64,000 bases of DNA from Desulfobacteraceae bacterium (lineage in GTDB: Bacteria > Desulfobacterota > Desulfobacteria > Desulfobacterales > JALSRD01): contig JAMOVG010000027.1 in NCBI GenBank assembly GCA_027061725.1, positions 2,416 to 66,415 of the forward strand. The letters are read 5' to 3'. Shown piece after piece: positions 1 to 64,000 of this stretch. The position numbers were made by a program, and so were the translations under genes. The notes beneath the pieces were generated by a model. It saw nothing but the letters and a program-made list of their open reading frames with translations, was not told the origin of the DNA and ran no database searches. Numbering within the stretch: the stretch's first letter is position 1; the number at the start of each line of letters is the position of its first letter.

Positions 1-2
1 CC

Positions 3-215
3 TTCGATTCCGTGCCCCGGAAAGTTTTTATCGGCCACCGGTGGTATTTCCGTGACCGGCTCATCACCACCATGGAACGGGTGCTCAAACCGCCCAACTG
101 GTCCACGGTCAGCTCTATCCAGCTGCGGGAAGCCGACAAGGGCCCCTGGCGGGTCGAAATCATCGATCCGTCGGGCCGGATCATGCGCGTGCTGCGGTTC
201 AGCATAACGGACTAA
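3..215 (+). CDS. 3' end of a hypothetical protein that begins upstream of the window
   Basis: The frame is open from base 3 to TAA at 213-215 and the track ORF 12..215 is its tail. I recognised no motif. Confidence 0.3.
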   Translation, partial: FDSVPRKVFIGHRWYFRDRLITTMERVLKPPNWSTVSSIQLREADKGPWRVEIIDPSGRIMRVLRFSITD

Positions 216-222
216 CCCATTC

Positions 223-1728
223 ATGTATACGCCGTTCTCCATTATCAACAGCCTTCAGTGGCAGGATATCGTCGACATCGTCTTCAACAGCTATATCCTG
301 TTCCGGCTGTATATCCTGTTCCGCAAGACCGCCGTGCTGCGGGTCCTGATCGGCATCGCCCTGCTGTGGCTGCTGCAGCGCATCGCCGTCTCCATGGGCA
401 TGATCCTGACCAGTTGGGCCCTCCAGGGCATCACGGCCGCCACGGCCCTGCTGATCATCATCGTTTTCCGTAACGAAATCCGGGCGGTGTTGCAGGCCAA
501 GAACCTCAAGACCATCCTGTGGGACATCTCACCGCCCATGCGCACGGCGCCGGTGGATATCATCGTGGAAAGCGTCTACGAACTCAGTCGGCTGCAGCGT
601 GGCGCCCTGATCGTCATCCCCGGCATGGACGACCTGGAGGAAACCGTGATGAACGGAATCCCCTGGCAGGGGATTATCTCCAAGGAGATGCTGCTGAGCA
701 TCTTCTGGCCGGAAAACCCGGTCCACGATGGCGCCGCCATTGTCGGCGGCCGGCGCATCGAGCGGGTGGCCGGCATCCTGCCCCTGTCCAAGCGCCAGGA
801 TCTGCCCTCCTATTTCGGAACCCGCCACCGGGCCGCCCTGGGACTGTCGGAGGTCACCGATGCCCTCATCATCACGGTCTCGGAGGAGAGCGGCAAGGTT
901 ATGGTCGCCCGCAAGGGACGCATGATTCCCATCGAAGACAACCTCCAGCTGACCCGCATGCTCCACGAGCAGTTGGGCGACACCGAGGAGACCCCCGACG
1001 AACGCCGCCGGGAGCGCATGCGCCTGATCGCCGCCGGCATGGCTTCGACCCTGTTCGTGATCAGCATCTGGTTTTCGTTCACGCGCGGCCTTTCAACGCT
1101 CATCACCCTGGACGCGCCGGTGGAGTTCATGAACCCGGCGCCGGGGGTCGAGATCTACAACCTCTCGGCCAAGAAGGTGACCCTCAGCCTGAGCGGATCC
1201 AGCACCCTTATCAAATCCATCGACCCCGAGCGATTGCGCGTGCGTATCAACCTGCAGGGCGTTCCGTTGGGACACAATACCTTTCACGTGTCACGGGACA
1301 ACATCGCCCTGCCGCCGGGCGTCCTTCTCAAACGGGTTTCGCCGGCCACGGTGGAGGCCACCCTGGACGTTCCGGTCAAAAAGCGCCTGCCGATCCAGGT
1401 GGACTGGAGCGGCAGGCTGCCGCCCGGTATACAGCTGGTGCAGGCGCGTGTCACCCCCGCTACGGCAATGGTGATTGGGCGCCGCCAGGACGTGGCCGGG
1501 ATTTCCACCATTTACACCCAGAAGGTCCCCCTGGACCACCTGCGCGCCTCGGGCAGCGTGAAGGCCAAGCTGGCGTCACCCGCGAATTCACCGGACATCT
1601 CACTGGAACCGCGCAGGGAGGTCGTCATCCACTACAAACTCGTCCCGCGCGGCGGGGAGGCGGACAAGCCAGACCGGGCAGCACCGGCCGGCAAGAACGC
1701 CCCATCGCCCGACGGCGGGAAGATGTGA
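223..1728 (+). CDS. cdaA: Diadenylate cyclase CdaA fused to YbbR (CdaR)-like repeat domains
   Basis: The N-terminal half has 3 hydrophobic helices and DAC-domain motifs (HDGAAIV, GTRHRAALGLSE, IITVSEESGKV). A further TM helix (IAAGMASTLFVISIWFSF) is followed by YbbR-like beta-repeat sequence (VEFMNPAPGVEI, VTLSLSGS, VRINLQG, VEATLDVP). Confidence 0.85.
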   Translation: MYTPFSIINSLQWQDIVDIVFNSYILFRLYILFRKTAVLRVLIGIALLWLLQRIAVSMGMILTSWALQGITAATALLIIIVFRNEIRAVLQAKNLKTILWDISPPMRTAPVDIIVESVYELSRLQRGALIVIPGMDDLEETVMNGIPWQGIISKEMLLSIFWPENPVHDGAAIVGGRRIERVAGILPLSKRQDLPSYFGTRHRAALGLSEVTDALIITVSEESGKVMVARKGRMIPIEDNLQLTRMLHEQLGDTEETPDERRRERMRLIAAGMASTLFVISIWFSFTRGLSTLITLDAPVEFMNPAPGVEIYNLSAKKVTLSLSGSSTLIKSIDPERLRVRINLQGVPLGHNTFHVSRDNIALPPGVLLKRVSPATVEATLDVPVKKRLPIQVDWSGRLPPGIQLVQARVTPATAMVIGRRQDVAGISTIYTQKVPLDHLRASGSVKAKLASPANSPDISLEPRREVVIHYKLVPRGGEADKPDRAAPAGKNAPSPDGGKM

Positions 1729-1779
1729 TTCAGCGGCACGAAGCCGCGTTGGTCATCAAACCATACAACGGTTAGCGAC

Positions 1780-2439
1780 ATGAAGTGGAAACAGGAACAC
1801 GCCACCTCCTCGGCCGTGGAGCACCAGGGTCCCGTATTCAGCCCCGTGTCCGCCGCCGGGGAACCGGATCAAACGGGGGCGCCCGCCAGGGACGGCCGCG
1901 GCCCGGGTGTCTGGCTGACGCTCTTCCTGAGCGGCCTGGCCCTGGCGGTGGTCATCTTCCTCGTGCTCACGCTGACGCGCAGCCGGGAAGAGGCCGTAGA
2001 CCTGCCCCGCATCGAACGGCTGGAGACGCGCCTGGAAGAGATCCGGGAGGACATCACGCGCATCGATGCGACGCTGGACAAGTTCGCCGGGATAGAGACC
2101 CAGGTCGCCGACCTGGACCGCTCCCAGGCCGACACGCGCGACCGCCTGGCGCGCCTGGCGGCCGAAACCGCGCGCATCCGCAAGAGCAGCGCCGCGCTTC
2201 GACAGCAACTGCGCACCATCGCCGGGGCCGCAGCGCCAAAACCGGCGAAACAGGCCCGATCGGCGAAGGCCGCGGTCAAATCACCCAAAACGATTTACCA
2301 CCGGGTGCGGCGCGGGGACACGCTCTACGCCATTTCCCGACGGTACGGTACCAGCGTCAAGCGGCTGCAGCGGGACAACCACCTGGGCCCGAAGGACCGG
2401 CTGCACCCGGGGCAGGTGCTCCGGATCCGTGTTCCCTGA
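1780..2439 (+). CDS. Membrane-anchored coiled-coil protein with C-terminal LysM domain
   Basis: It has one TM helix (VWLTLFLSGLALAVVIFLVLTL). The C-terminus carries a LysM signature (YHRVRRGDTLYAISRRYGTSVKRLQRDNHL...GQVLRIRVP). Confidence 0.75.
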   Translation: MKWKQEHATSSAVEHQGPVFSPVSAAGEPDQTGAPARDGRGPGVWLTLFLSGLALAVVIFLVLTLTRSREEAVDLPRIERLETRLEEIREDITRIDATLDKFAGIETQVADLDRSQADTRDRLARLAAETARIRKSSAALRQQLRTIAGAAAPKPAKQARSAKAAVKSPKTIYHRVRRGDTLYAISRRYGTSVKRLQRDNHLGPKDRLHPGQVLRIRVP

Positions 2440-2478
2440 TGGCACCGGCGCCACGGCAAACAGCAGGATTTTACGCAA

Positions 2479-3477
2479 ATGAAACGAATCGTCACCATCG
2501 GCGGCGGCAGCGGGCAGTACAGCCTGCTGAGGGGGCTGCGCGAAATCGATGGCATCGACATCACGGCCGTGGTGTCCATGGTGGACAGCGGCGGCAGCAC
2601 CGGGCGGCTGCGTGACGAACTGGGGGTCCTGCCGCCCGGCGATCCGCTCAAGTGCATCCTGGCGCTCTCGCCGCACCAGGACATCGTGCGCACCATCTTT
2701 CTCAAGCGTTTTGAAAAGGACCGCCGGCTCCGGGGTCACAACGCCGGCAACATGCTGCTGACCATGCTGTCGCGGTTTACCGGCAGCTTCCCCGCCGGCG
2801 TGCAGGCGCTGTGCGAAATCCTGGACGTCAGGGGCACCGTGCTGCCGGTGACCGTGGACAAGGCCACCCTGGTGGCCGAACTGACCGACGGCAGCCGCAT
2901 CTACGGCGAGCGCGCCATCGACACGCCCCGCGGCACCCAGCGCGAGAAGATCCGCGATGTCTGGCTGGTGCCTCACCACAGCGACCGCATCACGGTCTAC
3001 CCCCCGGTGATCGACGCCATTTCCCGGGCCGACTGCATCATCACCGGCCCCGGGGACCTGTTCACCAGCATCCTGCCCAATTTCCTGGTCTCCGGGGTCA
3101 CCGAGGCGCTGCGAACCTGCCGCGCGCCGCTGCTGTATATCCTCAACATCATGACCAAGTACGGTGAAACGCACCGCTACAGGGGCCGCGATTTTGTAAC
3201 GCGACTGGAGAACGCCCTGGGTCGCGAAGTGGACGCCGTGATCTACAACACCCGCAAACCCGATGCCGAGATCCTGGAGCGCTACCGCCGTCAGAAGGCC
3301 GAGTTCGTGGCGATCGACACCGGCGACGGCTGGTGGCGGGAGCGGCGGGTGTACGCCGCCGACCTGCTGGATGTCACCGGCGGCATCGTGCGCCACGACA
3401 CCCGCAAGCTGGCCGCGCTGATCCGGCGCATCCTGTGGTCCGGCCAAGCGACGGCCGGCGAAAAAGGGCCGTCATGA
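2479..3477 (+). CDS. yvcK: YvcK/CofD-family (UPF0052) gluconeogenesis factor-like protein
   Basis: The N-terminus IVTIGGGSGQYSLLRGL...VVSMVDSGGSTGRLRDELGVLPPGD is characteristic of this family. Confidence 0.85.
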   Translation: MKRIVTIGGGSGQYSLLRGLREIDGIDITAVVSMVDSGGSTGRLRDELGVLPPGDPLKCILALSPHQDIVRTIFLKRFEKDRRLRGHNAGNMLLTMLSRFTGSFPAGVQALCEILDVRGTVLPVTVDKATLVAELTDGSRIYGERAIDTPRGTQREKIRDVWLVPHHSDRITVYPPVIDAISRADCIITGPGDLFTSILPNFLVSGVTEALRTCRAPLLYILNIMTKYGETHRYRGRDFVTRLENALGREVDAVIYNTRKPDAEILERYRRQKAEFVAIDTGDGWWRERRVYAADLLDVTGGIVRHDTRKLAALIRRILWSGQATAGEKGPS

Positions 3478-4733
3478 AACGCGACCGGCAGCTGCTGGAA
3501 ATGGCCGGCGGAAAAGCGTACTGCGGCCGGATTCTGCACGGGCCCTACAGCCGGGGGCTCCAGGAAATGATCGCCGGCTGCATCGCCCGTTTCGACGCCT
3601 TCGACCGGCTGGGGACCCCCGCCCTGCCCTATATCTGTGCCTGGAAGGAGGGCAGCGGCATCATCTGGTACGAATTCGTCAGCCGCCGGTTGGCCCGCCT
3701 GCTGGGCTGCCGGCGTGCCGAAGCGGCCGAGACCTTCCGGCGCCGCGTCCTGGACCGCCGCATCTACAGGCCCCCCGACCCGCACCTGCCCACCGGCGTC
3801 CGCCAGGAGATCATCAACCAACGGCAGCTGGAGGCCCACCGCCAGGGCCTGCGCCGGGAGGCCAGGCAGCAGGGCGGGGTCGAGGCGGTCTACAAGATCG
3901 ACCGCGGCGACGGCGAGTTCATCTGGCTCAAGGACCAGGCCCGCACCGAGGCTTTCCCCGGCGACGGCCTGTTCGTTTCCCTGGGTTCGCTGACCACGGT
4001 TTCGCGCGAGATGGAGCTGGAGGAAGAGTACCGCGTCACCCGCGACGCGCTGGAGCACAGCAATGCCACGCTCAACGAAATCCTCTCCGTTTCGCCGGTG
4101 GGCATCGGCATGCTCAGCCGCATGACGGTCAGCTGGGCCAACAGCTGCTGGTACGCCATGTTCGGCTTCGAGGCCGAGAAAGACCCGGCCCCCTCACTGG
4201 ACGTGCAGCGCCTGTTCGCCACGCCGGAGGAGTTCGAGCGCGTGCGGCGGAAGATCGACCGGGCCTTTGGGGAGGGCCGGCCGGCCGAACTGGACGCTTT
4301 CTTTCGCCGAAGGGACGGCCGCGTGTTTGCCGGCCATATTAAAATCTCCCCGCCGGACACCGCCCGGCCCGGACGGGGGCTGATCTTCACGGTCACCGAC
4401 GAAACCGAGCGGCGGCGAATGGAGGCCGAACGCACCCGCCGGGAAAAGCTGCAGGCCGTGCTGGAGATGGCCGGCGCCGTTTGCCACGAACTCAACCAGC
4501 CCATGACTGCCATCGCCGGTTACGGGGAGATCACCCTCATGAAGACCCCGCCGGACGACCCCAACTACGAGAAGGTGGCCAAGATCGTGGAGCAGATCCG
4601 GCGCATGGGTGAGATCACCAAGAAGCTCATGAAGGTCACACGCTACCGCACCCGCCACTACGTCGACGGAACCCGCATCATCGACATCGACGAGGCGGCT
4701 GCCGGCAGCGTGCCGGGAGAAGAGGAACCCTGA
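3474..4733 (+). CDS. PAS-domain protein with HisKA/DHp phosphoacceptor domain but no ATPase domain
   Basis: ATG at 3474 overlaps the yvcK stop (ATGA). It contains PAS-like regions, then the H-box AVCHELNQPMTAIAGYGEI. The protein ends about 75 aa later without N/G1/G2 boxes. Confidence 0.7.
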   Translation: MKRDRQLLEMAGGKAYCGRILHGPYSRGLQEMIAGCIARFDAFDRLGTPALPYICAWKEGSGIIWYEFVSRRLARLLGCRRAEAAETFRRRVLDRRIYRPPDPHLPTGVRQEIINQRQLEAHRQGLRREARQQGGVEAVYKIDRGDGEFIWLKDQARTEAFPGDGLFVSLGSLTTVSREMELEEEYRVTRDALEHSNATLNEILSVSPVGIGMLSRMTVSWANSCWYAMFGFEAEKDPAPSLDVQRLFATPEEFERVRRKIDRAFGEGRPAELDAFFRRRDGRVFAGHIKISPPDTARPGRGLIFTVTDETERRRMEAERTRREKLQAVLEMAGAVCHELNQPMTAIAGYGEITLMKTPPDDPNYEKVAKIVEQIRRMGEITKKLMKVTRYRTRHYVDGTRIIDIDEAAAGSVPGEEEP

Positions 4734-4745
4734 CGCGCGGACCCG

Positions 4746-5906
4746 TCAGATGTAGCGGTCAACCATTTCGGAAATGAATTTTTCCACCCCCTCGGCACCC
4801 TCGCGGGCCATGACCTCCTCCACCAGCGACTGGATCTTGCGGTAGGTGGCCGGGTCGTTTTGCAGGTCGTCGGTGGAGCGGTAAGTGCCGCCGCGGCGCC
4901 CGACCCGGTAGATCAGCCGATCGGTGTCCGGAAGCTCCTGGTAGCGGCGGATGACGTCCAGCATCTTCTGCTTGTCGTCGGGCAGCCTGCCCGAGACCTC
5001 CTCCAGCAGGTTCATGATGTGGTCGCTGGTCACCGTACTGGTGATGCCCTCCAGGCGGGAAATAAACACGCGGATCTCCTCGACCAGCATGTCATCGGTC
5101 TGCATGACAAAACTGCCGTCCTGCAGTTTTTCAAACAGCGGCACGCGCCGCGGCACCCGCAGGCTGCGCAGGCGGATGAAGTGGGGGTTGATGGCGTTGA
5201 GCACGCGGGCCGTCTCCTCGGCATGCTCCCGCCACATCTGCTGTCCACCCAGTCCGGGCATGACGTATTCCGACAGCTCCATGCCGGCGGCCAGCACCCG
5301 CCGGCCGGCGTCGATGTGCTGCTCGGCGCTGACGCCTTTTTTCATGAACTTGAGCAGCGGATCGTAGCCGGTTTCGAGGCCGATGTGGATGCGGTCCAGA
5401 CCGGCCTCACGGATGCGCGTGAGGGCCTCAACGCTCTTGCGGACCACGGTGCGCGACCGGGTGTAGGTGGTCACGCGGGTGATCTCGGGAAACTTGCTTC
5501 TCAGAAACGTCAGCACCTCCACCAGGTCGTCGGTCTTCATGATCAGGTTGTCGGCGTCCTGCAGGAAACAGGCGTTGGTCCCGTAGTAGGCCCAGGCGGC
5601 CACGTTGCGGAAGGCATCGGAGTAGCCCCGCGAACTGTAAATCTGCGATACCACCGCGTCGTTGATCTCGCCGCGGTATCCCAGTTTCCAGGACAAGGCC
5701 TTTATGTCGTCGTACATGTCCCGCGCCGTCTGGATGTCCTGCTTGATCTCCTCCACCGTGCGCAGCGAGAACTTGCGCCGCTTGTAGACGGGGCAGAACA
5801 GGCAGCGGTTCCACGGGCAGTTGCGGGTCACGCGCAGCAGCAGGCTGCGGGCCTCGTTAGGCGGCCGGATGGGGCCCTGTTCGAAAGAAACGGCCTTGTC
5901 GGTCAT
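4746..5906 (-). CDS. Radical SAM domain protein (noncanonical CX4CX2C cluster motif)
   Basis: The N-terminus reads RVTRNCPWNRCLFCPVY. It is followed by TIM-barrel-like rSAM sequence (FLQDADNL, HIGLETG). Confidence 0.8.
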   Translation of the reverse strand: MTDKAVSFEQGPIRPPNEARSLLLRVTRNCPWNRCLFCPVYKRRKFSLRTVEEIKQDIQTARDMYDDIKALSWKLGYRGEINDAVVSQIYSSRGYSDAFRNVAAWAYYGTNACFLQDADNLIMKTDDLVEVLTFLRSKFPEITRVTTYTRSRTVVRKSVEALTRIREAGLDRIHIGLETGYDPLLKFMKKGVSAEQHIDAGRRVLAAGMELSEYVMPGLGGQQMWREHAEETARVLNAINPHFIRLRSLRVPRRVPLFEKLQDGSFVMQTDDMLVEEIRVFISRLEGITSTVTSDHIMNLLEEVSGRLPDDKQKMLDVIRRYQELPDTDRLIYRVGRRGGTYRSTDDLQNDPATYRKIQSLVEEVMAREGAEGVEKFISEMVDRYI

Positions 5907-6009
5907 GGGTTGTATCTCCCTTCAGGTGTGCAGCGAACCAATCGGTCGCGTGCGGTCTGCGTGTCGTCACCGGCGAAAACCGGTAAAAGCGTGTCAGTCA
6001 AAAGATGAA

Positions 6010-7203
6010 TCAGCAAATGAAAATGTCAACCGGCACCTGGCTGAGCAGGCGTGCGCCGCTGTCGGTCACCGCAAAGACGCTCTCGACGCCCACGGCGAAT
6101 TCCCCGGGCTGCAGCATCTTGGGCTCCAGGGCGAAAACCATTCCGGGTTCCAGACGATCGCTGTGCCCCGCTGCGATGGCGGGCGGCTCGATCAGTTCCA
6201 GTCCCACGCCGTGGCCCACGAAACGCACACGGTAGTCCTCGGGCCCCAGGTAGATGTCCGCAAAGCCCAGCCGGCGCGCCTCGGCCAGTCCGATGTCAAA
6301 CAGCTGCCGGCACTCGACGCCGGGTTTCACCGCCGCGATGACGGCGTCGTGGACGGCGATGCAGGCCCGGCTGGCGGCCAGCGCCCCGGCCGGCATGCCG
6401 CCCAGGGCGAACATGCGCGTCTCGTCCATGTGGTACCCCGCCACCACGGTGGCCAGGTCGATCATGATGGGTTCGCCGGCCGCCAGCTTCGCGCTGCCCG
6501 CGCCGCAGGGAAAGGCCGCCGAGGTTCCCGTGCCGCTGGCCGGCGAGTCCAGCAGCCCCACCACGGCCCCCCGCGCACCGCTGAGGATGTGCCAGTTGTA
6601 GCCCTCGGTACGGAAACCCCGCACCCGCAGCCCGGCGGCGTGCCCCAGGCGGCGGGCGAAAGTCTCGTACATGCCGGCCAGTTCCATCTCGGCCAGCCCC
6701 GGCGCCAGCACCCGGCGGATGTAGTCGAAGGTCTGCCGGGAGACCGCGGCGGTTTTTTCCATTTGCGCGATCTCCCAGGACGACTTGACGCGGCGCACCG
6801 CAAAAACGAGCTCCGAGGCATCGGGCGCCTCATCAACCGCCAGCAGGCGGCGGTAAAACGAGAAGTCGCGCACCGGCAGCACGTCCAGTTCGAACCCCAC
6901 GCGACGCGGCAGGCGGCCCCGCCGGCGTTTGACCAGCCCCGGAACCTCCTTTACGGAACGGATTTCGATGACCGGCAGCGGACTCTCCGCAGCCGCCCGG
7001 GGCGGATAGCGCCGGATAAAAAGCAGCGGCTGGCCCTGTCGGGGAACCAGCAGGAAGCCGTCCTGGCAGGTGCCGCTGAAATACAACAGGTTTACGCGGT
7101 CCACGATGAACACGGCATCCATGGCCCGCCCTTCCATGCATCGCTGAAGGCGCCCGATACGCGCCTGGACCTCCCCGGCCGGGACGTACGATTCGTTTTT
7201 CAT
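6010..7203 (-). CDS. M24-family Xaa-Pro aminopeptidase/creatinase-like peptidase
   Basis: I trimmed the start to ATG at 7203 (MKNESYVPAG...). The creatinase-type N-domain is followed by the pita-bread fold (GYHMDETRMF, VGHGVGLELIEPP, FALEPK). Confidence 0.8.
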   Translation of the reverse strand: MKNESYVPAGEVQARIGRLQRCMEGRAMDAVFIVDRVNLLYFSGTCQDGFLLVPRQGQPLLFIRRYPPRAAAESPLPVIEIRSVKEVPGLVKRRRGRLPRRVGFELDVLPVRDFSFYRRLLAVDEAPDASELVFAVRRVKSSWEIAQMEKTAAVSRQTFDYIRRVLAPGLAEMELAGMYETFARRLGHAAGLRVRGFRTEGYNWHILSGARGAVVGLLDSPASGTGTSAAFPCGAGSAKLAAGEPIMIDLATVVAGYHMDETRMFALGGMPAGALAASRACIAVHDAVIAAVKPGVECRQLFDIGLAEARRLGFADIYLGPEDYRVRFVGHGVGLELIEPPAIAAGHSDRLEPGMVFALEPKMLQPGEFAVGVESVFAVTDSGARLLSQVPVDIFIC

Positions 7204-7339
7204 GAAATTCTCCGTGGAGTTGAAAATCTCATCCGGAAACGATAAGAGATAACACGGTCGTCGACACCGACCTGCAAACCCTGGAAAAACATTTCCCCGG
7301 GGGAGGCGTTTTTGAAAACCGAAACAGAAAAGGTACACC

Positions 7340-7654
7340 ATGGAAGACCGGCATACCATCCGCCAGAAAATCGTCGACCTCCTCGCGCAAGGGGATCGGG
7401 GCGCCCGGGAAATCTCCCAGGCCGTGGGCATCCCGGAAAAACAGGTCTACGACCACCTCGAACACATCGCCCGCAGCCTGAAAAAAACCGGTGCCAAGCT
7501 GGTGGTCAATCCTTTCAAATGCCGTTCCTGCGGCTACGTGTTCCGCGAGCGCAGCCGCTTTGATCCCCCCGGCCGATGCCCGGCCTGCCGAGGCACCTGG
7601 CTGGAAAAACCGACCTACGGAATCCGTGGCAGCGGCGTGAAAAAACCGGCCTGA
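7340..7654 (+). CDS. Small HTH + zinc-ribbon transcriptional regulator
   Basis: It has a winged-helix-like N-terminus (IVDLLAQGDRGAREISQAVGIPEKQVYDHLEHI). The C-terminus has a CxxC...CxxC ribbon (CRSCGYVF...CPACRG). Confidence 0.6.
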   Translation: MEDRHTIRQKIVDLLAQGDRGAREISQAVGIPEKQVYDHLEHIARSLKKTGAKLVVNPFKCRSCGYVFRERSRFDPPGRCPACRGTWLEKPTYGIRGSGVKKPA

Positions 7655-7664
7655 GACGGTCGCC

Positions 7665-8741
7665 TCATTCGTCCATCTCGCGCCGGACGAGGTCCATGAA
7701 CTTGTGGTTGGCCGCCGGGAAGGGGTAGTCGGCCATCTCCCCGGACCGGATCCAGCGAAAATCCACAGGACCGTCCAGCCGCACCCGGCCGCCTTTCCAG
7801 CGGCACAGGAACACGTCGGCCACGAGCTTGAAATGGCTGTAGGCGTGGCGTATGCGGGCCAAGTGTTTTTCCACCTGCACCGCCAGACCGACCTCCTCCC
7901 GGATCTCGCGTCGGCAGCCGTCTTCCAGGGTCTCGCCGGGCGCCAGCTTGCCGCCCGGAAACTCCCAGAGGCCGCCCAGCAGGCCCTCGTCCCGGCGCCG
8001 CGTGATCAGCAGCCGGTCGCCCTTGCGGACCACGCCGATGACCACTTGCACCGTGGGGGTTGCCGTCCGCCGCACACGCACCGGGTATTTTTTGACATCC
8101 CGAGGGTGGCTGGCGCAGTGGGATCGGACCGGGCAGCGCACGCAGTCGGGATCACGCAGATGGCACACCATGGCGCCCAGTTCCATTACGGCCTGGTTGA
8201 AAATCCCCGGGCGGCGGCGGTCCAGAAGCCGGTCGGCGGCCTGCTGGAAGACAGGCGCCGAGGCGGCCACGTTGACCGGCGCATCCAGGGCCAGGATCCG
8301 TGCCAGGATGCGCCGCACGTTGCCGTCCACCACCGCCAGGGGCCGGTCGTAGGCGATGCTCAGCACGGCCGCCGCGATATACGGTCCGACGCCCGGCAGG
8401 GCCCTCATTTCCTTGGAGGTGTCGGGCACCCGGCCGCCGTGCCGCCGGCACACGATTTGTGCCGCACGGTGCAGGTTGCGGGCACGCGCATAGTACCCCA
8501 GGCCCTCCCAGAGCTTGAGCACGGCCTGTAGGTCGGCGCCCGCCAGGTCGGCCACGGCGGCAAAGCGCGCCATGAAGCGCCGGTAATAGGGAATGACGGT
8601 GTCCACGCGGGTCTGCTGCAGCATGACCTCGGACACCCAGATGGCGTAAGGGTCCCGCGTGCGGCGCCAGGGCAGGTCACGGTGGTGGTCCGCGTACCAG
8701 TCCAGCAGATCGCTGCGAAAAGCGCTGCGGGCGAGGCTCAT
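7665..8741 (-). CDS. mutY: A/G-specific adenine DNA glycosylase MutY
   Basis: The start ATG at 8741 overlaps the upstream gene's TGA (ATGA). Motifs seen: [24 protein letters not shown], the HhH-GPD region [12 protein letters not shown], a 4-Cys cluster ([17 protein letters not shown]) and a NUDIX-like C-terminus (GLWEFPGGK...REIREEVG). Confidence 0.85.
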
Positions 8742-10567
8742 GGCTGCCGCGCCGCCCCCAGGGCCGTGTCGACCCCCAGCAGGAATCGTGTGAAGGCCGC
8801 CGGGTGGCGCTGCACCGTACCGCTGACCGCCCGGGCGAGCTGCGCGGCACACGCCTCCCACCGCGGCTCTCCGGTGAGGCCCGAGAGGTGCAGCAGGTTC
8901 TGGTACGCCACCGAGTTGGCCGAGGGAATGGCGCCGTCATAGATTTCTTTGGGCCGCACGGGCAGGTCGTGCTGGTCGGCGGGGGTCATGAAAAAAGCGC
9001 CCTGCCGCTCATCCCAAAAATCCGCCAGCATCTCTTGCTGCAGCCGCACGGCGGTCTGCAGCCAGCGCTCGTCGGAAGCGGCGCGGTGGAGTTCCAGCAG
9101 CCCGTAAATCAGGAAGGCGTAATCTTCGGCGTGGGCGCGGATGGCGGCCTGCCCGTCGCGGAACCGGTGCAGCAGACGGCCGCGGCGGTCCGTGAGGCGC
9201 GCCAGCACCCATTCGGCCGCCCGCGCGGCGGCGTCCAGGTAAGCGGCGTCCTGCAGCACACGGCCGCCCTTGGCCAGCGCGGCGATCATCAGTCCGTTCC
9301 AGTCGGTGAGGATCTTGTCGTCCCGGAGGGGGGGGATGCGTTTTTGGCGGGCACCAAAGAGCTTCTGCCGGACGCTTCGCCACTGCCCCTCCAGTTCTTC
9401 AGCCGTCACACCCAGTTCGGCGGCCCACTGCGCCAGGGGGCGTTTCAGGTGCGCGATGTTCTCGCCGGTGCGGCCGCCGCCGGCTTCCTCGCGGAAATTG
9501 CCGCCCGCTTCAAATCCCAGGATGGCGGCCCAGCGGGCGCCGTCGCGTTCTCCCAGCACCGCCCTGAACTCCTGTTCGGTCCACAGGTAGAACTTGCCCT
9601 CGCGGCCCTCGCTGTCGGCGTCTTCGGCGGTGAAGAAGCCTCCCTCGGCGTCGGTCATATCCCGCAGCACATAGGTGAAGATCTCCCGCGCCGTTCGCCC
9701 GAATCCGTCCTGCCCGGTGGCCGCCAAAGCCTCCAGGTAGGCCTCGGCCAGCAGGGCCTGGTCGTAGAGCATCTTTTCAAAGTGCGGCAGCAGCCAGCGC
9801 TCGTCGGTGGAATACCGGTGAAACCCGAACCCCACGTGGTCCCAGATGCCGCCGCGGCGCATGGCGTCCAGGGTGTGTGTGACCACCTCAAGCGACTTGC
9901 GGTCGCCCGTGCGGCGGTGCTGCCGCAGCAGCAGCTGCAGGCGGTGGGGCAGCGGGAACTTGGGGGCCGGCAGAAAACCGCCGTGGCGCGGATCATACTC
10001 CGTGTGCAGCCGGTCCACGGCCGCCTGCAGCAGATCCCCGGTGGGATCGCCGCCGGGCACGAAATCAAAGGATTTCACCCAGCGCTCGCGGATGGCAGTC
10101 ACCGAATCCATTACCCGGGTGCGCTCGGTGCGCCACAGCTTGTCGATCTGGCGGCAGAGTTGCTGCAGCCCGGGGCGGCCGAAGCGGTTTTCCCGGGGGA
10201 TATAGGTGGCTGCCAGGAAAGGCTCCCGCTCCGGCGTCATGAAGATCGACAGGGGCCAGCCGCCGCTGCCGCTGATGAGCTGGCAGGCCGCCATGTAGAC
10301 GGCATCAATGTCGGCGCGCTCCTCGCGGTCCACCTTGATGCAGACGAAGGTATCGTTGAGCAGCTCCGCCGTGCGGGGGTCTTCGAAGGATTCGCGCTCC
10401 ATGACGTGACACCAGTGGCAGGTGGCGTAGCCGATGGACACAAAGACCGGCTTGTCCGCCCGCCGGGCGACCTCGAAAGCCTCCGCCGACCATGGATACC
10501 AGTCCACCGGGTTTTCGGCGTGCTGCAGCAGGTAGGGGCTTTTTTCGTGAATCAATCGATTGGGCAT
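8738..10567 (-). CDS. Thioredoxin-domain protein of the YyaL/DUF255 (SSP411-like) family
   Basis: The N-terminus [52 protein letters not shown] is diagnostic. The C-terminal part is a long alpha/alpha-toroid-like region. Confidence 0.85.
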
Positions 10568-10729
10568 GCGAAATCCCCTCCAGGCCTGCCGCCCAACTGC
10601 CGCCAGGGGGCATGAACCGGCCGCGTTTCAAATCCATTTTTCACCCGCCGGCATTCTGCAGGCGGTGGGAACAATCCTCCAGGACCATGGCCCTTTATCT
10701 CCCGGGGCGGGCCCCGGCGGCGGTGGGGT

Positions 10730-11272
10730 TCAGAAAGTTTCCAGGTGGGTAAACTCGGCGACTTCCCGGCGGCCAGGATCGCGGGAAGGCTTGGCCGGGT
10801 ACCCCAGCGGAATCAAGGCCACCACCTCCACGCCTTCGGGCGCCTTGAGAATGCGGGCGGCGCGGTCATGGTCGAAAAGCCCGACGATCACCGTGCCCAG
10901 GCCCAGATCGTGGGCCGTCAGGCAAAGGTTCTGGGCGGCCAGCCCCAGGTCGAACATGAACCAGTCGCCAAACTTGGTGGTCACCTGATCTTTGTAGTAG
11001 CCGGAGCGCTTCAGGCGCGCGCACAGGGCCAGCACCACCGGGGCGTCGGACACCGCACGGGTAGCCGGGTTCTTTGCAGAAACGGTTTCGGCCAGCGCTT
11101 TTTTGATCTGCGGATCTTTGACCACCACCACTTCCCAGCACTGCGTGTTGGCCCACGAGGGCGCCCAGCGCACCGCCTCCAGTACCTGCCGGAGCAGCGC
11201 CTCGGGCACCTCCCGCTCCTGGAACCTTCGGACGCTGCGCCGCTGTCGGATGATTTGCTCGAGATGGGTCAT
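10730..11272 (-). CDS. Nitroreductase-family protein
   Basis: RRSVRRFQEREVP...APSWANTQCWEVVVV is a typical nitroreductase N-terminus. Confidence 0.8.
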   Translation of the reverse strand: MTHLEQIIRQRRSVRRFQEREVPEALLRQVLEAVRWAPSWANTQCWEVVVVKDPQIKKALAETVSAKNPATRAVSDAPVVLALCARLKRSGYYKDQVTTKFGDWFMFDLGLAAQNLCLTAHDLGLGTVIVGLFDHDRAARILKAPEGVEVVALIPLGYPAKPSRDPGRREVAEFTHLETF

Positions 11273-12195
11273 GAATGTTCCCTCCCTTTATGGTCCGTTG
11301 TCTGCACCAGGTCCCTGAGCGCTTCGTCGATGCGGGCAAAGCGGAATCGGAAGCCCTCTTCCAGCAGGCGTCGGGGGACAACGCGCTGACTGGCCAGCAT
11401 CGTGGAGGCCACCTCCCCCATGAGTGCTCGCAGCATGAAGGTCGGCGCCGGCATGCGTGACGGCCGCCGGAGCACCCGTCCCAGGGTTTCGGCCAGTTCG
11501 CGGCTGGTCACCGGGTATGGTGCGCAGAAATTGAACACGCCCCGGCGCTGCGCGCCTTCCATGAGGAAAAATACGGCCCGCACCAGATCGTGCATGTGAA
11601 TCCACGGCATCCACTGGGTTCCCCTGCCCAGGGGGCCGCCCATGAACAGGCGGAAAGCCGGCAGCATGCGCTCCATGGCGCCGCCGCCGCTTCCGAGCAC
11701 CACCCCGAAACGCATGACGGCCACCCGCACCCCTCTGCCGGCCGCATCCAGGGCCGCAGCTTCCCACTCGCGGCTGACGCCGGCCAGGAAATCATCGCCG
11801 GGCGGTTCGTCCTCGGTCAGCACGTCGTCTCCGCGGTCCCCGTAGTATCCCACCGCCGAGGTGCTGAGCAGCACGGCGCCGGGCCGCAGGCGCTGGGCAA
11901 CGTGACGGGTGGTGCGCACGCGGCTGTCCCGTATTTCGCGCTTATAGGCCGGTGTCCAGCGCTTGAGAATGGTTCTGCCCGCCAGGTTGACGACCAGGTC
12001 GGCCCGCTCGGCCTCCACCTGCCAGTCCCCCGGGCGGCTGGTGTCGGCCGACCGGTAGCGGTAGCGCTCGTGCGAGACCGCCTGCGCGGGGTGCCGCCGC
12101 AGCCCGATGGCGGTCACCTCGTGGCCTTTTTCCAGCAGGGCGACGCACACATGGTGGCCCACGAAGCCCGTTCCGCCGGTGACCAGAATACGCAT
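11269..12195 (-). CDS. NAD-dependent epimerase-family protein (YfcH-like, with DUF1731-type C-terminus)
   Basis: MRILVTGGTGFVGHHV is a Rossmann motif and GGGGAGA lies upstream of ATG 12195. The stop overlaps the nitroreductase start (ATGA). Confidence 0.8.
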   Translation of the reverse strand: MRILVTGGTGFVGHHVCVALLEKGHEVTAIGLRRHPAQAVSHERYRYRSADTSRPGDWQVEAERADLVVNLAGRTILKRWTPAYKREIRDSRVRTTRHVAQRLRPGAVLLSTSAVGYYGDRGDDVLTEDEPPGDDFLAGVSREWEAAALDAAGRGVRVAVMRFGVVLGSGGGAMERMLPAFRLFMGGPLGRGTQWMPWIHMHDLVRAVFFLMEGAQRRGVFNFCAPYPVTSRELAETLGRVLRRPSRMPAPTFMLRALMGEVASTMLASQRVVPRRLLEEGFRFRFARIDEALRDLVQTTDHKGREHS

Positions 12196-12438
12196 ACTCG
12201 TTCTCCCCTGCAAAAGGGCAATACAGCCGGGACTGCGGCCTTTCCTGCAGGGGCCGCATCAGCCCCGGTGCCCTGCGCGCCGAAACCCGTCCGGGAAAAA
12301 GGGGCGTTCTCTGCGCAGAAGCGGCCTGAGACAAAGTAATAACGAACACGGGCGGGGTCAACCGGCGCGCTTTCTGAAAAAGCGCTTTTGGTGTCGCAGC
12401 GGCACGCAGCCCCGTGACGCGTCAATCTTCTGGGAGAT

Positions 12439-12471
12439 AAAAAAACGGCGGCGCCGTGAGGCGTCGCCGTT
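12439..12471 (-). terminator. Rho-independent terminator downstream of the HesB-like selenoprotein gene
   Basis: The minus strand reads ACGGCGACGCC-TCAC-GGCGCCGCCGT followed by TTTTTTT. It lies about 36 nt past the stop at 12507. Confidence 0.65.
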
Positions 12472-12506
12472 TGCGATTGACAGCGGATGCAGAACGGATA
12501 CGATTG

Positions 12507-12815
12507 TCAGCCGCAGGATCCCGTCCCGCAGGACGTGCAGCCGGGACCGAAATCGATGCTGCAGTCGATTTTGAAGCCCATGCCCATAAAGTCGACCTTG
12601 ATGGGCTTGGCCTTTTCCATAAGGTCCTTGTTCACCAGGTACTTGAATCCATCGATGTCGAAAACTTCGTCCATCTCATTAGGCTCATCCAGAGCCATAG
12701 CCAATGAGGGGCCGCCTCACCCGCCTTCATTGAGGAAAATACGGATGGGCGCAACCTCTCGTCCCTTGAAATATTCAGCGATCTGCGTGGTCGCCGATGG
12801 TGTTACTTCCAACAT
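12507..12815 (-). CDS. HesB/IscA-like selenoprotein (in-frame UGA at 12719..12717 read as Sec)
   Basis: Track ORFs 12717..12917 and 12507..12704 are in the same frame, separated only by TGA. The joined product is MLEVTPSATTQIAEYFKGREVAPIRIFLNEGGUGGPSLAMALDEPNEMDEVF...CTSCGTGSCG. The U lies where IscA-type proteins have the GGCSG cysteine. AAGGAGGA sits directly upstream of ATG 12815. Confidence 0.75.
12675..12708 (-). promoter_or_regulatory. Candidate bacterial SECIS element for the HesB-like gene
   Basis: On the minus strand, 8 nt after UGA: CUCAUU-(GGCUAU)-GGCUC-UGGAU-GAGCC-(U)-AAUGAG. That gives a lower stem, an internal loop, a 5-bp upper stem and a G/U-containing apical loop. Confidence 0.5.
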
Positions 12816-12833
12816 GAAATCCTCCTTGTTGCC

Positions 12834-12870
12834 AAAAAAATGCAGGTCTGCCTTTTTCGCAGACCCTGCC
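12834..12870 (-). terminator. Terminator-like hairpin plus U7 tract immediately upstream of the selenoprotein RBS
   Basis: The minus strand reads GCAGGGTCTGC-GAAAAAG-GCAGACCTGC, then ATTTTTTT, then GGCAACAAGGAGGATTTC-ATG. Confidence 0.5.
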
Positions 12871-12895
12871 TGCCGCAGCTCCATTTTCTGACGGT

Positions 12896-12924
12896 AGTTT
12901 AAGCACAAAAAAATCAAATGTCAA
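12896..12924 (-). promoter_or_regulatory. Sigma-70-like promoter candidate (TTGACA-17 nt-TAAACT)
   Basis: On the minus strand, TTGACA is at 12924..12919 and TAAACT at 12901..12896 with exact 17-nt spacing. It lies between the MCP stop and the hairpin. Confidence 0.4.
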
Positions 12925-12993
12925 TGCGAACGGCAAAAATCATCGTGGGCCCGCCCTGCGGCACCGGCCACCCGATGGCCGCTTACGTGCGCT

Positions 12994-14874
12994 TCAGCAC
13001 GACACCAGGGGGGCGCCCTCCCTGATGCAGCCGCCGTCGCGCTGCGCAAAAATTTCCATCCCGGTTTCGGGAACGCCGGGCGGCTGCACCGCCTCCGGTG
13101 CGCCTGGCTTTTTCCGTCGGTCGAAAGTCCCGCTCACCAAGACGATCAGTTCGTCCACCACGGCCTGCAGTTCGTGGGCCTGCTGTCTCAGGTCCTCCGA
13201 AACGGCGGCCGACTCCTCTGCGCTGGCAGCGGTCTGCTGTGTGACGTGGTCTATGTCGGTAACCGCCTGGTTGATCTGATCAACGCCCTGGGCCTGCTCG
13301 GCCGAAGCCGACGAAATCCCACCGATGAGGGTGGTGACGCTGGACACCTCCTGCGCCACCCGGCTGAATTCCTCCTGGGTTCGGCTGACCAGGTCAGTGC
13401 CGTCTCCTACCTTCTTCAGGGTGCCCTCGATCAGACCGGCCGTGTCCCGGGCGGCCTCGGCGGCGCGGATGGCCAGGTTGCGCACTTCGTCGGCCACCAC
13501 CGCGAAACCGGCCCCGGCCTCGCCGGCCCGGGCGGCCTCCACCGCTGCGTTCAAAGCCAACAGGTTGGTCTGGAAAGCGACTTCATCGATGGTGTTGATG
13601 ATGCGCGCGGTCTCCTGGCTGGCCGTTGCTATGGCGTCGATGGCGGCCGCCAGCGCATCCATGCACTCCCGGGCCTTGATGACGGTGCGGTCGGCGTTTT
13701 TAATGAGCCGGTCGGCCTTGGCGGCGTTGTCTGCATTCTGGCGGGTCATGGAGGCCATTTCCTCCAGGGAGGAGGAGGTCTCCTCCAGGGAGGAGGCCTG
13801 CTCGGAAGCGCCTTCGGCCAGCGCCCTGCTGGCGGCCGTGATCTGACCGGATGCCGAGGTCATCATCCCGGAAGTTTTTCCCAGCGCGGCAATGATGCGG
13901 CGCACAGGTTTGAGAATGCCGTTGCTGAAATACAAAACGGCCACAACCGTGAGCAGCAGGGAAATGCCGCCCACAACCAGGATGACGTTGCGGATGGAGT
14001 GCGCCAAGGCCATCAGTTCACCGCGGTCCTGGCTGAAAACCACGTGCCAGTCTTTGCGTTTCACGGTTGCGAAGCCGGCGATCCTGGCCACCCCGCCCAC
14101 CGTGCAGGCCGCCCAGCCGCTTGTGCGTCCGGTCATTTTTCTGGCCAGGGTCTGCATACCTTCGATTTTCGGCAGACGGGCCTTCAAAACCAAATGCCTG
14201 TCAGGATGGGCGATGATCCTTCCCTGCTGGTCAACCATGAACGCAAAACCGCTCTTGCCGATGCGCGTTGCCGCCAGCACGTCGGCGAAAGCGCTCAGCC
14301 GCAGGACCGCCACAATGACGCCGGCGAATTCGCCTCCGGCGTTCTTGAGTGCGGCACACACCGGGATTACCGGTTTGCCCGAACCCTTGGACCGGACCAC
14401 GTCTCCCACATTCACCCCCCCGGCTGCGGCGGCCCTGAAATAGCCCCGATCCCCGATAGATATACCTTTGAACTTGCCCCCCTCGCTGTCGGCAAAGACC
14501 CTGCCGTCGCTGCCGGCCACCACGATAGTCTCGTATGATTCGCCCAGCCGCTTCTTGAGGGCCATCAGTTCGGCGTTGAGCTTGATCACCTGGATGTCAG
14601 CGTTTTCGCCCCCCCACTGATCCACGTAGCGCACGCCCCCCACGACCACGTTGTTGGCCGCCAGGGTCCTGGCCACCTTGAGTTCCTCAGAAAGAAACAG
14701 ATCGGCCGTGCCGGCCAGGTTGCGGGCCACCTAGGCCGTCTGCTGCTCGGCCATGTGCTGAATGGAACGCGAGGTACGCGATACCGCAAGGATTCCCACG
14801 GCAAGCAGGGGGATCACCACACCGGCGACTCCGCCGGCAACCAACTTGCAGCCCAATGATCGCTTTTTCAGCAT
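12994..14874 (-). pseudogene. Cache-domain methyl-accepting chemotaxis protein interrupted by an in-frame TAG (14733..14731)
   Basis: AGGAGGAAGG is followed by ATG at 14874. That start gives MLKKRSLGCKLVAGGVAGVVIPLLAVGILAVSRTSRSIQHMAEQQTA, then TAG, then (GTG) [24 protein letters not shown] in the same frame. After that come a Cache-like periplasmic region, TM2 and the MA signalling domain ([27 protein letters not shown]...[36 protein letters not shown]). Confidence 0.6.
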
Positions 14875-15328
14875 CCTTCCTCCTGATTGGCGCCCGGCCA
14901 AGACGCGCCTGATTCTGGCATGATCGGCAATCTGCTGAAATACAGAATATATAGTATCGGTCGATGGCGACACTGCCTTTAGACCGGCAATCACTGCCCG
15001 AACCGGTGCCTCCGGAGATACGAAGCCATCCGGGCAGCAATGGGTGGCCCTCACCGGCATGCCCACTGCTTTCTGCATTGTCCCCGCCGTGGGGCACTTC
15101 AGGGGTTGACGAGGACCGTCTGCTCGGGTATCATCAAACTGCGTTCAGAAAATTTCTGGAAGTTACCCCCCCTGCGGCACCCCCCATGGCGAGGGAGGTC
15201 GCAAGATACGCCAGCACCACGGCAACGGGGGTGATTTCCATTTTTATTTGATCCGCAGCCCCCGGCAAATCCGGTGGGCTCGCAGAAGAAAACGCCCCGC
15301 CCGGCACCCCGGGTGGCGGGAAAGCGAA

Positions 15329-16402
15329 ATGGCCCAGGTCGAAGCGCGTTCGCTCACCAAACGGTTTGGAGAAACCACCGCCGCGCGAGAGGTGTCGTTT
15401 GTGGCCCGCTCCGGTTCGTTCGTTGTGCTGCTGGGCCCCTCCGGGTGCGGCAAGTCCACCATCCTGCGCATGATCGCCGGACTGGAAAAGCCCACCTCAG
15501 GCCGGGTGTTCATCGACGGCAGCGATGTAACCGACCTGGACCCCTCGCGGCGCAGAATCTCCATGGTCTTCCAGTCCTATGCCCTCTTTCCGCATCTCAA
15601 TGCGGCCGATAACATCCTTTTCGGGCTAAAAGTGCGCCACGCCTCTAAAACAGAACAGCGGCGGCGGCTCAAACGCGTGGCTGAAATGGTCGGGCTGTCG
15701 CACCTGCTCGACCGCAAACCGGCGCAGCTATCAGGCGGCCAGCGCCAACGCGTGGCCCTCGCCCGGGCCATCGTGGCCGAGCACCCCATTTGTCTGATGG
15801 ACGAACCCCTCTCGAACCTGGACGCCAAACTGCGCCACGAGATGCGGCTGGAGCTGCGGGCGCTGCAGAAGCGCCTGGAGATGACGGTTCTGTATGTCAC
15901 CCACGACCAGACCGAGGCCATGAGTATGGCCGACCAGGTCATCCTGCTCAACCACGGACAGGTGGTGCAGGCCGGCTCCCCGGAGACCCTCTACCAGCGC
16001 CCGGCCACTACCTTTGCGGCCGACTTTATCGGCACACCGCCCATGAATCTGATCATCATCAACGAAACCATCCGGCACTCCGTTTCCGGAAACTCGTACC
16101 TGACGAACCTGATCAACGAAAAGAAATACGACGGCTGCACCCTGGGCATCCGCCCCGAACACATGCACATCAGCGAGAGCGGCGACGGGCTGCAGGTCAA
16201 AGTCAATTCCGAGGACTACCACGGATCGGACACCATTGTGGGCGTGCTGCCGGCGGCGGCCCCGGACAGCCGCGCGCCTGCGGAGATCAAGGTTCGGGTA
16301 CCGGGAAGGGTGCGCCTGCCGCGGGGCCGTGAACTCGGTCTCTTCTGGGAAAAAGAGCACATGCAGGTATTCGGACCCGACGGCCACAGCATCCCGGTCT
16401 GA
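15329..16402 (+). CDS. ABC transporter ATP-binding protein (UgpC/MalK type)
   Basis: Walker A GPSGCGKST, signature LSGGQRQRVALARA and Walker B ICLMDEPLSNLD are present. The C-terminus is TOBE-like. I trimmed the start to ATG 15329. Confidence 0.85.
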   Translation: MAQVEARSLTKRFGETTAAREVSFVARSGSFVVLLGPSGCGKSTILRMIAGLEKPTSGRVFIDGSDVTDLDPSRRRISMVFQSYALFPHLNAADNILFGLKVRHASKTEQRRRLKRVAEMVGLSHLLDRKPAQLSGGQRQRVALARAIVAEHPICLMDEPLSNLDAKLRHEMRLELRALQKRLEMTVLYVTHDQTEAMSMADQVILLNHGQVVQAGSPETLYQRPATTFAADFIGTPPMNLIIINETIRHSVSGNSYLTNLINEKKYDGCTLGIRPEHMHISESGDGLQVKVNSEDYHGSDTIVGVLPAAAPDSRAPAEIKVRVPGRVRLPRGRELGLFWEKEHMQVFGPDGHSIPV

Positions 16403-16480
16403 GCCCCGCCGGTCGACCCGGGGAAACGGCCCGTCGGAATTTTTCAACAGCGTGTTATCGGACAGAGGGAGGATCGAGAA

Positions 16481-17755
16481 ATGAGCAAGAGACGCTACCT
16501 GTTGACGCTGGCCGTGGTTTTACTGTGCCTCTTCGCCCTTGCGGCGGGAGTGCAGGCCGAAAAGACCAAACTGACCATGTACTATCCAGTCGCCGTGGGC
16601 GGGCCGCTCACCAAGATCGTGGATTCCATGGTGGCCGATTTCGTCAAAGCCAACCCGGACGTGGACGTCAAGGCCATCTATGCCGGCAATTACAACGACG
16701 CCCGCATCAAAGCGCTGGCGGCCCTGAAATCGGGAAAACCCGCCCAGCTGTCGGTCATGTTCTCCATCGACATCTACGACCTCATCGAGCAGGACGCCAT
16801 CATCCCCTTCGATGACCTGCTGACTACCGACGGAGACAAAGCCTGGCTGAACTCCTTTTATCCGGCCCTGATGGAAAACGGCAGGACCCTCGGCAAGACC
16901 TGGGGGATTCCCTTCCAGCGCTCCACCATCGTCATGTACTACAACAAGGACATGTTCCGCAAAGCCGGCCTGGACCCCGAAAAGCCCCCGGCCACCTGGC
17001 AGGAACTGGTGGAGATGGGCAAGAAGCTGACCACCCCCGAACACTACGGGCTGATGATTCCCTCCACCGGCTATCCTTACTGGATGTTCGGCGCACTGGC
17101 CAAGCAGAACGGCGAAGTACTCATGGACGGTGACGGCAAGAAAACGTTCTTTGCCAACCCGGGCGTCATAGAGGCGCTGCAGTTCTGGCTGGACCTGTCG
17201 AAGAAACACGGCATCATGCCCAAGGGCACCATCGAGTGGGGCACCCTGCGGCAGAATTTCCTGGAGGGCAAGACCGCCATGATGTGGCATTCCACCGGCA
17301 ACCTGACGGTGGTCAAGAAAAAGGCCAAGTTCGACTTCGGCGTGGCCATGCTGCCGGCCGGCAAGATGCGCGGCACGCCCACCGGCGGCGGCAACTTCTA
17401 CATCTTCAAGAAGACCTCGCCGGCCGAACGCAAGGCCGCCATGCGCCTGATCAAGTTCATGACCAGCCCGGAGCGTTCTGCCGAGTGGTCCATCAAGACC
17501 GGCTACATCGGCATCTCTCCGGCGGCCTACGAAACGCCGGCGCTGAAGAAGTACGTGGAGGAGTTTCCGCCGGCCAAGGTGGCGCGTGACCAGCTCAAGT
17601 ACGCCACCGCGGAACTGTCCACCTACCAGACCGGCCGCGTGCGCAAGCTGCTCGATGACGCCATCCAGGCGGCCCTGACCGGCAAAAAGTCACCTGAAAA
17701 GGCTCTCAAGGAGGCCCAGGCCCAGGCCGAGCGCCTGCTCAAACCCTACCAGTAA
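16481..17755 (+). CDS. ABC transporter extracellular solute-binding protein (family 1, sugar/glycerol-3-phosphate type)
   Basis: It has a signal peptide (LLTLAVVLLCLFALAAGVQA) and family-1 SBP-like sequence. It sits inside an ABC operon. Confidence 0.8.
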   Translation: MSKRRYLLTLAVVLLCLFALAAGVQAEKTKLTMYYPVAVGGPLTKIVDSMVADFVKANPDVDVKAIYAGNYNDARIKALAALKSGKPAQLSVMFSIDIYDLIEQDAIIPFDDLLTTDGDKAWLNSFYPALMENGRTLGKTWGIPFQRSTIVMYYNKDMFRKAGLDPEKPPATWQELVEMGKKLTTPEHYGLMIPSTGYPYWMFGALAKQNGEVLMDGDGKKTFFANPGVIEALQFWLDLSKKHGIMPKGTIEWGTLRQNFLEGKTAMMWHSTGNLTVVKKKAKFDFGVAMLPAGKMRGTPTGGGNFYIFKKTSPAERKAAMRLIKFMTSPERSAEWSIKTGYIGISPAAYETPALKKYVEEFPPAKVARDQLKYATAELSTYQTGRVRKLLDDAIQAALTGKKSPEKALKEAQAQAERLLKPYQ

Positions 17756-17862
17756 ACCGACACCGGGTGCCGGCGCGCCTCCGGGCGGGCCGGCATCTTG
17801 CCGGCCGCAAAGACCCGGCCAAACGCTTTTCACAAGGAGGAAGGGCCACGTATTCGAAACGC

Positions 17863-18726
17863 ATGATGGGGATATACGCCTGGCTGCTGCTCCTGCCGGC
17901 TTCGGTCCTGCTGGTGACCTTTACCCACTACCCGACGGTCGCCACTTTCATCCACTCGCTGTTCTCCAACGGCACCGTCATCCGCCCCTCGCGCTTCGTG
18001 GGGCTGGACAACTACCGGGCAGTGATGCACGACCCCGTGTTCTGGAAGGTCATGGAGAACACCGTGCTTTTCGCCCTGGGGACCGTGCCCGCCTCCATCG
18101 CCCTGGCGCTGCTGATGGCGGTGTGGGTCAACCGGCGTATCCCGGGCCGTGCTTTCGTGCGGCTGTCCTATTTCACACCCACAATCCTGCCCATGATCGC
18201 CGTGGCCAACATCTGGCTTTTCTTTTACACCCCGGACATCGGCCTGCTGGACCAGATCAGCGCCCTGTTCGGCGGGCACGGGCACAACTGGCTGGGGGAT
18301 TCGCGCACCGTGCTGTGGTGCCTGATCGTGATGACCATCTGGAAAGAGGCGGGTTTCTTCATGATTTTCTACCTGGCTGCACTGCAGACCCACTCTCCCG
18401 AGCTCGAAGAGGCCGCGCGCCTGGAGGGCGCCAGCCGGGGCGCGTTCTTCTGGCGGGTCACCTTTCCGTTGCTGATGCCCACCACGCTGTTCGTGTTCAT
18501 CAACGCCACGCTCAACAGCTTTAAGCTAGTGGACCATCTCTTCATCCTGACCAAGGGCGGACCGGACAATGCCTCCAACCTGCTGCTGTACTATATCTAT
18601 GAAAACGCCTTTTCCTTCTTCGATACCGCTTCGGCCGCCACTCTGACGGTGATCCTGCTGGCAATGCTGGCGGCCATGGCCATCGTGCAGTTCACCGTGC
18701 TGGACAAGAGGATCCACTACCGATGA
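17863..18726 (+). CDS. ABC transporter permease (UgpA/MalF-like)
   Basis: It has multiple TM segments and an EAA-type loop (LEEAARLEGASRGAFFWRVTFPLL). Confidence 0.8.
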   Translation: MMGIYAWLLLLPASVLLVTFTHYPTVATFIHSLFSNGTVIRPSRFVGLDNYRAVMHDPVFWKVMENTVLFALGTVPASIALALLMAVWVNRRIPGRAFVRLSYFTPTILPMIAVANIWLFFYTPDIGLLDQISALFGGHGHNWLGDSRTVLWCLIVMTIWKEAGFFMIFYLAALQTHSPELEEAARLEGASRGAFFWRVTFPLLMPTTLFVFINATLNSFKLVDHLFILTKGGPDNASNLLLYYIYENAFSFFDTASAATLTVILLAMLAAMAIVQFTVLDKRIHYR

Positions 18727-19532
18727 AGCGCCCCGGTTCAAGTGTGGAAGCACTGGCGGCCTGGCTGCTGGCCGTGCTCTGGATCGCACCGCTGGTGTAC
18801 GCCTTCTGGGCCGCCTTCCACCCCTCGGAATACGCCGTGCACTTCAACCTGCTGGCGCCCCTGACCCTGGACCAGTTCAGGGAGGCCTGGCGTCAGGCGC
18901 CTTTCATGCGTTACTACTTCAACACCTTCGTGCTAGTCACCATGATCCTGGCGGTCCAGCTGGTGCTCTGCACACTGGCGGCCTACGCTTTTGCGCGGCT
19001 CGAGTTCTGGGGTCGCGAGGTCATGTTTGCGCTGGTGCTGCTGCAGCTGATGATCGTGCCCGAAGTGCTCATCGTGGAGAACTACCGTACCCTGGCGGCG
19101 TTCAACCTGGTGGACACCATCGTGGGCATCGGCCTGCCCTACATGGCCTCAGCCTTCGGCATCTTCCTGCTGCGCCAGAGCTTCAAGACCATTCCCCGCG
19201 AATTGGAAGAAGCGGCGCGCATGGAGGGCTGCGGCATCATGGGCGTGCTGTGGCGGGTCTACGTGCCCACGGCGCGTCCCACTTACCTGGCCTACGCGCT
19301 GGTGTCCGTTAGCTACCACTGGAACAACTTTCTGTGGCCGCTGGTGGTGACCAACTCGGTGGAAACCCGGCCGCTGACCGTGGGCCTGGCCATTTTCGGG
19401 GCGCCCGAGTCGGGCGTGGACTGGTCGGTGATATCCGCCGGAACCCTGCTGGCCGTGGCTCCGCTGCTGATTGCCTTCTTCCTGTTCCAGCGCCAGTTCG
19501 TGCAGTCCTTCCTGCACGCCGGCATCAAGTAG
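18723..19532 (+). CDS. ABC transporter permease (UgpE/MalG-like)
   Basis: The EAA loop is ELEEAARMEGCGIMGVLWRVYVP. It overlaps the previous gene by 4 nt. Confidence 0.85.
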   Translation: MKRPGSSVEALAAWLLAVLWIAPLVYAFWAAFHPSEYAVHFNLLAPLTLDQFREAWRQAPFMRYYFNTFVLVTMILAVQLVLCTLAAYAFARLEFWGREVMFALVLLQLMIVPEVLIVENYRTLAAFNLVDTIVGIGLPYMASAFGIFLLRQSFKTIPRELEEAARMEGCGIMGVLWRVYVPTARPTYLAYALVSVSYHWNNFLWPLVVTNSVETRPLTVGLAIFGAPESGVDWSVISAGTLLAVAPLLIAFFLFQRQFVQSFLHAGIK

Positions 19533-19589
19533 CCGCCCGACAGCCGGACACGGCCCATAGACCGGTCCGGCCATACGCCCAAGGGAGCA

Positions 19590-20387
19590 ATGCCCATGTA
19601 CGACTGCCACGCCCACTTGGCCCTGCCCGAATTCGATCGGGACCGCACTGAAGTACTCCGGCGCGCCCGGGAGGCCGGGGTCGAAAAAATCATCGTGGTG
19701 GCCGAGGATCACGCCGACAGCCTGCGCGTGCTCAACGTGTGCAGCCGCCACCACGACATGCTGCTGCCCTGCGTGGGCCTGCACCCCGACCGCTTCTCGG
19801 AAGACGAACCGGCAGCTCCTTCACGGGAGGAAATCGAGGCGATCTGCGACCTGGCTCGGCAGCAACACCCGCGCCTGGCGGCCATTGGCGAGGTGGGCCT
19901 GGACTACTGGCGGGTGAAAAGCGAAGAACGGCGCAAAATGCAGCGTCGCTGCCTGCGGCAGATGGCGGACCTGGCGGCCGAGCTCGATCTTCCGCTCAAC
20001 GCGCACGCCCGCTCGGCCGGGCACCACGCCATCGAACTGCTGGCCGATTGCGGGGCGCGCCGCGTGCTCATGCACGCCTTCGACGGCAGGGCCGGCTACG
20101 CCGTCGAGGCCGCCCGGCGTTTCGGCTGGCTGTTCTCCATTCCGCCGTCGGTGGTGCGCTCCCGCCAAAAGCAGAAGCTGGCCCGCGCCCTGCCCCTGGC
20201 GCATCTGGCCCTGGAATCCGACAGCCCGGTGCTGGGCCCCGACCCGTCCGCGCGCAACGAACCCGCCAACCTGGCCGTCACCGTCCGCTGTCTGGCCGAC
20301 CTCAAGCAGACGAATCCCGCCGATTTGCTCCGCATCATCGACTGCAACACCCGCAATGTCTTCCGTTCACTTTCCATGAGCGCATGA
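19590..20387 (+). CDS. tatD: TatD-family metal-dependent hydrolase
   Basis: YDCHAHL, IGEVGLDY, LNAHARSA, HAFDG and ESDSPVLGP are TatD-type metal-ligand motifs. Confidence 0.8.
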   Translation: MPMYDCHAHLALPEFDRDRTEVLRRAREAGVEKIIVVAEDHADSLRVLNVCSRHHDMLLPCVGLHPDRFSEDEPAAPSREEIEAICDLARQQHPRLAAIGEVGLDYWRVKSEERRKMQRRCLRQMADLAAELDLPLNAHARSAGHHAIELLADCGARRVLMHAFDGRAGYAVEAARRFGWLFSIPPSVVRSRQKQKLARALPLAHLALESDSPVLGPDPSARNEPANLAVTVRCLADLKQTNPADLLRIIDCNTRNVFRSLSMSA

Positions 20388-20666
20388 CTTTGTCTCGACA
20401 ACTCCGGAGCCAACCTTTCACAAACAGGAAAAATCATACCCCCTTCAAGTCGCTTTCACCTCTCTGCGAGGTGTTACCCCCTTTCTCTAATCTTGCATTT
20501 TGCAGTGAGATTTGCACTTGGGCAACAAAGAAGCTGCCTTTTATATGGAGAACCGCTACGAAGTCATCCGCACCTACCTTTTGGGGGTATGACGCCCGCC
20601 GAGGCCCATTGGAAAAAACGCGATTCAAAGAGGGCGGCACGAGGCGATTCCGATGGTTACATCAAA

Positions 20667-20721
20667 GCGGGGTGGGGCGCGTCGAGCCTTGATGGGCTCA
20701 CCTCGATTCGCCCCACCCCGC
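20667..20721 (-). terminator. Long GC hairpin downstream of the NO reductase gene (putative terminator)
   Basis: A 13-bp perfect inverted repeat GCGGGGTGGGGCG / CGCCCCACCCCGC encloses an inner GAGCC/GGCTC stem. On the minus strand it is followed by TTTGATGT. It lies about 72 nt past the stop at 20793. Confidence 0.4.
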
Positions 20722-20792
20722 TCAACTTGGCAAGGGAATTGGCCACAACTTTTTACTTTAAAGGACGGCCTTATTTCACCCTATTCCATTGG

Positions 20793-23066
20793 TTACAATT
20801 CAGTTCCCAGATGTTTCCATACCGATTCACCGTCATTTATTTCCACGTTTTTCAGATGAGGATAGGTTGTAATCAGGAAATACGCTAACGGAAGAACCCC
20901 CAAGACAATAATGATGGTATCTGGGAGCGCCCGAAAGGTGCCCAAAAAGACCACGACGCCTCTTTCAAAAAAATCCGCGCTTCTGGCCGCCCAGAGGCCG
21001 TCTTTAAATGAAGTCCAAGCCTGAAGGGCTCCTACGGGCAACAGGGTGACAAAAGCCATGAGAAACAATCCGCCGTTAAGCCCCCAAAAGGACAGCTTCA
21101 AGAGACCGTCTTTCCAGTGGTTTTTATCTACCAATCCGCGCCAGGAAAACAGGAGCAATGCGATGGAAAGCATGCCGTAGGTCCCGAACATCGCGGTATG
21201 GCCGTGGTGCATGGTCAGGTACGTGCCATGCTCGTAAAAATTGATGATCGGCAGATTGATCAGGAATCCAAAAACCCCGGCACCCAAAAAGTTCCAGAAA
21301 GAAGCCGCCACCAGAAAATACATGGGCCACTTGTAGCTGAACTCCTGGCCTTGGTTGCGTATATCCTTGTATTCCATCAGGCCCCTTACCACCAGTGTCA
21401 TCAACGGCACGGGCTCCATCGAAGAAAAGATCGCCCCCCATCCAACCCAGAAGGCCGCTCCACCGTACCAATAGTAGTGATGGGCTGTTCCTATGATGCC
21501 GCTCAGAAAAGTCAGCGCCGCGGTAAAATAGCCTACCCGCAGGGCGGCTTTGGCTGTGGCCAGCCCCATGGCCACCATTAAAAGGGCAATGACCGCGATA
21601 CCGAAAAACTCGAAAATGCTCTCCACCCAGAGGTGAACGACAAACCAGCGCCAGTAATCGGCCATGGTCAGGTGCGATCCTCTGCCGTAAAAAAGGCCGA
21701 ACCCAAAAAATGCCACGACCAGCACGGCGCTGAACACATAAAACCAGATCAGGGCACTGAATTCATCCTTGTGCATTTTCAAGTGATTGCCCACTGCCCG
21801 GTAAACGATCAGAAGCCAGAAAATGAGCCCTGAAAAAAGCAGGATCTGCCAGAGTCGGCCCAGTTCTAGAAATTCCCACCCCTGATGTCCCAACCAGAAC
21901 CACAAATCACCGAGCATGCCCTTGATTCCGAGGACTTCGCCAGTCAGGCTTCCGACGGCCACCAATAGGACGGCGCCAAAGAGAAGCTGTACCAGCAACC
22001 CTTGTTTGGCAGGTTCCCGCCCCCCAATGATAGGGGCCAGGTAAATGGCCGAGGCCAGCCAGGTGGTGGCGATCCAGAAGATCATCAGCTGAAGGTGCCA
22101 TGTTTTAGCCCAATTGTAAGGGATAAGCTTGGCAATGAACGGCAGAAAGAAGCTGCGGGGGTGAATTGTATAATGGGCCAGTAACCCCCCCATGGTGGTC
22201 TGAAGCAGGAACAACAAGATAACAACCACGAAAAACTTGGCCGCTTTAAATTGGCTTGCGGTCAGTGGCATCTCAATGAGCTTCTCAGATAGCGCCACAC
22301 CTTTGGCCGATCCATACCACAGCCCGTAACGATGGATCCAGAAGACAAATAAGCCCAAAACCAGCAGCAGCGCCAGCGTTCCGGCTATAGAAAAAAAGTA
22401 GGTGCCCGTGCTGGCGACGTTTCCCACCTGCCTATCGGCTGGCCAGTTGTTGGTATACGTGTAATCCTTTCCCGGGCGCAGGGTTGATGCAACCCAGGCG
22501 GACCAGAAAAAAAAGCGGGAAAGCTGCTTGCGTAAGTTTTCATCAGCTATCGTATTGGGGAGAAAGCCATACCGTTTCTGGCCTTTTTTGAATACTTTTT
22601 CCCAGTGCCGGCTTACGCGTTCCAAACCCTCGACCTGCGCTGCGGTTAGCTTCAGGGTATCTGAGGCAGCGTCATAGCGGTTGGGTTTTATTTCATGCTT
22701 GATTTTGACATCAATGACTCCCTTCTGCAGGTCATCGAGGTCGGCATATGGCTTGCCATAGTCTTTGAGGGCCAAGTGATCTCCCACCGCCTGGGCTATG
22801 ATGTGTAAGCTTTCGGCAGAAAACTCTGGGCCTCTTTGGGAACCATGCCCCCAGACAGAACCTTGGTCCATGAGGCCGTATCGCTGATAAATGTTCTGGC
22901 CGGCGATGATATCCTTTTTACCAAAAAGAACCCTCCCTGCGGGATCGACTACCTTGCCCGGATAGGGCGCCAACGATTTTTTCATTGCGATTCCACCAGC
23001 GAGAAGAACCGCCATGGCGACCAAAAAGCTTATGATCGCACTCCACTTCAATGTTTTAAGAGACAT
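20793..23066 (-). CDS. norZ: Quinol-dependent nitric oxide reductase (qNOR, NorZ-type single-subunit heme-copper oxidase family)
   Basis: The protein is 757 aa. An N-terminal TM helix is followed by a cytochrome-c-like fold lacking CXXCH (QNIYQRYGLMDQGSVWGHGSQRGPEFSA), then a 12-TM NorB core with His ligands (HHYYWYG, HGHTAMFGTYG). Confidence 0.85.
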   Translation of the reverse strand: MSLKTLKWSAIISFLVAMAVLLAGGIAMKKSLAPYPGKVVDPAGRVLFGKKDIIAGQNIYQRYGLMDQGSVWGHGSQRGPEFSAESLHIIAQAVGDHLALKDYGKPYADLDDLQKGVIDVKIKHEIKPNRYDAASDTLKLTAAQVEGLERVSRHWEKVFKKGQKRYGFLPNTIADENLRKQLSRFFFWSAWVASTLRPGKDYTYTNNWPADRQVGNVASTGTYFFSIAGTLALLLVLGLFVFWIHRYGLWYGSAKGVALSEKLIEMPLTASQFKAAKFFVVVILLFLLQTTMGGLLAHYTIHPRSFFLPFIAKLIPYNWAKTWHLQLMIFWIATTWLASAIYLAPIIGGREPAKQGLLVQLLFGAVLLVAVGSLTGEVLGIKGMLGDLWFWLGHQGWEFLELGRLWQILLFSGLIFWLLIVYRAVGNHLKMHKDEFSALIWFYVFSAVLVVAFFGFGLFYGRGSHLTMADYWRWFVVHLWVESIFEFFGIAVIALLMVAMGLATAKAALRVGYFTAALTFLSGIIGTAHHYYWYGGAAFWVGWGAIFSSMEPVPLMTLVVRGLMEYKDIRNQGQEFSYKWPMYFLVAASFWNFLGAGVFGFLINLPIINFYEHGTYLTMHHGHTAMFGTYGMLSIALLLFSWRGLVDKNHWKDGLLKLSFWGLNGGLFLMAFVTLLPVGALQAWTSFKDGLWAARSADFFERGVVVFLGTFRALPDTIIIVLGVLPLAYFLITTYPHLKNVEINDGESVWKHLGTEL

Positions 23067-23224
23067 GGATTACCTCCTTTCCTAAGGAGCGGTTAATAAA
23101 ATCCCCTGCCACCATCAGGGAAAATCGTGTAAGGCGCCTCTCGGCATCTCGTTACACGTCTATTTAAATAGGAGGACCAAAATTACCACAATGTCATATT
23201 TCCTAGATGCGACTAATTGAATCC

Positions 23225-23238
23225 TTGACTTAAGTCAA
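23225..23238. promoter_or_regulatory. Perfect palindrome TTGAC-TTAA-GTCAA, candidate CRP/FNR-family (Dnr/NnrR/HcpR-like) operator
   Basis: It is an exact 14-bp dyad about 160 nt upstream of the norZ start, in an AT-rich intergenic region. An A/T-rich -10-like hexamer (GAAATAT) lies about 23-29 nt downstream on the norZ strand. Confidence 0.4.
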
Positions 23239-23304
23239 TAATGGAAATTTTTATGAATTTATCGCAACAGACTGATAAGATGAAACCTGGAGGCGATGTA
23301 ACGT

Positions 23305-23547
23305 ATGGGCAACGAAACAGACAAAGGCGGCCAAGAATTCATATATGCATTCGAAAAAAGCGAGCGGCAGGTCGAGAGCTCACGGCCGGGTGAGATGTTA
23401 AGCCAGGACACGTTTTATGTTGGCCATCTCAAGGGTGTGGGCAAACTCTACGGTTATTGCAATCGAGAAAAGCACCTTGTTGACTCCGTTCAAATGCACA
23501 TAAAATCTGTCAACAAATACGGTTCGTTGCACAGGCAGGCCGGCTGA
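23305..23547 (+). pseudogene. Decayed transposase (rve/integrase-core type) fragment
   Basis: The segment PGEMLSQDTFYVGHLKGVGKLY resembles the start of the catalytic core of IS481/IS3-like transposases. The ORF is only 80 aa with no DDE continuation. Confidence 0.35.
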
Positions 23548-23881
23548 ATCCCTGATTGGCTATTTGAAGATCCTTCAAACACGGTCGTCTCTTGTCCGTC
23601 ATTTTCAATGCGCTGCACCCCTCCATTAATGAAACCAATTGAACTGTCAGTCCTTGATGGATTTTTATCCATATATAAGGCTTAGGCATTATTATGGTTA
23701 ACGATATTTATTAATAACCCCATTTTGTGATAGAGTCTATGAATGTGGGTAACGGCTTTTATCTGAAAAACAGGGAGCTTTTTATAGATAGAAAACTTTT
23801 CTCTCTACTTGCCGGTACCATCGGTGTGATGGATTTCATGGCAAACCGCCCGGATGCTGGTATTCGCAACACGAACAGGTA

Positions 23882-25882
23882 TTGGAAACGATCATGTCTA
23901 CAAAACCAACGTATGAAGAACTATCGCAACGGGTTCGGGAATTAGAGCGAAATGAACTCAGGCATAAAAAACTTGAGAAAGCACTGCGGGCGAGTGAAGA
24001 AAGGTTTTATTTAACGTTCCGGTTACACCCTGACGCGATTAACCTCAGCAGCATCTCTGATGGAACGTATATAGATGTCAATGAGGGATTCACGAGAATG
24101 ACGGGATTCACGAGAGAGGAAGTTATCGGGAAGACATCCTCTTTGTTGAATATCTGGAAGAATCCTGCAGACAGGGAAAGGATGGTTAGGGAGTTGGCTC
24201 AGTCGGGCCTTGTGGAAAACTTTGAGGCCCAGTTTGTCACAAAAAGCGGAAAGATCAGGGTGGGGCAGATATTCGCCCGGATCATACGAATCCATGATGA
24301 AGACGTCATTTTATCCATAACCCGCGATATTACCGAGTATAAGCGCACTGAAGCGGCACGCATTAAATCAGAACGTAAATACCGCACCTTGTTTGAACAC
24401 TCCTTAGACGGCATCGGCATTGTCACCATTGATGGCCAATTTCTTGATGCCAACCCGGCCTTTTGCGAGCTTTTCGGCTACAGTCGTGAGGAGATCCGCC
24501 ATTTAAACGCCGGGCAACTCTACGTAAATCCAGCAGATCGGCACGCGTTAATCCAGAGCTACCAGAACGACGGATATATCAAGAACCAAAAAGTGCGGAT
24601 GCGAAAAAAAGACGGCACGCAACTAATTTGCCAGATTTCCGGTACAATCCAGGTCGAAACGGAAAGCCAGCAAGCGATAATTTACAGCATTACAAGAGAT
24701 ATGACCGCTTACTACAGAATGGAAGACCAGCTCAGACAGGCCCAGAAAATGGAATCCGTGGGGCGGCTGGCAGGTGGGGTAGCCCACGATTACAACAATG
24801 CCCTTAGCGCTATTATCGGTTTCACCGAACTGGCAATTGACAGTGCGGATCCGGAAGGGCCACTGCGTGGCAATCTTAATGAAGTCCTCCATGCGGCCAA
24901 GCATGCGACCGAGATCACCCGGCAACTGCTGGCATTCGCGCGCAAGCAGACCATTGCCCCCAAAGTGCTCGATTTGAATGATAACATTGAAAATGTGCTC
25001 AAGATGATCCGGCACCTCATCGGCGAGAATATCGATTTGTCCTGGATACCAGGAGCGGGCTTGTGGCCCGTCAATATAGACCCCACTCAGATTGACCAGA
25101 TCCTGGCAAATCTATGCGTCAACGCCCGGGATGCCATCGAGGATGTGGGCAAAGTAACCATCGAGACGGGAAACGTTACATTGGATGAGACATACTGTGC
25201 CAATCACGCCGGTTTTGTCCCAGGCGAGTTTGTCCTGATGGCAGTAAGCGACAACGGTAGCGGAATGGAGAAAGAGATATTGGACAATATTTTCGAACCA
25301 TTTTTTACCACCAAAGATGTCGATAAGGGCACGGGCCTGGGAATGGCCACAGTCTACGGTATTGTCAAACAAAACAGAGGGTTTATCAATGTATACAGCG
25401 AACCGGGTATCGGGACGAGCATCAAAATTTATCTGCCTCGATATAAGGGGAATGATGTGGAAACCCAGCAGGAAAGTGTGGTGGACACTCCGCAATCCCA
25501 CGGTGAAACCATCCTGTTGGTGGAAGACGACCTTTCTGTGCTGAAATTGGCCCAACAAATTCTCAATGGGCTGGGCTATACGGTGTTAGCCGTGAGTACT
25601 CCAGGAGACGCCTTAGATTTGGTCAAGGAACACACAGGTGAGATCCACCTGCTTATCACCGATGTGATCATGCCGGAAATGAACGGCCGCGAAATGGCGG
25701 ATCGGCTACAGGCGGTTTGCCCGGGCCTCAAATGCATGTTCATGTCCGGGTATACCACAAATGCAATTGTACATAGTGGGGTTTTGGACGATAAGGTGCA
25801 GTTCCTTCAAAAACCGTTCTCCAAAAAAGACCTGATAATGGCTGTCAGAAAAGCGCTAAACGAGTCAAGCAATTTAAGGTAA
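23882..25882 (+). CDS. Hybrid sensor histidine kinase (coiled coil, 2 PAS, HisKA, HATPase, C-terminal receiver)
   Basis: H-box [18 protein letters not shown] box [10 protein letters not shown] boxes DNGSGM and [11 protein letters not shown] are present. The receiver region reads ILLVEDD...[13 protein letters not shown]...K. Confidence 0.85.
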
Positions 25883-26199
25883 GAATACGTAGCCAATGCC
25901 ATCTGATCTGTAATTTGGACAGGACTCTTGATGTCAGAACGGTTGTTTTGAATTTTTCAGAAGAACTTATTTTTCGCCAACCATACTCCCGGCAACATGG
26001 CAAAGGTTGGGCTTTCACGGTATAACTTCAGACTCCTCTTTAAAACAGCCATACACATTAAGAATGCCGAACTGCGCTTCGATTTCGTCCCCGAGCCGAC
26101 CACTTTATCGCTATTGGGCTTGGAGTTTCCCGGGACCGCGGAAAATAAGATCCACCGGAAGGGGGGACTGGGGTGCCGGGGCGCTGTGACGCAATCCGC

Positions 26200-26763
26200 C
26201 TACGACCGCTTGCGGCACAACCGCAGGTAATCCACGAACAGCGTGCGTTTTTTCGCGGGATTGACCATGAAAAACAGAAAACGTGAGATGCCGGCCGGAT
26301 CCAAACGACGTCCGGTGCCGGAGGTCGTCAGGCCGGCGATGGGAATGCGCACGGCGTTCATGCCCGGCCGGAGGGCGAAGCGGCGATTGTAGCGATCCGC
26401 GTAGGGCGGGGTGTCCTCGCGGTCGTCGATGCGCACGGTGATGTGCAGGGTCTCCGGCCCGGGGTTGAAAATATCGAAGCACAGGCTTTCAAATCCGCTC
26501 CAGTCATGCAGCGTAAGCCGGGGAGACAGGCCGGGATAGGTCGACGGGTAGAGGTCCATGCGCAGCGAATGCCGGCCGTGGGTGGCGTGCCGCGGCGAAA
26601 GCGCATAGAGCACGCGGCACTTCCAGTGCAGGCGGTCCAGGTCACTGTCCATCTCGAAGTCGTAGAGCAACCGGTCCTGGCGCGGCGGCCGGTCACAAGC
26701 GGACAGGACGACGAGACCGGCCAGGACAAGCAGGATCGAGACGGTCAGCCCGCAACGCGGCAT
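26200..26763 (-). CDS. Hypothetical lipoprotein
   Basis: I trimmed the start to ATG 26763. The signal peptide carries a lipobox (LAGLVVLSAC). No other motif was recognised. Confidence 0.5.
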   Translation of the reverse strand: MPRCGLTVSILLVLAGLVVLSACDRPPRQDRLLYDFEMDSDLDRLHWKCRVLYALSPRHATHGRHSLRMDLYPSTYPGLSPRLTLHDWSGFESLCFDIFNPGPETLHITVRIDDREDTPPYADRYNRRFALRPGMNAVRIPIAGLTTSGTGRRLDPAGISRFLFFMVNPAKKRTLFVDYLRLCRKRS

Positions 26764-26780
26764 GGCGGCATCCTTCGAAT

Positions 26781-27689
26781 CTAGAAGTAAAAAACGACCA
26801 GTTCGGGCCGGCGGCCGATGCGGATGGGCACGTGGCTGGTGCCCACACCCCGGCTGACGTAGAGCGTGTTTTGCCCCCGCCGGAAAAGGCCCTGGTTGTA
26901 CTGGGCGTTCTTGGTATAGCCGATCAGGCGCCAGAACCACCCCGGCAGCGGCACCTGGCCGCCGTGGGTGTCGCCGGACAGCATCAGGATACGGCCGTCC
27001 GCGGGCACATCATCGAAGGCCAGCGGGTCGTGGCTGAGCACGATGGTCGGCAGGCCGTCCACCCCTGCGCCCAGAGACGCCTCCGCATTGCGCCGCTCCT
27101 CTTCCCCGTTGCCGTCCAGACCGACGATGCGCACCGCCCCGCTGTCCGTGTGAATCACCGCGGATGCGTTTCTGAGAAAATGCACCCGGTGTCGCCGGGT
27201 GGGCGCACCCGAGCCGGCGCGGTGGCAGAACAGGCAGCTGCGGCGCGAGTCGCTGTAGTCGTAGTCGCCCATCACGGCCCACACCCCCAGCGGGGCGTCC
27301 AGCATGGCGAGGAAAGACAGGGCCGCCGGGTAGTCGCCGCGCCAGCGGACGTAGTCGCCGGTCAGAAAAATGATGTCGGGTTTCAGGCGGCGCAGGCGCT
27401 CCAGGATTTTGCCGGCCAGGCGATCGTCCGCCGTCAGGTGCAGGTCGGTGAGCTGCACGGCGATTCTGCCGGCCAGAGCCCGGTGCAGCGCGGCGTCTTG
27501 GACACGCAGGTGGTGCGTCTCCAGCCAGGACGGTTCCACCAGAAAACCGTAAAGCAACACTGCCGCCGCCAGCAGTCCGATGATGGCCGGTGTTTTTCTC
27601 ACGCCGAGACCGTGTCCCGTGCCGGCAGGTCTTTGCCCGTTGCATCGGTTCCCACGCGCGGTGCTTCCCTTCGCCGTAGCCGGCCGCAA
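26781..27689 (-). CDS. Metallophosphoesterase (calcineurin-like)
   Basis: Motifs seen: LTDLHL, FLTGDYV, GDYD and SGDTHGGQ. An N-terminal TM helix is present. The true start may be GTG at 27601 (VRKTPAIIGLLAAAVLL). Confidence 0.75.
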   Translation of the reverse strand: MRPATAKGSTARGNRCNGQRPAGTGHGLGVRKTPAIIGLLAAAVLLYGFLVEPSWLETHHLRVQDAALHRALAGRIAVQLTDLHLTADDRLAGKILERLRRLKPDIIFLTGDYVRWRGDYPAALSFLAMLDAPLGVWAVMGDYDYSDSRRSCLFCHRAGSGAPTRRHRVHFLRNASAVIHTDSGAVRIVGLDGNGEEERRNAEASLGAGVDGLPTIVLSHDPLAFDDVPADGRILMLSGDTHGGQVPLPGWFWRLIGYTKNAQYNQGLFRRGQNTLYVSRGVGTSHVPIRIGRRPELVVFYF

Positions 27690-27720
27690 GCCCGGGGGCT
27701 TTCGGCCGGCGGCCCGGTTC

Positions 27721-29598
27721 CTATACCTCCACGGATGAAAGCCCCAGAGCCTTGCGCTTGCCCTCGATGTGGCGCCGGATCAGCATGGCGGCCTTTTCCG
27801 GGTCGGGCTCCACGGCGAAGGTCGCGCCCACCACGTCGTTGAGACCTTCGGTCAGCAGGCCGACCACGTTGGCGCTGCCGGTCACCGGCGGCATGGGGCC
27901 CAGCACGGTGTAGACGCCCGAGGCCACGAAGTAGGTGCCGATGGTGGCGGCCTTTTCCGAGTACCACTCGGGGGCCGCCCCGGCCAGGGGCAGGTCGCTG
28001 ATGTCCACGCCCAGGGCGTCGGCCAGGGCCGAGGCCAGCACCAGAATGCGCACGTTGTCCACGCAGGAGCCCAGGTGCAGCACCGGCGGAATGCCCAAGG
28101 CGCCGCAGACTTCCTTCAGGCCCGGGCCGGCCATCTCGATGGCCTCGGGGACCTTCAGGCCCGCTTTGGCCGTAGCCACCGACACGCAGCCCGTGTCCAC
28201 CACCAGGATGTCGTTCTCGATGAGCCGCCTGGAGAGGGTCACGTGGCCGTAGTCGTGCTTGATCTTGGGGTTGTTGCAGCCCACGATACCGACGGCGCCG
28301 CGGATCTTGCCGGCCTTGATGGCGTCGAGCAGCGGCTCGGGCGTGCCGCCCAGGGCGCCCACGATGGCCTCCACCGAGAACCCGCCCACGGCGTTGACCG
28401 GCTGGACCGGGATGTAGACCTGCTTGCGTCGGGTGAAGTTCTCCACGGCCTCTCTGACCAACTCGGCGGCCATCTTCTCGGCATTGTCGGGGTGGAACTC
28501 GCGGTGCTCCATGCCCGGAAAACGCGCCTTGTCGCTGGTGCTGATCATGCGCGTGTGGTAGCAGCCGGCGATGGTGCCCAGCGACGGCATGATGCACTGG
28601 TAATCCACCAGCATCATCTCCACGGCGCCGGTGGAAAGCACCAGTTCGGTCATCAGGTGGTTGCCGGCCATGGGAATGCCGTGGCGCATGAGCAGCTCGT
28701 TGCCGGTGCAGCACACCCCGGCCAGGTTGATGCCGGCGGCGCCCTTTTCCCTGGCCAGGGCCAGCAGGTCGGGTGACTCGCAGGCCTTGAGGATCATCTC
28801 CGAGACCACCGGGTTGTGGCCGTGCACCACGATGTTGACCTGGTCCTCTCTGAGTACGCCCACGTTGACCGTGGTGGCTTTGGGCGACGGCACGCCGAAG
28901 AGGATGTCGGAAACCTCGGTGGCGATCATGGACCCGCCCCAGCCGTCGGACAGGGCGTTTCGCAGCCCCTGCAGCAGCAGGCTCTGCCAGCCGTTGTCGA
29001 CCCCCATGTGGGTGCGGTGCATCATCTCGGAGGTCTCGCGGTCGATGCCCCGCGGGGTGACGCCGATCTTTTCCCACAGCTGGCGGCGTTTTTCCGGCGC
29101 GCGGCTGAGCAGGGTCAGCGATTTGCGGCGCATGCCGTAGTCCTCCATCATGGCGTCGGCCACCTCGGCGGCGATGGCCAGCGTGTCCTTGCCGTCGGTT
29201 TCCACGCCGTACTCGGCGGCCACGCTCTTGAGCTTCTGCTCGTCGCGGATGCGGTAGCCCGGGGCCTTTCCGGCGGCCACGGCGGCCAGCACCTCCACCA
29301 GGTCGCGGCCGTGGTCCGAGTGGGAAGCCGCACCGGCGGCGATCATGCGGCACAGGTTGCGGGCCACGATGATGTCGGCGTCGGCGCCGCACACGCCCCG
29401 CTGGGGCCCTTCGCCGAAGGGGTCGATGCGGCAGGGGCCCATGATGCAGATACGGCAGCTCAGGCCGGTTTCACAGTAGCCGCACTGGGGCTGCTGGGCA
29501 TCGTGGCGCTGCCACACGGTTTCCACACCGTCCCGGCGGGTTTTCTCCAGCAGCAGCCGGGCATCTTCGGTAATGCTGATATTTTCAAATGTCGCCAT
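27721..29598 (-). CDS. cooS: Anaerobic Ni-Fe carbon monoxide dehydrogenase catalytic subunit
   Basis: N-terminal cluster Cys motifs are QPQCGYCETGLSCRICIMGPCRI and GVCGA. HGHNP, CCTGNE and HLGSCVDN are typical of CooS. Confidence 0.9.
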   Translation of the reverse strand: MATFENISITEDARLLLEKTRRDGVETVWQRHDAQQPQCGYCETGLSCRICIMGPCRIDPFGEGPQRGVCGADADIIVARNLCRMIAAGAASHSDHGRDLVEVLAAVAAGKAPGYRIRDEQKLKSVAAEYGVETDGKDTLAIAAEVADAMMEDYGMRRKSLTLLSRAPEKRRQLWEKIGVTPRGIDRETSEMMHRTHMGVDNGWQSLLLQGLRNALSDGWGGSMIATEVSDILFGVPSPKATTVNVGVLREDQVNIVVHGHNPVVSEMILKACESPDLLALAREKGAAGINLAGVCCTGNELLMRHGIPMAGNHLMTELVLSTGAVEMMLVDYQCIMPSLGTIAGCYHTRMISTSDKARFPGMEHREFHPDNAEKMAAELVREAVENFTRRKQVYIPVQPVNAVGGFSVEAIVGALGGTPEPLLDAIKAGKIRGAVGIVGCNNPKIKHDYGHVTLSRRLIENDILVVDTGCVSVATAKAGLKVPEAIEMAGPGLKEVCGALGIPPVLHLGSCVDNVRILVLASALADALGVDISDLPLAGAAPEWYSEKAATIGTYFVASGVYTVLGPMPPVTGSANVVGLLTEGLNDVVGATFAVEPDPEKAAMLIRRHIEGKRKALGLSSVEV

Positions 29599-29631
29599 GG
29601 TGATTCCTCCTCGCTGTCGGGCATGCGGTGG

Positions 29632-30222
29632 TTACAGGGAAAGCTCGGCCTTCTTGACGGCCATCAGCAGCGCCAAGGCCGGGGGAACGGCCGCCGTTTC
29701 GGCACCGGTCGACACGCTGCGGGCCACCTCGGCGGTCTTTCTGCGCATGGCCTCGTCCATCTCCTCGTAGGTCAGCGCGCCGCTCTTGCAGGCCTCGGTG
29801 CAGGCCGGTGCCAGCCCCTGGGCCACGCGCTGGTCGCAGTTGTCGCACTTGACGGCCACGGTTTTTCCCGGCGGCGCCACCGGGTCCTCATGGAAACGGA
29901 TCACGCCGTAAGGGCAGGCCATGGCGCAGGAGGCGCAGTTGATGCACTTGTCCGGGTCGATGAGCACGGTGCCGGTGTGCGCATCGCGGAAAATGGCGCC
30001 GGCCAGGCATGCCAGCAGGCAGGGAGCCGGATCGCAGTGGCGGCAGCGGTTGGGAAAACCCTCGTTGTACAGGCCGGCGCCCACGTGCACACGCGGCCGG
30101 GGGCGCGGCCTCTCGGCGAGCGCCGTGTAGAGCTGCCCGCTTCGGGAGTGGGCGACGGCGCAGGCCACCATGCACTGCATGCAGCCCACGCATCGTTCGG
30201 GGTGAACCACGACTTGTTTCAT
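29632..30222 (-). CDS. cooF: CooF-like 4Fe-4S ferredoxin-type iron-sulfur protein
   Basis: I trimmed the start to ATG 30222, with GAAAGGAG upstream. There are four Cys clusters: CVGCMQCMVAC, CRHCDPAPC, CINCASCAMACP and CDNC...C. Confidence 0.8.
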   Translation of the reverse strand: MKQVVVHPERCVGCMQCMVACAVAHSRSGQLYTALAERPRPRPRVHVGAGLYNEGFPNRCRHCDPAPCLLACLAGAIFRDAHTGTVLIDPDKCINCASCAMACPYGVIRFHEDPVAPPGKTVAVKCDNCDQRVAQGLAPACTEACKSGALTYEEMDEAMRRKTAEVARSVSTGAETAAVPPALALLMAVKKAELSL

Positions 30223-30260
30223 AACGGGCCCTCCTTTCGAAGATTGTCGGTTTTCAAAGG

Positions 30261-31496
30261 CTATCCCCAGCCCATCAGCTGCCGTACATTGAAGGACGGT
30301 TCCAGCAGCCTCTCGGGAGGGATCGCCAGGGGCGCGCGGTTGCGGATGAGCGAGAGCAGCACGCCGCCCTGCTCCACGGCGTTGATCAGCACGGCGCCCA
30401 CGGGCACGTTTTCGCGCAGCACCAGCTTGCGGTACATGCGCCGCCGGGGGTCCTGCCACGTCAGGGCGGTGCAGGTTCCGTCATCGGGCGGGTCGACCAG
30501 CCCCAGGGTCATGACGTCCAGGTCGAACACGCGCATGACGTTGCGGCCCAGGCTGCCGCGGTAGGCCACGGCCCGGCCGGCCATGTTCATTCCGGCGGTG
30601 CGGCCCTGCGCAGCAGCCTCCGGCCAGATGGCGTTGATCCAGGGCCGGCCGCGGGCGATGTCCGTGCACTGGGCCACGTCGCCGGCGGCGTAGACCCCTT
30701 CGGCACCGGTCTCCAGGTGTTTGTCGACCCGGATGCCCAGGTCCACATCGATCCGGTCAAGGGGAACGAAATCCAGTGCCGGCGTAACACCCTTGCCGAT
30801 GACCACCATATCGCAGGCCACTTTCCCGCCGTCGGAGAGCTGTGCGCCGGACACGCTGGTGCGGCCCTCGAAGGCGGTTACGCTGACCCCCACGCGCACC
30901 TCCAGCCCGTGATGCAGCAGTTCGTCCAGGATCATCTTTCCGGCGGTCTCGTCCACCTGCATGGAGAGCGGGTAGGCCGAGGTGATCAGCATGGTAACCC
31001 GGCACCCGCGCTTCATGAGGCCGTATGCGGCTTTGAAGCCCACCAACCCCCCGCCCAGCACCAAGGCCCTGCGCGTCCCGCCGAGGGCCGCCAGCATGGC
31101 CTGCACGTCCTCGCGCCGGCGCATGGTGAAGATGTTTTGCAACCCGTCGTTTTGCGCCTCGACGCGACGGGCGTCGGCGCCGGTGGCGATCAGCAGGCGG
31201 TCGAAGGGGACCGGCGCACGGCCCGCCAGCGCCACCCGGCGCGCCTGCAGGTCGATCGCGTCCACGCGCTTTCCCAGCAGGGCCGTCACACCGAGATCCT
31301 CGTAAAAACGCTCGGCGCGGATGGGCAGCTGTTCCGGCGCCGCCGAACCGTCCAGCAGCATGCTGATCATGGGCCGGCTGTAGGGCACCGTCTGCTCGTC
31401 GGAAATCATGGTGATGCCGGCGCGCGGGTCCATCCGGCGAATGGCTTCGGCGGCGCTGACGCCCGCGATTCCGTTTCCCAGAATGACATGTTGCAT
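30261..31496 (-). CDS. FAD/NAD(P)-dependent pyridine nucleotide-disulfide-family oxidoreductase (CODH-associated)
   Basis: There are two dinucleotide-binding motifs: VILGNGIAGVSAAEA and LVLGGGLVGFKAAYGL. It is the first gene of the cooF-cooS operon. Confidence 0.8.
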   Translation of the reverse strand: MQHVILGNGIAGVSAAEAIRRMDPRAGITMISDEQTVPYSRPMISMLLDGSAAPEQLPIRAERFYEDLGVTALLGKRVDAIDLQARRVALAGRAPVPFDRLLIATGADARRVEAQNDGLQNIFTMRRREDVQAMLAALGGTRRALVLGGGLVGFKAAYGLMKRGCRVTMLITSAYPLSMQVDETAGKMILDELLHHGLEVRVGVSVTAFEGRTSVSGAQLSDGGKVACDMVVIGKGVTPALDFVPLDRIDVDLGIRVDKHLETGAEGVYAAGDVAQCTDIARGRPWINAIWPEAAAQGRTAGMNMAGRAVAYRGSLGRNVMRVFDLDVMTLGLVDPPDDGTCTALTWQDPRRRMYRKLVLRENVPVGAVLINAVEQGGVLLSLIRNRAPLAIPPERLLEPSFNVRQLMGWG

Positions 31497-31581
31497 CGCA
31501 AACCTCCCTCCCGTCTTCCCGTCGGGGACAGGGCTATCCAGTCCACGACCCGCAACTTCGCGCTTTTGCGCCTGCAGCCGG

Positions 31582-33279
31582 TCAGAGCTTTCCCTTGCGC
31601 AGGATGGCGATCAGCAGCCAGAACCCCATGATGGCCGCCGCCAGAAAACCGATGATGCCGATAAGCGAGATGCCGTAAAACAGCGGCGGGGTGTCCGAAA
31701 CCACGATGAGTGCCGAACCGATGATCAGCGCGGCGATGATGATGGCAAAGGCAATGCGGTTGCTGATCTGGTCGTGGGTGGCCAGTAGGTCCGGCAGGCC
31801 GTGGTGCTCCAACCGGATGGGCAGCTTCTTCTGGCGCAGCAGCCGGGTGATTTCCAGCACGTCCTGGGGGAACTGCTGGCTGAAATGCTTGAGGTCCACC
31901 GCCGTCTGGAAGAGGTCCTGCAACAGGCGCCGGGGATTGTAGCGGTTGAGCTTTACCTTGCGGATGAAAGGCTCCGCCTGGCTGATCATATCGAAGTCGG
32001 GGTGCAGCAGGGCGCCAATGCCCTCGATGGTGCCCAGGGCCTTCATCATCAGGAAAAGATCCGGCTGGATGCGCATGCGGTGCTGGGCGGCCAGTTCCAG
32101 CAGGTCCTGCAGCAGCTTGCCCATGCGGATGTCCTTGAGGGGCACAAAGAGATGCTGGTTCATGAACTCGTCCACGTCCTTTTCCAGCTGCCGCAGGTCC
32201 GGCTCCTCGTCCCACAGCGAGAGCCGCAGCAGCACCCGCGTGGCCAGTCCCGGGCGCCGGTTCACCACGCAGTCCACCAGGTCGACGAAATCCTCCTTGG
32301 TCTTCTGGTCGATGCTGCCCACCTGGCCGAAGTCCAGCAGGCAAATGACGTTTTCCGGCAGCACAAACAGGTTGCCGGGATGCGGATCGGAGTGAAAGAA
32401 GCCGTGTTCAAAAATCTGCTTGAGGATGCAGTCGGCCCCCCGGTTGACCACGATGTGCGGATCGACACCGGCCGCCAGCATGGCGTCCACGTCGGAGATC
32501 TTGATGCCGTCCACGAATTCCATGGTCAGCACCTTGCTGGTAGTGGCGCTGCGGTACACGGCCGGGATGTAGATCTTGGGGTCGGTCAGGAAATTGCGGG
32601 CAAAGCGCTCGCCGTTGCCGGCTTCGGTGAGATAGTCGAGTTCCTTTTCCAGGGCTTTGGCGAACTCCTCGACTACCTTGACGGGCCGGTGAAAGGCCAT
32701 CTCCTCAATGTGCCGCTCCATCAGGGTGGCCAGATGCAGCATGATCTCCAGGTCGACCTCGACGATCTTGCGAATCCCCGGTCGCTGGACCTTGACGGCC
32801 ACGGAGTCGCCGTTCTTGAGGCGCGCCTGGTACACCTGGCCGATGGACGCCGAGGCCAGGGGGACGGGGTTGAAATCGTCGTAGACGTCTTCCAGGGGGG
32901 CGCCCAGCTCTTCCTCCAACACCCCGCGGGCCTCTTCGAAGGAGCAGGGCGGCACCTTGTCCTGCAGTTTTGCCAGTTCGGCCAGCAGGGGCACCGGCAC
33001 CAGGTCGGGGCGCGAAGACAGCACCTGGGCCAGCTTGATGAAGGTGGGCCCCAGTTCCTCGAAAGCCATGCGCAGCCGCTGGTAACGCGACAGGCGCTCC
33101 AGCCGCTCGCGGCGTTTGCGGGAAATCAGTTGCAGGCCGATCTCCAGGTACTGCTCGATCTTGAGCCGCTCCACCAGGTTGCCATACCCGTATTTAAAGA
33201 GGATGGTCAAAATCTGGCGGTAGCGGTTCAGATGCCGGTAGGTCCGGCCGACAACGCCGATTTTTCGGATACTAAGCAA
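31582..33279 (-). CDS. ubiB: ABC1/UbiB-family atypical kinase
   Basis: [51 protein letters not shown] and DFGQVG are present. The C-terminus has two TM helices. Confidence 0.85.
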
Positions 33280-33677
33280 AGCGCCGTCTCCCGCCCCGGT
33301 CGTCCGGCGAGGCGGACCGGGGCGTTCGCTTGAGGTTTTTTTCCGTGGGATTGCGGCCGCGGACCGCAGTTCATTTTAATACCGTTTCCCAAGGCTTATG
33401 GCAACGGTTAATTACGCCGCCAGGCGCCCGGAGCGGGCCAGGCCGGACCGCGGCGGCGGGGGTTCGCGCACCGGTCGGGGCACCCGCCCTATGGCTAAAA
33501 GTTCCTTGACTGATCCCACCGCCTGCCTTAGTTATTGTAAGCTCCATCGTTCATCAGCCGGCTGTCTGGCCGCGGGATTTCGGGCGGTGGCGTCTAGGGA
33601 AGCCCGCGGCACGACAACCGAAGCCCGGCCGCGGATTGCACGGTTCGGCCATTCAACTGGAAAGGAACGTTTTCGCC

Positions 33678-34427
33678 ATGCCATTTTCGATCGCCCTGGC
33701 CGGAAAAGGGGGTACAGGAAAGACTACCATCGCCGGCATGCTTGTCAAGTATCTGGTAAAGCACGGTAAAACACCTGTTCTGGCGGTGGACGCCGACTCC
33801 AACGCCAACCTCAATGAGGTGCTGGGGGTGGAGGTTACCGACACGTTGGGCAACGCCCGCGAGGACATGAAAAAGGGCAAGGTTCCCCAGGGGATGACCA
33901 AGGACATTTTCATGTCCATGCGCCTGGAGGAGGCCATCGTGGAGCACGAGGGCTTCGACCTGGTGGTCATGGGCCAGCCCGAAGGCGCCGGCTGCTACTG
34001 CGCGGCCAATACCCTGCTGACCGGTTTCCTGGAGCGCCTGACCGGCAACTATCCCTACATCGTCATGGACAACGAGGCCGGCATGGAGCACATCAGCCGC
34101 CTGACCACCAGCAACGTGGACATCCTGCTGATCGTCTCGGATACCTCCCGCCGGGGTCTGCAGGCCGCCGTACGCATCAACAAGCTGGCCGGCGAACTGA
34201 ACATCGGCGTCGGCAAGAGCTACCTGATCATCAACCAGGCCAAGGAGACGCCGCCGCCGGAGATGCTCAAGATCGCCAGCGACGGCGGCCTGGAGCTGAT
34301 CGGCATCGTTCCCGAAGACGACACGGTCTACGACTACGACCTCCAAGGGCGCCCGACCATCGAAATCGGCGAGGACAACCCGGCCGTAAGGGCCGTCTAC
34401 GAGATTTTCGACAAGGTGATACCGTAG
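33678..34427 (+). CDS. cooC: CooC/AcsF-type nickel-insertion ATPase (MinD/ParA superfamily)
   Basis: The P-loop is IALAGKGGTGKTT and the CxC metal-site region is GAGCYCAAN. I trimmed the start to ATG 33678. Confidence 0.8.
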   Translation: MPFSIALAGKGGTGKTTIAGMLVKYLVKHGKTPVLAVDADSNANLNEVLGVEVTDTLGNAREDMKKGKVPQGMTKDIFMSMRLEEAIVEHEGFDLVVMGQPEGAGCYCAANTLLTGFLERLTGNYPYIVMDNEAGMEHISRLTTSNVDILLIVSDTSRRGLQAAVRINKLAGELNIGVGKSYLIINQAKETPPPEMLKIASDGGLELIGIVPEDDTVYDYDLQGRPTIEIGEDNPAVRAVYEIFDKVIP

Positions 34428-34434
34428 CCCGGGG

Positions 34435-35397
34435 ATGCCCATGCAAAAGACAGGATTCGTTTACGACAAGAGATACCAGCTGCACGACACCGGCGACTAC
34501 CATCCCGAGGTGGCGGAACGCCTCGAAGCGGTCTACAAAGGCATCGAGGAGGCCGGACTGCTGCCCTACCTGACCCTCATCCCGGCCGTGCCGGCCAAGC
34601 CCAAGTGGATCGAGGCGGTACACGAAGTGGCGTACATCCGGCGCTTCGAGGAGCTGTGCCTCTGCGGGCGCCGGACCTTCGATTTCCCGGATAACCAAAT
34701 GTGCTGCGAGACCTACGAGGTGGCCAGCCTGGCCGTCGGCGGCGTGCTCAAGGCCGCCGAGATGATGATGAAGGGCGAAATCGACAACGCCTTCTGCGCC
34801 GTGCGCCCGCCGGGGCACCACGCCGAGGTCAACCAGGCCATGGGCTTCTGTTATTTCAATAACATCGCCATCTGCGCCCGCTACCTGCAGCAGGAGTGGG
34901 GCATCGGCCGGATCGGCATCTTCGATTTCGACGTACACCACGGCAACGGCACCCAGCACATTTTCGAAGAGGACGCGACGGTGCTGTACTACTCGGTGCA
35001 CGAACACCCCTCCTTCGCTTTTCCGGGGACCGGGCGCGCTTTCGAAAAGGGCACCGGCACCGGCACCGGCTACACCCGCAACTACCCGATTCTGCCCGGC
35101 CAGGGAGACGACGCCTACGACAAGATGCTCAAGGAGGATTTCGTGCCGGCGTTCGATGAATTCGCCCCCGAAGTCATCCTGGTGTCGGCCGGCTTCGACG
35201 CCCACGAAGACGACGACATGTCCGGCATTTCCCTCTCCACCGCGGGTTTTTCCCGGATCATGAAAACCGTGGTGGAACTGGCCGAACGGCATGCCGGCGG
35301 CCGCCTGATATCGGTTCTGGAGGGCGGCTACTCCATTCGGCGCCTGCCCGAGCTGGCCAGGGACCACATTGCCATTCTTCTGGGCAAGGACGTGTGA
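34435..35397 (+). CDS. Zn-dependent histone-deacetylase-family protein (acetoin utilisation/acetylpolyamine amidohydrolase-like)
   Basis: AVRPPGHHA, DFDVHHGNGTQ, SAGFDAH and EGGY motifs are present. Confidence 0.85.
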   Translation: MPMQKTGFVYDKRYQLHDTGDYHPEVAERLEAVYKGIEEAGLLPYLTLIPAVPAKPKWIEAVHEVAYIRRFEELCLCGRRTFDFPDNQMCCETYEVASLAVGGVLKAAEMMMKGEIDNAFCAVRPPGHHAEVNQAMGFCYFNNIAICARYLQQEWGIGRIGIFDFDVHHGNGTQHIFEEDATVLYYSVHEHPSFAFPGTGRAFEKGTGTGTGYTRNYPILPGQGDDAYDKMLKEDFVPAFDEFAPEVILVSAGFDAHEDDDMSGISLSTAGFSRIMKTVVELAERHAGGRLISVLEGGYSIRRLPELARDHIAILLGKDV

Positions 35398-35422
35398 ACA
35401 GGAGCACGGAAAGGAACCAGCC

Positions 35423-36103
35423 ATGTTCATCAACAATTCCATGACGCGCAAGGTGATCACCATCGGCCCCGACGCCGACATTTTCGAAGCCCAGCGCATG
35501 ATGAGCGAACACAACATCCGTCACCTGCCGGTGGTGGAGGGCGACAACAAACTCATCGGCATCGTCACCGACCGTGACCTGCGCAGCGCCATGCCGCTGG
35601 AATTTTTCAAGCACCAGGGCGACTGCCAGGAGGTGCGCGACAAGATCCAGGAAATGCGCATCCGGCAAATCATGACTCCCGACCCGACCACCATTACGCC
35701 GCACTACACCATCCAGGACGCGCTGCTGCTCATCCAGCAGCTGAAGGTCGGCGCCCTGCCGGTGGTGGACGACGAGGGGCGGCTGACGGGCATCATCTCG
35801 GTGCGTGACCTGCTGCGGGCCTTCATCAACGTGCTGGGAATCGGTGAACCGGGCACCCTGCTGTGCATCCTGGCCGAAGAGCGCATCGGCGAGATGAAGC
35901 GCATCGTGGACGCCATCACCGAGGAAAATATCTCGGTGGGCAGCATCCTGGTGGCCCGCTACTGGGACGAAAACAAGCGTGCCGTGTTCCCCTACCTGAT
36001 GACCAACAACGTGGTGCGCATCAAGAAGAAGCTGCAGGAACTGGGTTTCACGCTGCTCAATCCCATGGAGTGGTACCTGGACCAGCTGCCCAAGAATGAG
36101 TGA
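35423..36103 (+). CDS. CBS-pair domain protein with ACT-like C-terminus
   Basis: There are two CBS motifs: IRHLPVVEGDNKLIGIVTDRDL and VGALPVVDDEGRLTGIISVRDL. I trimmed the start to ATG 35423. Confidence 0.75.
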   Translation: MFINNSMTRKVITIGPDADIFEAQRMMSEHNIRHLPVVEGDNKLIGIVTDRDLRSAMPLEFFKHQGDCQEVRDKIQEMRIRQIMTPDPTTITPHYTIQDALLLIQQLKVGALPVVDDEGRLTGIISVRDLLRAFINVLGIGEPGTLLCILAEERIGEMKRIVDAITEENISVGSILVARYWDENKRAVFPYLMTNNVVRIKKKLQELGFTLLNPMEWYLDQLPKNE

Positions 36104-36962
36104 CGCCCGCGCCCCGCGTGTGAAGCCGGACGTGCGGTGCCCCTACGAAGACCTGTTCATCTATTACCTGCAGGGGCGCGTGGGGCCGGGTGCGCCGGCG
36201 CTTGAGGGGCTCATCGGGAACTGGGAGGAAGAAGAGACCACCTTTCTGTTCTTTTCGGCGCCGGCCGGAGAGCAGGTGCAGCGCCTGCTGGCGGCACAGC
36301 CCCACCTGCGGCTGGTGGACCACTACGAAATGCGCTACGACCAGTGGCAGGGGGACTCCCTGGAACCCTTTGCCGTGGGCCGTTTCCGGATCTCGCCGCC
36401 GTGGAAGCAGGCTTCGGCCGCTGCGGCAAACGGGTCGGCGGATCTGGACCTGGTGCTGGACCCGGGGCTGGTTTTCGGCACCGGCACCCACCCCACCACC
36501 CACGACTGCCTGGCGGCCCTGGAGACGGCCTGGGACCGGAGAACTCCCCGGAATGTGCTGGATCTGGGCACCGGCACCGGCCTGCTGGCCATCGCTGCAG
36601 CGCGCCTGGGGGCACACCGGGTGCTGGCCCTGGATCTTAACCTGTTGGCGGTGCACACCGCAGCGCGCAACATCGCCCTGAACCGCCTGGAGAGGCAGGT
36701 GCTGGCCGTGCAGGCGCGGGCCGAGGATTTCATCCACGTCCCGGCGGACCTGGTAATCGCCAACATCCACTTCGATGTCATGCGGCACCTGATCGAAGCG
36801 CCGGCCTTCCTGGCAGGCAGAGACTTCATCCTCTCGGGGCTGCTGCGCTCCGAGGCCCGGCACGTGGAAACCCGGCTGCTGCAGGCCGGCGCCAGGATCC
36901 ACCGCATCTGGGCTCACGAGGGGACTTGGTACACCTTCTGCGGCCGCACGGCCGTCAACTGA
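36096..36962 (+). CDS. prmA: Ribosomal protein L11 methyltransferase
   Basis: DPGLVFGTGTHPTTHDCL and VLDLGTGTGLLAIAAARLGA (SAM motif I) are present. Confidence 0.8.
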   Translation: MSDARAPRVKPDVRCPYEDLFIYYLQGRVGPGAPALEGLIGNWEEEETTFLFFSAPAGEQVQRLLAAQPHLRLVDHYEMRYDQWQGDSLEPFAVGRFRISPPWKQASAAAANGSADLDLVLDPGLVFGTGTHPTTHDCLAALETAWDRRTPRNVLDLGTGTGLLAIAAARLGAHRVLALDLNLLAVHTAARNIALNRLERQVLAVQARAEDFIHVPADLVIANIHFDVMRHLIEAPAFLAGRDFILSGLLRSEARHVETRLLQAGARIHRIWAHEGTWYTFCGRTAVN

Positions 36963-36975
36963 AGCGGAGGCAGAC

Positions 36976-37815
36976 ATGCAGATAACCTGCTGGGGATCTA
37001 GGGGGTCCATTCCGGTATCCGGAAACAGCTACCTCCGCTACGGCGGCGACACCACCTGCCTCGAGATTCGGGCGGCCAGCGGCGAGATCATCATCGTCGA
37101 TGCGGGCACCGGCATCCGCCGCCTGGGCAATCGGCTTATCGAAGAACCGCAGCGTCTCTACCATTTCATCATCACCCACGCCCACTGGGACCACCTGATG
37201 GGGTTTCCCTTCTTCAAGCCGCTCTACGAGGTGGACGCGGTGTTCAAAATGCACCGCTGCCCCTTTCCCAAGAAATTCGTGGAAAACATGATCACCCGCA
37301 TCATGACGCCGCCCAACTTTCCCGTGCGCTACTCGGCCCTGAAGGCCGAGATCAGCTACGAACAGGCCTGCCCCACGGCCTTTTCCATCGGGACGGTAAC
37401 CGTGGAACCCATTCCGCTGTCGCACCCCAACATGGGCAGCGGCTACCGCTTCACCGAGAACGGCAAAACCTTCGTCTTTCTGACGGACAACGAGTTGGGA
37501 TACACCCACCCCGGCGGGCGCTCCTTCGGTGAGTACGTCCGCTTCTGCGCCGATGCGGACCTGCTGTTCCACGATGCCGAGTATACCCCCGCCGAGTACG
37601 ACCGCCAAATCCTGTGGGGCCACTCGGCCTACACCGAGGCGCTGGACCTGGCCCTGGCGGCGGGTGTGCGCCGTTTCGGCCTGTTTCATCACAACCAGGA
37701 ACGCAGTGACGCCCAGGTGGATGAAATCGTGCAGGACTGCCGCCGCATCGTGGCCGAACGGAACACGCACCTGGACTGCTTCGGCGTTGGGGCCGACATG
37801 GTGTTCACCCTGTGA
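36976..37815 (+). CDS. MBL-fold metallo-hydrolase
   Basis: It has an HxHxDH-type motif (IITHAHWDHLMG) and GGDTTCLEI is also present. Confidence 0.75.
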   Translation: MQITCWGSRGSIPVSGNSYLRYGGDTTCLEIRAASGEIIIVDAGTGIRRLGNRLIEEPQRLYHFIITHAHWDHLMGFPFFKPLYEVDAVFKMHRCPFPKKFVENMITRIMTPPNFPVRYSALKAEISYEQACPTAFSIGTVTVEPIPLSHPNMGSGYRFTENGKTFVFLTDNELGYTHPGGRSFGEYVRFCADADLLFHDAEYTPAEYDRQILWGHSAYTEALDLALAAGVRRFGLFHHNQERSDAQVDEIVQDCRRIVAERNTHLDCFGVGADMVFTL

Positions 37816-37846
37816 CCCGGCCAATGACCAAAAGGGAGACGACCGC

Positions 37847-38626
37847 ATGACTCCTCCGACCGTTGATACCGCATTGCTGCAGCGGGCCGCCGCCGATATC
37901 GCCCGCTCCCGCCGCACCCTGGCCCTCACCGGGGCCGGCATCTCGGTGGAGAGCGGCATTCCCCCTTTTCGCGGAAAGGGCGGCTTGTGGGAAAAAATCG
38001 ACCCCATGAAGTACGCCCACATCGACGCCCTGGTCAAGGACCCCGAAACCGTCTGGCGGGTCCTGATCAAGGATATGAAAGAAGTACTGGACCGCGCCCG
38101 GCCCAACGACGCTCACAGGGGGTTGGCGCGCCTGGAGGAAATGGGGCTGCTCCAAACGGTCATCACCCAGAACATCGACGGGCTGCACCAGGCGGCCGGC
38201 AGCCGTGACGTGATCGAGTTTCATGGCAGCTTCGCGCGGCAGCGCTGCATGGACTGCGGGCGCAAAATGGCCACGGCAGACGTGGAGCTGCATGAACTGC
38301 CCCCGCGCTGCAGATGCGGCGGCGTGCTGCGGCCCGAGGCGATTTTCTTCGGCGAACTCATCCCACCCGAGCACCTGCTGCGATCCCAGCAACTGGCGGC
38401 CGCCTGCGACACCATGCTGGTCATCGGCACATCGGCCGTGGTACAGCCTTTCGCCAGCCTGCCGGTCATCGCTCGCGGCGCAGGCGCCACGGTCATCGAG
38501 ATCAATCCGGAAAAAACGCCCCTGACCGGAGAGATCAGCGACTACCTGCTGGCCGGAAAGGCCGGGCAGGTCATGCGCGCTCTGGTCGACATCATCGAAA
38601 AGGAGCTTCGCGAAACACGCCCATGA
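37847..38626 (+). CDS. cobB: NAD-dependent protein deacylase (Sir2/CobB family)
   Basis: GAGISVESGIPPFRG, TQNIDGLH and the Zn ribbon CMDCG...CRCGG are present, as is GTSAVVQP. I trimmed the start to ATG 37847. Confidence 0.85.
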   Translation: MTPPTVDTALLQRAAADIARSRRTLALTGAGISVESGIPPFRGKGGLWEKIDPMKYAHIDALVKDPETVWRVLIKDMKEVLDRARPNDAHRGLARLEEMGLLQTVITQNIDGLHQAAGSRDVIEFHGSFARQRCMDCGRKMATADVELHELPPRCRCGGVLRPEAIFFGELIPPEHLLRSQQLAAACDTMLVIGTSAVVQPFASLPVIARGAGATVIEINPEKTPLTGEISDYLLAGKAGQVMRALVDIIEKELRETRP

Positions 38627-40182
38627 CCCCCACCCGTACACCCGCCGACGGCTGCCTGCACAACGTCGAGGTCCCGCAGCCCAGCCTGGAGAACAACACC
38701 GCCGACGCCGAACGCCTGGCCGAGGCCCTTGAAAAGGTGCTGGACGGAGGCCCCGTGCACCTGGGCCACGCCGTAGTGCGCCGACTGCCGTCCATGCTGC
38801 GCGCCGCCGATCACCGCCTGCGTTGTGCCGTGATCCGATACGGCGGGCACTGGCAGGTGTGCGGCATCCGCCCGGCCGACGACGCGGCCCCCATGACGGG
38901 CCTGGCCGTGGACCTGGGCACCACCCGGGTGGTGCTGCGCCTGGTGGACCTGGCCGGCGGCGAAACGCTGGCCGAGACGGCCTTCGACAACCCCCAGATC
39001 GAAATCGGGCCCGACATCCTGACGCGCATCCACCACGCCGAAAAACCCGGCGGACTGGAACAACTGCAGGAATGCGTCATCACGGGGATTGGGAATGCGC
39101 TGGAGGCGCTGCTGACCGACAGCGGGCGAAGCCCGCAGGACGTTTTCCTGACCGCCGTGGCCGGCAACACCGCCATGACCCACCTTTTTTTGGGCCTGGA
39201 ACCGCGCTGGATCATCCGCGAGCCCTACATCCCGGCGGTCAACCGGCCCGAGCTGCTAACCCCCCGGGATGTCGGCATCCCCATGAACGACATGGGGCGC
39301 ATCTTCGTCTTCCCCAACATCGGCAGCTACTTCGGCGGCGACCTGATCGCCGGCATCCTGTTTTCCGGCATGGACACCCGCGAACAGCCGGCTATCCTGG
39401 TGGACGTCGGCACCAATGCCGAGGTGGTGCTGGGCAACCGGGACTGGCTGATGGCCTGCGCCGGCGCCGCCGGACCGGCCCTGGAAAGCGGCGTTGCCGG
39501 CATCGGCATGATGGCGGCGCCGGGGGTCATCGAACGGGTGACCATTCACCCGCCGGACCGCCGCTTCGAACTGCGCACCATCGGGGGACTCCCGCCGGTG
39601 GGTATCTGCGGTTCGGGGGTCATCGACCTGGCGGCGCACCTGTTCATCTCCGGGATGATCGACATCCGGGGACGCTTCGTCCCCGAGAAATGCGGCGACC
39701 GGCTGGTAAAGGACGAAAACGGCATCGCGCAGCTGGTGCTGGTGCCGGCCGAAAAGTCGGGCACGGGGCGGGACCTGACCATCGGGCAGCCCGACCTGGA
39801 CAGCCTGATGCGCTCCAAGGCGGCCATGTACACCATTCTGGAGACCATCACCGACAGCGTGGGCCTGTCCATGGAAGAACTGGACAAGTTTTTCGTGGCC
39901 GGCACCTTCGGATCACTGATCGACCCGGTGTCGGCCATCCGCATCGGCATGCTGCCGGACCTGCCCCTGGAGCGCTACGAGGCGATTGGCAACAGTTCCC
40001 TGGGCGGGGCCACGCAAATCCTTACCGACTGCAGCGCCACCGGGCGCGTCGAAGCCATCCGCCAGCGCATCACCTACATGGAGCTCAACGTCAACCAGGA
40101 CTTCATGAACCGCTTCAGCGCCGCCAAGTTCCTGCCCCATACCCACCCCGAACGCTTTCCCTCGGTGAAGGTCTGGGGGTAG
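38623..40182 (+). CDS. ASKHA (DUF4445)-domain protein related to corrinoid reductive activators, lacking the N-terminal ferredoxin domain
   Basis: ATG 38623 overlaps the cobB stop (ATGA). It has the ASKHA phosphate-1-like motif GLAVDLGTTRVVL, then VAGNTAMTHLFLG, DVGTNAEVVLG, AGPALE and ICGSGVIDL. Confidence 0.7.
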   Translation: MTPTRTPADGCLHNVEVPQPSLENNTADAERLAEALEKVLDGGPVHLGHAVVRRLPSMLRAADHRLRCAVIRYGGHWQVCGIRPADDAAPMTGLAVDLGTTRVVLRLVDLAGGETLAETAFDNPQIEIGPDILTRIHHAEKPGGLEQLQECVITGIGNALEALLTDSGRSPQDVFLTAVAGNTAMTHLFLGLEPRWIIREPYIPAVNRPELLTPRDVGIPMNDMGRIFVFPNIGSYFGGDLIAGILFSGMDTREQPAILVDVGTNAEVVLGNRDWLMACAGAAGPALESGVAGIGMMAAPGVIERVTIHPPDRRFELRTIGGLPPVGICGSGVIDLAAHLFISGMIDIRGRFVPEKCGDRLVKDENGIAQLVLVPAEKSGTGRDLTIGQPDLDSLMRSKAAMYTILETITDSVGLSMEELDKFFVAGTFGSLIDPVSAIRIGMLPDLPLERYEAIGNSSLGGATQILTDCSATGRVEAIRQRITYMELNVNQDFMNRFSAAKFLPHTHPERFPSVKVWG

Positions 40183-40188
40183 AAGACC

Positions 40189-41406
40189 ATGGCTGAACAC
40201 CGCGGTGCCGCCGACGGGCCGGGCGCTTCCCGCCAAGTGATCGCCACCATCCTGGCCGCCACCCTCTGCCGCGTCGTGCTCAACGTCTCCCGGCGCTTCG
40301 CCTATCCATTTGCCCCGGTGCTGAGCCGCGGTCTGGGCGTTCCGCTGACGGCCGTCACCTCGCTCATCGCTCTCAACCAGGCCACCGGACTGGCGGCCCT
40401 GGCCAGCGGCCCCGTGGCCGACCGCTTCGGCTACCGCCCCCTGATGACGGTGGCCATGGCCCTGTTGATCGCAGGCATGCTGGCGGCCGGCTTGGTGCCC
40501 CTCTACGGCGTGGTGCTGATTTGCCTGCTGCTGGGCGGTACGGCCAAAAGCGTCTTCGACCCCACCGTGCAGGCCTACGCCGGTGAGAACGTGTCCTACT
40601 CCCGGCGGGGCATGGTGATCGGCATCATGGAGTTCAGCTGGTCGGCCAGTTCGCTGGTGGGCATTCCCCTGATGGGGCTGCTGATTGACCGCTTCGGCTG
40701 GCGGTCCCCTTTTTTCGCCTTGGCGGCCGCCGGACTGGGGGCCTGGGCACTGCTGGCGATGACCTTTCGCAGCCACCGCTCCCGGCACCGGCCGACCCGC
40801 ACGGCGGGTAATCCCCTGGGGGCCTGGCGGGAGCTTCTGGCCCATCGCCCGGCGCTGGGGGCCGTGGGATTCGCCTTTTTCATCAGTCTGGCCAACGACA
40901 ATCTCTTTGTAATCTACGGGGCCTGGCTGGAAAAGGCCTTCGGCTTGGGGGTAGTGGCCCTGGGGGTGGGGACCGGGCTCATCGGAGGCGCAGAGTTTCT
41001 GGGGGAACTGTTGACCGCCACACGTGCGGACCGCATGGGGCTCAAGTGGGCGGTGTGCGGGGGGACCGCTCTTTCCATCTTCAGCTACGGGCTGCTGCCC
41101 CTCTGCGAGGGCACGTTGCCCCTGGCCCTGGCCGGGCTTTTCGGGGTTTTTCTGACGTTCGAGTTCAGCCTGGTCTCGTTCCTGTCTCTGGCCACGGAGC
41201 TGATGCCCGGGCTGCGGGCCACCCTCATGGCGTCGCTGCTGGCCGCCGCCAGTCTGGGCCGGATGGTGGGAGCGCTGCTGGGCGGCCCCCTGTGGCTTTC
41301 CCGGGGTATCCGCGGCACAGTGCTGGTGTCATGCGCAACGGCTCTCTTGGGCCTGGCGATCCTGCTTTGGGGATTGTACAGATGGCGGGTCGAAAAGCCG
41401 GCTTGA
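40189..41406 (+). CDS. MFS transporter
   Basis: It has about 12 hydrophobic segments. The loop 2-3 motif reads GPVADRFGYRP. Confidence 0.75.
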   Translation: MAEHRGAADGPGASRQVIATILAATLCRVVLNVSRRFAYPFAPVLSRGLGVPLTAVTSLIALNQATGLAALASGPVADRFGYRPLMTVAMALLIAGMLAAGLVPLYGVVLICLLLGGTAKSVFDPTVQAYAGENVSYSRRGMVIGIMEFSWSASSLVGIPLMGLLIDRFGWRSPFFALAAAGLGAWALLAMTFRSHRSRHRPTRTAGNPLGAWRELLAHRPALGAVGFAFFISLANDNLFVIYGAWLEKAFGLGVVALGVGTGLIGGAEFLGELLTATRADRMGLKWAVCGGTALSIFSYGLLPLCEGTLPLALAGLFGVFLTFEFSLVSFLSLATELMPGLRATLMASLLAAASLGRMVGALLGGPLWLSRGIRGTVLVSCATALLGLAILLWGLYRWRVEKPA

Positions 41407-41629
41407 CGGGCGCATGACAGCCTTTATAAGCCGGGAGCACACGCGTTCCATCCGAGGATCCTGCCTGAGGGCTCTGCCCCCGGCTGGTCAAAACGGAAAA
41501 GTTCCGCTGGCTCCGCCGAAAGCGCCCATTCGAAAGCATCCGTGGGGCATTGCCTTTCACCGCCAGTGGACCGATCATGTCATGCCAGAAAAAGCCAATG
41601 AAAAGCGACCGCCCCCGGACGACGCTCCG

Positions 41630-42001
41630 TCAGAGCTTCACTCCCGCCTGCCTGACCCGCTGCAGGTCGACGCCGGCGGCCAGCAGTTGCCTCAGGAAGC
41701 GGTGGCGCGGGGCCACGCAGGCGAAAAACAGCGCAAACACCACCACCAGGGAAAAGGCCTCCAGGCCGGGGTTCATGCCGCAGATGGAAATGGACGCCAG
41801 CACCAGCAGGCTGACGCCGAGGAACAGCAGCCGCTCGCAGCTGCTCTCCAGCAGATCCCTGAGTTCCGAAAAGGTGGGCCCGTCCAGTTCGGCAAAATTC
41901 TCCCGGCTGAAGCGCGACAGACGGCGCCTGCGGCTGTAGTGCATGGCCAGCAGAACGGCGCTGCCGACCAGATAGATGATGTCGTCGAGTCCTATCATCA
42001 T
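41630..42001 (-). CDS. Hypothetical small membrane protein
   Basis: There are two or three hydrophobic helices. The start is taken at ATGATG 42001. No motif was recognised. Confidence 0.4.
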   Translation of the reverse strand: MMIGLDDIIYLVGSAVLLAMHYSRRRRLSRFSRENFAELDGPTFSELRDLLESSCERLLFLGVSLLVLASISICGMNPGLEAFSLVVVFALFFACVAPRHRFLRQLLAAGVDLQRVRQAGVKL

Positions 42002-42084
42002 GGTTCCCAAGCCCTCTCGTGGAAGTTCCGCCCGGTTTTGGCAAAACCGGGCGGTTTTCACTTTTCAGCAAATGCCCGCCGACG

Positions 42085-43680
42085 CTATCCCGCCGCCACC
42101 TGTCCGGCGATGTTGGGAATCTGCATGCCGTGGTGGAACAGGTAGGCGATGATAATAGCCACCGGTATGATGAAACAGAACAGGGCCACGAAGTAGACCC
42201 ACACCATGCGGCCGAACTTGGCCTCGGCCAGCTTGCTGAAGTCTGTGATGATCCCCAGGCTCATGAAGGTCAGCATGAAGAACAGCTTTCGGAAGCCCTT
42301 CTCCACCGGCACGGCGCCGGCCTTGGCGGCCTTGAGCACGTGCATGCCTTCCGGTGCGCCGGCTCCGTTGGCAAAAAAGATGCCCAGGTAGATGAACCAG
42401 GCGGCGAAGTAGCCCAGCACGAATTTCGGGAAACGGTGCCAGACCTCCGAGGCCTGCACCGTCTCCCCGGGCCGGCGGTCGATCTTGTACACCCAGATCA
42501 TGGCCAGCACGAAGGCCCACAGCCCGATGAACATATCGATCCACACCTTGGTCATTACGGCGCTGGTCGTGATCACGCCTTCAGGCCACACCACGGCGCC
42601 GTTGGTCTCGGCCGTCACCTTGTTGCGCATGAACTCGTCGAGCAGATCGCCGGCGGCGGCGTCGGCGCCGTCGGTTTTAACCGCCATGCCCATGGCCGAC
42701 CCGGCCACCAGCGGGTCGGCGGTTCCCGGCCAGATGTGGGTGAAAAAGCCCGGCAGAACGACCAGTTCAATGACCGCCCAGACCACCACCAGGGCCGACA
42801 CCATGATGGAAACCACCGGTTTGGCGCGCACGGCCCCGCCAGTGGCCACGGCCGCCGACACGCCGCAGATGGAAATGCCGGATCCGAGCACGGCGGCGGT
42901 CTTGCGCGGCAGTTTGAACATCTTGCGCGCGATGAGGTAGATGCCCGGCCAAAAAATTAGGTAGGCCACGATGGTGGCCACGGCGCCGGCCAGGAACAGG
43001 TGCCCGGTCAGGCTGGCCATCTGCTGCCCCATCTTGGCCGAGGTGGCCGCGGCCTTGATGGGCAGGTACCCCACCTTGACCCCCAGAAACACGATGGCCG
43101 TCTTGATGTACCACTCCGGCTTGGCCGCTACGCTGAGGTAGTTGGCGAAGCCCTTGAAAAAATTGCCGATGATCAGACCGAAGATCAGCGCCAGGATAAA
43201 CGAGGCTCCGCCGCCCAGCGAGAGCGCAAAGTTCAACCCGTACTGGTGCCAGTTGGTCTTGTTGGCAGCGAAAAAGGCATGGTGGCCGATGAACCAGGTG
43301 GCGATGGTCAGGAAGTAGATGATCGTCCAGCCGATGAAAAAGCGCTTCAGATCCCACTTCATGCTGGCCGCGCCGATGCAGGTGGCAATGGTGAAGATCA
43401 CGTAGGTCCAGATGATGCTCCACCAGCCCAGGCTTTTGTAGAAGGCCTTGGCGGTCAGGCTGTACTTGCTGCCCAGCGCGTAGAAAGCGTGGCTGATGGC
43501 GCCCTTGCCGCCCTCTGGCACGTTGAAGACCCACTTGGTGGGATAGACCGCCCAGCCCACCAGGTCCACCCCGGCGATGGAGAGCAGGCCCAGAAAAAAG
43601 AAAAACAGTCCCAGGTAGACGGCCCACCAGTCCTCCTGGGTGGCCATCCCGGAATACCATTTCCGATTCACCGATGTCAT
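42085..43680 (-). CDS. Polytopic membrane transporter, distantly YeiH/UPF0324 (putative sulfate-exporter family)-like
   Basis: GGAAGGAGG lies upstream of ATG 43680. The protein has more than 12 hydrophobic segments. The motif GSGISICGVSAAVATGG is reminiscent of the YeiH family, but at 531 aa the protein is much longer than YeiH. Confidence 0.55.
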   Translation of the reverse strand: MTSVNRKWYSGMATQEDWWAVYLGLFFFFLGLLSIAGVDLVGWAVYPTKWVFNVPEGGKGAISHAFYALGSKYSLTAKAFYKSLGWWSIIWTYVIFTIATCIGAASMKWDLKRFFIGWTIIYFLTIATWFIGHHAFFAANKTNWHQYGLNFALSLGGGASFILALIFGLIIGNFFKGFANYLSVAAKPEWYIKTAIVFLGVKVGYLPIKAAATSAKMGQQMASLTGHLFLAGAVATIVAYLIFWPGIYLIARKMFKLPRKTAAVLGSGISICGVSAAVATGGAVRAKPVVSIMVSALVVVWAVIELVVLPGFFTHIWPGTADPLVAGSAMGMAVKTDGADAAAGDLLDEFMRNKVTAETNGAVVWPEGVITTSAVMTKVWIDMFIGLWAFVLAMIWVYKIDRRPGETVQASEVWHRFPKFVLGYFAAWFIYLGIFFANGAGAPEGMHVLKAAKAGAVPVEKGFRKLFFMLTFMSLGIITDFSKLAEAKFGRMVWVYFVALFCFIIPVAIIIAYLFHHGMQIPNIAGQVAAG

Positions 43681-43756
43681 GGTTACCGTCCTCCTTCCGT
43701 GTTGCAGGATTGCATGTACCGAGACCGCCCGCAGCCCGCGTGGGTGCCTCTCGCGG

Positions 43757-44011
43757 CTACCCTCTGACTTCAACCACTCGGTTGAAATAGTGCTGGGCAA
43801 AGGGACGCATCCATTCGGGGATGGTGGCATTGTCAAAGCCCATGAAGACCTTGGCGACCTGTCCCTTTTTCACCATTCCCCGGGCCCTCATCAGTCTGGC
43901 CAGTTCCACGTCGAGCTCGTCGAGCGTGGGGGACGCCAGGCGAAGGCGGTCGTTCTCGATGACCCAGTTTCTGCCGTCGTGGGTGATGACGACGTCCATG
44001 GCGGTTTCCAT
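43757..44011 (-). CDS. Hypothetical 84-aa soluble protein, co-operonic with the transporter
   Basis: METAMDVVITHDGRNWVIENDRLRLASPTLDELDVELARLMRARG... It starts 3 nt after the stop of the preceding small ORF. No family was recognised. Confidence 0.5.
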   Translation of the reverse strand: METAMDVVITHDGRNWVIENDRLRLASPTLDELDVELARLMRARGMVKKGQVAKVFMGFDNATIPEWMRPFAQHYFNRVVEVRG

Positions 44012-44013
44012 GG

Positions 44014-44199
44014 TCAGTGCAGTACCGAGGTGGGAACGATAAACAGCCCGATGACCAGTACGATGCCGGCGATGATGAAAGACCACACCACCAGCTTGGT
44101 CTCGATGGGCTCCCAGGGCTCGGCGTCGGCCAGCACGTCTTCGGCTTCGTACTCTCCGCCCGCCAGGGTGCTCGTGGATGCTGCCTCTTTCTCTGCCAT
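44014..44199 (-). CDS. Hypothetical 61-aa single-pass membrane protein
   Basis: AAAGGAGGAG lies upstream of ATG 44199. The acidic N-terminus is followed by the TM helix LVVWSFIIAGIVLVIGLFIV. Confidence 0.5.
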   Translation of the reverse strand: MAEKEAASTSTLAGGEYEAEDVLADAEPWEPIETKLVVWSFIIAGIVLVIGLFIVPTSVLH

Positions 44200-44384
44200 T
44201 GGCTCCTCCTTTGAATGATGGTCCTTGCCGATGCGCCGCGCACCGATGCGACGCGACCGCGGTGCGTGCCTCCACAGGACAGCGAACGGCACGGCACCTC
44301 CTTCGGACTTGTTTCGAGCAAGGGCCATGCCAATGTTCATACAATATACAACCACCTGTTTTATTGATATTTCCTACTGTAGCA

Positions 44385-44400
44385 GGCGATGCCGGTGCCA
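44385..44400 (-). promoter_or_regulatory. Sigma-54 (-24/-12) promoter candidate
   Basis: The minus strand reads TGGCAC-CGGCA-TCGCC, against the consensus TGGCAC-N5-TTGCW with correct GG/GC spacing. It lies about 185 nt upstream of the small-ORF/transporter operon and next to a sigma-54 activator gene. Confidence 0.45.
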
Positions 44401-44583
44401 ACTCCTGTTAGCAGCAGGCAACCTGGTGTTGGCAGTCAACGGGGTCCAGTCCCAAGTTCGGTTTGAAGGCCGCACCGCAGTTGTGCTAACATGATAAAAG
44501 TCGCAAGCACCTTTTGCGAACCACTGCCCGGCGGCCGTGGCGGCGGCCCGGGCCGGGACGCACCGACGAAGGAGGAACGCCTC

Positions 44584-47034
44584 ATGGTTTTTCGCCGTTC
44601 TATGAGCCTGCAGACCAAATTCATCCTGGGCCTGGCGGTGTTCGCCCTCTCGCTGGGGCTTTTTTTCGGCGGCACGCTCTTTTTCCACCTGCGCAGCGTC
44701 ATGCTCCAGGAAGTCAGCGACAAGTCCAACCTGATCCTGGCCCAGGCCGATGCCGTGCAGGACTACGTCCGGCGCGACCTGCGCCCTGCCATGTTCGAAG
44801 TGCTGCCCCCCGACCGCTTCATCATCTCGGCAATGTCGTCCTCCTACATTTCACGCCACATCATGGAGCGCCTCAACGTCAAGGACACGCACTACTACTA
44901 TCGCCGCGTGGCGCTCAACGCACGCAACCCTGAATCCATCCCCACTTCCTTCGAGCGGGGAATCATCAGCCAGTTCCGCATCAACCACGCTCTCAAACGC
45001 TGGGAGGGCGACGTCACCATCCGCGGTGAAAAGTACCACCTCACCGCCCGTCCGGTGGTCTACGAGCAAAGCTGCATGCGCTGCCACGGGGAGCCGGAAA
45101 ACGCACCCACAGAACTGCTCACGCGCTACGGGCACGAGCGCGGCTTCGGCTACCCCGTCGGCGAAGTCAGCGGCCTGGTGGTCGCCGGTTTCCCGGTGCG
45201 CCACACCATCAGCCAGCTCAAGGACATCACTTTCGGCTACCTGGTGATGTACCTCATCGCCGTGGTGCTGTTTTTCGCCATGGTCAGCGTCTATTTCAAC
45301 AAGCTGGTGGTTCACAACCTTCACAACCTGACGTCCATCTTCCGGCGCCATTTCTCGGGGCCCGAGGAGCGCAGCATCATCGAGCGCCTGGGCAGCCACG
45401 ACGAAATCAGCGGCCTGGTGGGCGGCATGGAAGAGCTGGCGGGGCACCTGAACCGGACCAAGAAGGAGCTGGAGAAATACGCCCTCAACCTGGAGGAAAT
45501 GGTCGTCGAGCGCACGCTGGAGCTGCAGCAGGAAGTACTTCGGCACCGGTCGGACGTCAACCTCTTCGTCAACCTCTTGCAGGGCCTCAACCAGAGCGGC
45601 AGCCGGCCGGAAATGGTGGCCCACGCCGTCGAGCAAATCGGGCGGCGCTTCTCCGCCGAACGGGTGGTCTACTACTGCACGGTGGTTTCCCACCAGGTGG
45701 TAACCTGGCCGGAAGAGGAGGCCTGCGAGGACATTCCTGCCTTCTGGCAGCAGTTGATGAAGGATGACGACGTGCGCATCGAACCGTGCGCGGCATACGT
45801 GCCGGTGAAATCCCAGGACTGCGCCTGGGGCCTGTTGGGAATCCACTGGCCCGAGGGGAAAAAGCCTGACAAAATAACGAAGGAAGTAATGCTGGCGCTG
45901 GGCCAGCAGCTGGGCATCGCGCTGGAGAATATCCACGCCATCAACAACCTGACACACCAGAAGGACATGCTGCAGTCGGTGTTCGAAGGCATCTCCAATC
46001 CGCTCATGCTGCTCGACGCCGGCGGCGGAATTCTGATGGCCAACAAGTGGGCCGATGTGCTGATCGAAAAGGGCGCTTCCGGTGGACAGCTACGCCGCGC
46101 GCTGAAAGAAACGCTGGGACTGGACAAGGAGGGGATCATCCGGCGCATCCTTGACAATGGCACCCCCTGGGAGCAAAGCCTGCAGCTGGTGGACGGGCGA
46201 TCTTTCTGGACCAGCATCTACCCCATCGCCATCTACCGGCCCGAACCGGACTGCGTGGTGCTCTATGCCCGTGAAAATACGCGCGAAAAGCGCATGCTGG
46301 CCCGTCTGCAACTCGCCGAGAAGCTCAGTGCCGTGGGCCAGCTGGCGGCCGGACTGGCCCACGAAATCAACAACCCGCTGGGCGTTATCCAGTGCTATAC
46401 GGACATCCTGATGGCCGACACGGCCGACGAACAGACACGCAGCGACCTGGAAGTCATCGCCCGGCACACCCGCCAGGCCCAGGGGATCGTGCAGAACCTG
46501 CTGAACTTTGCACGCCCCAAGGCCTCGCTAGACGCCGCCTCCAGCCTCAACGCGGTCATCACCAACATCGCCGACGTCTTCCGGCTCCAGGCGGCCGGCA
46601 AATCCGCCCGGCTGGAACTGGACCTGTGCGGGGGCCTGCCCGACGTCCAGGGGGACGCCGCTTCGCTTGAACAGATCCTGACCAACCTGTGGCTCAACGC
46701 CTTCGACGCCGTCCCCGCCGGCAGCGGGCGTATCCGTATCACGACAGGCCTCGTAAAGGGCTCCGCTGAGGTGCTGCTGCAGGTCGCCGACAACGGCCCC
46801 GGCATTCCCGAGGAGCACCTGGAGAGCATTTTCGATCCCTTTTTCACCACCAAGGACGTGGGCCGCGGGTCCGGACTGGGCCTGGCCGTGGTGTACGGCC
46901 TGACCGGAGAACTGGGCGCCCGCATCGAGGTCGAGAACCGCGGTGGAGCCGTCTTCAGTATCTATCTGCCCACGACGCGAAAACAGCGCCAGGAGAAGAG
47001 CCGTGCAGACAAATGCGTCCATACTGATCGTTGA
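44584..47034 (+). CDS. Sensor histidine kinase with N-terminal heme-c-binding DUF3365-like sensor, HAMP, GAF/PAS, HisKA and HATPase domains
   Basis: GAAGGAGGA lies upstream of ATG 44584. The extracytoplasmic region between two TM helices carries a CMRCH (CXXCH) motif at 45073-45087. The H-box is LAHEINNPLG and the G boxes are DNGPGI and GSGLGLAVVYG. Confidence 0.85.
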   Translation: MVFRRSMSLQTKFILGLAVFALSLGLFFGGTLFFHLRSVMLQEVSDKSNLILAQADAVQDYVRRDLRPAMFEVLPPDRFIISAMSSSYISRHIMERLNVKDTHYYYRRVALNARNPESIPTSFERGIISQFRINHALKRWEGDVTIRGEKYHLTARPVVYEQSCMRCHGEPENAPTELLTRYGHERGFGYPVGEVSGLVVAGFPVRHTISQLKDITFGYLVMYLIAVVLFFAMVSVYFNKLVVHNLHNLTSIFRRHFSGPEERSIIERLGSHDEISGLVGGMEELAGHLNRTKKELEKYALNLEEMVVERTLELQQEVLRHRSDVNLFVNLLQGLNQSGSRPEMVAHAVEQIGRRFSAERVVYYCTVVSHQVVTWPEEEACEDIPAFWQQLMKDDDVRIEPCAAYVPVKSQDCAWGLLGIHWPEGKKPDKITKEVMLALGQQLGIALENIHAINNLTHQKDMLQSVFEGISNPLMLLDAGGGILMANKWADVLIEKGASGGQLRRALKETLGLDKEGIIRRILDNGTPWEQSLQLVDGRSFWTSIYPIAIYRPEPDCVVLYARENTREKRMLARLQLAEKLSAVGQLAAGLAHEINNPLGVIQCYTDILMADTADEQTRSDLEVIARHTRQAQGIVQNLLNFARPKASLDAASSLNAVITNIADVFRLQAAGKSARLELDLCGGLPDVQGDAASLEQILTNLWLNAFDAVPAGSGRIRITTGLVKGSAEVLLQVADNGPGIPEEHLESIFDPFFTTKDVGRGSGLGLAVVYGLTGELGARIEVENRGGAVFSIYLPTTRKQRQEKSRADKCVHTDR

Positions 47035-48409
47035 CGACGAACCGGATTTCGCCAGAGGACTGTCGCGCATTCTCAAACGTGCCCACCCCCAGTGGGAATG
47101 CCTGGCCTGCACCTCCGGAGAAGCGGCCCTGGAAGCGCTGCGGGAAAACGCGGTGGGGGTCATGCTGACCGACCTGCGCATGCCGGGGATGAACGGAATC
47201 GACCTGCTGGAAAAGGCGCTGGCCGCCAACCCGCAGCTGTGCGTGGTGTTGATGACGGCCTACGGCACCATCGAAGACGCCGTCATGTCGCTCAAGCGCG
47301 GCGCCTACGATTTCATCACCAAACCCATCCAGCGCAACACCCTGTGTCACATGGTCGAGAGGGCCATGGAGCGCTACGTGCTGATGGCCGAGAACCGCCG
47401 GCTGCGGGAAATCGCCGCCGGCCTGGAAAGCCGGCCGGTCATGATCGGGGAAAGCCGCGCCATGCAGCAGCTGGCCGAGTCCATCGCCGCCGTGGCGGCC
47501 ACCGACTACACCGTGCTCATCCGCGGAGAATCCGGCACCGGCAAGGAACTGGCCGCCCGCCGCGTGCACCAGCTTTCGCGCCGCAGCGCCCAACCACTGC
47601 TGTCAGTCAACTGCCCGGCCATCCCGGAACAACTGCTGGAAAGCGAACTGTTCGGCCACGTGCGCGGCGCCTTCACCGGCGCCGACCGCGACCGCCGGGG
47701 GCTTTTTGAAACGGCCGAGGGCGGCACGCTGCTGCTGGACGAAATCGGGGACGTCAGCCCCGGCATACAGGCCAAGCTGCTGCGGGTGCTGCAGGAGAAG
47801 GAAATCCGCCCGGTGGGGTCCAGTGAAAAGAAAAAGGTGGACGTGCGCATCCTGGCCACCACCAACCAGAACCTGGAAGACAGGATTCGCGAAGGGTCGT
47901 TCCGTGAAGACCTGTTTTACCGGCTGAACGTGCTGACGCTGACCCTGCCGCCGCTGCGGGACCGCAGCCAGGACATCCCCCTTCTGGTGCACCATTTCAC
48001 CGCCCTCACCTGCCGGGAAATGGGCATGGATCCGCTGGAGATATCCCCCAACGCGCTGGCTTACCTGTCCACGCAGCCGTGGCCGGGAAACGTGCGCGAA
48101 CTGCTCAACTTTGTGCGCCGCATGGTGGTCTTCAGCGCGGGACAGCCGGTAACCCTGCCGCTGGTGAAGCTGGTGGAAAACGGCGGGCTGGCCAACGCCC
48201 CCCGGGGAAACGAGATTCTTTCCTACAAACAGGCTAAGGCCCGCGTTATGGACGACTTCACCCGCACCTACGTCAGCACCGTCCTGCGCCGCACGGGCGG
48301 CAACATCTCCGAGGCCGCACGGCTCAGCGGCCTGGAGCGCGTCTCACTGCAGAAGATCATCCGCCGCCTCAACATAGACGTAGCGGCTTTCAGAAACAAC
48401 GCAGGTTAG
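47003..48409 (+). CDS. Sigma-54-dependent response regulator (NtrC family)
   Basis: The receiver is ILIVDDEP...DLRMPGMNG. The AAA+ domain has GESGTGKE, the GAFTGA loop and ELFGH. The C-terminus has a Fis-type HTH (GNISEAARLSGLERVSLQKIIRRL). A GTG start at 47003 is preceded by AGGAGAAGAG. Confidence 0.85.
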   Translation: MQTNASILIVDDEPDFARGLSRILKRAHPQWECLACTSGEAALEALRENAVGVMLTDLRMPGMNGIDLLEKALAANPQLCVVLMTAYGTIEDAVMSLKRGAYDFITKPIQRNTLCHMVERAMERYVLMAENRRLREIAAGLESRPVMIGESRAMQQLAESIAAVAATDYTVLIRGESGTGKELAARRVHQLSRRSAQPLLSVNCPAIPEQLLESELFGHVRGAFTGADRDRRGLFETAEGGTLLLDEIGDVSPGIQAKLLRVLQEKEIRPVGSSEKKKVDVRILATTNQNLEDRIREGSFREDLFYRLNVLTLTLPPLRDRSQDIPLLVHHFTALTCREMGMDPLEISPNALAYLSTQPWPGNVRELLNFVRRMVVFSAGQPVTLPLVKLVENGGLANAPRGNEILSYKQAKARVMDDFTRTYVSTVLRRTGGNISEAARLSGLERVSLQKIIRRLNIDVAAFRNNAG

Positions 48410-48497
48410 CCTGACAGCCCCAAAGCAAAAAAAGAGTTCTCCCGACATTGAAGACGTGTCGTTTCCCGGAAAGGCTATCGAGAAAGCACGAGCGGTT

Positions 48498-49172
48498 CTA
48501 ATCGTGGATGCGCTCGAACCCCGGCACCGCCACAAAATCTTCCAGACGGTTCAGTCCCCAGGTGGCCAAAGACACCATGAGCAGGTAAATCGCTCCAACA
48601 ATCATAAAAATTTCCATATATTTGAAGTAGGCGGATGCCAGAATCTTTCCTTCTCCAGTAAGCTCAATGCAGGTCACCATGTAGGCCAGGGAGGAGTACT
48701 TGATAAGGTAGATTAGCTCGTTGCCGCTTCCGGGCAGAGCGCGGCGGATGGCCTGCGGCAGTATGATATAAAAAATGGCGCCTGTATGGCTGAAGCCCAA
48801 GGACTTGGCAGCCATCATCTGGCCCTTTTTTATAGACAAGATCGCCCCTCTTACGTACTCCGAATGGTAAGCTGCACTGCAGAGGGAAAAACCGATCACG
48901 GCCGCCATGTAAGGGCTCAAATAAATTCCCACGTGGGGCAGGCCGAAATACCACAGGTATAGCTGTACCAGCAAAGGAAAGCCTCGAAAAAAAAGAACGT
49001 AAGTGCCGACCAGCGCCTTCAGGAAATGGTTGCCGTATATCCTCAGCACCCCCACAAGCACACCCAGAGCCAGCCCGCACACCGCCGACGGCAGGATCAA
49101 TCGGATGCTCATCCAAAGACCGCTCATCAGCGCGGGAGCCACTTCCTGGCGAAGAAACAAAAATTCGTCCAT
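48498..49172 (-). CDS. Polar amino-acid ABC transporter permease
   Basis: It is a His/Glu/Gln/Arg-type permease with an EAA-like loop (AAKSLGFSHTGAIFYIILPQAIRRALP). Confidence 0.85.
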   Translation of the reverse strand: MDEFLFLRQEVAPALMSGLWMSIRLILPSAVCGLALGVLVGVLRIYGNHFLKALVGTYVLFFRGFPLLVQLYLWYFGLPHVGIYLSPYMAAVIGFSLCSAAYHSEYVRGAILSIKKGQMMAAKSLGFSHTGAIFYIILPQAIRRALPGSGNELIYLIKYSSLAYMVTCIELTGEGKILASAYFKYMEIFMIVGAIYLLMVSLATWGLNRLEDFVAVPGFERIHD

Positions 49173-49939
49173 TACCTTTCCGGATTCTCCCAGTATCCAT
49201 GTATGCGGGCACAGAATTCCCGTGTACGGAGATTTTCTGCGGCATAAAGCATCTTCTGGGGTGTACCCTTTTCAACGATCGCACCGTCCTCCATGAAGAT
49301 AATTTCATTTGCCAGAGACTCGGCAAAATCGAACTGATGTGTGGCCATCATCATGGTCATACCTGCAGCGGCTAGATCCTGGATAACCGTCAGCACTTCA
49401 CCGGTCAATTCTGGATCCAGGGATGAAGTGGGCTCGTCCAACAGCATGACCTCGGGTTCCATGGCCAGCGCCCTGGCAATGGAAACGCGCTGTTTCTGTC
49501 CACCGGAGAGCTCCGCCGGATACTGGTCCGCGTGTTCTGCCAGCCCCACCCGTTCCAATTCCCGCAAGGCCCGTCGACGCGCTTCGTTTTTCGGTATTTT
49601 TTTTACCCGCACCAGTCCGATCATGACATTGCGCAGAGCCGTGAGATGATCAAAAAGGTTGAAATCCTGGAAAATCATACCCACTTTTTGCCGGTACTCA
49701 TACACCCGACGTTTGCGAAAGCCCGTTACATCCCTGCCGTGCAGCAGAATCCGGCCGTCGTCTGCAGGCAGTAACAGATTGATACAATGCAAAAGGGTGC
49801 TTTTACCCGCCCCGGAGGGACCTATGAGAACCTTGATGTCCCCCCTGTGCAATTGCAGGGAAATTCCCCTGAGGATCTCTTTTTCCGCGAACCGTTTGCG
49901 CAGGTCCTGAACTACCAATATAGGTTCATCAGCGGTCAT
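49172..49939 (-). CDS. Polar amino-acid ABC transporter ATP-binding protein
   Basis: Walker A GPSGAGKST, LSGGQKQRVSIARALAM and LLDEPTSSLD are present. Confidence 0.9.
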   Translation of the reverse strand: MTADEPILVVQDLRKRFAEKEILRGISLQLHRGDIKVLIGPSGAGKSTLLHCINLLLPADDGRILLHGRDVTGFRKRRVYEYRQKVGMIFQDFNLFDHLTALRNVMIGLVRVKKIPKNEARRRALRELERVGLAEHADQYPAELSGGQKQRVSIARALAMEPEVMLLDEPTSSLDPELTGEVLTVIQDLAAAGMTMMMATHQFDFAESLANEIIFMEDGAIVEKGTPQKMLYAAENLRTREFCARIHGYWENPER

Positions 49940-49952
49940 CTGCCTACTCTCT

Positions 49953-50624
49953 TCAACGGCTATATCCTTTGATGGCTACTTTTTTTTCAATCATCGCCAT
50001 AGCCCGGGTACCGCAAAACGTAAGAACCATGAAGATAATGCCCACCAAAATGTAAAGCCAAAAATGCTGGTAGGTTCTTGCGGCCACGTGGTGGGCGCGG
50101 GTCATCAGTTCGGCCACACCGAGCGCATAGGTGACTGCCGAGTCCTTCAAGATAACGGTGTATTCATTGCTCCAGCCGGGAATGGCCAGACGCAACGCCT
50201 GGGGCAAAATGGTAAAAACAATGGCCTGCCGGTCGCTCATGCCGATGGCCCGGGCCGCTTTCATCTGGCCCTCAGGAAGAGACTTAATGGCCCCGCGGAT
50301 GATTTGAGACTGGTAGGCGGAGCTGATCAGCCCGAGTACGATGATGGCCACGACAAAAGGGGAAAGCTCGAGTTTCAGAGCGCCCAAGATGCCGAAGTAG
50401 AATAGAAACAGCAGCACCAGCAGGGGAATGCCACGAAAAAACCAGACGTACAGGCCAATGCCCCTGCGTACTGCCGGCTTCCCATAAACGTGCCCAACGG
50501 CCAGTACCAACCCCAGAACCAATCCCAGGGCCAATGCCCCGAAAACGACTGCCAAGGTTACCCAGGTGCCCTGCAAGATGTAAGGAAGCCCCTCCAGCGC
50601 CTCTTTCCATCCATTGCCAATCAT
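49953..50624 (-). CDS. Polar amino-acid ABC transporter permease
   Basis: The EAA-like loop is AARAIGMSDRQAIVFTILPQALRLAIP. Confidence 0.85.
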   Translation of the reverse strand: MIGNGWKEALEGLPYILQGTWVTLAVVFGALALGLVLGLVLAVGHVYGKPAVRRGIGLYVWFFRGIPLLVLLFLFYFGILGALKLELSPFVVAIIVLGLISSAYQSQIIRGAIKSLPEGQMKAARAIGMSDRQAIVFTILPQALRLAIPGWSNEYTVILKDSAVTYALGVAELMTRAHHVAARTYQHFWLYILVGIIFMVLTFCGTRAMAMIEKKVAIKGYSR

Positions 50625-50738
50625 TTTCGGCTCCTTGGATAGAACACGTGTGATTCAGTCGCACCAAGAATAAACGGGAAGGGGCGCTGCCTCCGGCAGA
50701 ATCCTTCCCGTTTTTCGTTCAAACGCATCAATTCGACT

Positions 50739-51500
50739 CTATTTCATGTCCCACTTTTTGATTAACTCCTGCCAATAGGGAGACGCCTTGAGCTTTCGCA
50801 GCCCCTCATTGAGGGTCTTGAGAAAACCCGTATCCTCCTTGCGCACCGCATAGCCGTAATTCACATCGGGCTGGCCGTACCGGCCGATGCTTTTCACTGG
50901 AAGCCCTTTGTCCCTGGCTTCTTTGAGGGCTGTGTTGGATACTGCCGCCGCATCGATGCGGCCGTTGGCCACATCTTCGATTGCCAGCGGAGTGGTATCG
51001 TAAAAACGCAGTTCGAACTTGTAGCCCTTTTTAAGCATATGATCTGTGAGCCACTTGGATTCGGCACTACCTCTGAGCAATCCAATTTTTCGGCCGGGTT
51101 CCAAGCACTGTTTTACCGTAAGGTTCGCGTCTTTTTTCACCACCAACAACTGAATCACTTGCCAGTAAGGTTCCGTGAAGTTCACCTGCGCCTGCCGCTC
51201 CGGTGTGATGCTCATTCCCGATGCGATGAAATCAATCTTGCCGGCCTTCAGAGAGGGCACGATGGCCGCCCAGTCTGTGGGCTGGTGCTTTACATTGAAC
51301 TTCATCTGCTTGGCGATCCAGTTAACGGCATCGATGTCGAAGCCTGCAGGTTTTCCGCTTTTATCAATGAAGGTAAACGGAGGATATGCGGCATCAAAAC
51401 CATTGATGTAAACCTTGGCGCCACTCCAAGCCGAACCGGCAGCGCCCAATAGCATGCAAGTGATTATAAGTGCGATCATCCTCAGCGATTTTTTTTTCAT
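50739..51500 (-). CDS. Polar amino-acid ABC transporter substrate-binding protein (family 3)
   Basis: It has a signal peptide and GFDAAYPPFTF...GFDIDAV...ASGMSITPER. Confidence 0.85.
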   Translation of the reverse strand: MKKKSLRMIALIITCMLLGAAGSAWSGAKVYINGFDAAYPPFTFIDKSGKPAGFDIDAVNWIAKQMKFNVKHQPTDWAAIVPSLKAGKIDFIASGMSITPERQAQVNFTEPYWQVIQLLVVKKDANLTVKQCLEPGRKIGLLRGSAESKWLTDHMLKKGYKFELRFYDTTPLAIEDVANGRIDAAAVSNTALKEARDKGLPVKSIGRYGQPDVNYGYAVRKEDTGFLKTLNEGLRKLKASPYWQELIKKWDMK

Positions 51501-51850
51501 TTTCCCAGCCTCCTCCCTGTTTCTGGATGGTTTTCTCCGTCTTTGTCGGCTTCCAAGCCACCCGGCGACCGATCAACACATCGATATCGAAAGCATCTTC
51601 GCCGCGTTGGACAGAATGGTCATCATAGAACACACCGAGAGGGTGGATGTCAACCGGCTCTTACCGGGAAAAACAGGACCAACCGCCGGTATTGGGCAAA
51701 CCGCATGTGCGGGGCAATGCAGCGGCCGCGTCGGCGGGGCTCTCACCAGGCGACATCCGCTTTTCGCAAACGCGGTCGGCAGCATCTCCGGCGCCCGGCA
51801 AAGACGCCATTTCCCCTGAGGTCAGAAAGCCGCGGCCCTTCAGGAATTCA

Positions 51851-52048
51851 TCACCCGCCGGCGATCATGGGGATCAGGTAAATTTCGGCTTCGTCTGGAA
51901 TGCGGGTTTCGGCAAAGTGGGGCCGGGAAACGGTGTCGCCATTGATGCGCACGACGGCATACAGGTGGGCGTTTTTCACCGTTTTGAGCAGGTCGGACAC
52001 CGTCATGCCCTCCTGCCAGGGCCGCGCTTTGCCGTTGACGCGGATCAC
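51851..52048 (-). CDS. ThiS/MoaD-family ubiquitin-like sulfur-carrier protein
   Basis: The protein is 65 aa with a beta-grasp-like sequence ending in the diagnostic C-terminal GG (LIPMIAGG). Its GTG start overlaps the AOR stop (GTGA). Confidence 0.7.
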   Translation of the reverse strand: MIRVNGKARPWQEGMTVSDLLKTVKNAHLYAVVRINGDTVSRPHFAETRIPDEAEIYLIPMIAGG

Positions 52049-54195
52049 CCCGCAACGCCCCGGGCCTCGAGCAGCGCCACCACTTCAGGAAAGTCAATGC
52101 CCAGGCGTTTGACGGTCTCTAGGGTAGGAACGCCGTCGGCCGTCCATCCCCGCCGCTGGTAGACGGCATCCTTGAGCTTTTCGTACTGCTCCTCGCGGAA
52201 CTTGCGCAGCAGGGCGATCTTTTCGGCCGTATGCTTGCCGGAGATGTCCACCCCGTACTTCTCGGTCAGCTGCTTGTCGTAGCGTTCGCTGCGCGACTCG
52301 TACTCGAGTTCGGTGACCGGTCCCACGGCCCGGTAAGGCAGGCGGTCGTGTTCGCGGGTGCCGTATCCCATGCGCAGGTTGAAGATGCGCTGGAAATTGT
52401 AGACCGCCTCGCTCATGCGGACCAGGTCGTCGGGTCCTGCCTTGCGGCCGGTGACGGCCGAGAAGTACTCGGCATACCACTCGACGTGCTTCATCACTTT
52501 GGCCGGATCCTGGCTCTCGTTGTTGTCCTCGGGTACGATGTCGTTCCATGGCAGCTTGCACAGCCCGCACAGGCTGAACCAGGTGCGGAACATGGGAAAC
52601 CAGTGCAGCGCCTCTGCTTTCTGCTCGAAGGTGGGCATGAAATTGTGCACCATGTCCAGGAAGATCAGCCAGGCCTCGTCGTGCTGGGGGCCCTTGAGGG
52701 CCAATCCATAGCCGCCCTGTTGGGCCAGGGACTCCTTGGTCATGTACTCGGAAAACTCCAGCCCCTTGGCCTCCATACCAATGTCCTCCATGAGGGCCTC
52801 GTCGGCTCCGAAGCGCTCTGCGAAGATCTTCTTCATGCGGCGTACGCCCTGGCCCACGATGCTGCCGAAGCCCTCGCCGCGCGCCATCTGGTGGATCAGC
52901 TCCAGCGCGTTCGTGCGGTTGCCGAAACCCAGTTCCAGGCCGCCGGTGTGGGAGCTGTTGATGAGGCCAAGTTCGAAGCACTCCATGACGAAGGCGATGC
53001 CGGTGCCCACGGAGATGGTGTCCAGGCCATAGGCGTCGCAGTAGAAGTTCATCTCCAGGATGGCGTAAGGGTCGAAAATCCCCAGGTTGGAGCCGCAGCC
53101 GGCGATGGTCTCGTATTCGGGGCCATCCACGAACACCCGCTGGCCGGCATAGGGGCCCGTCACCGGCACGAAATCCTTCACCCCGTGGGAGCAGGCCACG
53201 GTGCAACCCATCCAGCACCCGTCGAAACCGGGATCGAAGAGCTGCCGGTAGACGTCTTTGCCGATCAGCCCGGCACGCGGGTCCTGCCCGAAACGGAAGT
53301 TGTGGGTCGGCAGCAGGTCGAAGTCGTTCATGATAGGCACCAGGTGAGTGGTCCCGATACGCGCCATTTCGTTCTGCTTGGGGTCGAGTTCCACGATCTC
53401 GCGGGCGTGCAGCTTGGCCACCTTCTTGAGGGCCTGCTTGTCCGCCGGGCGGTTGGTGTCCAGAGAGACCGAGTCCCAGCGCGCCACGATGGCCCGCAGC
53501 CCCTTGTCCGCAAAGACCGTGCCTATTCCGCCGCGGCCGGCCTGCTTGTAGCGCGCGCGTTTGCGCTTGGGATCGTACCACGAGAAGTTGAGGCATCCCA
53601 GGCGGGTATGGGCCGCCCCGGGGCCGGTGGAGACCACCGAGATGCCCCGCGGGCTTCCCTGGCCGAAGTGATCGGTCAGGGCCTGGGTAAGGGCGTAAGC
53701 ATTGTCCGGCAGCCCCTGAGCCTCCAGAATCTTCACCTGGCATTCGATGCCGTCGATAAAGACCACGACCTGCCCGTTGAATTTGCCGCGGATCTCCAGG
53801 GCGTCGAATCCGGAAAATTTCAGGTAGGGCCCAAAATAGCCGCCCACGTTGGAGTCGATCACCGCGCCCGTCAGCGGAGACAGGGTGGTGACGATGCTTT
53901 TGCCGGAGCCGGGATAGGCCGGCGTCCCCCCCAGGGGGCCGGAAGAAATGCAGATGGCGTTTTCGGGGTCCGACCAGCGGGTGGTTTCCGACACGGCCTG
54001 CCAAAGCAGCCAGAGATCGAAGCCCTTGCCGCCAATGAAAATTTCCTTCATCTGCCCAGTGACCGGCTGGGCGGTCGTCTGCAGACGCTCCAGGTCAACG
54101 TGCAGGGTCTGCCCGGCGTAGCCTTTTTCAACGGTCGGCCGGTCGTAGCCCCAGACGGCCAGCTCTTTGAAGGAGAAATCAGTCATTTTTTCCAT
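52045..54195 (-). CDS. Tungsten/molybdopterin aldehyde:ferredoxin oxidoreductase family protein
   Basis: The AOR N-domain reads YAGQTLHVDL...IGGKGF...GPLGGTPAPGSG. The tungstopterin and 4Fe-4S region includes DGPEYET and CSHG. At 716 aa it is longer than the archetypal roughly 600-aa enzymes. Confidence 0.85.
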   Translation of the reverse strand: MEKMTDFSFKELAVWGYDRPTVEKGYAGQTLHVDLERLQTTAQPVTGQMKEIFIGGKGFDLWLLWQAVSETTRWSDPENAICISSGPLGGTPAYPGSGKSIVTTLSPLTGAVIDSNVGGYFGPYLKFSGFDALEIRGKFNGQVVVFIDGIECQVKILEAQGLPDNAYALTQALTDHFGQGSPRGISVVSTGPGAAHTRLGCLNFSWYDPKRKRARYKQAGRGGIGTVFADKGLRAIVARWDSVSLDTNRPADKQALKKVAKLHAREIVELDPKQNEMARIGTTHLVPIMNDFDLLPTHNFRFGQDPRAGLIGKDVYRQLFDPGFDGCWMGCTVACSHGVKDFVPVTGPYAGQRVFVDGPEYETIAGCGSNLGIFDPYAILEMNFYCDAYGLDTISVGTGIAFVMECFELGLINSSHTGGLELGFGNRTNALELIHQMARGEGFGSIVGQGVRRMKKIFAERFGADEALMEDIGMEAKGLEFSEYMTKESLAQQGGYGLALKGPQHDEAWLIFLDMVHNFMPTFEQKAEALHWFPMFRTWFSLCGLCKLPWNDIVPEDNNESQDPAKVMKHVEWYAEYFSAVTGRKAGPDDLVRMSEAVYNFQRIFNLRMGYGTREHDRLPYRAVGPVTELEYESRSERYDKQLTEKYGVDISGKHTAEKIALLRKFREEQYEKLKDAVYQRRGWTADGVPTLETVKRLGIDFPEVVALLEARGVAG

Positions 54196-54237
54196 TCCCT
54201 TTCTGTTGTTGGATGATCCCCGCCGGCGGCGCGGGCG

Positions 54238-55002
54238 TCAATTCGACTGCTCCGGTCCGGCGTCCTCTTGCAGGCGGCTTTCCCGGTCTTTCATGTAACG
54301 GTGAAACCGCAGCACGTGGCCCTGGGCCAGGATGCGCGCGCTCTCGGTATCGCCGCTTTCCACGGCATCGGCGATGTCGCACAGATCCTGGTAGTTTTCG
54401 GTCAGTTCGCGCTCCTCCATGGAAAGGAAGCGCTCGTAGTAGCGGTGAATGTTGTCGTGCACCGAGTGAAAGACGAATACGTAAACCGGGTTGTGGCTGA
54501 TGCGCGCCAGGGCCATGTGAAAACGCTTGTCCACCTCGATGAAGCCGTCCCGGTCCGGCGGGTTGCGGTGGATGTGGCCGCGGGCCTCGGCCAGCAGCGT
54601 CTTCAGGGCGGCGACGTCTTCGTCCGTGGCCCGCTGGGCCGCCAGGGCCGCCACGCTGCCCTCCATGCCCTCACGAAACTCGGTCAGGTGATTCAGCGAC
54701 ACGCGCCGGGAACGGATGAGCAACCCGAGGCTCTCAGTGGCCCGCTGGGGAGACACCTTCTTGACCACCGCCCCCCCGCGCACCCCCAGGCGAATCTCAA
54801 TGAGTCCCCGCTCTTCCAGCACGCGCAGCGCCTCGCGCAGCGTGCCGCGGCTGGTGTTGAACATTTCCTTGAGCTCTCTTTCGGACGGCAGCGTGTCGCC
54901 GGTTTCCAGTCGGCCCTTCAATATGGCCTCCTGGATCTGGTGCACCACGTCCTGGAAGATCCGGCTCTGGGATGCTTCACGAAACATCGCTTTTTCCGTC
55001 AT
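54238..55002 (-). CDS. GntR/FadR-family transcriptional regulator (FCD ligand domain)
   Basis: The N-terminal wHTH LPSERELKEMFNTSRGTLREALRVLEERGLI is followed by an all-helical FCD-like C-terminus. Confidence 0.85.
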   Translation of the reverse strand: MTEKAMFREASQSRIFQDVVHQIQEAILKGRLETGDTLPSERELKEMFNTSRGTLREALRVLEERGLIEIRLGVRGGAVVKKVSPQRATESLGLLIRSRRVSLNHLTEFREGMEGSVAALAAQRATDEDVAALKTLLAEARGHIHRNPPDRDGFIEVDKRFHMALARISHNPVYVFVFHSVHDNIHRYYERFLSMEERELTENYQDLCDIADAVESGDTESARILAQGHVLRFHRYMKDRESRLQEDAGPEQSN

Positions 55003-55300
55003 TTTTATCGCCTAATGGTTTTACCATTATTAAAGGCCTGTTTTTCTGCTGTCAAGCCAATTTTCCCAGCCTAATTGCAAACAACCGCTCACTTTAAGGG
55101 GACGCCACAACCGCAGCCTGACCGCCACTCGGACACCGGTTTACGCAAACCGCAAGGGCCCGGCATTTCACGGGCGCGGCCGCATCTTGAGCGGGGGCCT
55201 CTTGGTCTGACAGTTCGGCCACAAAAAGCGTTGACAGCCCGAACGGCGTGCGGTAATGGTCAAACCATTACAAATCTATTCTGGCTGTGGAGTGCGTCCC

Positions 55301-57388
55301 ATGAGCGATCAGCGTATTACCCGTCACCCCGTCCTGGAGATCCCCGCAAGAGAAGAAGTCACGTTCACCTTCAACGGCCGTCCCCTGAGGGGGGTTGCGG
55401 GCGAAATGATCGCCTCGGCCCTGATTGCCGCCGGCATCCACATTTTCGGGCACCACCCCAGGGATCACAGCCCCCAGGGCATCTTTTGCGCCAACGGCCA
55501 GTGTTCCCAGTGTCTGGTAATGGCCGACGGGCTGCCGGTCAAGGCCTGCATGACGCCGCTGGCCGCCGGCATGCGCGTCGAGCGCATCGAGGGGCTGCCG
55601 CGCATCCCGGAAGATGACCGGCCGCTGCCCGGTGCCGAGATTCCGGTGCACGAGGTACCGGTATTGATCATCGGGGCCGGCCCGGCCGGCCTGACGGCGG
55701 CCATCGAGCTGGGCAAACGGGGCGTAGAGACCCTGCTGGTGGACGACAAGGACCGCCTGGGCGGCAAACTGGTGCTCCAGACCCACAAGTTTTTCGGCTC
55801 GGTGGAGGACTCCTACGCCGGTACCCGCGGCTTCGAGATCGCCGAACGGCTGGCCGCCGAAATAGAACAGCTGCCCTCGGTGGCGGTCTGGCTCGGGAGC
55901 ACCGCCGTGGGCGTCTTTTCCGACCGGGTAGTGGGCATCGTGCGGGGCAACCGCTACTGCCGCATCCGGCCTCAAAAACTCATGGTGGCTACCGGCGCCC
56001 GCGAGAAGATGCTCTCTTTTCCGGGCAACACCCTGCCCGGGGTCTACGGCGCAGGGGCCTTCCAGACCCTGGTAAACCGCGACCTGGTTCGGTCGGCCGA
56101 ACGCGTGCTGGTGGTCGGCGGCGGCAACGTGGGACTGATCGCGGCCTACCACGCCGTGCAGGCCGGTATCCGGGTGGCGGCCCTGATCGAGGCCCTGCCG
56201 GAGGTGGGCGGCTACCGGGTGCACGCCGACAAGCTCACCCGCCTGGGTGTCCCCATTTTCACGCGTCACACCATCGTGGCGGCACACGGCCAAGACCATG
56301 TCGTATCCGCCACCACGGCCCGACTGGACGAGAAATGGCGGATCGTGCCGGGCACCGAAAAAACCTGGGAAGTGGACACGGTGCTGGTGGCCGTGGGGCT
56401 GGCCGAAGTCAACGAATTCATCCTCAAAGCCCGGGATTTCGGCATGCAGGTCTTCTCCGCCGGGGACGCCCAGGAGATCGCCGAGGCCTCGGCGGCCATG
56501 TTCACCGGCCGCATCGAGGGACTCAAGATCGCCGCATCCCTGGGACTGGCGGTGGGGGAGATCCCCGAAGACTGGTACCGCAAGGCCGAGGTGCTCAAAT
56601 CGCGGCCGGGCCGGATCCGGCAGGCCTCGCCGCCGCCCGCCCAAGAGGGTGTTTTTCCCGTCTTCCACTGCATCCAGGAGGTGCCCTGCAACCCGTGCAC
56701 CTCGGCCTGCCCCATCGGCGCCATCCACACCGAGAACGACACCATCACCGGCCTCCCCTACCGTGAAGAGGAAAAGGGCTGCACGGGCTGCCTGAACTGC
56801 GTGGCCATCTGCCCGGGGCTGGCCATCACGTTGGTCGATTACCGCAAGGATCCTGACCATCCTCTGGTGACCCTGCCCTGGGAGATCCGCCGCGAGACCG
56901 TGGAGGCCGGGCACACCGTGGCCGTCACGGACCGCGAAGGGGCGCTGCTGGGCCACTACGCGGTGCAGCGCGTGCGGGTCAAGAAGGAACACCCCCGAAC
57001 CCTGCTGGTGCAGGTCCGTCTGCCCGCGGAGCTGGCCAAGCGCGCAGCCGGCATCCAGGCGCCGGAGCCGGCCATCGACCCGCTGGAAGTTTACCAGCAG
57101 CAACCGCCGCCGGACGAGGCCGTGATCTGCCGCTGCGAGCGCATCACGGCCGGCGAGATCCGGGCGGCCATCCGCAGCGGGGTGCGCGACATGAACCAGC
57201 TCAAGGCCCTCACGCGCACCGGCATGGGCGCCTGCGGCTCCAAGACCTGCCGGCCCCTGGTGTGGCGCATCTTCCAGGAGGAGGGCATCGACCTCAAAGA
57301 GGTCACCGACCGCGTGGACAGGCCCCTTTTCGTGGAGGTCCCCATGGGGGCCTTTGCCGGCATCGACAGGAGGCGAGACCATGAATAA
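55301..57388 (+). CDS. Multi-cofactor oxidoreductase: N-terminal 2Fe-2S, FAD/NAD(P)-binding, 2x[4Fe-4S] ferredoxin and BFD-like 2Fe-2S modules (sarcosine-oxidase-alpha / OoxA / HcnA-B-like)
   Basis: The modules seen are CANGQCSQCLV...C, two Rossmann motifs (VLIIGAGPAGLTAA and VLVVGGGNVGLIAA), CNPCTSACP plus CTGCLNCVAICP, and CRCERITAGEIRAAIRSG...CGSKTC. I trimmed the start to ATG 55301. Confidence 0.75.
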   Translation: MSDQRITRHPVLEIPAREEVTFTFNGRPLRGVAGEMIASALIAAGIHIFGHHPRDHSPQGIFCANGQCSQCLVMADGLPVKACMTPLAAGMRVERIEGLPRIPEDDRPLPGAEIPVHEVPVLIIGAGPAGLTAAIELGKRGVETLLVDDKDRLGGKLVLQTHKFFGSVEDSYAGTRGFEIAERLAAEIEQLPSVAVWLGSTAVGVFSDRVVGIVRGNRYCRIRPQKLMVATGAREKMLSFPGNTLPGVYGAGAFQTLVNRDLVRSAERVLVVGGGNVGLIAAYHAVQAGIRVAALIEALPEVGGYRVHADKLTRLGVPIFTRHTIVAAHGQDHVVSATTARLDEKWRIVPGTEKTWEVDTVLVAVGLAEVNEFILKARDFGMQVFSAGDAQEIAEASAAMFTGRIEGLKIAASLGLAVGEIPEDWYRKAEVLKSRPGRIRQASPPPAQEGVFPVFHCIQEVPCNPCTSACPIGAIHTENDTITGLPYREEEKGCTGCLNCVAICPGLAITLVDYRKDPDHPLVTLPWEIRRETVEAGHTVAVTDREGALLGHYAVQRVRVKKEHPRTLLVQVRLPAELAKRAAGIQAPEPAIDPLEVYQQQPPPDEAVICRCERITAGEIRAAIRSGVRDMNQLKALTRTGMGACGSKTCRPLVWRIFQEEGIDLKEVTDRVDRPLFVEVPMGAFAGIDRRRDHE

Positions 57389-58535
57389 ATTCGATCTCAT
57401 CATCGTGGGCGCCGGTTCGGTGGGCGTACCCACGGCCCTGGCCTGCGCCGAGGCGGGCCTCAAGGCCCTGGTGCTGGACAGGCGCCCCTCGCCGGGACAG
57501 GGCGAGAACAAGCACGCCATCGGCGGCATCCGCGCCACGCACTCCGACCCGGCCAAGATTCTGGTCTGCCACCGCTCGCTGGAGATCTTCTCCACTTGGC
57601 AGGACCTGCACGGCGACGATATCGAGTGGCAGCGGGGCGGGTATGTGTTTCCCGTCTACCGGGAAGAAGAGGAAAGGCTGCTCAAGACCTTCCTGCCGGA
57701 ACAGAAAAAGTTCGGCCTCAACATCGACTTCGTCGACCCGCAGACCATCGCCTCCGTGGTGCCCGGCATCAACCCCGACGGGCTGCGGGGCGGGACGGTC
57801 TCTCCCGATGACGGTTCGGCCTCACCGCTGCTGGCCGTCAACGCCTTCTACCGCAGGGCCGTCCGGCTGGGCGTGGAATTCCGGTTCAACGTCCAGGTGC
57901 AGCAGATCCTCCGGGAAAAGGGCGCCGTCCAGGGAGTACGGACCTCTGCGGGCCGCTTTTCCGCGCCGGTAGTGGTCGATGCCGCCGGTGCCGACTCCCG
58001 GGAGCTCTCCGCCGCCCTGGGCTGCGACATCGCCGTGACCCCCGAATCCCACGAGGCCGGCATCAGCGAACCGGTGCAGATGTTCTGCCCCGCCATGGTG
58101 GTCGACCTGCGGCCGGCGCCGGGATCGCGCAACTACTATTTCTACCAGAACCGGCACGGCCAGGTGGTTTTCTGCATCACGCCGGAGCCGCCCCTGGTGG
58201 GCCACGACTACCGCGAGACGTCCGGTTTCCTGCCCCAGGTCTGCGCACGCATGGTGGACCTCATGCCGCGGCTGAAAAACCTGCGGGTGCGCCGGGTGTG
58301 GCGCGGGCTTTACCCCATGACAGCCGACGGCGTCCCGCTGGTGGGCTGGAACCGGGACGCTTCCGGGCTGCTGCACGCCGTGGGCATGTGCGGTCAGGGG
58401 TTCATGCTTGGCCCCGGCCTCGGTGAACTGCTGGCGCGCATGATCACAGGCGCCTCCACCGCCGACGACCGCGTTGTACTGGCGGGTTTTTCCCTTTACC
58501 GCGACCTCACTTGTGGCATGGAGGCCCTGAAGTAG
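57381..58535 (+). CDS. FAD-dependent oxidoreductase (DAO family; sarcosine oxidase beta / proline dehydrogenase beta-like)
   Basis: The motif FDLIIVGAGSVGVPTALACAEAG is present. Its start overlaps the end of the upstream gene. Confidence 0.8.
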   Translation: MNKFDLIIVGAGSVGVPTALACAEAGLKALVLDRRPSPGQGENKHAIGGIRATHSDPAKILVCHRSLEIFSTWQDLHGDDIEWQRGGYVFPVYREEEERLLKTFLPEQKKFGLNIDFVDPQTIASVVPGINPDGLRGGTVSPDDGSASPLLAVNAFYRRAVRLGVEFRFNVQVQQILREKGAVQGVRTSAGRFSAPVVVDAAGADSRELSAALGCDIAVTPESHEAGISEPVQMFCPAMVVDLRPAPGSRNYYFYQNRHGQVVFCITPEPPLVGHDYRETSGFLPQVCARMVDLMPRLKNLRVRRVWRGLYPMTADGVPLVGWNRDASGLLHAVGMCGQGFMLGPGLGELLARMITGASTADDRVVLAGFSLYRDLTCGMEALK

Positions 58536-58549
58536 ATTCCGATTTTCCC

Positions 58550-58578
58550 TTGACACAACGTGGCACTTTGCATACATT
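58550..58578 (+). promoter_or_regulatory. Sigma-70-like promoter candidate (TTGACA-17 nt-TACATT) upstream of the Sec-peptide gene
   Basis: TTGACA is at 58550-58555 and TACATT at 58573-58578. It sits in the intergenic gap after the stop at 58535 and would give a leader of about 200 nt. Confidence 0.45.
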
Positions 58579-58783
58579 ATATTTGAAGCGAAGTTTTCCG
58601 ACCAGCGAGATTTCACAATGCCCCGTGCGGGCGGTCCCCTAATTTCTCTGTTTTCGGTGCTTTTTCAAAAGTTCCCCAACGAATGATGCCAAACACACTG
58701 GCCGCAGTGTCTCAGGGCAGCCGTCTCCACGCGGATCCTGAAAGGCCGTTTCCACCCCTAACCCTTTGGAACAGGAGGGCACA

Positions 58784-59137
58784 ATGGACAGCAGGGATAT
58801 CAAGAAATACCTTGCCGGATTGAGCATTGCCGGATTGATCAGCCTGGGCGGCTTCACGCTGCCGGGCGCGATGGCCGGCAGCAGCTGAGGTGCACAACCT
58901 AGTGCAGGTAGCACTAAAGTTGAAAAGCCCGCATCGGGCAGCAGCTGAGGCGGCCAAGGCAGCGGTGCCGTGAGCACCGAAGAGACCACGAAGGAAGCCG
59001 AGGAAGCCGCCGAAGAAGTCCAGAAAGAGTCCGGGAAAAGCGGCTGAGGGTCCAGCACCGACAGTGCAGTTGGCACTGACACGAAAAAAGAAGAAGACAA
59101 CAAGAAAGAATCCGGGAAAAGCGGCTGAGGCGGATGA
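58784..59137 (+). CDS. Putative multi-selenocysteine RiPP precursor peptide (SbtA-like), 117 codons with four in-frame UGA
   Basis: AGGAGG at 58773-58778 is followed 5 nt later by ATG 58784. In-frame TGA codons occur at 58886, 58946, 59045 and 59126, all in an S/G-S/G-U-G context. No TAA or TAG occurs in frame until 59285. A SECIS-like hairpin follows each UGA. The N-terminus is signal/leader-like (MDSRDIKKYLAGLSIAGLISLGGFTLPGAMA). A radical SAM/SPASM gene lies immediately downstream. Confidence 0.6.
58900..58916 (+). promoter_or_regulatory. SECIS-like hairpin 1 (UAGUGC-AGGUA-GCACUA)
   Basis: It is a 17-nt hairpin starting exactly 11 nt after UGA-1. It can be extended by CAAC/GUUG (58894-58924). 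Confidence 0.5.
58963..58979 (+). promoter_or_regulatory. SECIS-like hairpin 2 (CGGUGC-CGUGA-GCACCG)
   Basis: It is a 17-nt hairpin starting 14 nt after UGA-2. It shares the GUGC-N5-GCAC core of hairpins 1 and 3. Confidence 0.5.
59022..59130 (+). repeat. 28-nt direct repeat pair (1 mismatch) carrying UGA-3 and UGA-4, period 81 nt
   Basis: AGAAAGA[G/A]TCCGGGAAAAGCGGCTGAGG occurs at 59022-59049 and 59103-59130. A separate 14-nt exact pair GGCAGCAGCTGAGG at 58877-58890 and 58937-58950 carries UGA-1 and UGA-2 with a period of 60 nt. Confidence 0.9.
59062..59078 (+). promoter_or_regulatory. SECIS-like hairpin 3 (CAGUGC-AGUUG-GCACUG)
   Basis: It is a 17-nt perfect hairpin starting 14 nt after UGA-3. 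Confidence 0.5.
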
Positions 59138-59142
59138 TGTTA

Positions 59143-59161
59143 CCGGCGCCGGCGGCGCCGG
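59143..59161 (+). promoter_or_regulatory. GC hairpin 4 (CCGGCGCC-GGC-GGCGCCGG) after UGA-4
   Basis: It has an 8-bp perfect stem and starts 14 nt after UGA-4. Its core sequence differs from hairpins 1-3. Confidence 0.4.
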
Positions 59162-59239
59162 AAAAACACACTCAGCAAAACGGCCGGTTTGCCAGATTCC
59201 GCTGCGGTCGACGGATTCCCGTTCGGATGATGTTTGCCA

Positions 59240-59272
59240 GGAGCCGGCGTCCCCCCGGGGGATCCCGGCTCC
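59240..59272 (+). terminator. Strong hairpin followed by CCUGUUUU, between the precursor and maturase genes (possible leaky terminator)
   Basis: GGAGCCGG...CCGGCTCC forms the outer stem and TCCCC/GGGGA the inner stem. TGTTTT follows and the maturase ATG lies 41 nt downstream. Confidence 0.4.
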
Positions 59273-59312
59273 CCTGTTTTGCAATAACGCCACTCGCCTA
59301 CCAGAGGCCCTC

Positions 59313-60887
59313 ATGAAACCGCTGCCCGATGAGATCCGGTCCGCCTACCCGGTCTGCAGCCGGCTGCTGGCCGAAGAACCGCTGCCCCCGGACGGGCCGG
59401 CACCCACCGTCGAAGACCTGCCCCGAAGGCTCGCCGCCACGCCTGCGGCACTGAAACGCCACCCCTACCTGGCCGACCTGGCCCGCATCGAACAGGCCAT
59501 TCACAAACTGAGCACGGACCCGCCGGGCATCCCCTCCCGCGTGGACCGGCTGCGTCTCAACCCCGCGCTGGTGCTGCTGCCGGTGTCCTGGCAGCGCCTG
59601 CCGGAACGCCTCCAGGACGATCGGGCCGCCCCGGCACCCGTGCCAAACGGCTTCGTGCTGGTCTGGAAAGCGCCCGGCTCAGGGCGCGTTCGCGCCGCCA
59701 CGGCCGACGGGCACGACCTGCTGGCGCTGAAAATCGTCAGCGAGGCAATCGCCCCCCGGCAGGCGGCCGAGGATGGCGGTGTGTCCCTGGGTACCATCGA
59801 CAACATTCTTTACGCCGCCAGCCAGCGCGGCCTGCTGCTGGCACCCCCCTCGCGCATCGTACGCCCACCGGCGTTCGGCCGGGAAGCCGTCGACGGCGAC
59901 CAATTCCGCGTCGCCAGGTGTTTCACCCTCCAGTGGCACATTACCCAGGCCTGCGACCTGCACTGCCGCCACTGCTACGACCGCAGCGACCGCCAGCCCC
60001 TGCCGCTGGTAGAGGCCTTGCGGGTGCTGGACGATCTCTACGATTTCTGCCAGCGAATGCACGTTTACGGCCAGGTCACCTTCACCGGTGGAAACCCCTT
60101 GCTCTACCCCCATTTTGACGAGGTCTACCGCCAGAGCGCGGAGCGCGGCTTCCTGACCGCCGTGCTGGGCAACCCCATGCCACGCCGGCGCATCGAAACC
60201 CTGCTACGCATCCAGGATCTCGAGTTCTACCAGGTCAGCCTGGAGGGCCTGGCCGAACACAACGACTACATTCGCGGCCCCGGCCATTTTCAGCGCACCA
60301 TGGCTTTCCTGGACGTGCTGCGTGAGCTGAACGTCAGCACCATGGTCATGCTGACCCTGACCGATGCCAACATGGGCCAGGTACTGCCGCTGGCCGAACG
60401 GCTGCGCGGGCGCACCGGCGTGTTCACCTTCAACCGGCTCTCGCCCGTGGGCGAAGGCGCCGACCTGTCGCCGGCCGGCACCGGGCGCTACCGCGCCTTC
60501 CTGGAAGACTACCTGCGGGCCGCGCGCAACAATCCCGCCATGCGCCTCAAGGACAACCTCTTCAACATCCTGCTGCACGAGAGGGGGGAGCCCTTTTTCG
60601 GCGGCTGCGCCGGCTTTGGCTGCGGGGCGGCCTTCAACTTCGTCTCCCTGTTGCCCGACGGCGAAGTGCACGCCTGCCGCAAACTGCCCTCGCTGATCGG
60701 CAACATCCGGGAGCGTTCGCTCTACGACATCTACCGCGACGCACCGGCCCGGCGATTCCGCGCCGGCAGCAAGGCCTGCCGCGGCTGCGCCATCCGGCCG
60801 GTGTGCGGCGGGTGCCTGGCCGTGAGCCACGGCAGCGGGCTGAACATCTTCAGGGAACGCGACCCTTACTGCTTCATGGAAAAATAG
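59313..60887 (+). CDS. Radical SAM/SPASM-domain peptide maturase with roughly 200-aa N-terminal extension (SbtM-like)
   Basis: I trimmed the start to ATG 59313. The CX3CX2C motif CDLHCRHC is at 59952-59975 and TFTGGNPLL is present. The C-terminal SPASM-type Cys motifs are GGCAGFGCGA, HACRKL and CRGCAIRPVCGGC. Confidence 0.8.
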   Translation: MKPLPDEIRSAYPVCSRLLAEEPLPPDGPAPTVEDLPRRLAATPAALKRHPYLADLARIEQAIHKLSTDPPGIPSRVDRLRLNPALVLLPVSWQRLPERLQDDRAAPAPVPNGFVLVWKAPGSGRVRAATADGHDLLALKIVSEAIAPRQAAEDGGVSLGTIDNILYAASQRGLLLAPPSRIVRPPAFGREAVDGDQFRVARCFTLQWHITQACDLHCRHCYDRSDRQPLPLVEALRVLDDLYDFCQRMHVYGQVTFTGGNPLLYPHFDEVYRQSAERGFLTAVLGNPMPRRRIETLLRIQDLEFYQVSLEGLAEHNDYIRGPGHFQRTMAFLDVLRELNVSTMVMLTLTDANMGQVLPLAERLRGRTGVFTFNRLSPVGEGADLSPAGTGRYRAFLEDYLRAARNNPAMRLKDNLFNILLHERGEPFFGGCAGFGCGAAFNFVSLLPDGEVHACRKLPSLIGNIRERSLYDIYRDAPARRFRAGSKACRGCAIRPVCGGCLAVSHGSGLNIFRERDPYCFMEK

Positions 60888-61001
60888 GCGTCAGCAATCC
60901 GGTGCGCGCTGATGCCTGAAACCGTCCCGCCCGAAACCTTTTCTCTTTACAAAAATGCCGGATTCTTTTAAAATTTTACTTCTAATTGTGAATTCTTTTA
61001 A

Positions 61002-64000
<2,999 letters not shown>

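Follow-up and report, generated by a model that had tools for sequence, protein, structure and literature searches.

A four-UGA member of the SbtA/SbtM family in a Desulfobacteraceae genome, with one putative selenocysteine-insertion hairpin for each UGA

The window analysed here, a stretch of 64,000 nt from a Desulfobacteraceae bacterium, hosts a two-gene sbtA-sbtM cassette, in which four UGA codons are in all probability read through, and the resulting selenocysteine (Sec) residues matured, the cassette belonging to the thio(seleno)oxazole family of RiPPs. The probability of this reading is estimated at about 0.85. The locus is a typical representative of the SbtA/SbtM family, which had already been curated; it is a new member of a known family. 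Taken alone it adds one more entry to the list; some value resides in the survey of its homologues.

Results

The sbtA-sbtM cassette

The features which define the two genes are the following.

58773..58778, plus strand: Shine-Dalgarno sequence AGGAGG, 5 nt ahead of ATG 58784, read directly from the sequence
58784..59137, plus strand: sbtA, a 117-residue precursor plus the stop TGA 59135-59137, with predicted Sec at residues 35, 55, 88 and 115 by translation
58784..58876, plus strand: the N-terminal 31 residues MDSRDIKKYLAGLSIAGLISLGGFTLPGAMA, family-defining 'leader' in which a KK n-region and a hydrophobic core precede A-M-A
58886..58888, plus strand: Sec codon 1, UGA, context G-S-S-U-G-A
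58946..58948, plus strand: Sec codon 2, UGA, context G-S-S-U-G-G
59045..59047, plus strand: Sec codon 3, UGA, context K-S-G-U-G-S
59126..59128, plus strand: Sec codon 4, UGA, context K-S-G-U-G-G, three codons ahead of the stop
59135..59137, plus strand: true stop TGA, 5 nt ahead of hairpin 4, in the spacer that separates Sec codon 4 from its SECIS
59313..60887, plus strand: sbtM, a 524-residue radical SAM/SPASM maturase, full-length match to TIGR04082

By translation, the sbtA frame meets TGA at codons 35, 55, 88 and 115 (58886, 58946, 59045 and 59126), again at codons 118 (59135) and 149 (59228), and the first TAA at codon 168. A first-pass annotation of the same DNA had reported AGGAGG, ATG 58784, all the TGA positions and an open frame of 167 codons; they are correct to the base, and the peptide printed there with U in place of TGA is exactly reproduced by retranslation.

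The SbtA peptide, with U read as C, scores 43.4 bits against the NCBIfam model TIGR04081 (cut-off 30.5), entitled 'SbtA family thio(seleno)oxazole RiPP natural product precursor', residues 1-27 lying on positions 1-27 of the 27 of the model. The product of the adjoining gene scores 682.5 bits against TIGR04082 (cut-off 350, E 3.9e-205), 'thio(seleno)oxazole modification radical SAM maturase SbtM', residues 12-521 lying on positions 2-516 of 516. The SbtA/SbtM assignment, which the first-pass annotation had named, therefore stands, both models being above their curated cut-offs. The radical SAM/SPASM nature that it attributed to the neighbouring gene is confirmed at 59313-60887 by the domains Radical_SAM (PF04055, residues 210-361) and SPASM (PF13186, residues 437-492). 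The CX3CX2C motif CDLHCRHC (C214, C218, C221), as well as the SPASM cysteines C432, C437, C455, C489, C492, C498, C501 and C520, are invariant in 24 homologues. The end of sbtA is separated from the start of sbtM by 175 nt, and the two genes are on the same strand; a co-directional SbtA-like ORF likewise precedes SbtM immediately in about 60-70 of 80 other loci. The UGA contexts SSUGA, SSUGG, SGUGS and SGUGG are of the S-G-U-G type, SGUG being the SbtA motif given in a 2026 selenoproteome review. Of 198 family sites, 188 have S at -2, 164 have G at -1, and 191 have either G or S at +1.

The locus does not differ in kind from known SbtA/SbtM pairs. The two models above cut-off, the order sbtA to sbtM, the SGUG motif, SECIS elements directly after each UGA and a radical SAM/SPASM enzyme extended at its N-terminus by about 200 residues are all shared. 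Differences concern the number of Sec residues, four here and two in the example tabulated by the 2026 review, and the host, which is an uncultured Desulfobulbales/Desulfobacterales-like lineage and not Geobacter. The SbtM of Geobacter lovleyi has been characterised by Lewis et al. 2021, according to PMC13188914 and PMC11002830, which cite that work.

NCBI has a naming model for the SbtA family, and on the identical public contig a product of 34 aa is called, which carries Pfam PF27804 GSU1558_StbA-like. The statement that no ORF caller reports the gene thus holds for the full-length gene, and not for this truncated product. Comparison of the full SbtA peptide (U as C) to the protein database gave no match, probably because a short, low-complexity query was set against public gene calls that end at the first UGA. 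Pipelines which end at the first UGA keep giving the 34-residue stub.

Four UGAs, four SECIS hairpins

SECIS hairpins are the strongest evidence for sbtA. Sequence comparisons strongly support the notion that each sbtA UGA has its own selenocysteine-insertion hairpin. SECIS elements 3' of TGA had already been noted for the SbtA family (PMC11002830). The putative elements found in sbtA are listed below.

58900..58916, plus strand: SECIS hairpin 1, UAGUGC-AGGUA-GCACUA, with its start 14 nt past the U of UGA, coding also for S-A-G-S-T
58963..58979, plus strand: SECIS hairpin 2, CGGUGC-CGUGA-GCACCG, starting 17 nt from UGA 58946
59062..59078, plus strand: SECIS hairpin 3, CAGUGC-AGUUG-GCACUG, starting 17 nt from UGA 59045
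59143..59161, plus strand: SECIS hairpin 4, CCGGCGCC-GGC-GGCGCCGG, 17 nt from UGA 59126, an inverted repeat in the 3' untranslated region

All four UGAs are followed, 14-17 nt downstream, by a hairpin of 6-8 bp with a G-rich apical loop centred 22-26 nt past the U. The 55 nt following UGA 59126, which hold hairpin 4, fold at -22.8 kcal/mol (z = -3.1), and none of 200 shuffles folds as well. Similar non-coding hairpins accompany the C-terminal Sec sites of the homologues. Since the hairpin is non-coding at these sites, conservation of a peptide motif cannot account for it.

The same arrangement holds in the family at large. Of the 198 UGA sites found in 70 homologues, 189 (95%) are followed by a perfectly paired hairpin with a stem of 5 bp or more, whose start is 11-23 nt further on, and in 185 of these 189 the loop contains GG or GU; the corresponding figures for the hairpin and loop tests are 30% and 12% for control in-frame codons, and 17% and 6% for shuffled sequences. 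Position -1 of the loop-centred consensus is G in all but 4 of 188 sites (184), and stem positions alternate between U-A (104) and C-G (76), with no unpaired case. The distance of hairpins from UGA is fixed in the family, and the codon phase is kept. Covariation was assessed on 40 sites, hand-picked for diversity out of the 198. RNAalifold, run on a structure-blind MAFFT alignment, recovers the same 6-bp helix, with compensatory changes in 6 of 6 pairs. Paired cells amount to 94.6% against 73.9% in shuffles, none of 500 shuffles reaching the observed value; cells with a double change are 64 against 13.7 expected, and slid controls are 20-48% paired.

A SECIS covariance model was trained leaving out the window sequence and its two closest relatives. 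In 128 kb searched, the model matches exactly the four sbtA UGAs, with E values of 2e-5 to 5e-4, and scores of 33.7 bits at 58886 (match 58886-58928), 29.4 at 58946, 27.2 at 59045 and 28.7 at 59126; the runner-up reaches 13.8 bits. TGA 59135 is not matched by the model. The view that the UGAs are not placed at random, advanced in the first-pass annotation, is borne out by these matches and by the four S-[GS]-U-G contexts. Rfam searches returned nothing meaningful, either in the whole window at gathering thresholds or in 58700-59320 at E values up to 10, and no curated Rfam SECIS family covers the sbtA hairpins. The three hairpins within the coding sequence give rise to the recurring peptide stretches S-A-G-S-T, G-A-V-S-T and S-A-V-G-T, and the SECIS model accounts in this way for the conserved S-A-G-S-T-like stretches of the peptide 'spacers'.

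Bacterial SECIS elements, as that of E. coli fdhF, are stem-loops located just 3' of the UGA, which carry conserved G/U residues in the apical loop and are bound by SelB. The sbtA hairpins conform to this description, being directly 3' of the UGA, with a near-invariant loop G followed by G/U, at a fixed spacing in codon phase, and either in the coding sequence or just beyond the stop. They differ in having a very short stem (6-8 bp), with no Rfam match, and in occurring as four independent copies inside 280 nt of one mRNA. One minimal hairpin of 17-19 nt per UGA makes a compact and well-covarying model of bacterial SECIS. The eukaryotic selenoprotein P (SELENOP) is similar in that several UGAs are read as Sec in one frame, and the product is secreted. 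However, SELENOP relies on two SECIS in the 3' UTR and on eukaryotic factors for all its UGAs, whereas sbtA features one adjacent hairpin per UGA, and there is no homology between SELENOP and SbtA.

Stop codon, repeated blocks and number of Sec sites

Homologues stop at the position equivalent to TGA 59135, with TAA or TAG, and terminal TGAs of the family come 6-9 nt past the final Sec codon, at too short a distance from the hairpin. TGA 59135 lies within the spacer of the fourth element, too near to its hairpin, and terminates translation.

Two pairs of duplicated blocks include the UGAs. Blocks 58877-58897 and 58937-58957 are spaced by 60 nt, and their initial 14 nt are identical. The second pair is as follows.

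59012..59130, plus strand: duplication of the block coding K-E-S-G-K-S-G-U-G (copies 59012-59049 and 59093-59130), spacing 81, 87% identity over 38 nt

A single mismatch is found in the final 28 nt of this latter pair, which is a duplicated C-terminal recognition motif together with its UGA. Both duplications, and their periods of 60 and 81, had been described correctly in the first-pass annotation. Analogous duplications, of other sequence, occur at other loci of the survey (L004/L006, L067, L040 and L059). An exact 11-nt repeat, CGGATGATGTT, found at 59131 and 59224, was considered as a possible signal and set aside, as it is likely a chance two-copy match.

The idea that four sites make the locus a special, repeat-expanded case has to be abandoned. 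Sec residues number 2 (20 peptides), 3 (37), 4 (9), 5 (1) and 6 (1) among 70 SbtM-linked peptides, and since 2-6 Sec are normal in the SbtA family, a locus with four is not exceptional. In the Desulfobulbales/Desulfobacterales branch the typical number is 3, and the maximum 6. The 2026 review credits prokaryotic selenoproteins with at most 2-3 Sec, and tabulates two for the SbtA family; in this branch three to six are the rule. The number of sites would grow as a self-contained module, comprising recognition motif, UGA and SECIS, is duplicated.

Translation through UGA and Sec decoding

That sbtA is translated through the four UGA codons is strongly supported by comparison with the homologues. 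Indels relative to two of them, L001 and L002, are all multiples of 3, including those beyond the first UGA, and frameshifts, envisaged in the first-pass annotation as evidence against the gene, are absent from both comparisons. Substitutions relative to the same sequences number 7, 5 and 20 at the three codon positions, the third being dominant. Sec and Cys are interchanged at site 3 of L077, in the all-Cys L080 and in C-terminal ...IEGC variants, and the S-G-U-G context, together with a lysine-rich C-terminal tail followed by a stop, is conserved across about 70 genomes. Columns of UGA/Cys and synteny with the maturase gene, the comparison that the first-pass annotation had proposed, are accordingly seen in about 70 genomes. 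Carriers of the cassette include cultivated relatives, such as Desulfogranum japonicum DSM 18378 (L020) and Desulfosarcina alkanivorans PL12 (L071).

The window contains a second gene of this sort, also spotted in the first-pass annotation.

12815..12507, minus strand: UGA-containing gene for an IscA/HesB-family selenoprotein (NF038090, 112.6 bits, cut-off 85)

This gene is real, and its presence suggests that the organism decodes Sec. The UGA of this gene is followed by a hairpin of different shape, and is not matched by the SbtA-trained SECIS model, which is therefore family-specific, and not a general SECIS detector. Regular expressions for SelA, SelB and SelD signature motifs, run on the six frames of the window, retrieved nothing relevant, and ARAGORN found neither tRNA nor tRNA-Sec in the window; the window thus does not contain the Sec machinery (selA, selB, selC and selD).

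Discussion

According to the mechanism that we favour, SelB would deliver Sec-tRNA at each UGA via the adjacent stem-loop, yielding a protein of 117 residues with Sec at 35, 55, 88 and 115 in the motif x-S-G-U-[GS]-[GA]. SbtM would then oxidise each Sec (-4 H), and cyclise it with the preceding backbone carbonyl into a selenooxazole, by extension of what has been described for the G. lovleyi enzyme (PMC11002830). According to that paper, four H are removed by the enzyme from Cys as well as Sec substrates, a minimal peptide being used in vitro; a thiooxazole is identified by NMR in the Cys product, and the Sec substrate is documented by the mass loss only. The N-terminal 31 residues would act as a Sec signal peptide cut after A-M-A, and the modified chain of 86 residues, rich in Gly, Ser, Glu and Lys, would be exported by the general Sec pathway rather than by a transporter of its own. 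Once outside, the four selenol-bearing heterocycles might bind soft metals or serve redox chemistry, by analogy with the 5-thiooxazole bufferins and captophorins. Export of the modified polypeptide by the Sec pathway, combined with a soft-metal or redox role, is a plausible proposal, to which we assign somewhat less than even odds, and which draws on the leader sequence and on that analogy.

The N-terminus had been described as a signal or leader peptide. The first term is favoured by its signal-peptide anatomy and by A-M-A, and the region looks like a genuine Sec signal peptide rather than a RiPP leader only. In most homologues the leader ends with A-x-A (AHA, AMA or AQA), replaced by a lipobox-like [LVA]-x-[GAS]-C in 18 of 70. 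SbtM could nonetheless need the N-terminal region as a recognition leader.

A different fate of the chain would be that of a multi-core RiPP precursor, the term used in the first-pass annotation, with SbtA cut after modification into short one-ring selenooxazole antibiotics. It corresponds to the early 'selenobiotic' or 'selenobacteriocin' idea; SbtA/SbtM were once called 'selenobiotic', and the 2026 review still lists the family as 'Selenobacteriocin'. A modular, repeated layout, in which variable spacers of low complexity set 2-6 sites apart, would be in line with it, as would the duplicated K-E-S-G-K-S-G-U-G block, suited to a repeated unit. Yet, no dedicated exporter of the ABC or other type, no protease and no immunity gene is conserved beside sbtAM in 81 loci. 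All-against-all BLASTP of the flanking ORFs revealed no third gene conserved beyond lineage synteny (at most 11 of 81 loci), recurrent matches being limited to sbtM shadow ORFs and lineage-specific neighbours. Here the cassette is surrounded by genes for FAD oxidoreductases, a GntR regulator and PFOR, and the several-peptide scheme finds no nearby protease or transporter in its support. Moreover, the Sec/lipoprotein-like N-terminus would imply export of the whole chain, with membrane anchoring in the 18 lipobox-bearing homologues; the spacers are devoid of a conserved cleavage motif, and much of their conservation is explained by SECIS hairpins. A multi-core precursor is on these grounds unlikely.

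Still less likely is that SbtA is an exported selenoprotein with functional free selenols, serving to store or traffic selenium or to buffer redox state, and modified by SbtM at some or no sites in vivo. The Sec density of SbtA is high, and the chemistry of SbtM has been demonstrated in vitro only, which would suit such a role. In turn, the strict adjacency of sbtA and sbtM, the S-G-U-[GS] context common to all sites, as expected for the recognition motif of one enzyme, and the C-terminal Cys variants, still paired with SbtM, argue against it.

That the UGAs are ordinary stops, the 34-residue peptide reported by automatic gene callers being the real product, and the downstream frame with its hairpins a non-coding regulatory RNA, is scarcely credible, given the in-frame indels and third-position bias past the first UGA, the context, tail and stop kept in about 70 genomes, the Cys codons replacing UGA in some homologues, the spacing of hairpin and UGA in codon phase, and the curation of the family as a selenoprotein family.

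Going back to whole-chain export, the signal-peptide-like leader, the lack of a conserved exporter or protease, and the work on thiooxazole metallophores lead to a concrete and testable hypothesis on the role of the family. Bufferins are RiPPs with a Sec signal peptide and 5-thiooxazoles, which bind copper in the periplasm (PMC11626156); fontiphorin has seven 5-thiooxazole rings, and the modified SbtM substrate displays the same absorbance at 305 nm as thiooxazole peptides (PMC12668002). Bufferins and captophorins, which MNIO/DUF692 enzymes produce together with a DUF2063 partner (PMC11626156, PMC12668002), resemble SbtA in the precursor of about 100 residues, an N-terminus of Sec type, putative in SbtA, the missing dedicated exporter, and the conversion, predicted for SbtA, of several Cys or Sec residues, up to seven rings per peptide in the former, into the same ring type. 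In contrast, SbtA is paired with a radical SAM/SPASM enzyme and bufferins with an unrelated non-haem iron MNIO, the ring chalcogen would be selenium in SbtA and is sulfur in bufferins, SbtA is of low complexity whereas BufA1 is a folded small protein, and the neighbours of sbtAM give no hint of metal stress. As the adjoining enzyme is a radical SAM/SPASM protein, and no gene is conserved beside sbtAM, SbtA is not a member of the bufferin/captophorin group, and would be a functional analogue only. Metal binding by SbtA is possibly to be expected, by pure analogy.

A broader proposal, which we regard as tentative, is that SbtA products are whole polypeptides with 2-6 selenooxazole rings, exported by the Sec or lipoprotein route to the periplasm or the cell surface, where they may act as soft-metal chelators or redox buffers, and not as diffusible antibiotics, their valency having been set by repeated duplication of the cassette. 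Were this true, SbtA would be the selenium-based, radical-SAM-made counterpart of bufferins and captophorins, and its products would exceed all known bacterial proteins in Sec density, the review giving a maximum of 2-3.

Flanking signals

Two candidate signals flank sbtA.

58550..58578, plus strand: sigma-70-like promoter candidate TTGACA-17-TACATT, a consensus match only, about 200 nt upstream of sbtA
59240..59281, plus strand: GC-rich inverted repeat with 16-nt arms, then a T run, terminator or attenuator candidate between sbtA and sbtM

The putative promoter matches 10 of 12 consensus positions, and is the sole such site in 58400-59500 (mean in shuffled sequences, 0.1). A terminator-like site is found in the sbtA-sbtM gap at 35 of 61 loci.

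A regular member of the SbtA/SbtM system

The locus belongs to a known and curated system, SbtA/SbtM. A domain search found Radical_SAM and SPASM domains, as the first-pass annotation had proposed, in the product of sbtM (59313-60887, + strand), which gives a full-length match of 682.5 bits (cut-off 350) to the NCBIfam model TIGR04082 ('thio(seleno)oxazole modification radical SAM maturase SbtM'). The upstream precursor SbtA (58784-59137, + strand), when each U is replaced by C, scores 43.4 bits (cut-off 30.5) over residues 1-27 against TIGR04081 ('SbtA family thio(seleno)oxazole RiPP natural product precursor'). Both scores exceed the curated cut-offs, and bear out the family assignment made earlier from the sequence alone. 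The SbtM family is large (>3,200 proteins at E < 1e-30), and the closest relatives reside in uncultured Desulfobulbaceae and Desulfobacteraceae. The notion that no ORF caller would report sbtA holds only in part. In a public contig encoding an identical SbtM, a called 34-residue product carries Pfam PF27804 'GSU1558_StbA-like', and thus the stub has already been called and classified, though only up to the first UGA.

Reading of 58600-59400 and translation reproduced the gene as first described. AGGAGG (58773-58778) lies 5 bases before the ATG at 58784, the frame runs for 167 codons without TAA or TAG, in-frame TGA codons occur at 58886, 58946, 59045 and 59126, and further on at 59135 and 59228, and the peptide deduced earlier is identical to the translation. 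Two duplicated blocks, also previously noticed, were confirmed by a repeat finder, both in phase with the reading frame: 58877-58897 and 58937-58957 (spacing 60, identical over the first 14 nt), and 59012-59049 and 59093-59130 (spacing 81, one base different in the last 28 nt). An exact 11-nt direct repeat, CGGATGATGTT (59131-59141 and 59224-59234, + strand), whose first copy includes the stop codon of sbtA and whose second copy includes the in-frame TGA that follows, is probably due to chance.

A SECIS element for each UGA

SECIS elements after the TGA are reported for SbtA-family precursors (PMC11002830). Folding of the 55 nt after each of the four sbtA UGAs revealed a hairpin at constant distance downstream:

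58900-58916, + strand: hairpin 1, UAGUGC-AGGUA-GCACUA, after UGA 58886
58963-58979, + strand: hairpin 2, CGGUGC-CGUGA-GCACCG, after UGA 58946
59062-59078, + strand: hairpin 3, CAGUGC-AGUUG-GCACUG, after UGA 59045
59143-59161, + strand: hairpin 4, CCGGCGCC-GGC-GGCGCCGG, after UGA 59126 and past the stop codon

A covariance model built on 34 sites, excluding all sequence from the window and from its two closest relatives, was run on the whole window without filters. It matched exactly the four sbtA UGAs (27-34 bits, E 2e-5 to 5e-4); the best score elsewhere was 13.8 bits, and TGA 59135 and 59228 gave no match. What this work adds is proof, at the level of sequence, that each of the four UGAs has its own SECIS.

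The element is a family trait. Six-frame scans of 80 SbtM loci from species-representative genomes, in which TGA was taken as Sec, placed an SbtA-type leader ORF directly upstream of SbtM in about 70 loci, the synteny that the first-pass annotation had suggested looking for. Of the in-frame UGAs, 198 in all, 189 precede a mismatch-free hairpin (at least 5 bp) that begins 11-23 nt further on, and in 185 the loop has GG or GU; other in-frame codons of the same ORFs reach 30% and 12%, shuffles 17% and 6%, respectively. Centred on the loop, the consensus is ..G[U/C]GC-[A/C]-G-[G/U]-[U/G]-N-GC[A/G]C.., with an almost invariant loop G (184/188 sites) and the loop centre 22 or 25 nt from the UGA in 142/188. 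Stem positions are U-A in 104 cases, C-G in 76, unpaired in none. With this switch, Ser on one strand of the stem stays Ser (AGU to AGC) and Thr on the opposite strand becomes Ala, and the constraint therefore acts on the RNA, not on the peptide; the same hairpin constraint explains the S-A-G-S-T-like stretches recurring in SbtA 'spacers'. Given no structural information, MAFFT brought 40 diverse sites into register, and for this alignment RNAalifold predicted a helix of 6 bp in which every pair shows compensatory changes. Paired cells are 94.6%, as against 73.9% in shuffles (observed value reached by 0/500), double-change cells 64 against 13.7 expected, and pairing with slid partners 20-48%; these 40 sites were hand-picked for diversity, and the counts over all 198 and 188 sites are less biased.

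UGA pairs 3-6 codons apart occur in the sbtA ORFs of six loci (L039, L046, L059, L074, L079, L047), as in S-S-U-S-G-K-T-S-U-S-G or S-G-U-S-G-U-S-G. The pairs of L039, L046 and L059 were inspected, and in none of these three does a separate hairpin follow the first UGA at the canonical distance; one SECIS may thus serve two UGAs.

Translation past the first UGA, and the stop

Frameshifts or non-conserved stops in orthologous loci had been named beforehand as evidence against recoding. In comparisons with the closest relatives, L001 and L002 (SbtM 88% and 79% identical), every one of five sbtA indel runs is a multiple of three (3, 24, 12, 48, 12), and all four UGAs are kept in both; substitutions by codon position are 7/5/20 against L002. 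Interchange of Sec and Cys, a further check proposed at the outset, is seen at site 3 of L077, in the all-Cys ORF of L080, and in nine loci ending ...KKAIEGC (L007, L009, L014, L017, L023, L025, L027, L036, L037). In the latter the C-terminal Cys replaces the K-S-G-U-S-G Sec site, and the two N-proximal Sec sites are kept. The L080 ORF (2319 onwards) has a lipobox leader and tandem K-T-K-T-S-C-S-G repeats, with an N run (assembly gap) inside the ORF.

TGA 59135 lies 9 nt past the fourth Sec codon and just 5 nt ahead of hairpin 4. The 24 homologues with a terminal TGA have it at the same place, within the UGA-SECIS spacer, and the remaining ones have TAA or TAG at that position. From its place in the spacer and the stops of the homologues we conclude that TGA 59135 is the true stop, giving a predicted SbtA of 117 residues.

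Number of Sec residues

Four Sec residues are not very unusual, and multi-Sec precursors are the family norm: among 70 SbtA-like ORFs, 20 have two, 37 three, 9 four, L040 five and L059 six, two ORFs (mis-parsed or all-Cys) being outside the tally. Published summaries understate this. A 2026 review tabulates TIGR04081 with two Sec, and assigns one Sec to prokaryotic selenoproteins, two to three to a small subset. The usual plan consists of two sites right after the leader and one C-terminal site (K-x-x-G-K-S-G-U-[GS]-[GS]). The extra site in the window duplicates the C-terminal motif (K-E-S-G-K-S-G-U-G) and is fused to an internal-type SECIS; a repeat-expanded member, as earlier proposed, is no special rarity. 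Comparable duplications of other sequence in L004/L006, L067, L040 and L059 indicate that site expansion is recurrent.

Leader, gene context and possible function

The N-terminal 31 residues (KK n-region, hydrophobic core, A-M-A), already seen as signal- or leader-like, resemble a Sec signal peptide. A tandem 15-nt repeat (58812-58841, + strand; TTGCCGGATTGAGCA / TTGCCGGATTGATCA, 93% identical) codes for the two halves of the core, A-G-L-S-I and A-G-L-I-S; the A-G-L..A-G-L pattern is family-wide. Most homologous leaders end in A-H-A; in 18/70 a lipobox-like motif, [LVA]-x-[GAS]-C, replaces A-x-A (L062, L070, L071, L072 and L078, for example), which suggests membrane-anchored lipoproteins.

Neighbouring features are:

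54238-55002, - strand: GntR-family regulator
55256-58535, + strand: two FAD-dependent oxidoreductase genes directly upstream of sbtA (710 aa, similar to sarcosine-oxidase alpha subunit; 393 aa, similar to ThiO or SoxB beta subunit)
59240-59281, + strand: GC-rich inverted repeat with 16-nt arms, then CUGUUUUG (T run), in the sbtA-sbtM gap
61074-64000, + strand: gene resembling pyruvate:ferredoxin oxidoreductase (at least 975 codons), identified by reading the translation, starting 187 nt past sbtM and continuing beyond the window end

The flanking protein genes are unrelated to sbtAM, and the oxidoreductases and the regulator are not conserved beside it in other genomes. No conserved exporter, protease or other gene was found in 81 loci, the best non-SbtM cluster occurring in 11. 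A terminator-like site resides in the gap in 35/61 loci; the inverted repeat may be an attenuator setting the precursor:enzyme ratio, and hairpin and T run would be consistent with more precursor being made than enzyme.

According to PMC11002830, SbtM takes four hydrogens off Cys and Sec substrates, and NMR identified the Cys product as a thiooxazole. In bufferins, long RiPP precursors that carry Sec signal peptides, 5-thiooxazoles formed from Cys bind periplasmic copper (PMC11626156); fontiphorin carries seven such rings, and absorbance at 305 nm is common to modified SbtM substrate and 5-thiooxazole rings (PMC12668002). SbtA would resemble bufferins in a Sec-type signal peptide and in the Cys/Sec-derived ring type, by analogy only: the enzyme class differs, and nothing around sbtAM hints at metals. 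The form of the signal peptide, the lack of a conserved exporter or protease and the analogy with bufferins and fontiphorin favour export of SbtA as an intact poly-selenooxazole polypeptide, which would bind soft metals or buffer the redox state. We give this functional part about one chance in three; the anatomy of the locus, with an apparent signal peptide and no conserved exporter, suggests a function open to testing.

A second selenoprotein gene

The other UGA-containing gene suspected in the window is real, and lies on the minus strand:

12815..12507, - strand: IscA/HesB-family selenoprotein gene, UGA 12719-12717 (NF038090, 112.6 bits, cut-off 85)

Its UGA has no match to the SbtA-trained SECIS model. 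The Sec context is E-G-G-U-G-G, and the hairpin that follows, GGCUC-UGGAU-GAGCC, differs in shape from those of SbtA.

Follow-up and report, generated by a model that had tools for sequence, protein, structure and literature searches.

The SbtA/SbtM thio(seleno)oxazole system is a RiPP system known from the work of Haft and Basu (2011) and Lewis et al. (2021), which is drawn on here through passages of PMC9204691 and PMC11002830. According to those passages, SbtA carries a SECIS element directly after UGA and contains at least two SeCys residues (PMC9204691; PMC11002830), and the SbtM biochemistry that they relate is that of another member only (PMC9204691). A 2026 review allots 2 Sec to the family and no more than 2-3 to prokaryotic selenoproteins overall (PMC13188914). 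The legend of Fig. 2 of that review gives the bacterial SECIS consensus of bSECISearch (Zhang and Gladyshev), which comprises: (i) an apical loop of 3-9 nt; (ii) an upper stem of 4-16 bp; (iii) a G within loop positions 1-2, then usually G/U; (iv) a spacing of 16-37 nt; and (v) an MFE of at most -7.5 kcal/mol (PMC13188914). The review also names bacterial selenoprotein families with a C-terminal Sec, i.e. 'UXX-star', 'KCU-star' and 'GUXX-star' (PMC13188914).

The locus described here lies in a 64-kb stretch of DNA, the whole of which is referred to below as the window; homologous loci are designated by L numbers. It is an unusually selenium-rich member of the published SbtA family and its mechanism is not new, inasmuch as both the family and the principle of a UGA with an adjoining SECIS in SbtA have already been published. 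The following traits are shared with the described system (TIGR04081/PF27804 and TIGR04082): (i) a leader that matches the family HMM; (ii) an sbtM gene directly downstream; (iii) predicted Sec codons in [G/S][G/S]-U-[G/S] contexts; (iv) a SECIS-like hairpin right after each UGA; and (v) a lineage of the Desulfobacteria/Geobacter type. One difference is in number, as four predicted Sec codons and four hairpins are present here, compared with 'at least two' in the literature and 2 in the table of the review (PMC13188914). An earlier reading of the DNA, made from its letters alone and called here the sequence-only reading, had taken such a tandem series for an unusual architecture. Actually, genes with several UGAs are the norm in this family, and about 1/7 of them have at least four. 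What is added to the published picture is that 2-6 Sec codons are routine, with a hairpin for each, and that closely spaced tandem UGAs share one.

Eukaryotic selenoprotein P, which has no homology to SbtA, resembles it in having many in-frame UGAs per mRNA and an N-terminal signal-like sequence. But while two distant SECIS elements in the 3' UTR serve all the UGAs of selenoprotein P, each UGA of sbtA has its own adjacent hairpin.

The sbtA-sbtM locus and its reading frame

Judged by its sequence, the open reading frame upstream of sbtM is an SbtA-family precursor gene, belonging to a known selenium-containing natural-product system (Table 1). This identity is based on two matches above cutoff: that of residues 1-27, the leader, to TIGR04081 (43.4 bits vs. 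a cutoff of 30.5) and that of the adjoining gene product, SbtM, to TIGR04082 (682.5 bits vs. a cutoff of 350). The sbtM gene starts 176 nt 3' of sbtA. The lipobox Cys present in many homologues is missing from the leader, where an A-M-A|G site takes its place. Upstream, the promoter candidate agrees with the consensus at 10 of 12 positions, with 0.1 such matches expected from shuffles.

Table 1. Features of the sbtA-sbtM region; positions are those of the window.
Feature	Position	Strand	Remarks
Sigma-70-like promoter candidate	58550-58578	+	TTGACA-17-TACATT; upstream of sbtA; consensus match only
Shine-Dalgarno AGGAGG	58774-58779		Ahead of sbtA start ATG 58784
sbtA precursor-peptide ORF	58784-59137	+	117 codons including four predicted Sec-UGA; closes at fifth UGA
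Leader, signal-peptide-like	58784-58864	+	Residues 1-27; TIGR04081 SbtA match
UGA-1, predicted Sec	58886-58888	+	Context GSS-U-G
SECIS-1, predicted	58895-58922	+	Core 58900-58916, UAGUGC-AGGUA-GCACUA; lower helix CAAC/GUUG extends core
UGA-2, predicted Sec	58946-58948	+	Context GSS-U-G
SECIS-2, predicted	58963-58979	+	CGGUGC-CGUGA-GCACCG
UGA-3, predicted Sec	59045-59047	+	Context KSG-U-G
SECIS-3, predicted	59062-59078	+	CAGUGC-AGUUG-GCACUG
UGA-4, predicted Sec	59126-59128	+	Context KSG-U-GG; ESGKSG-U-G module, as at UGA-3
UGA-5, likely true stop	59135-59137	+	5 nt before hairpin 4; next base U
SECIS-4, predicted	59143-59161	+	CCGGCGCC-GGC-GGCGCCGG; predicted 3' UTR; -16.1 kcal/mol
Terminator-/attenuator-like GC-rich hairpin and U-run	59240-59281	+	Between sbtA and sbtM
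sbtM, radical SAM/SPASM thio(seleno)oxazole maturase	59313-60887	+	TIGR04082; Radical_SAM and SPASM domains

Translation places UGA-1 to UGA-4 in frame with the start ATG. The distances from one UGA to the next are all divisible by 3, both in the window and in three relatives, indels notwithstanding, and the core contexts GSSUG, GSSUG, KSGUG and KSGUGG have matching contexts across 72 homologues. UGA does not serve as a general sense codon in this DNA; there are 0 in-frame UGAs in the genes for PFOR (975 codons) and SbtM (524 codons).

Gene callers end the product at UGA-1, which yields a 34-aa protein carrying PF27804 (GSU1558_StbA-like). Taken at face value, this gene calling on the identical contig would make UGA-1 a stop codon and the 34-residue leader the sole product, with an untranslated region or a decayed gene downstream, and it would also suit such a reading that the full read-through peptide (with Sec written as Cys) gives zero matches in the protein database. 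Nevertheless, we consider it extremely improbable: the frame is preserved across indels in all relatives, and the [GS][GS]-U-[GS] contexts are conserved. Besides, Sec and Cys are interchanged at the UGA positions of some homologues, which are either all-Cys (L011, L045) or mixed Sec/Cys (L009, L067, L073) and are translated through the corresponding positions. Furthermore, according to the biochemistry of another laboratory (in passages of PMC9204691), SbtM acts on a Gly-Cys/Sec motif, which is found 3' of the first UGA.

Hairpins downstream of the UGA codons

Each of UGA-1 to UGA-4 is followed by a hairpin, after 11, 14, 14 and 14 nt, respectively, exactly as the sequence-only reading had it; these distances are read directly from the DNA. 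Their SECIS-like character is likewise borne out, since all four hairpins fall within the published bacterial constraints: (i) the loops have 5, 5, 5 and 3 nt and the stems 6, 6, 6 and 8 bp; (ii) the loop sequences AGGUA, CGUGA, AGUUG and GGC all have a G at position 1 or 2, then G/U; (iii) the spacing from UGA to loop is 17, 20, 20 and 22 nt; and (iv) the MFE of the 40-nt segments containing UGA plus hairpin is -10.2, -12.4, -10.4 and -17.4 kcal/mol, while hairpin 1 as a bare 17-nt sequence reaches just -6.4 kcal/mol. Compared with the general consensus, the sbtA hairpins are very short minimal forms with a family-specific core, GUGC-AGGUA-GCAC.

Hairpin 1 had also been likened to the SECIS of E. 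coli fdhF, whose sequence was confirmed in 5,413 E. coli genomes. Part of this likeness stands, namely the 17-nt apical minihelix, the GGU-containing loop, the GCAGGU string and the location of the loop G/U about 20-21 nt past the UGA. On the other hand, none of the four sbtA hairpins has the bulged U of fdhF, and kinship at the family level was rejected, as a covariance model derived from sbtA gives 0 matches there (L099, 1501-1545); hence, the similarity is generic only.

The presence of a stem-loop is weak evidence by itself, because in this GC-rich window about 17% of all TGA trinucleotides have a suitably placed perfect hairpin of 6 bp or more behind them. The GTGC-N5-GCAC core occurs 4 times in 64 kb, with about 2 occurrences expected, and three of the four copies are within one 180-nt stretch of sbtA, each 13-16 nt past an in-frame UGA. 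Folding against shuffled controls, on which the sequence-only reading had made its hairpins depend, favours them in part: the minimal hairpins are more stable than their shuffles (z -2.6 to -3.3), but the stability excess of the 40-nt segments over dinucleotide shuffles is unclear and not significant (z -0.1 to -1.6). Fixed windows from +7 to +40 after UGA-1 to UGA-4 give z values of -3.3, -1.7, -2.3 and -3.7, respectively. Rfam returned 0 matches at the gathering threshold in the whole 64-kb window and, with the E limit relaxed to 10 for 58500-59400, chance-level matches only. Since whole-segment folding is non-discriminating in this GC-rich DNA, comparative tests were relied on, and it is these that provide the strong evidence for the hairpins.

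A covariance model (R2) trained solely on 17 UGA-downstream hairpins of distant loci ranks the four sbtA hairpins first among its matches on both strands of the 64 kb, with 29.0 bits for SECIS-1 (E 5e-6), 22.1 for SECIS-3, 21.2 for SECIS-2 and 17.5 for SECIS-4, the last of these being marginal against the 16.7 bits of the best background match. The check by covariance model proposed with the sequence-only reading thus comes out in favour of all four hairpins, albeit marginally for the fourth. A separate ungapped model produces the same ranking as R2, and its background matches of at least 10 bits come at a rate of 2.6e-5 per position. A background match of the covariance model at 44766-44790 on the minus strand was set aside as noise, being without a suitably placed UGA and antisense to a kinase gene.

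The pairing-preserving variation seen earlier among the stems of this one gene extends to the homologues. In an alignment of 29 sites, 6/6 stem pairs vary, 5/6 of them by compensatory two-sided change, and the covariation score of the 6-bp stem is 0.452, vs. 0.188 when shuffled (0 of 500 shuffles reach 0.452) and at most 0.16 in slid registers. The L001 counterpart of SECIS-2, for instance, is the compensatory variant CGGCGC-CGUGA-GCGCCG; the SECIS-3 hairpin is unchanged in L001, L002 and L020. The hairpin alignment was built from the best hairpin after each UGA, and this choice inflates the percentage of paired bases, but neither the contrast between UGA and Cys sites nor the ranking by the covariance model.

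That contrast is marked. Among 72 non-redundant sbtA genes, a bSECIS-like hairpin is present at 172 of 187 in-frame UGAs (92%) but, where the peptide context is the same, at just 7 of 39 Cys codons (18%), the figure for background TGAs being 20%; the UGA and Cys counts come from an analysis of motif context and generic hairpins, so that divergent hairpins are taken in. Fixed-window folding agrees, with a mean z of -2.5 at UGA sites vs. -1.1 at Cys sites (p = 2e-6). In most members of the family, the loop centre lies 20 or 23-24 nt past the UGA, and the loop consensus is AGGUA. Two Brocadiia SbtM homologues (L013, L015), which lack a recognisable sbtA on either side, were excluded from the hairpin analysis.

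Hairpins 1-3 lie within coding sequence, and the most conserved core, GGU GCA GGU AGC ACN, spells a G-A-G-S-T that recurs across the family; both facts would be expected if the hairpins were incidental to a peptide motif (xAGST / AVST / AVGT) that is repeated and conserved, and were devoid of any function at the RNA level. Three observations make this very improbable: (i) the same hairpin also follows the terminal UGA, where it is non-coding and found in other frames, as in UAA-N4-CAGUGCAGGUAGCACUG; (ii) base pairs are kept where the residue is changed, as when GGUGCC..AGCACC becomes GGCGCC..AGCGCC and T becomes A; and (iii) sites at which Sec has given way to Cys lose the motif and the hairpin alike (18% vs. 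92%). The SECIS constraints, the independent covariance model, the covariation of the stem and the contrast between UGA and Cys sites together support the claim of a separate SECIS-like hairpin for each UGA.

The end of the reading frame and the fourth hairpin

A fifth in-frame UGA, absent from the sequence-only reading, stands two codons past UGA-4. Its position is occupied by UAA in L001 and L020, and a stop comes 1-5 codons past the last Sec-UGA in 60 of 69 homologues. UGA-5 is therefore likely to be the true stop codon, and selenocysteine is the probable reading of UGA-4; the earlier suggestion that UGA-4 could be the true stop, or be decoded differently, has lost ground accordingly.

With the stop at UGA-5, hairpin 4 would be located in the 3' UTR, as are the terminal hairpins of most homologues. 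Bacterial SECIS elements, in the textbook case, sit within coding regions, from which the fourth hairpin of sbtA, placed entirely in the 3' UTR, would differ. Selenoproteins with a C-terminal Sec offer a closer parallel: their Sec, like that of UGA-4, is 1-5 residues from the stop and, in consequence, the SECIS comes at or past the stop codon. But while those proteins have mostly one or two Sec, the terminal site of sbtA ends a tandem series.

Hairpin 4 had been regarded as an outlier on account of its form. This view does not survive comparison, since the GC-rich form with a GGC loop recurs at terminal, and even at internal, sites of homologues. Their terminal hairpins are non-coding and combine a spacing of 9-17 nt and G[G/U] loops with wholly different stems (e.g., CATGCA/TGCATG, GCACGCG/CGCGTGC and CCGGCGCC/GGCGCCGG).

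Hairpin 4 departs from the GUGC-N5-GCAC consensus, is all G-C, lies outside the ORF and scores 17.5 bits in R2, close to the best background match. These features would fit a reading in which UGA-4 is a real stop, the peptide has three Sec and hairpin 4 is of the mRNA-stabilising or terminator type. We hold this to be unlikely for several reasons: (i) hairpin 4 is directly followed by AAAAACAC, with no U-tract, and a second hairpin, terminator-like and provided with a U-run, is found 80 nt further on; (ii) the spacer between UGA-4 and hairpin 4 has kept its exact 14 nt in L001 and L002, although its sequence has diverged; (iii) UGA-4 shares the ESGKSG-U-G module with UGA-3; (iv) in the 60 of 69 homologues mentioned above, the stop comes 1-5 codons past the last UGA in motif context, which is followed, at the spacing of a SECIS, by a hairpin with a G[G/U] loop; and (v) L025 has CGGCGCC-GGC-GGCGCCG, a hairpin of the same type, behind an internal in-frame UGA. 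As a candidate intrinsic terminator, hairpin 4 was rejected on the missing U-tract, and the terminator scan left it uncalled.

Proposed decoding of sbtA and its implications

The reading that we favour, and consider highly probable, is that of an sbtA core with four Sec codons and one bacterial-type SECIS for each, followed by maturation by SbtM. In the sbtA mRNA, UGA-1 to UGA-4 would act as Sec codons, each followed 11-14 nt on by a SECIS hairpin with a stem of 6-8 bp and an apical loop containing G[G/U]. When the ribosome is at a UGA, the next hairpin would be just outside the mRNA entry channel and would recruit SelB-GTP-Sec-tRNA(Sec), whereupon Sec would be inserted instead of termination taking place. 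The ribosome would then melt the hairpin, and the cycle would restart at the following UGA/SECIS module. Being coding, hairpins 1-3 would dictate the motif (S/G-A-G/V-S/G-T) that the peptide has behind each Sec. Hairpin 4 would serve the last Sec, two codons ahead of UGA-5, and its longer, GC-only stem may be due to its site in the 3' UTR, where coding constraint does not apply. SbtM would finally convert [G/S]-Sec units into selenooxazoles. In this scheme, we infer the binding of SelB, the actual insertion of Sec and the SbtM chemistry on the sbtA peptide of this locus.

There are no selA, selB or selD genes within the 64-kb window and no tRNA genes either, tRNA-Sec included; that the organism is Sec-competent is assumed from its Desulfobacteraceae affinity. 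If the efficiency per site is like that of E. coli, four serial Sec insertions would be inefficient, and much of the product may be truncated.

Apart from the number of Sec codons, the present results add to the published principle that: (i) the peptide motif behind each predicted Sec is the SECIS translated; (ii) the last SECIS is usually in the 3' UTR; and (iii) gene callers cut sbtA genes off at the first UGA. Short, low-complexity, UGA-truncated genes are under-represented in the protein database. The approximately 170 short covarying hairpins can be used as they stand to train a Desulfobacteria-type SECIS model and to annotate these RiPP precursors correctly, and the compact modules of 17 nt might be of help in the engineering of multi-Sec peptides.

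A bolder proposal, which we think quite unlikely to hold, is that SbtA peptides are exported, selenoprotein-P-like multi-selenium products, with 4-6 Sec per approximately 100 residues, a signal or lipoprotein leader and a core shaped in large part by the tandem SECIS modules of the RNA and not by what the peptide does. If this were true, serial imperfect Sec decoding could cause product length and selenium load to read out the cellular selenium supply directly and, together with the conserved attenuator-like hairpin ahead of sbtM, it could tune the expression of the maturase. That hairpin has a folding energy of -29.2 kcal/mol (z -3.3) and is kept in L001 and L002; the terminator scan places its call at about 59257-59274, with a UGUUUUG tail.

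The sbtA reading frame and its UGA codons

Over residues 1-27, the ORF scores 43.4 bits (cutoff 30.5) against NCBIfam TIGR04081 ('SbtA family thio(seleno)oxazole RiPP natural product precursor'). The next gene, which has Radical_SAM and SPASM domains, scores 682.5 bits (cutoff 350) against TIGR04082 ('thio(seleno)oxazole modification radical SAM maturase SbtM'). The ORF starts with an ATG behind an AGGAGG Shine-Dalgarno, and its read-through product (U = UGA) is MDSRDIKKYLAGLSIAGLISLGGFTLPGAMAGSS-U-GAQPSAGSTKVEKPASGSS-U-GGQGSGAVSTEETTKEAEEAAEEVQKESGKSG-U-GSSTDSAVGTDTKKEEDNKKESGKSG-U-GG-stop. On direct reading of the window, the coordinates, sequences and 11/14/14/14-nt spacings reported in an earlier sequence-only reading proved exact. 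The four UGAs that it described are all present and in frame with the ATG, but it overlooked a fifth in-frame one, UGA-5.

Two exact DNA repeats span UGAs, which suggests that the predicted Sec modules arose by internal tandem duplication. The pyruvate:ferredoxin oxidoreductase (PFOR, 975 codons), SbtM and sox-like genes of the window have no in-frame UGA, so the codon is not generally read as sense here. Upstream, a promoter-like site would leave a 5' UTR of ~200 nt before sbtA; the 5' region 58550-58783 gave no Rfam family match.

The SbtA family is systematically mis-annotated, as automatic calling cuts sbtA at the first UGA. On L018, a public contig identical to the window, the gene caller ends sbtA at UGA-1. 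The called gene, 637-741, equals window 58784-58888, and its product of 34 aa bears PF27804 GSU1558_StbA-like. A protein-database search with the full read-through peptide matched no proteins.

Features of the sbtA/sbtM region and other genes of the window
Feature	Position	Strand	Description
CODH gene	27724-29598	-	anaerobic CO dehydrogenase catalytic subunit
AcsV-like gene	38314-40179	+	corrinoid activation protein
Promoter-like site	58550-58578		5' of sbtA
sbtA ORF	58784-59137		ATG at 58784
Exact repeat GGCAGCAGCTGAGG	58877-58890, 58937-58950		spans UGAs
UGA-1	58886	+	11 nt later hairpin 1, UAGUGC-AGGUA-GCACUA, perfect; loop AGGUA, 5 nt; stem 6 bp; UGA-to-loop 17 nt; MFE -10.2 kcal/mol
UGA-2	58946	+	14 nt later hairpin 2, CGGUGC-CGUGA-GCACCG, perfect; loop CGUGA, 5 nt; stem 6 bp; UGA-to-loop 20 nt; MFE -12.4 kcal/mol
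Exact repeat TCCGGGAAAAGCGGCTGAGG	59031-59050, 59111-59130		spans UGAs
UGA-3	59045	+	14 nt later hairpin 3, CAGUGC-AGUUG-GCACUG, perfect; loop AGUUG, 5 nt; stem 6 bp; UGA-to-loop 20 nt; MFE -10.4 kcal/mol
UGA-4	59126	+	14 nt later hairpin 4, CCGGCGCC-GGC-GGCGCCGG, perfect; loop GGC, 3 nt; stem 8 bp; UGA-to-loop 22 nt; MFE -17.4 kcal/mol
UGA-5	59135-59137		in frame, two codons 3' of UGA-4, 5 nt 5' of hairpin 4, next base U
GC-rich hairpin	59240-59281		between sbtA and sbtM; -29 kcal/mol, z -3.3, then UGUUUUG
sbtM	59313-60887		TIGR04082
PFOR gene	61074-63998	+	recognised by eye from translation

Hairpins as probable SECIS elements

The bacterial SECIS consensus model (bSECIS), as set out in the Fig. 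2 legend of PMC13188914, comprises: (i) a loop of 3-9 nt; (ii) a stem of 4-16 bp; (iii) a G at loop position 1 or 2; (iv) a UGA-to-loop distance of 16-37 nt; and (v) an MFE <= -7.5 kcal/mol. All four hairpins, described as SECIS-like in the sequence-only reading, fall within every one of these limits. By each criterion that could be tested, the locus qualifies as a member of SbtA/SbtM and its hairpins fit the generic bSECIS model.

Nevertheless, the SECIS claim could not be founded on thermodynamics alone. In the window (63% GC), ~17% of all TGA trinucleotides are followed at the right distance by some perfect hairpin of 6 bp or more. GTGC-N5-GCAC occurs 4 times in 64 kb versus ~2 expected, three of the four within this 180-nt stretch. 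The proposed folding against shuffled controls gave a divided result: 40-nt segments were not significant against dinucleotide shuffles (z -0.1 to -1.6), whereas better values came from the minimal hairpins, at z -2.6 to -3.3, and from fixed windows at +7..+40 (z -3.3, -1.7, -2.3 and -3.7 for hairpins 1-4).

An SbtM scan provided 17 loci from genomes and 80 more from metagenomes, the closest relatives being Desulfobacteraceae MAGs (SbtM identity 79-88%). sbtA was located by a leader HMM upstream of sbtM; in L070 (2697), L081 (4057) and L086 (3978) the order is reversed and sbtA lies downstream. At every sampled UGA having its own hairpin the register is the same, with the family consensus GGUGC-AGGUA-GCACC and the loop centre 19-24 nt past the UGA. 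The pairing-preserving stem variation seen within the one gene extends to covariation across homologues: across 29 aligned sites, the 6-bp helix is paired almost without exception and each of its six pairs varies (e.g. outer C-G/G-C/U-A/U-G; next pair G-C/A-U; another pair U-A/C-G), although taking the best hairpin after each UGA inflates the percent paired, not the compensatory-change pattern. The covariation score was 0.452 versus 0.188 in shuffles (0/500 shuffles reach 0.452), and at most 0.16 in slid registers.

A covariance model from homologues, likewise proposed as a check, was trained without the window or its close relatives on only 17 sites from seven distant loci (R2). Its top four matches on both strands of the window are hairpins 1, 3, 2 and 4 (29.0, 22.1, 21.2 and 17.5 bits, respectively), and it recovers the terminal hairpin of L003, absent from training. 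An ungapped re-implementation ranked them identically; at 10 bits its background rate was 2.6e-5 per position. The fifth match, at an antisense position, was discarded as noise.

Among 72 non-redundant sbtA genes, bSECIS-like hairpins follow 172 of 187 in-frame UGAs in [GSATN][GSAT]-U-[GSTAND] context (92%), versus 7 of 39 Cys codons in the same context (18%) and 310 of 1,572 background TGA trinucleotides (20%). A sequence-specific model passes 78% of 168 UGA sites outside the training loci versus 5% of Cys sites, and the mean fixed-window folding z is -2.5 at UGA versus -1.1 at Cys sites (Mann-Whitney p = 2e-6). The all-Cys SbtA variants L011 (1429-1668) and L045 (747-970), with repeated TSCSG(K/G) units, lack hairpins of the SECIS type; L009, L067 and L073 combine Cys with Sec at equivalent sites.

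Hairpin 4 and the probable stop codon

In 60/69 homologues, a stop comes 1-5 codons after the last motif-context UGA (UAA 27, UGA 23, UAG 18), and their terminal hairpin, at 9-17 nt spacing, lies at or past the stop codon. These terminal hairpins are non-coding and keep spacing and G[G/U]N loop, while their stems differ widely (CAGUGC/GCACUG, CAUGCA/UGCAUG, GCACGCG/CGCGUGC, UAGCGCA/UGCGCUA, CCGGCGCC/GGCGCCGG). No other single argument speaks as strongly for a structure that would act as RNA and not be a by-product of peptide sequence. Peptides of the window's clade end in U-[GS]-[GS]-stop; the window and L002 use UGA as this stop, L001 and L020 use UAA, and the 14-nt spacing is kept despite differing spacer sequence.

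It had been proposed that hairpin 4, being different, might mark UGA-4 as the true stop or as decoded otherwise. This fits poorly with the stop position in those 60 homologues, and with L025, where the same hairpin type (CGGCGCC-GGC-GGCGCCG) also lies 3' of an internal in-frame UGA; L020 and L091 have related hairpins, GGCGCC-GGGA-GCGCC. Termination at UGA-4 is thus improbable, though hairpin 4 barely clears the next match in the independent model R2 (17.5 vs 16.7 bits). Most likely, UGA-4 is a Sec codon and hairpin 4 a predicted 3'-UTR SECIS; UGA-5 is the likely true stop, since just 5 nt separate it from hairpin 4. In the C-terminal-Sec families 'UXX-star' and 'KCU-star' a 3'-UTR SECIS is likewise implied.

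Proposed decoding, known systems and genomic surroundings

The proposed module consists of G/S-G/S-UGA, an 11-14-nt spacer and a hairpin of 6-8 bp whose loop carries G[G/U]. When the A site of the ribosome arrives at the UGA, the hairpin would be offered to SelB-GTP-Sec-tRNA(Sec); after decoding, the ribosome would melt it and proceed to the next module. Sec insertion and SelB binding at the four modules are inferred from sequence. Because hairpins 1-3 are translated, they would fix an S/G-A-G/V-S/G-T motif after each Sec, leaving the acidic, lysine-rich linkers, where indels are located, free to vary. Inter-UGA distances vary among the window, L002, L001 and L020 (99/75/123/87 and 81/93/81/84 nt), and every one is a multiple of three. 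By analogy with published biochemistry on another family member, SbtM would turn each [G/S]-Sec unit into a selenooxazole by oxidation.

According to PMC9204691 and PMC11002830, Haft placed sbtM beside a peptide gene whose stop codon directly precedes a SECIS, newer annotations point to 'at least two SeCys residues' within a GGUG motif, and SbtM turns Gly-Cys/Sec into thio(seleno)oxazole. A 2026 review gives TIGR04081 (motif SGUG) 2 Sec, and prokaryotic selenoproteins in general one, rarely 2-3 (PMC13188914). Motif-context UGAs per sbtA gene number 2 (27 genes), 3 (30), 4 (9) or 5 (1), and L091/L093 have six in-frame UGAs. Hence, the claim of an unusual four-SECIS architecture stands in part: four Sec sites are predicted in the window and nine genes have four, but multi-UGA genes recur across the known SbtA family. 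The locus belongs to the known SbtA/SbtM kind, and its four predicted Sec go modestly beyond the secondary literature in scale, as do the family UGA counts, the regular one-hairpin-per-UGA layout and the hairpin shared by close tandem UGAs. Multi-Sec members may already be documented more fully by Haft & Basu, Lewis et al. or RefSeq annotation.

The resemblance to the E. coli fdhF SECIS (sequence verified in 5,413 genomes) does not reflect sequence-family kinship, which is ruled out by the failure of the sbtA-derived model to detect it; Rfam has no family matching the window hairpins.

Tandem UGAs 9-18 nt apart share one downstream hairpin (L007 2802/2811, L005 934/952, L083 1097, L091 1124/1136), the upstream member lacking its own. 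L027 has two sbtA copies (565, 1065) 5' of one sbtM. In L013 and L015 (Candidatus Brocadiia MAGs; SbtM ~50% identity) the flanks examined contain no recognisable sbtA; a response-regulator gene follows in its place.

The genes around sbtA/sbtM (sarcosine-oxidase-like flavoprotein genes 5', PFOR 3') appear unrelated to them. From the CODH, AcsV-like and PFOR genes, the source is read as an anaerobe whose metabolism is of the Wood-Ljungdahl type, which fits Desulfobacteraceae. The 64-kb window contains neither genes of the Sec machinery nor a tRNA-Sec. The GC-rich hairpin between sbtA and sbtM, kept in L001 and L002, could be a terminator or attenuator setting the precursor-to-maturase ratio. 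The SbtA leader, at 58784-58885 in the window and compared across L001-L098, resembles a secretion signal (KK n-region, then a hydrophobic core). That of the window carries A-M-A|G and lacks a lipobox Cys, and among 72 homologues a lipobox-like ...G-C occurs in 29/72 and A-x-A in 26/72. The product may be exported or lipid-anchored.

Follow-up and report, generated by a model that had tools for sequence, protein, structure and literature searches.

An SbtM-type radical SAM/SPASM maturase whose N-terminal module appears related to partner proteins of MNIO enzymes

A radical SAM/SPASM protein that is encoded next to a selenocysteine peptide and carries about 200 additional residues ahead of its catalytic part raises two questions: to which enzyme family does it belong, and what is the N-terminal part for? 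Both were examined in a 64,000-nucleotide stretch of a Desulfobacteraceae genome (the window). The open reading frame at 59313-60887 of the forward strand translates into 524 amino acids followed by a stop codon. The length and the motifs given in the original prediction were all recovered in it: CDLHCRHC, i.e. C214-X3-C218-X2-C221, GGNP at residues 259-262, GGCAGFGCGA at 430-439, HACRKL at 453-458 and CRGCAIRPVCGGC at 489-501. The N-terminal strings cited there were present as well. Translation starts with the ATG at 59313: an 88 %-identical orthologue (P0003) begins at the same position, and the family model TIGR04082 sets in at residue 12. A 607-aa reading from a GTG at 59064 was discarded; it overlaps the upstream precursor gene, and orthologues begin at the ATG.

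59313..60887, + strand: sbtM, thio(seleno)oxazole-forming radical SAM/SPASM maturase, 524 aa (TIGR04082; stop codon 60885-60887)

The NCBIfam equivalog model TIGR04082 (SbtM, thio(seleno)oxazole modification radical SAM maturase) matched residues 12-521 with 682.5 bits (cut-off 350), corresponding to model positions 2-516 of 516. A search of the whole genome returned the identical result and a single SbtM copy. The proposed search for selenobiotic-maturase families thus gave a full-length match above cut-off, and because this match runs end to end, the presumed extension is part of the SbtM family. The 120 homologues listed were all 497-562 aa long and 55-88 % identical at 90-100 % query coverage; identity to most database members listed was only 55-62 %. 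Models of other SPASM families matched partially, at residues of about 200-522 only (ACGX system 154 bits, mycofactocin maturase 81). They remained, however, far under their own cut-offs (265-850 bits), so that the assignment to an unrelated radical SAM family, named beforehand as a refutation, did not materialize. TIGR04082 scored nearly twice its cut-off and was the sole model to reach the N-terminus. Furthermore, the peptide-enzyme pair recurs in loci whose neighbours are otherwise unrelated. That the enzyme belongs to another radical SAM/SPASM family (anSME, sactipeptide/ranthipeptide synthases or an ACGX-system enzyme) and stands beside a Sec-peptide by coincidence is therefore close to inconceivable. 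SbtM is a named, curated and biochemically characterized family, and the enzyme described here is an ordinary member of it, not a new one. We are highly confident in identifying the gene as sbtM, which encodes the maturase of a two-gene SbtA/SbtM RiPP system, with an N-terminal docking module fused to it. For annotation the plain name sbtM should be used, and there is no reason to mark the extension as anomalous.

The catalytic part comprises two domains, both of which were matched by Pfam profiles as had been anticipated.

59913..60599, + strand: radical SAM core, residues about 201-429 (PF04055 at residues 210-361)
60600..60875, + strand: SPASM domain, residues about 430-521 (PF13186, TIGR04085; 8 of 8 cysteines invariant)

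Radical_SAM scored 53.9 bits over residues 210-361 and SPASM (PF13186) 35.4 bits over residues 437-492; TIGR04085 scored 37.4 bits. All 11 cysteines of the radical SAM and SPASM motifs were invariant in 60 homologues, as were the GGNP residues. The SPASM cysteines are C432, C437-X12-G-X4-C455, C489-X2-C492-X5-C498-X2-C501 and C520. From this pattern two auxiliary [4Fe-4S] clusters are predicted in the domain; purified SbtM contained Fe and S sufficient for three clusters (PMC9204691). The characterized SbtM is a Geobacter enzyme studied in the Bandarian laboratory (summarized in PMC9204691). It carries out a four-electron oxidation and cyclization which converts Cys/Sec to a thio(seleno)oxazole (PMC9204691, PMC11002830). 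By analogy, the enzyme examined here would oxidize Cys or Sec in two rounds (-4 Da), and the residue would cyclize with the preceding carbonyl to yield a 5-thio- or 5-seleno-oxazole. Like SbtM, the anaerobic sulfatase maturase anSME (PDB 4k36/4k39) is a SPASM radical SAM enzyme that oxidizes the Cys beta-carbon, which is the proposed first half-reaction of SbtM (PMC9204691). Yet anSME lacks a docking module at its N-terminus, acts on sulfatases and yields formylglycine.

The full-length AF2 model had a pLDDT of 90.8. Its radical SAM core fold matched those of CteB, SkfB, SuiB, PqqE and anSME. The full-length model aligned best with CteB, SkfB and SuiB (396-474 columns), compared with about 331-357 columns for structures of PqqE, BlsE and anSME. 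CteB, SkfB and SuiB (PDB 5why/5wgg, 6efn, 5v1q-t) are built in the same order as SbtM, with a peptide-binding domain at the N-terminus followed by radical SAM and SPASM. In these enzymes the N-terminal peptide-binding domain is a single RRE of about 100 aa, whereas the SbtM module is about 175 aa long, two-lobed and of different ancestry. They also form thioether or C-C cross-links, not heterocycles, and are only 16-19 % identical in sequence to SbtM.

The substrate gene lies directly upstream.

58784..59137, + strand: sbtA, precursor gene (TIGR04081; stop TGA at 59135)

TIGR04081 matched SbtA with 43-45 bits (cut-off 30.5). The gene has four in-frame UGA codons at 58886, 58946, 59045 and 59126. 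All of them stand in S-[SG]-U-G contexts, and a hairpin lies 14-17 nt downstream of each. An Rfam search of 58400-59500 found neither a curated SECIS nor any other family above noise. As for selenocysteine insertion in the host, tRNA-Sec was found on contig C410 and SelA scored 620.9 bits; SelB was matched partially (model positions 1-279, 190.8 bits versus a cut-off of 242). The N-terminus of SbtA is signal-peptide-like and includes the 27-residue family leader; cleavage is predicted after AMA at residue 31. Leader and AxA signal-peptidase site were conserved in five SbtA sequences. The pair closely resembles the known SbtM/SbtA system (TIGR04082/TIGR04081). Common to both are the three-part architecture, the Cys motifs, an adjacent SbtA with Sec in Gly-flanked sites and the two-gene unit in Desulfobacterota-type anaerobes. 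No essential feature differs: the precursor here has four Sec sites, compared with two to four in the orthologues inspected, and the locus is placed between flavoprotein genes and PFOR.

The neighbours upstream encode a GntR/FCD regulator, a Fer2_4/Pyr_redox_2/BFD flavo-FeS protein and a DAO flavoprotein; downstream follows a pyruvate:ferredoxin oxidoreductase. No protease, exporter or separate PqqD gene stands next to sbtA/sbtM, in line with the original description of the surroundings. Across six related loci the surrounding genes differed and only sbtA and sbtM recurred, which supports the idea of a minimal two-gene system. Two candidates for dedicated accessory genes were dismissed. An M16 PreP-type peptidase is located downstream in three Desulfobulbaceae loci, behind the housekeeping genes rsmE and dtd, and is missing from the window and from loci L010, L012 and L015; an RND efflux trio was found in locus L012 only. 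Export of SbtA by general machinery is plausible. SbtA, once modified in the cytoplasm, would cross the membrane via Sec, and signal peptidase I would cleave it at the AxA site; this would explain why a dedicated protease or exporter gene is missing. Bufferins offer a precedent: these thiooxazole peptides are exported by Sec, and a DUF2063-RRE partner takes part in their synthesis (PMC11626156).

What is the N-terminal module? The first roughly 200 residues had been described as devoid of a radical SAM motif; this agrees with a Pfam search of residues 1-204 at E <= 10, which gave no family at all. The search included PqqD (PF05402) and DUF2063, and the HMM match to an RRE/PqqD-like fold that had been suggested as a check was not obtained. 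Among NCBIfam models only TIGR04082 matched residues 1-195, and HvfC (NF050145) did not. The AF2 model of residues 1-195 (pLDDT 93.5) displayed two lobes and a linker.

59313..59552, + strand: N-terminal helical lobe, residues 1 to about 80 (AF2, hhalign; counterpart of the part which follows the DUF2063 model in DUF2063/HvfC partners)
59559..59837, + strand: RRE-type winged-helix lobe, residues about 83-175 (AF2, Foldseek)
59838..59912, + strand: linker, residues about 176-200 (lower pLDDT of 60-84; conserved P178, S180 and R184)

The helical lobe is modelled with helices at residues 6-11, 13-21, 36-42 and 53-68 and bears the motif HPYLADLARIE, in which L56 and E60 are invariant. The winged-helix lobe (pLDDT 94-98) consists of beta86-94, beta108-119, beta126-130, alpha133-143, alpha148-155 and alpha159-172, with a short helix, 96-101, inserted after beta1. 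Within the conserved HDLLALK motif, L136-K140 (LLALK) show little or no variation. The limits of the lobes mark where a construct for work on binding and structure can be cut (about residues 1-180). The best match to a solved fold was TglI (8hci_A; E 7e-6, TMq 0.58, 206 columns). Chain A of 8hci (268 aa) is taken as TglI because 8hci_D is the 304-aa DUF692 chain; TglI is also present in structure 8hi7 (PMC12452194). The link to TglI is one of fold comparison, since searches of PDB sequences with the N-terminal profile and with DUF2063 profiles gave no meaningful match. A moderate match was the lasso-peptide RRE TbiB1 in complex with its leader (5v1u; prob 0.96-0.99, E 0.035-0.13, target-normalized TM 0.56-0.63). 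The RRE-like nature proposed for the extension is thus largely supported by the predicted winged-helix lobe, which matches both TbiB1 and TglI.

A winged helix may also bind DNA, and the enzyme might then regulate its own operon. DUF2063 is labelled a 'putative DNA-binding domain' in Pfam, and weak Foldseek matches to DeoR, DosR, LuxR-type and AsnC HTH regulators were obtained (41-66 columns, E 0.27-1.6). We consider this very improbable. The peptide-handling TglI and TbiB1 were by far the best matches, standalone homologues are encoded beside MNIO enzymes and precursor peptides, for NGO1945 the old DNA-binding prediction has been superseded (PMC12452194), and a regulator fused to an FeS enzyme would be atypical.

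The fold match to TglI was paralleled by profile comparisons. hhalign of the N-terminal profile with alignments of DUF2063 partners gave a probability of 95.9 % and E of about 6e-9, whereas reversed and shuffled controls gave E >= 0.19. SbtM residues 12/15-123/141 were aligned with partner positions of about 69/90-211/215, and P(F/Y)LxDLAxLE was the common motif. An HMM search of 1.8 billion proteins uncovered 13 standalone proteins of 234-290 aa, matched through their C-terminal ~150 aa with 66-142 bits (12 at 66-96, one at 142). PF09836 preceded the matched region in all ten that were tested, and an MNIO gene was directly upstream in each of the four loci looked up. Two standalone proteins matched TIGR04082 positions 27-173 with E 4e-19 and 8e-22. 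In a tree the SbtM modules formed one clade (100/99) that grouped with standalone partners (100/100); the 'close' partner set had been picked for similarity to SbtM, and this grouping is partly built in. By profile and predicted fold, residues of about 12-175 are homologous to the DUF2063/HvfC/TglI-type partners of MNIO enzymes.

How far does the kinship extend? The MNIO partners (DUF2063/HvfC/BufC/TglI; PF09836 plus RRE; NF050145; TglI in 8hci/8hi7 and NGO1945 in 3dee) are kin of the SbtM module by profile and fold. Both serve enzymes that generate 5-thiooxazoles, and the precursors are in both cases Gly-rich and equipped with signal peptides. Yet SbtM lacks the first ~70-100 residues of the partners, hence the absence of a PF09836 match; its module is fused, not standalone; and it works with a radical SAM/SPASM enzyme in place of an O2-dependent MNIO enzyme. 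The module is a relative of the DUF2063/HvfC-type family and not a member because it is fused to a radical SAM enzyme and because neither PF05114 (MNIO) nor PF09836 (DUF2063) matched anywhere in the genome of the window. Between SbtA and the MNIO precursors no HMM link was detected; the likeness is one of design only.

What does the module recognize? It may hold SbtA via the conserved leader and/or the repeated S-G-U-G sites, and with the peptide docked in this way the catalytic domain could process all four Sec sites. Alternatively, it could mainly be a structural or activating subunit, or read the S-G-U-G core motif, and not be a classical leader-reading RRE. We deem this unlikely, at perhaps one chance in several. 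Bufferin precursors are modified even without signal peptide, implying that recognition involves the core (PMC11626156), and according to a 2025 survey DUF2063-associated RREs have no defined recognition motif (PMC12710340). In SbtM the most conserved residues are in alpha1 (HDLLALK) and in PYLxDLARIE of the helical lobe, not obviously in beta3. On the other hand, conservation of the 27 N-terminal residues of SbtA is sufficient for a curated HMM, and among orthologues the leaders resemble one another far more than the function of a generic signal peptide would require. This suggests a second constraint, e.g. docking.

Docking of SbtA thus remains our preferred reading, and the ancestry of the module bears on the origin of the system. 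A related DUF2063/HvfC subgroup adjoins MNIO genes and signal-peptide precursors with GSCGG repeats. The N-terminal module of SbtM would descend from DUF2063/HvfC/TglI-type partners of O2-dependent MNIO thiooxazole enzymes, and SbtM would achieve their chemistry without O2, the partner having become part of the enzyme itself. In SbtA/SbtM, anaerobes seem to have a radical-SAM equivalent of the thiooxazole metallophore systems that rely on MNIO enzymes. Somewhat short of an even chance is given to the more specific, tentative reading that it arose when the docking module of the GSCGG-precursor subgroup (precursors with GSCGG repeats, signal-peptide or lipoprotein) was fused to a radical SAM/SPASM oxidase. 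If so, the catalytic domain was exchanged while substrate design and recognition module were retained, and strict anaerobes gained an O2-independent route to the 5-thio/seleno-oxazole metal-binding peptides of aerobes. The products of SbtA are then predicted to be periplasmic soft-metal chelators. In the literature searched, a link between SbtM and MNIO was not found. Through the ancestry of the module, the thio(seleno)oxazole pathway that anaerobes run with a radical SAM enzyme is connected to the thiooxazole metallophore pathways that aerobes run with MNIO and DUF2063 proteins, which is a modest but real gain. It also provides a testable hypothesis for the function of SbtA peptides, i.e. exported selenium-based metal ligands. 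The argument is weakest where it reasons, from the analogy of bufferins, oxazolin and fontiphorin, that the SbtA product probably binds soft metals as a ligand in the periplasm.

One further element was noted between the two genes, a 16-nt inverted repeat followed by CCTGTTTTG, for which we infer a terminator- or attenuator-like function.

59240..59282, + strand: terminator/attenuator-like hairpin and T-run between sbtA and sbtM (inverted repeat)

The reading frame at 59313-60887 (+) comprises 524 codons plus stop and contains all sequence strings quoted in the original prediction. The start methionine of its product, SbtM, is identical in the 88 % identical orthologue P0003. A longer GTG-started frame (59064) was dropped; it overlaps the upstream peptide gene and is used by no orthologue. 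The radical SAM motif is C214-X3-C218-X2-C221, GGNP occupies residues 259-262, and the C-terminal Cys-rich block contains C432, C437, C455, C489, C492, C498, C501 and C520. Pfam assigned Radical_SAM to residues 210-361 and SPASM to 437-492; residues 1-204 were without any Pfam match, even at E <= 10. The protein scored 682.5 bits (curated cut-off 350) against TIGR04082, an NCBIfam equivalog entitled "thio(seleno)oxazole modification radical SAM maturase SbtM". This match spans the protein nearly end to end (residues 12-521, model positions 2-516 of 516), so the family as defined includes the N-terminal 200 residues, which are no oddity of this gene. Matches of other radical SAM/SPASM families were confined to residues ~200-522 with scores far under their own cut-offs. 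The profiles bore out a radical SAM/SPASM protein of the selenobiotic-maturase family. When 5.8 billion proteins were searched by a word index, 3204 of the 8000 candidates that were scored had E <= 1e-10. The top 120 of these matches have 497-562 aa, 55-88 % identity and 90-100 % coverage, and several bear the names SbtM or "selenobiotic family peptide radical SAM maturase". sbtM is a regular representative of a family that has been curated and characterised, and the system is already named. The Geobacter SbtM removes four hydrogens from the Cys/Sec of a Gly-Cys/Sec motif via H-abstraction at the beta-carbon, generates a thio- or seleno-oxazole and has an Fe/S content sufficient for three [4Fe-4S] clusters (PMC9204691; PMC11002830).

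AlphaFold2 models were obtained for full-length SbtM with 60 homologues (pLDDT 90.8, pTM 0.89) and for residues 1-195 alone (pLDDT 93.5). The N-terminal layout was identical in both:

Residues 6-11, 13-21, 36-42, 53-68: helices of a helical lobe
Residues 86-94, 108-119, 126-130: strands of the lobe that follows
Residues 133-143, 148-155, 159-172: helices after these strands, same lobe

The top PDB matches of the full-length model were CteB, SkfB and SuiB (396-474 aligned columns), which possess an N-terminal peptide-binding domain; PqqE, BlsE and anSME structures aligned over ~331-357 columns. The N-terminal model matched chain A of 8hci/8hi7, the TglHI holoenzyme (E 7e-6, TMq 0.58, 206 columns), and the leader-bound lasso-peptide RRE TbiB1 (prob 0.96-0.99, TM 0.56-0.63 on target). 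Chain D of 8hci is a 304-aa DUF692 (MNIO) subunit; therefore, the 268-aa chain A is the partner protein TglI. In TglI and NGO1945 a helical DUF2063-type domain is followed by an RRE-type domain (PMC12452194). The extension had originally been proposed to be an RRE-like module, and the matches of the model to TglI and TbiB1 bear this structural inference out. In the SbtM homologues of three sampled genomes (G032, G230, G257) the TIGR04082 match begins only at model position 102-107. At the sequence level, the helical lobe of these lineages is divergent or missing and the RRE lobe is retained.

The docking module of SbtM is homologous to the partner proteins of MNIOs. DUF2063 proteins were collected from four same-phylum genomes and enlarged by protein search. 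The alignment of SbtM N-termini matched these sets in hhalign with a probability of 95.9 % (E ~6e-9), pairing SbtM residues 12/15-123/141 with partner residues ~69/90-211/215; controls with the partner alignment reversed and in ten column-shuffled versions gave E values of at least 0.19. The motifs P(F/Y)LxDLAxLE and L-R-x-x-P...W are common to both. An exhaustive HMMER search over 1.8 billion representatives with the SbtM N-terminal profile returned 315 proteins, mostly SbtM fragments. Thirteen were standalone proteins of 234-290 aa which matched via the C-terminal ~150 residues (66-96 bits in 12; 142 bits for P0193). PF09836 (DUF2063) was immediately N-terminal of the matching region in all ten that were scanned, and in 4/4 retrieved contigs the gene was directly 3' of an MNIO gene. 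Two of the standalone proteins were matched by both NF050145, the HvfC model, and the curated model of SbtM, the latter over positions 27-173 (E 4e-19, 8e-22). In a maximum-likelihood tree 28 SbtM modules formed a single clade (100/99), which joined the close partners apart from generic DUF2063 proteins (100/100); since the close set was chosen for likeness to SbtM, only SbtM monophyly is independent information. MNIO and DUF2063 genes are absent from the window's genome (97.6 % complete); therefore, the module must work for its fusion partner, the radical-SAM domain. In the available papers that mention SbtM, DUF2063 or HvfC, a set without the primary SbtM paper, we did not find this homology.

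Upstream of sbtM the following elements were recognized:

58550-58578: sigma-70-like promoter, near-consensus TTGACA-17-TACATT, ~200 nt upstream of sbtA, directly after the DAO flavoprotein gene
58784-59137: sbtA, precursor-peptide gene
59240-59282: strong hairpin in the sbtA-sbtM intergenic region with 16-nt arms (-29.6 kcal/mol in context), then CCTGTTTTG

The terminator-like hairpin may be an attenuator giving a high peptide-to-enzyme ratio. The first 27 residues of SbtA match the precursor family TIGR04081. Four in-frame UGA are present in S-[SG]-U-G contexts, each with a hairpin 14-17 nt 3', and the peptide reads MDSRDIKKYLAGLSIAGLISLGGFTLPGAMA / GSS-U-G ... KSG-U-GG-stop. Orthologues retain the leader, an AxA site (AMA, AQA, VQA, AHA) and two to four S-G-U-G sites. 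Genes for tRNA-Sec and SelA are present in the genome. The best SelB match (C248:29493-30404, on another contig) covers model positions 1-279 only, at 190.8 bits under a 242-bit cut-off; this may reflect a divergent gene or one that is only partly matched. In three of four MNIO loci the MNIO gene is preceded by a small ORF whose product has a lipoprotein-type signal peptide and then a Gly-rich core that carries GSCGG motifs and ends in ...SCGG(Q/N)-stop. SbtA and these peptides are alike in design, without an HMM link between them. In the MNIO/DUF2063 systems bufferins, oxazolin and fontiphorin, Cys residues of Sec-exported precursors become 5-thiooxazoles, and the products chelate copper (PMC11626156; PMC12668002).

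We propose that the N-terminal module docks SbtA via its leader and/or the repeated sites and that modification occurs in the cytoplasm. By analogy to the characterised relative, the radical-SAM domain would oxidise Sec or Cys, with cyclisation to a (seleno)thiooxazole. Sec export and signal-peptidase cleavage would replace a dedicated protease and exporter, and the product may act as a ligand of soft metals in the periplasm.

In the window, sbtA-sbtM is flanked by a GntR regulator and two flavoproteins on one side and by PFOR on the other; the neighbours are identical in the 88 % orthologue locus. In a 75 % orthologue locus (L012) an RND efflux trio (MFP, RND pump, OEP; 8601-14508), absent from the window and the other loci compared, is inserted between sbtM and PFOR. 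In three Desulfobulbaceae loci (L013, L014, L016; ~8900-11970) DHFR lies upstream, and rsmE, dtd and a ~975-aa M16 PreP-type peptidase follow downstream; this arrangement probably reflects lineage synteny and not a dedicated leader protease. In one further locus the neighbouring genes encode MscS and an Opp transporter. Gene calling placed an SbtA-like gene next to sbtM in 4/6 related loci and none in L014 and L015. Across the six, sbtM has no other recurrent neighbour, in line with the minimal two-gene system originally predicted. SbtM was above cut-off in 22/301 sampled genomes of the phylum (19/200 genera) and was not found in the sole same-genus genome sampled; even close relatives show a patchy distribution.

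Outside the window, ARAGORN called a tRNA-Pyl (anticodon CTA) at C75:9847-9917, on another contig of the genome, and the 88 % orthologue locus carries an MTTB-family (trimethylamine methyltransferase) gene at 16890-17575, ~7 kb downstream of sbtM. Therefore, the organism may use pyrrolysine beside selenocysteine.
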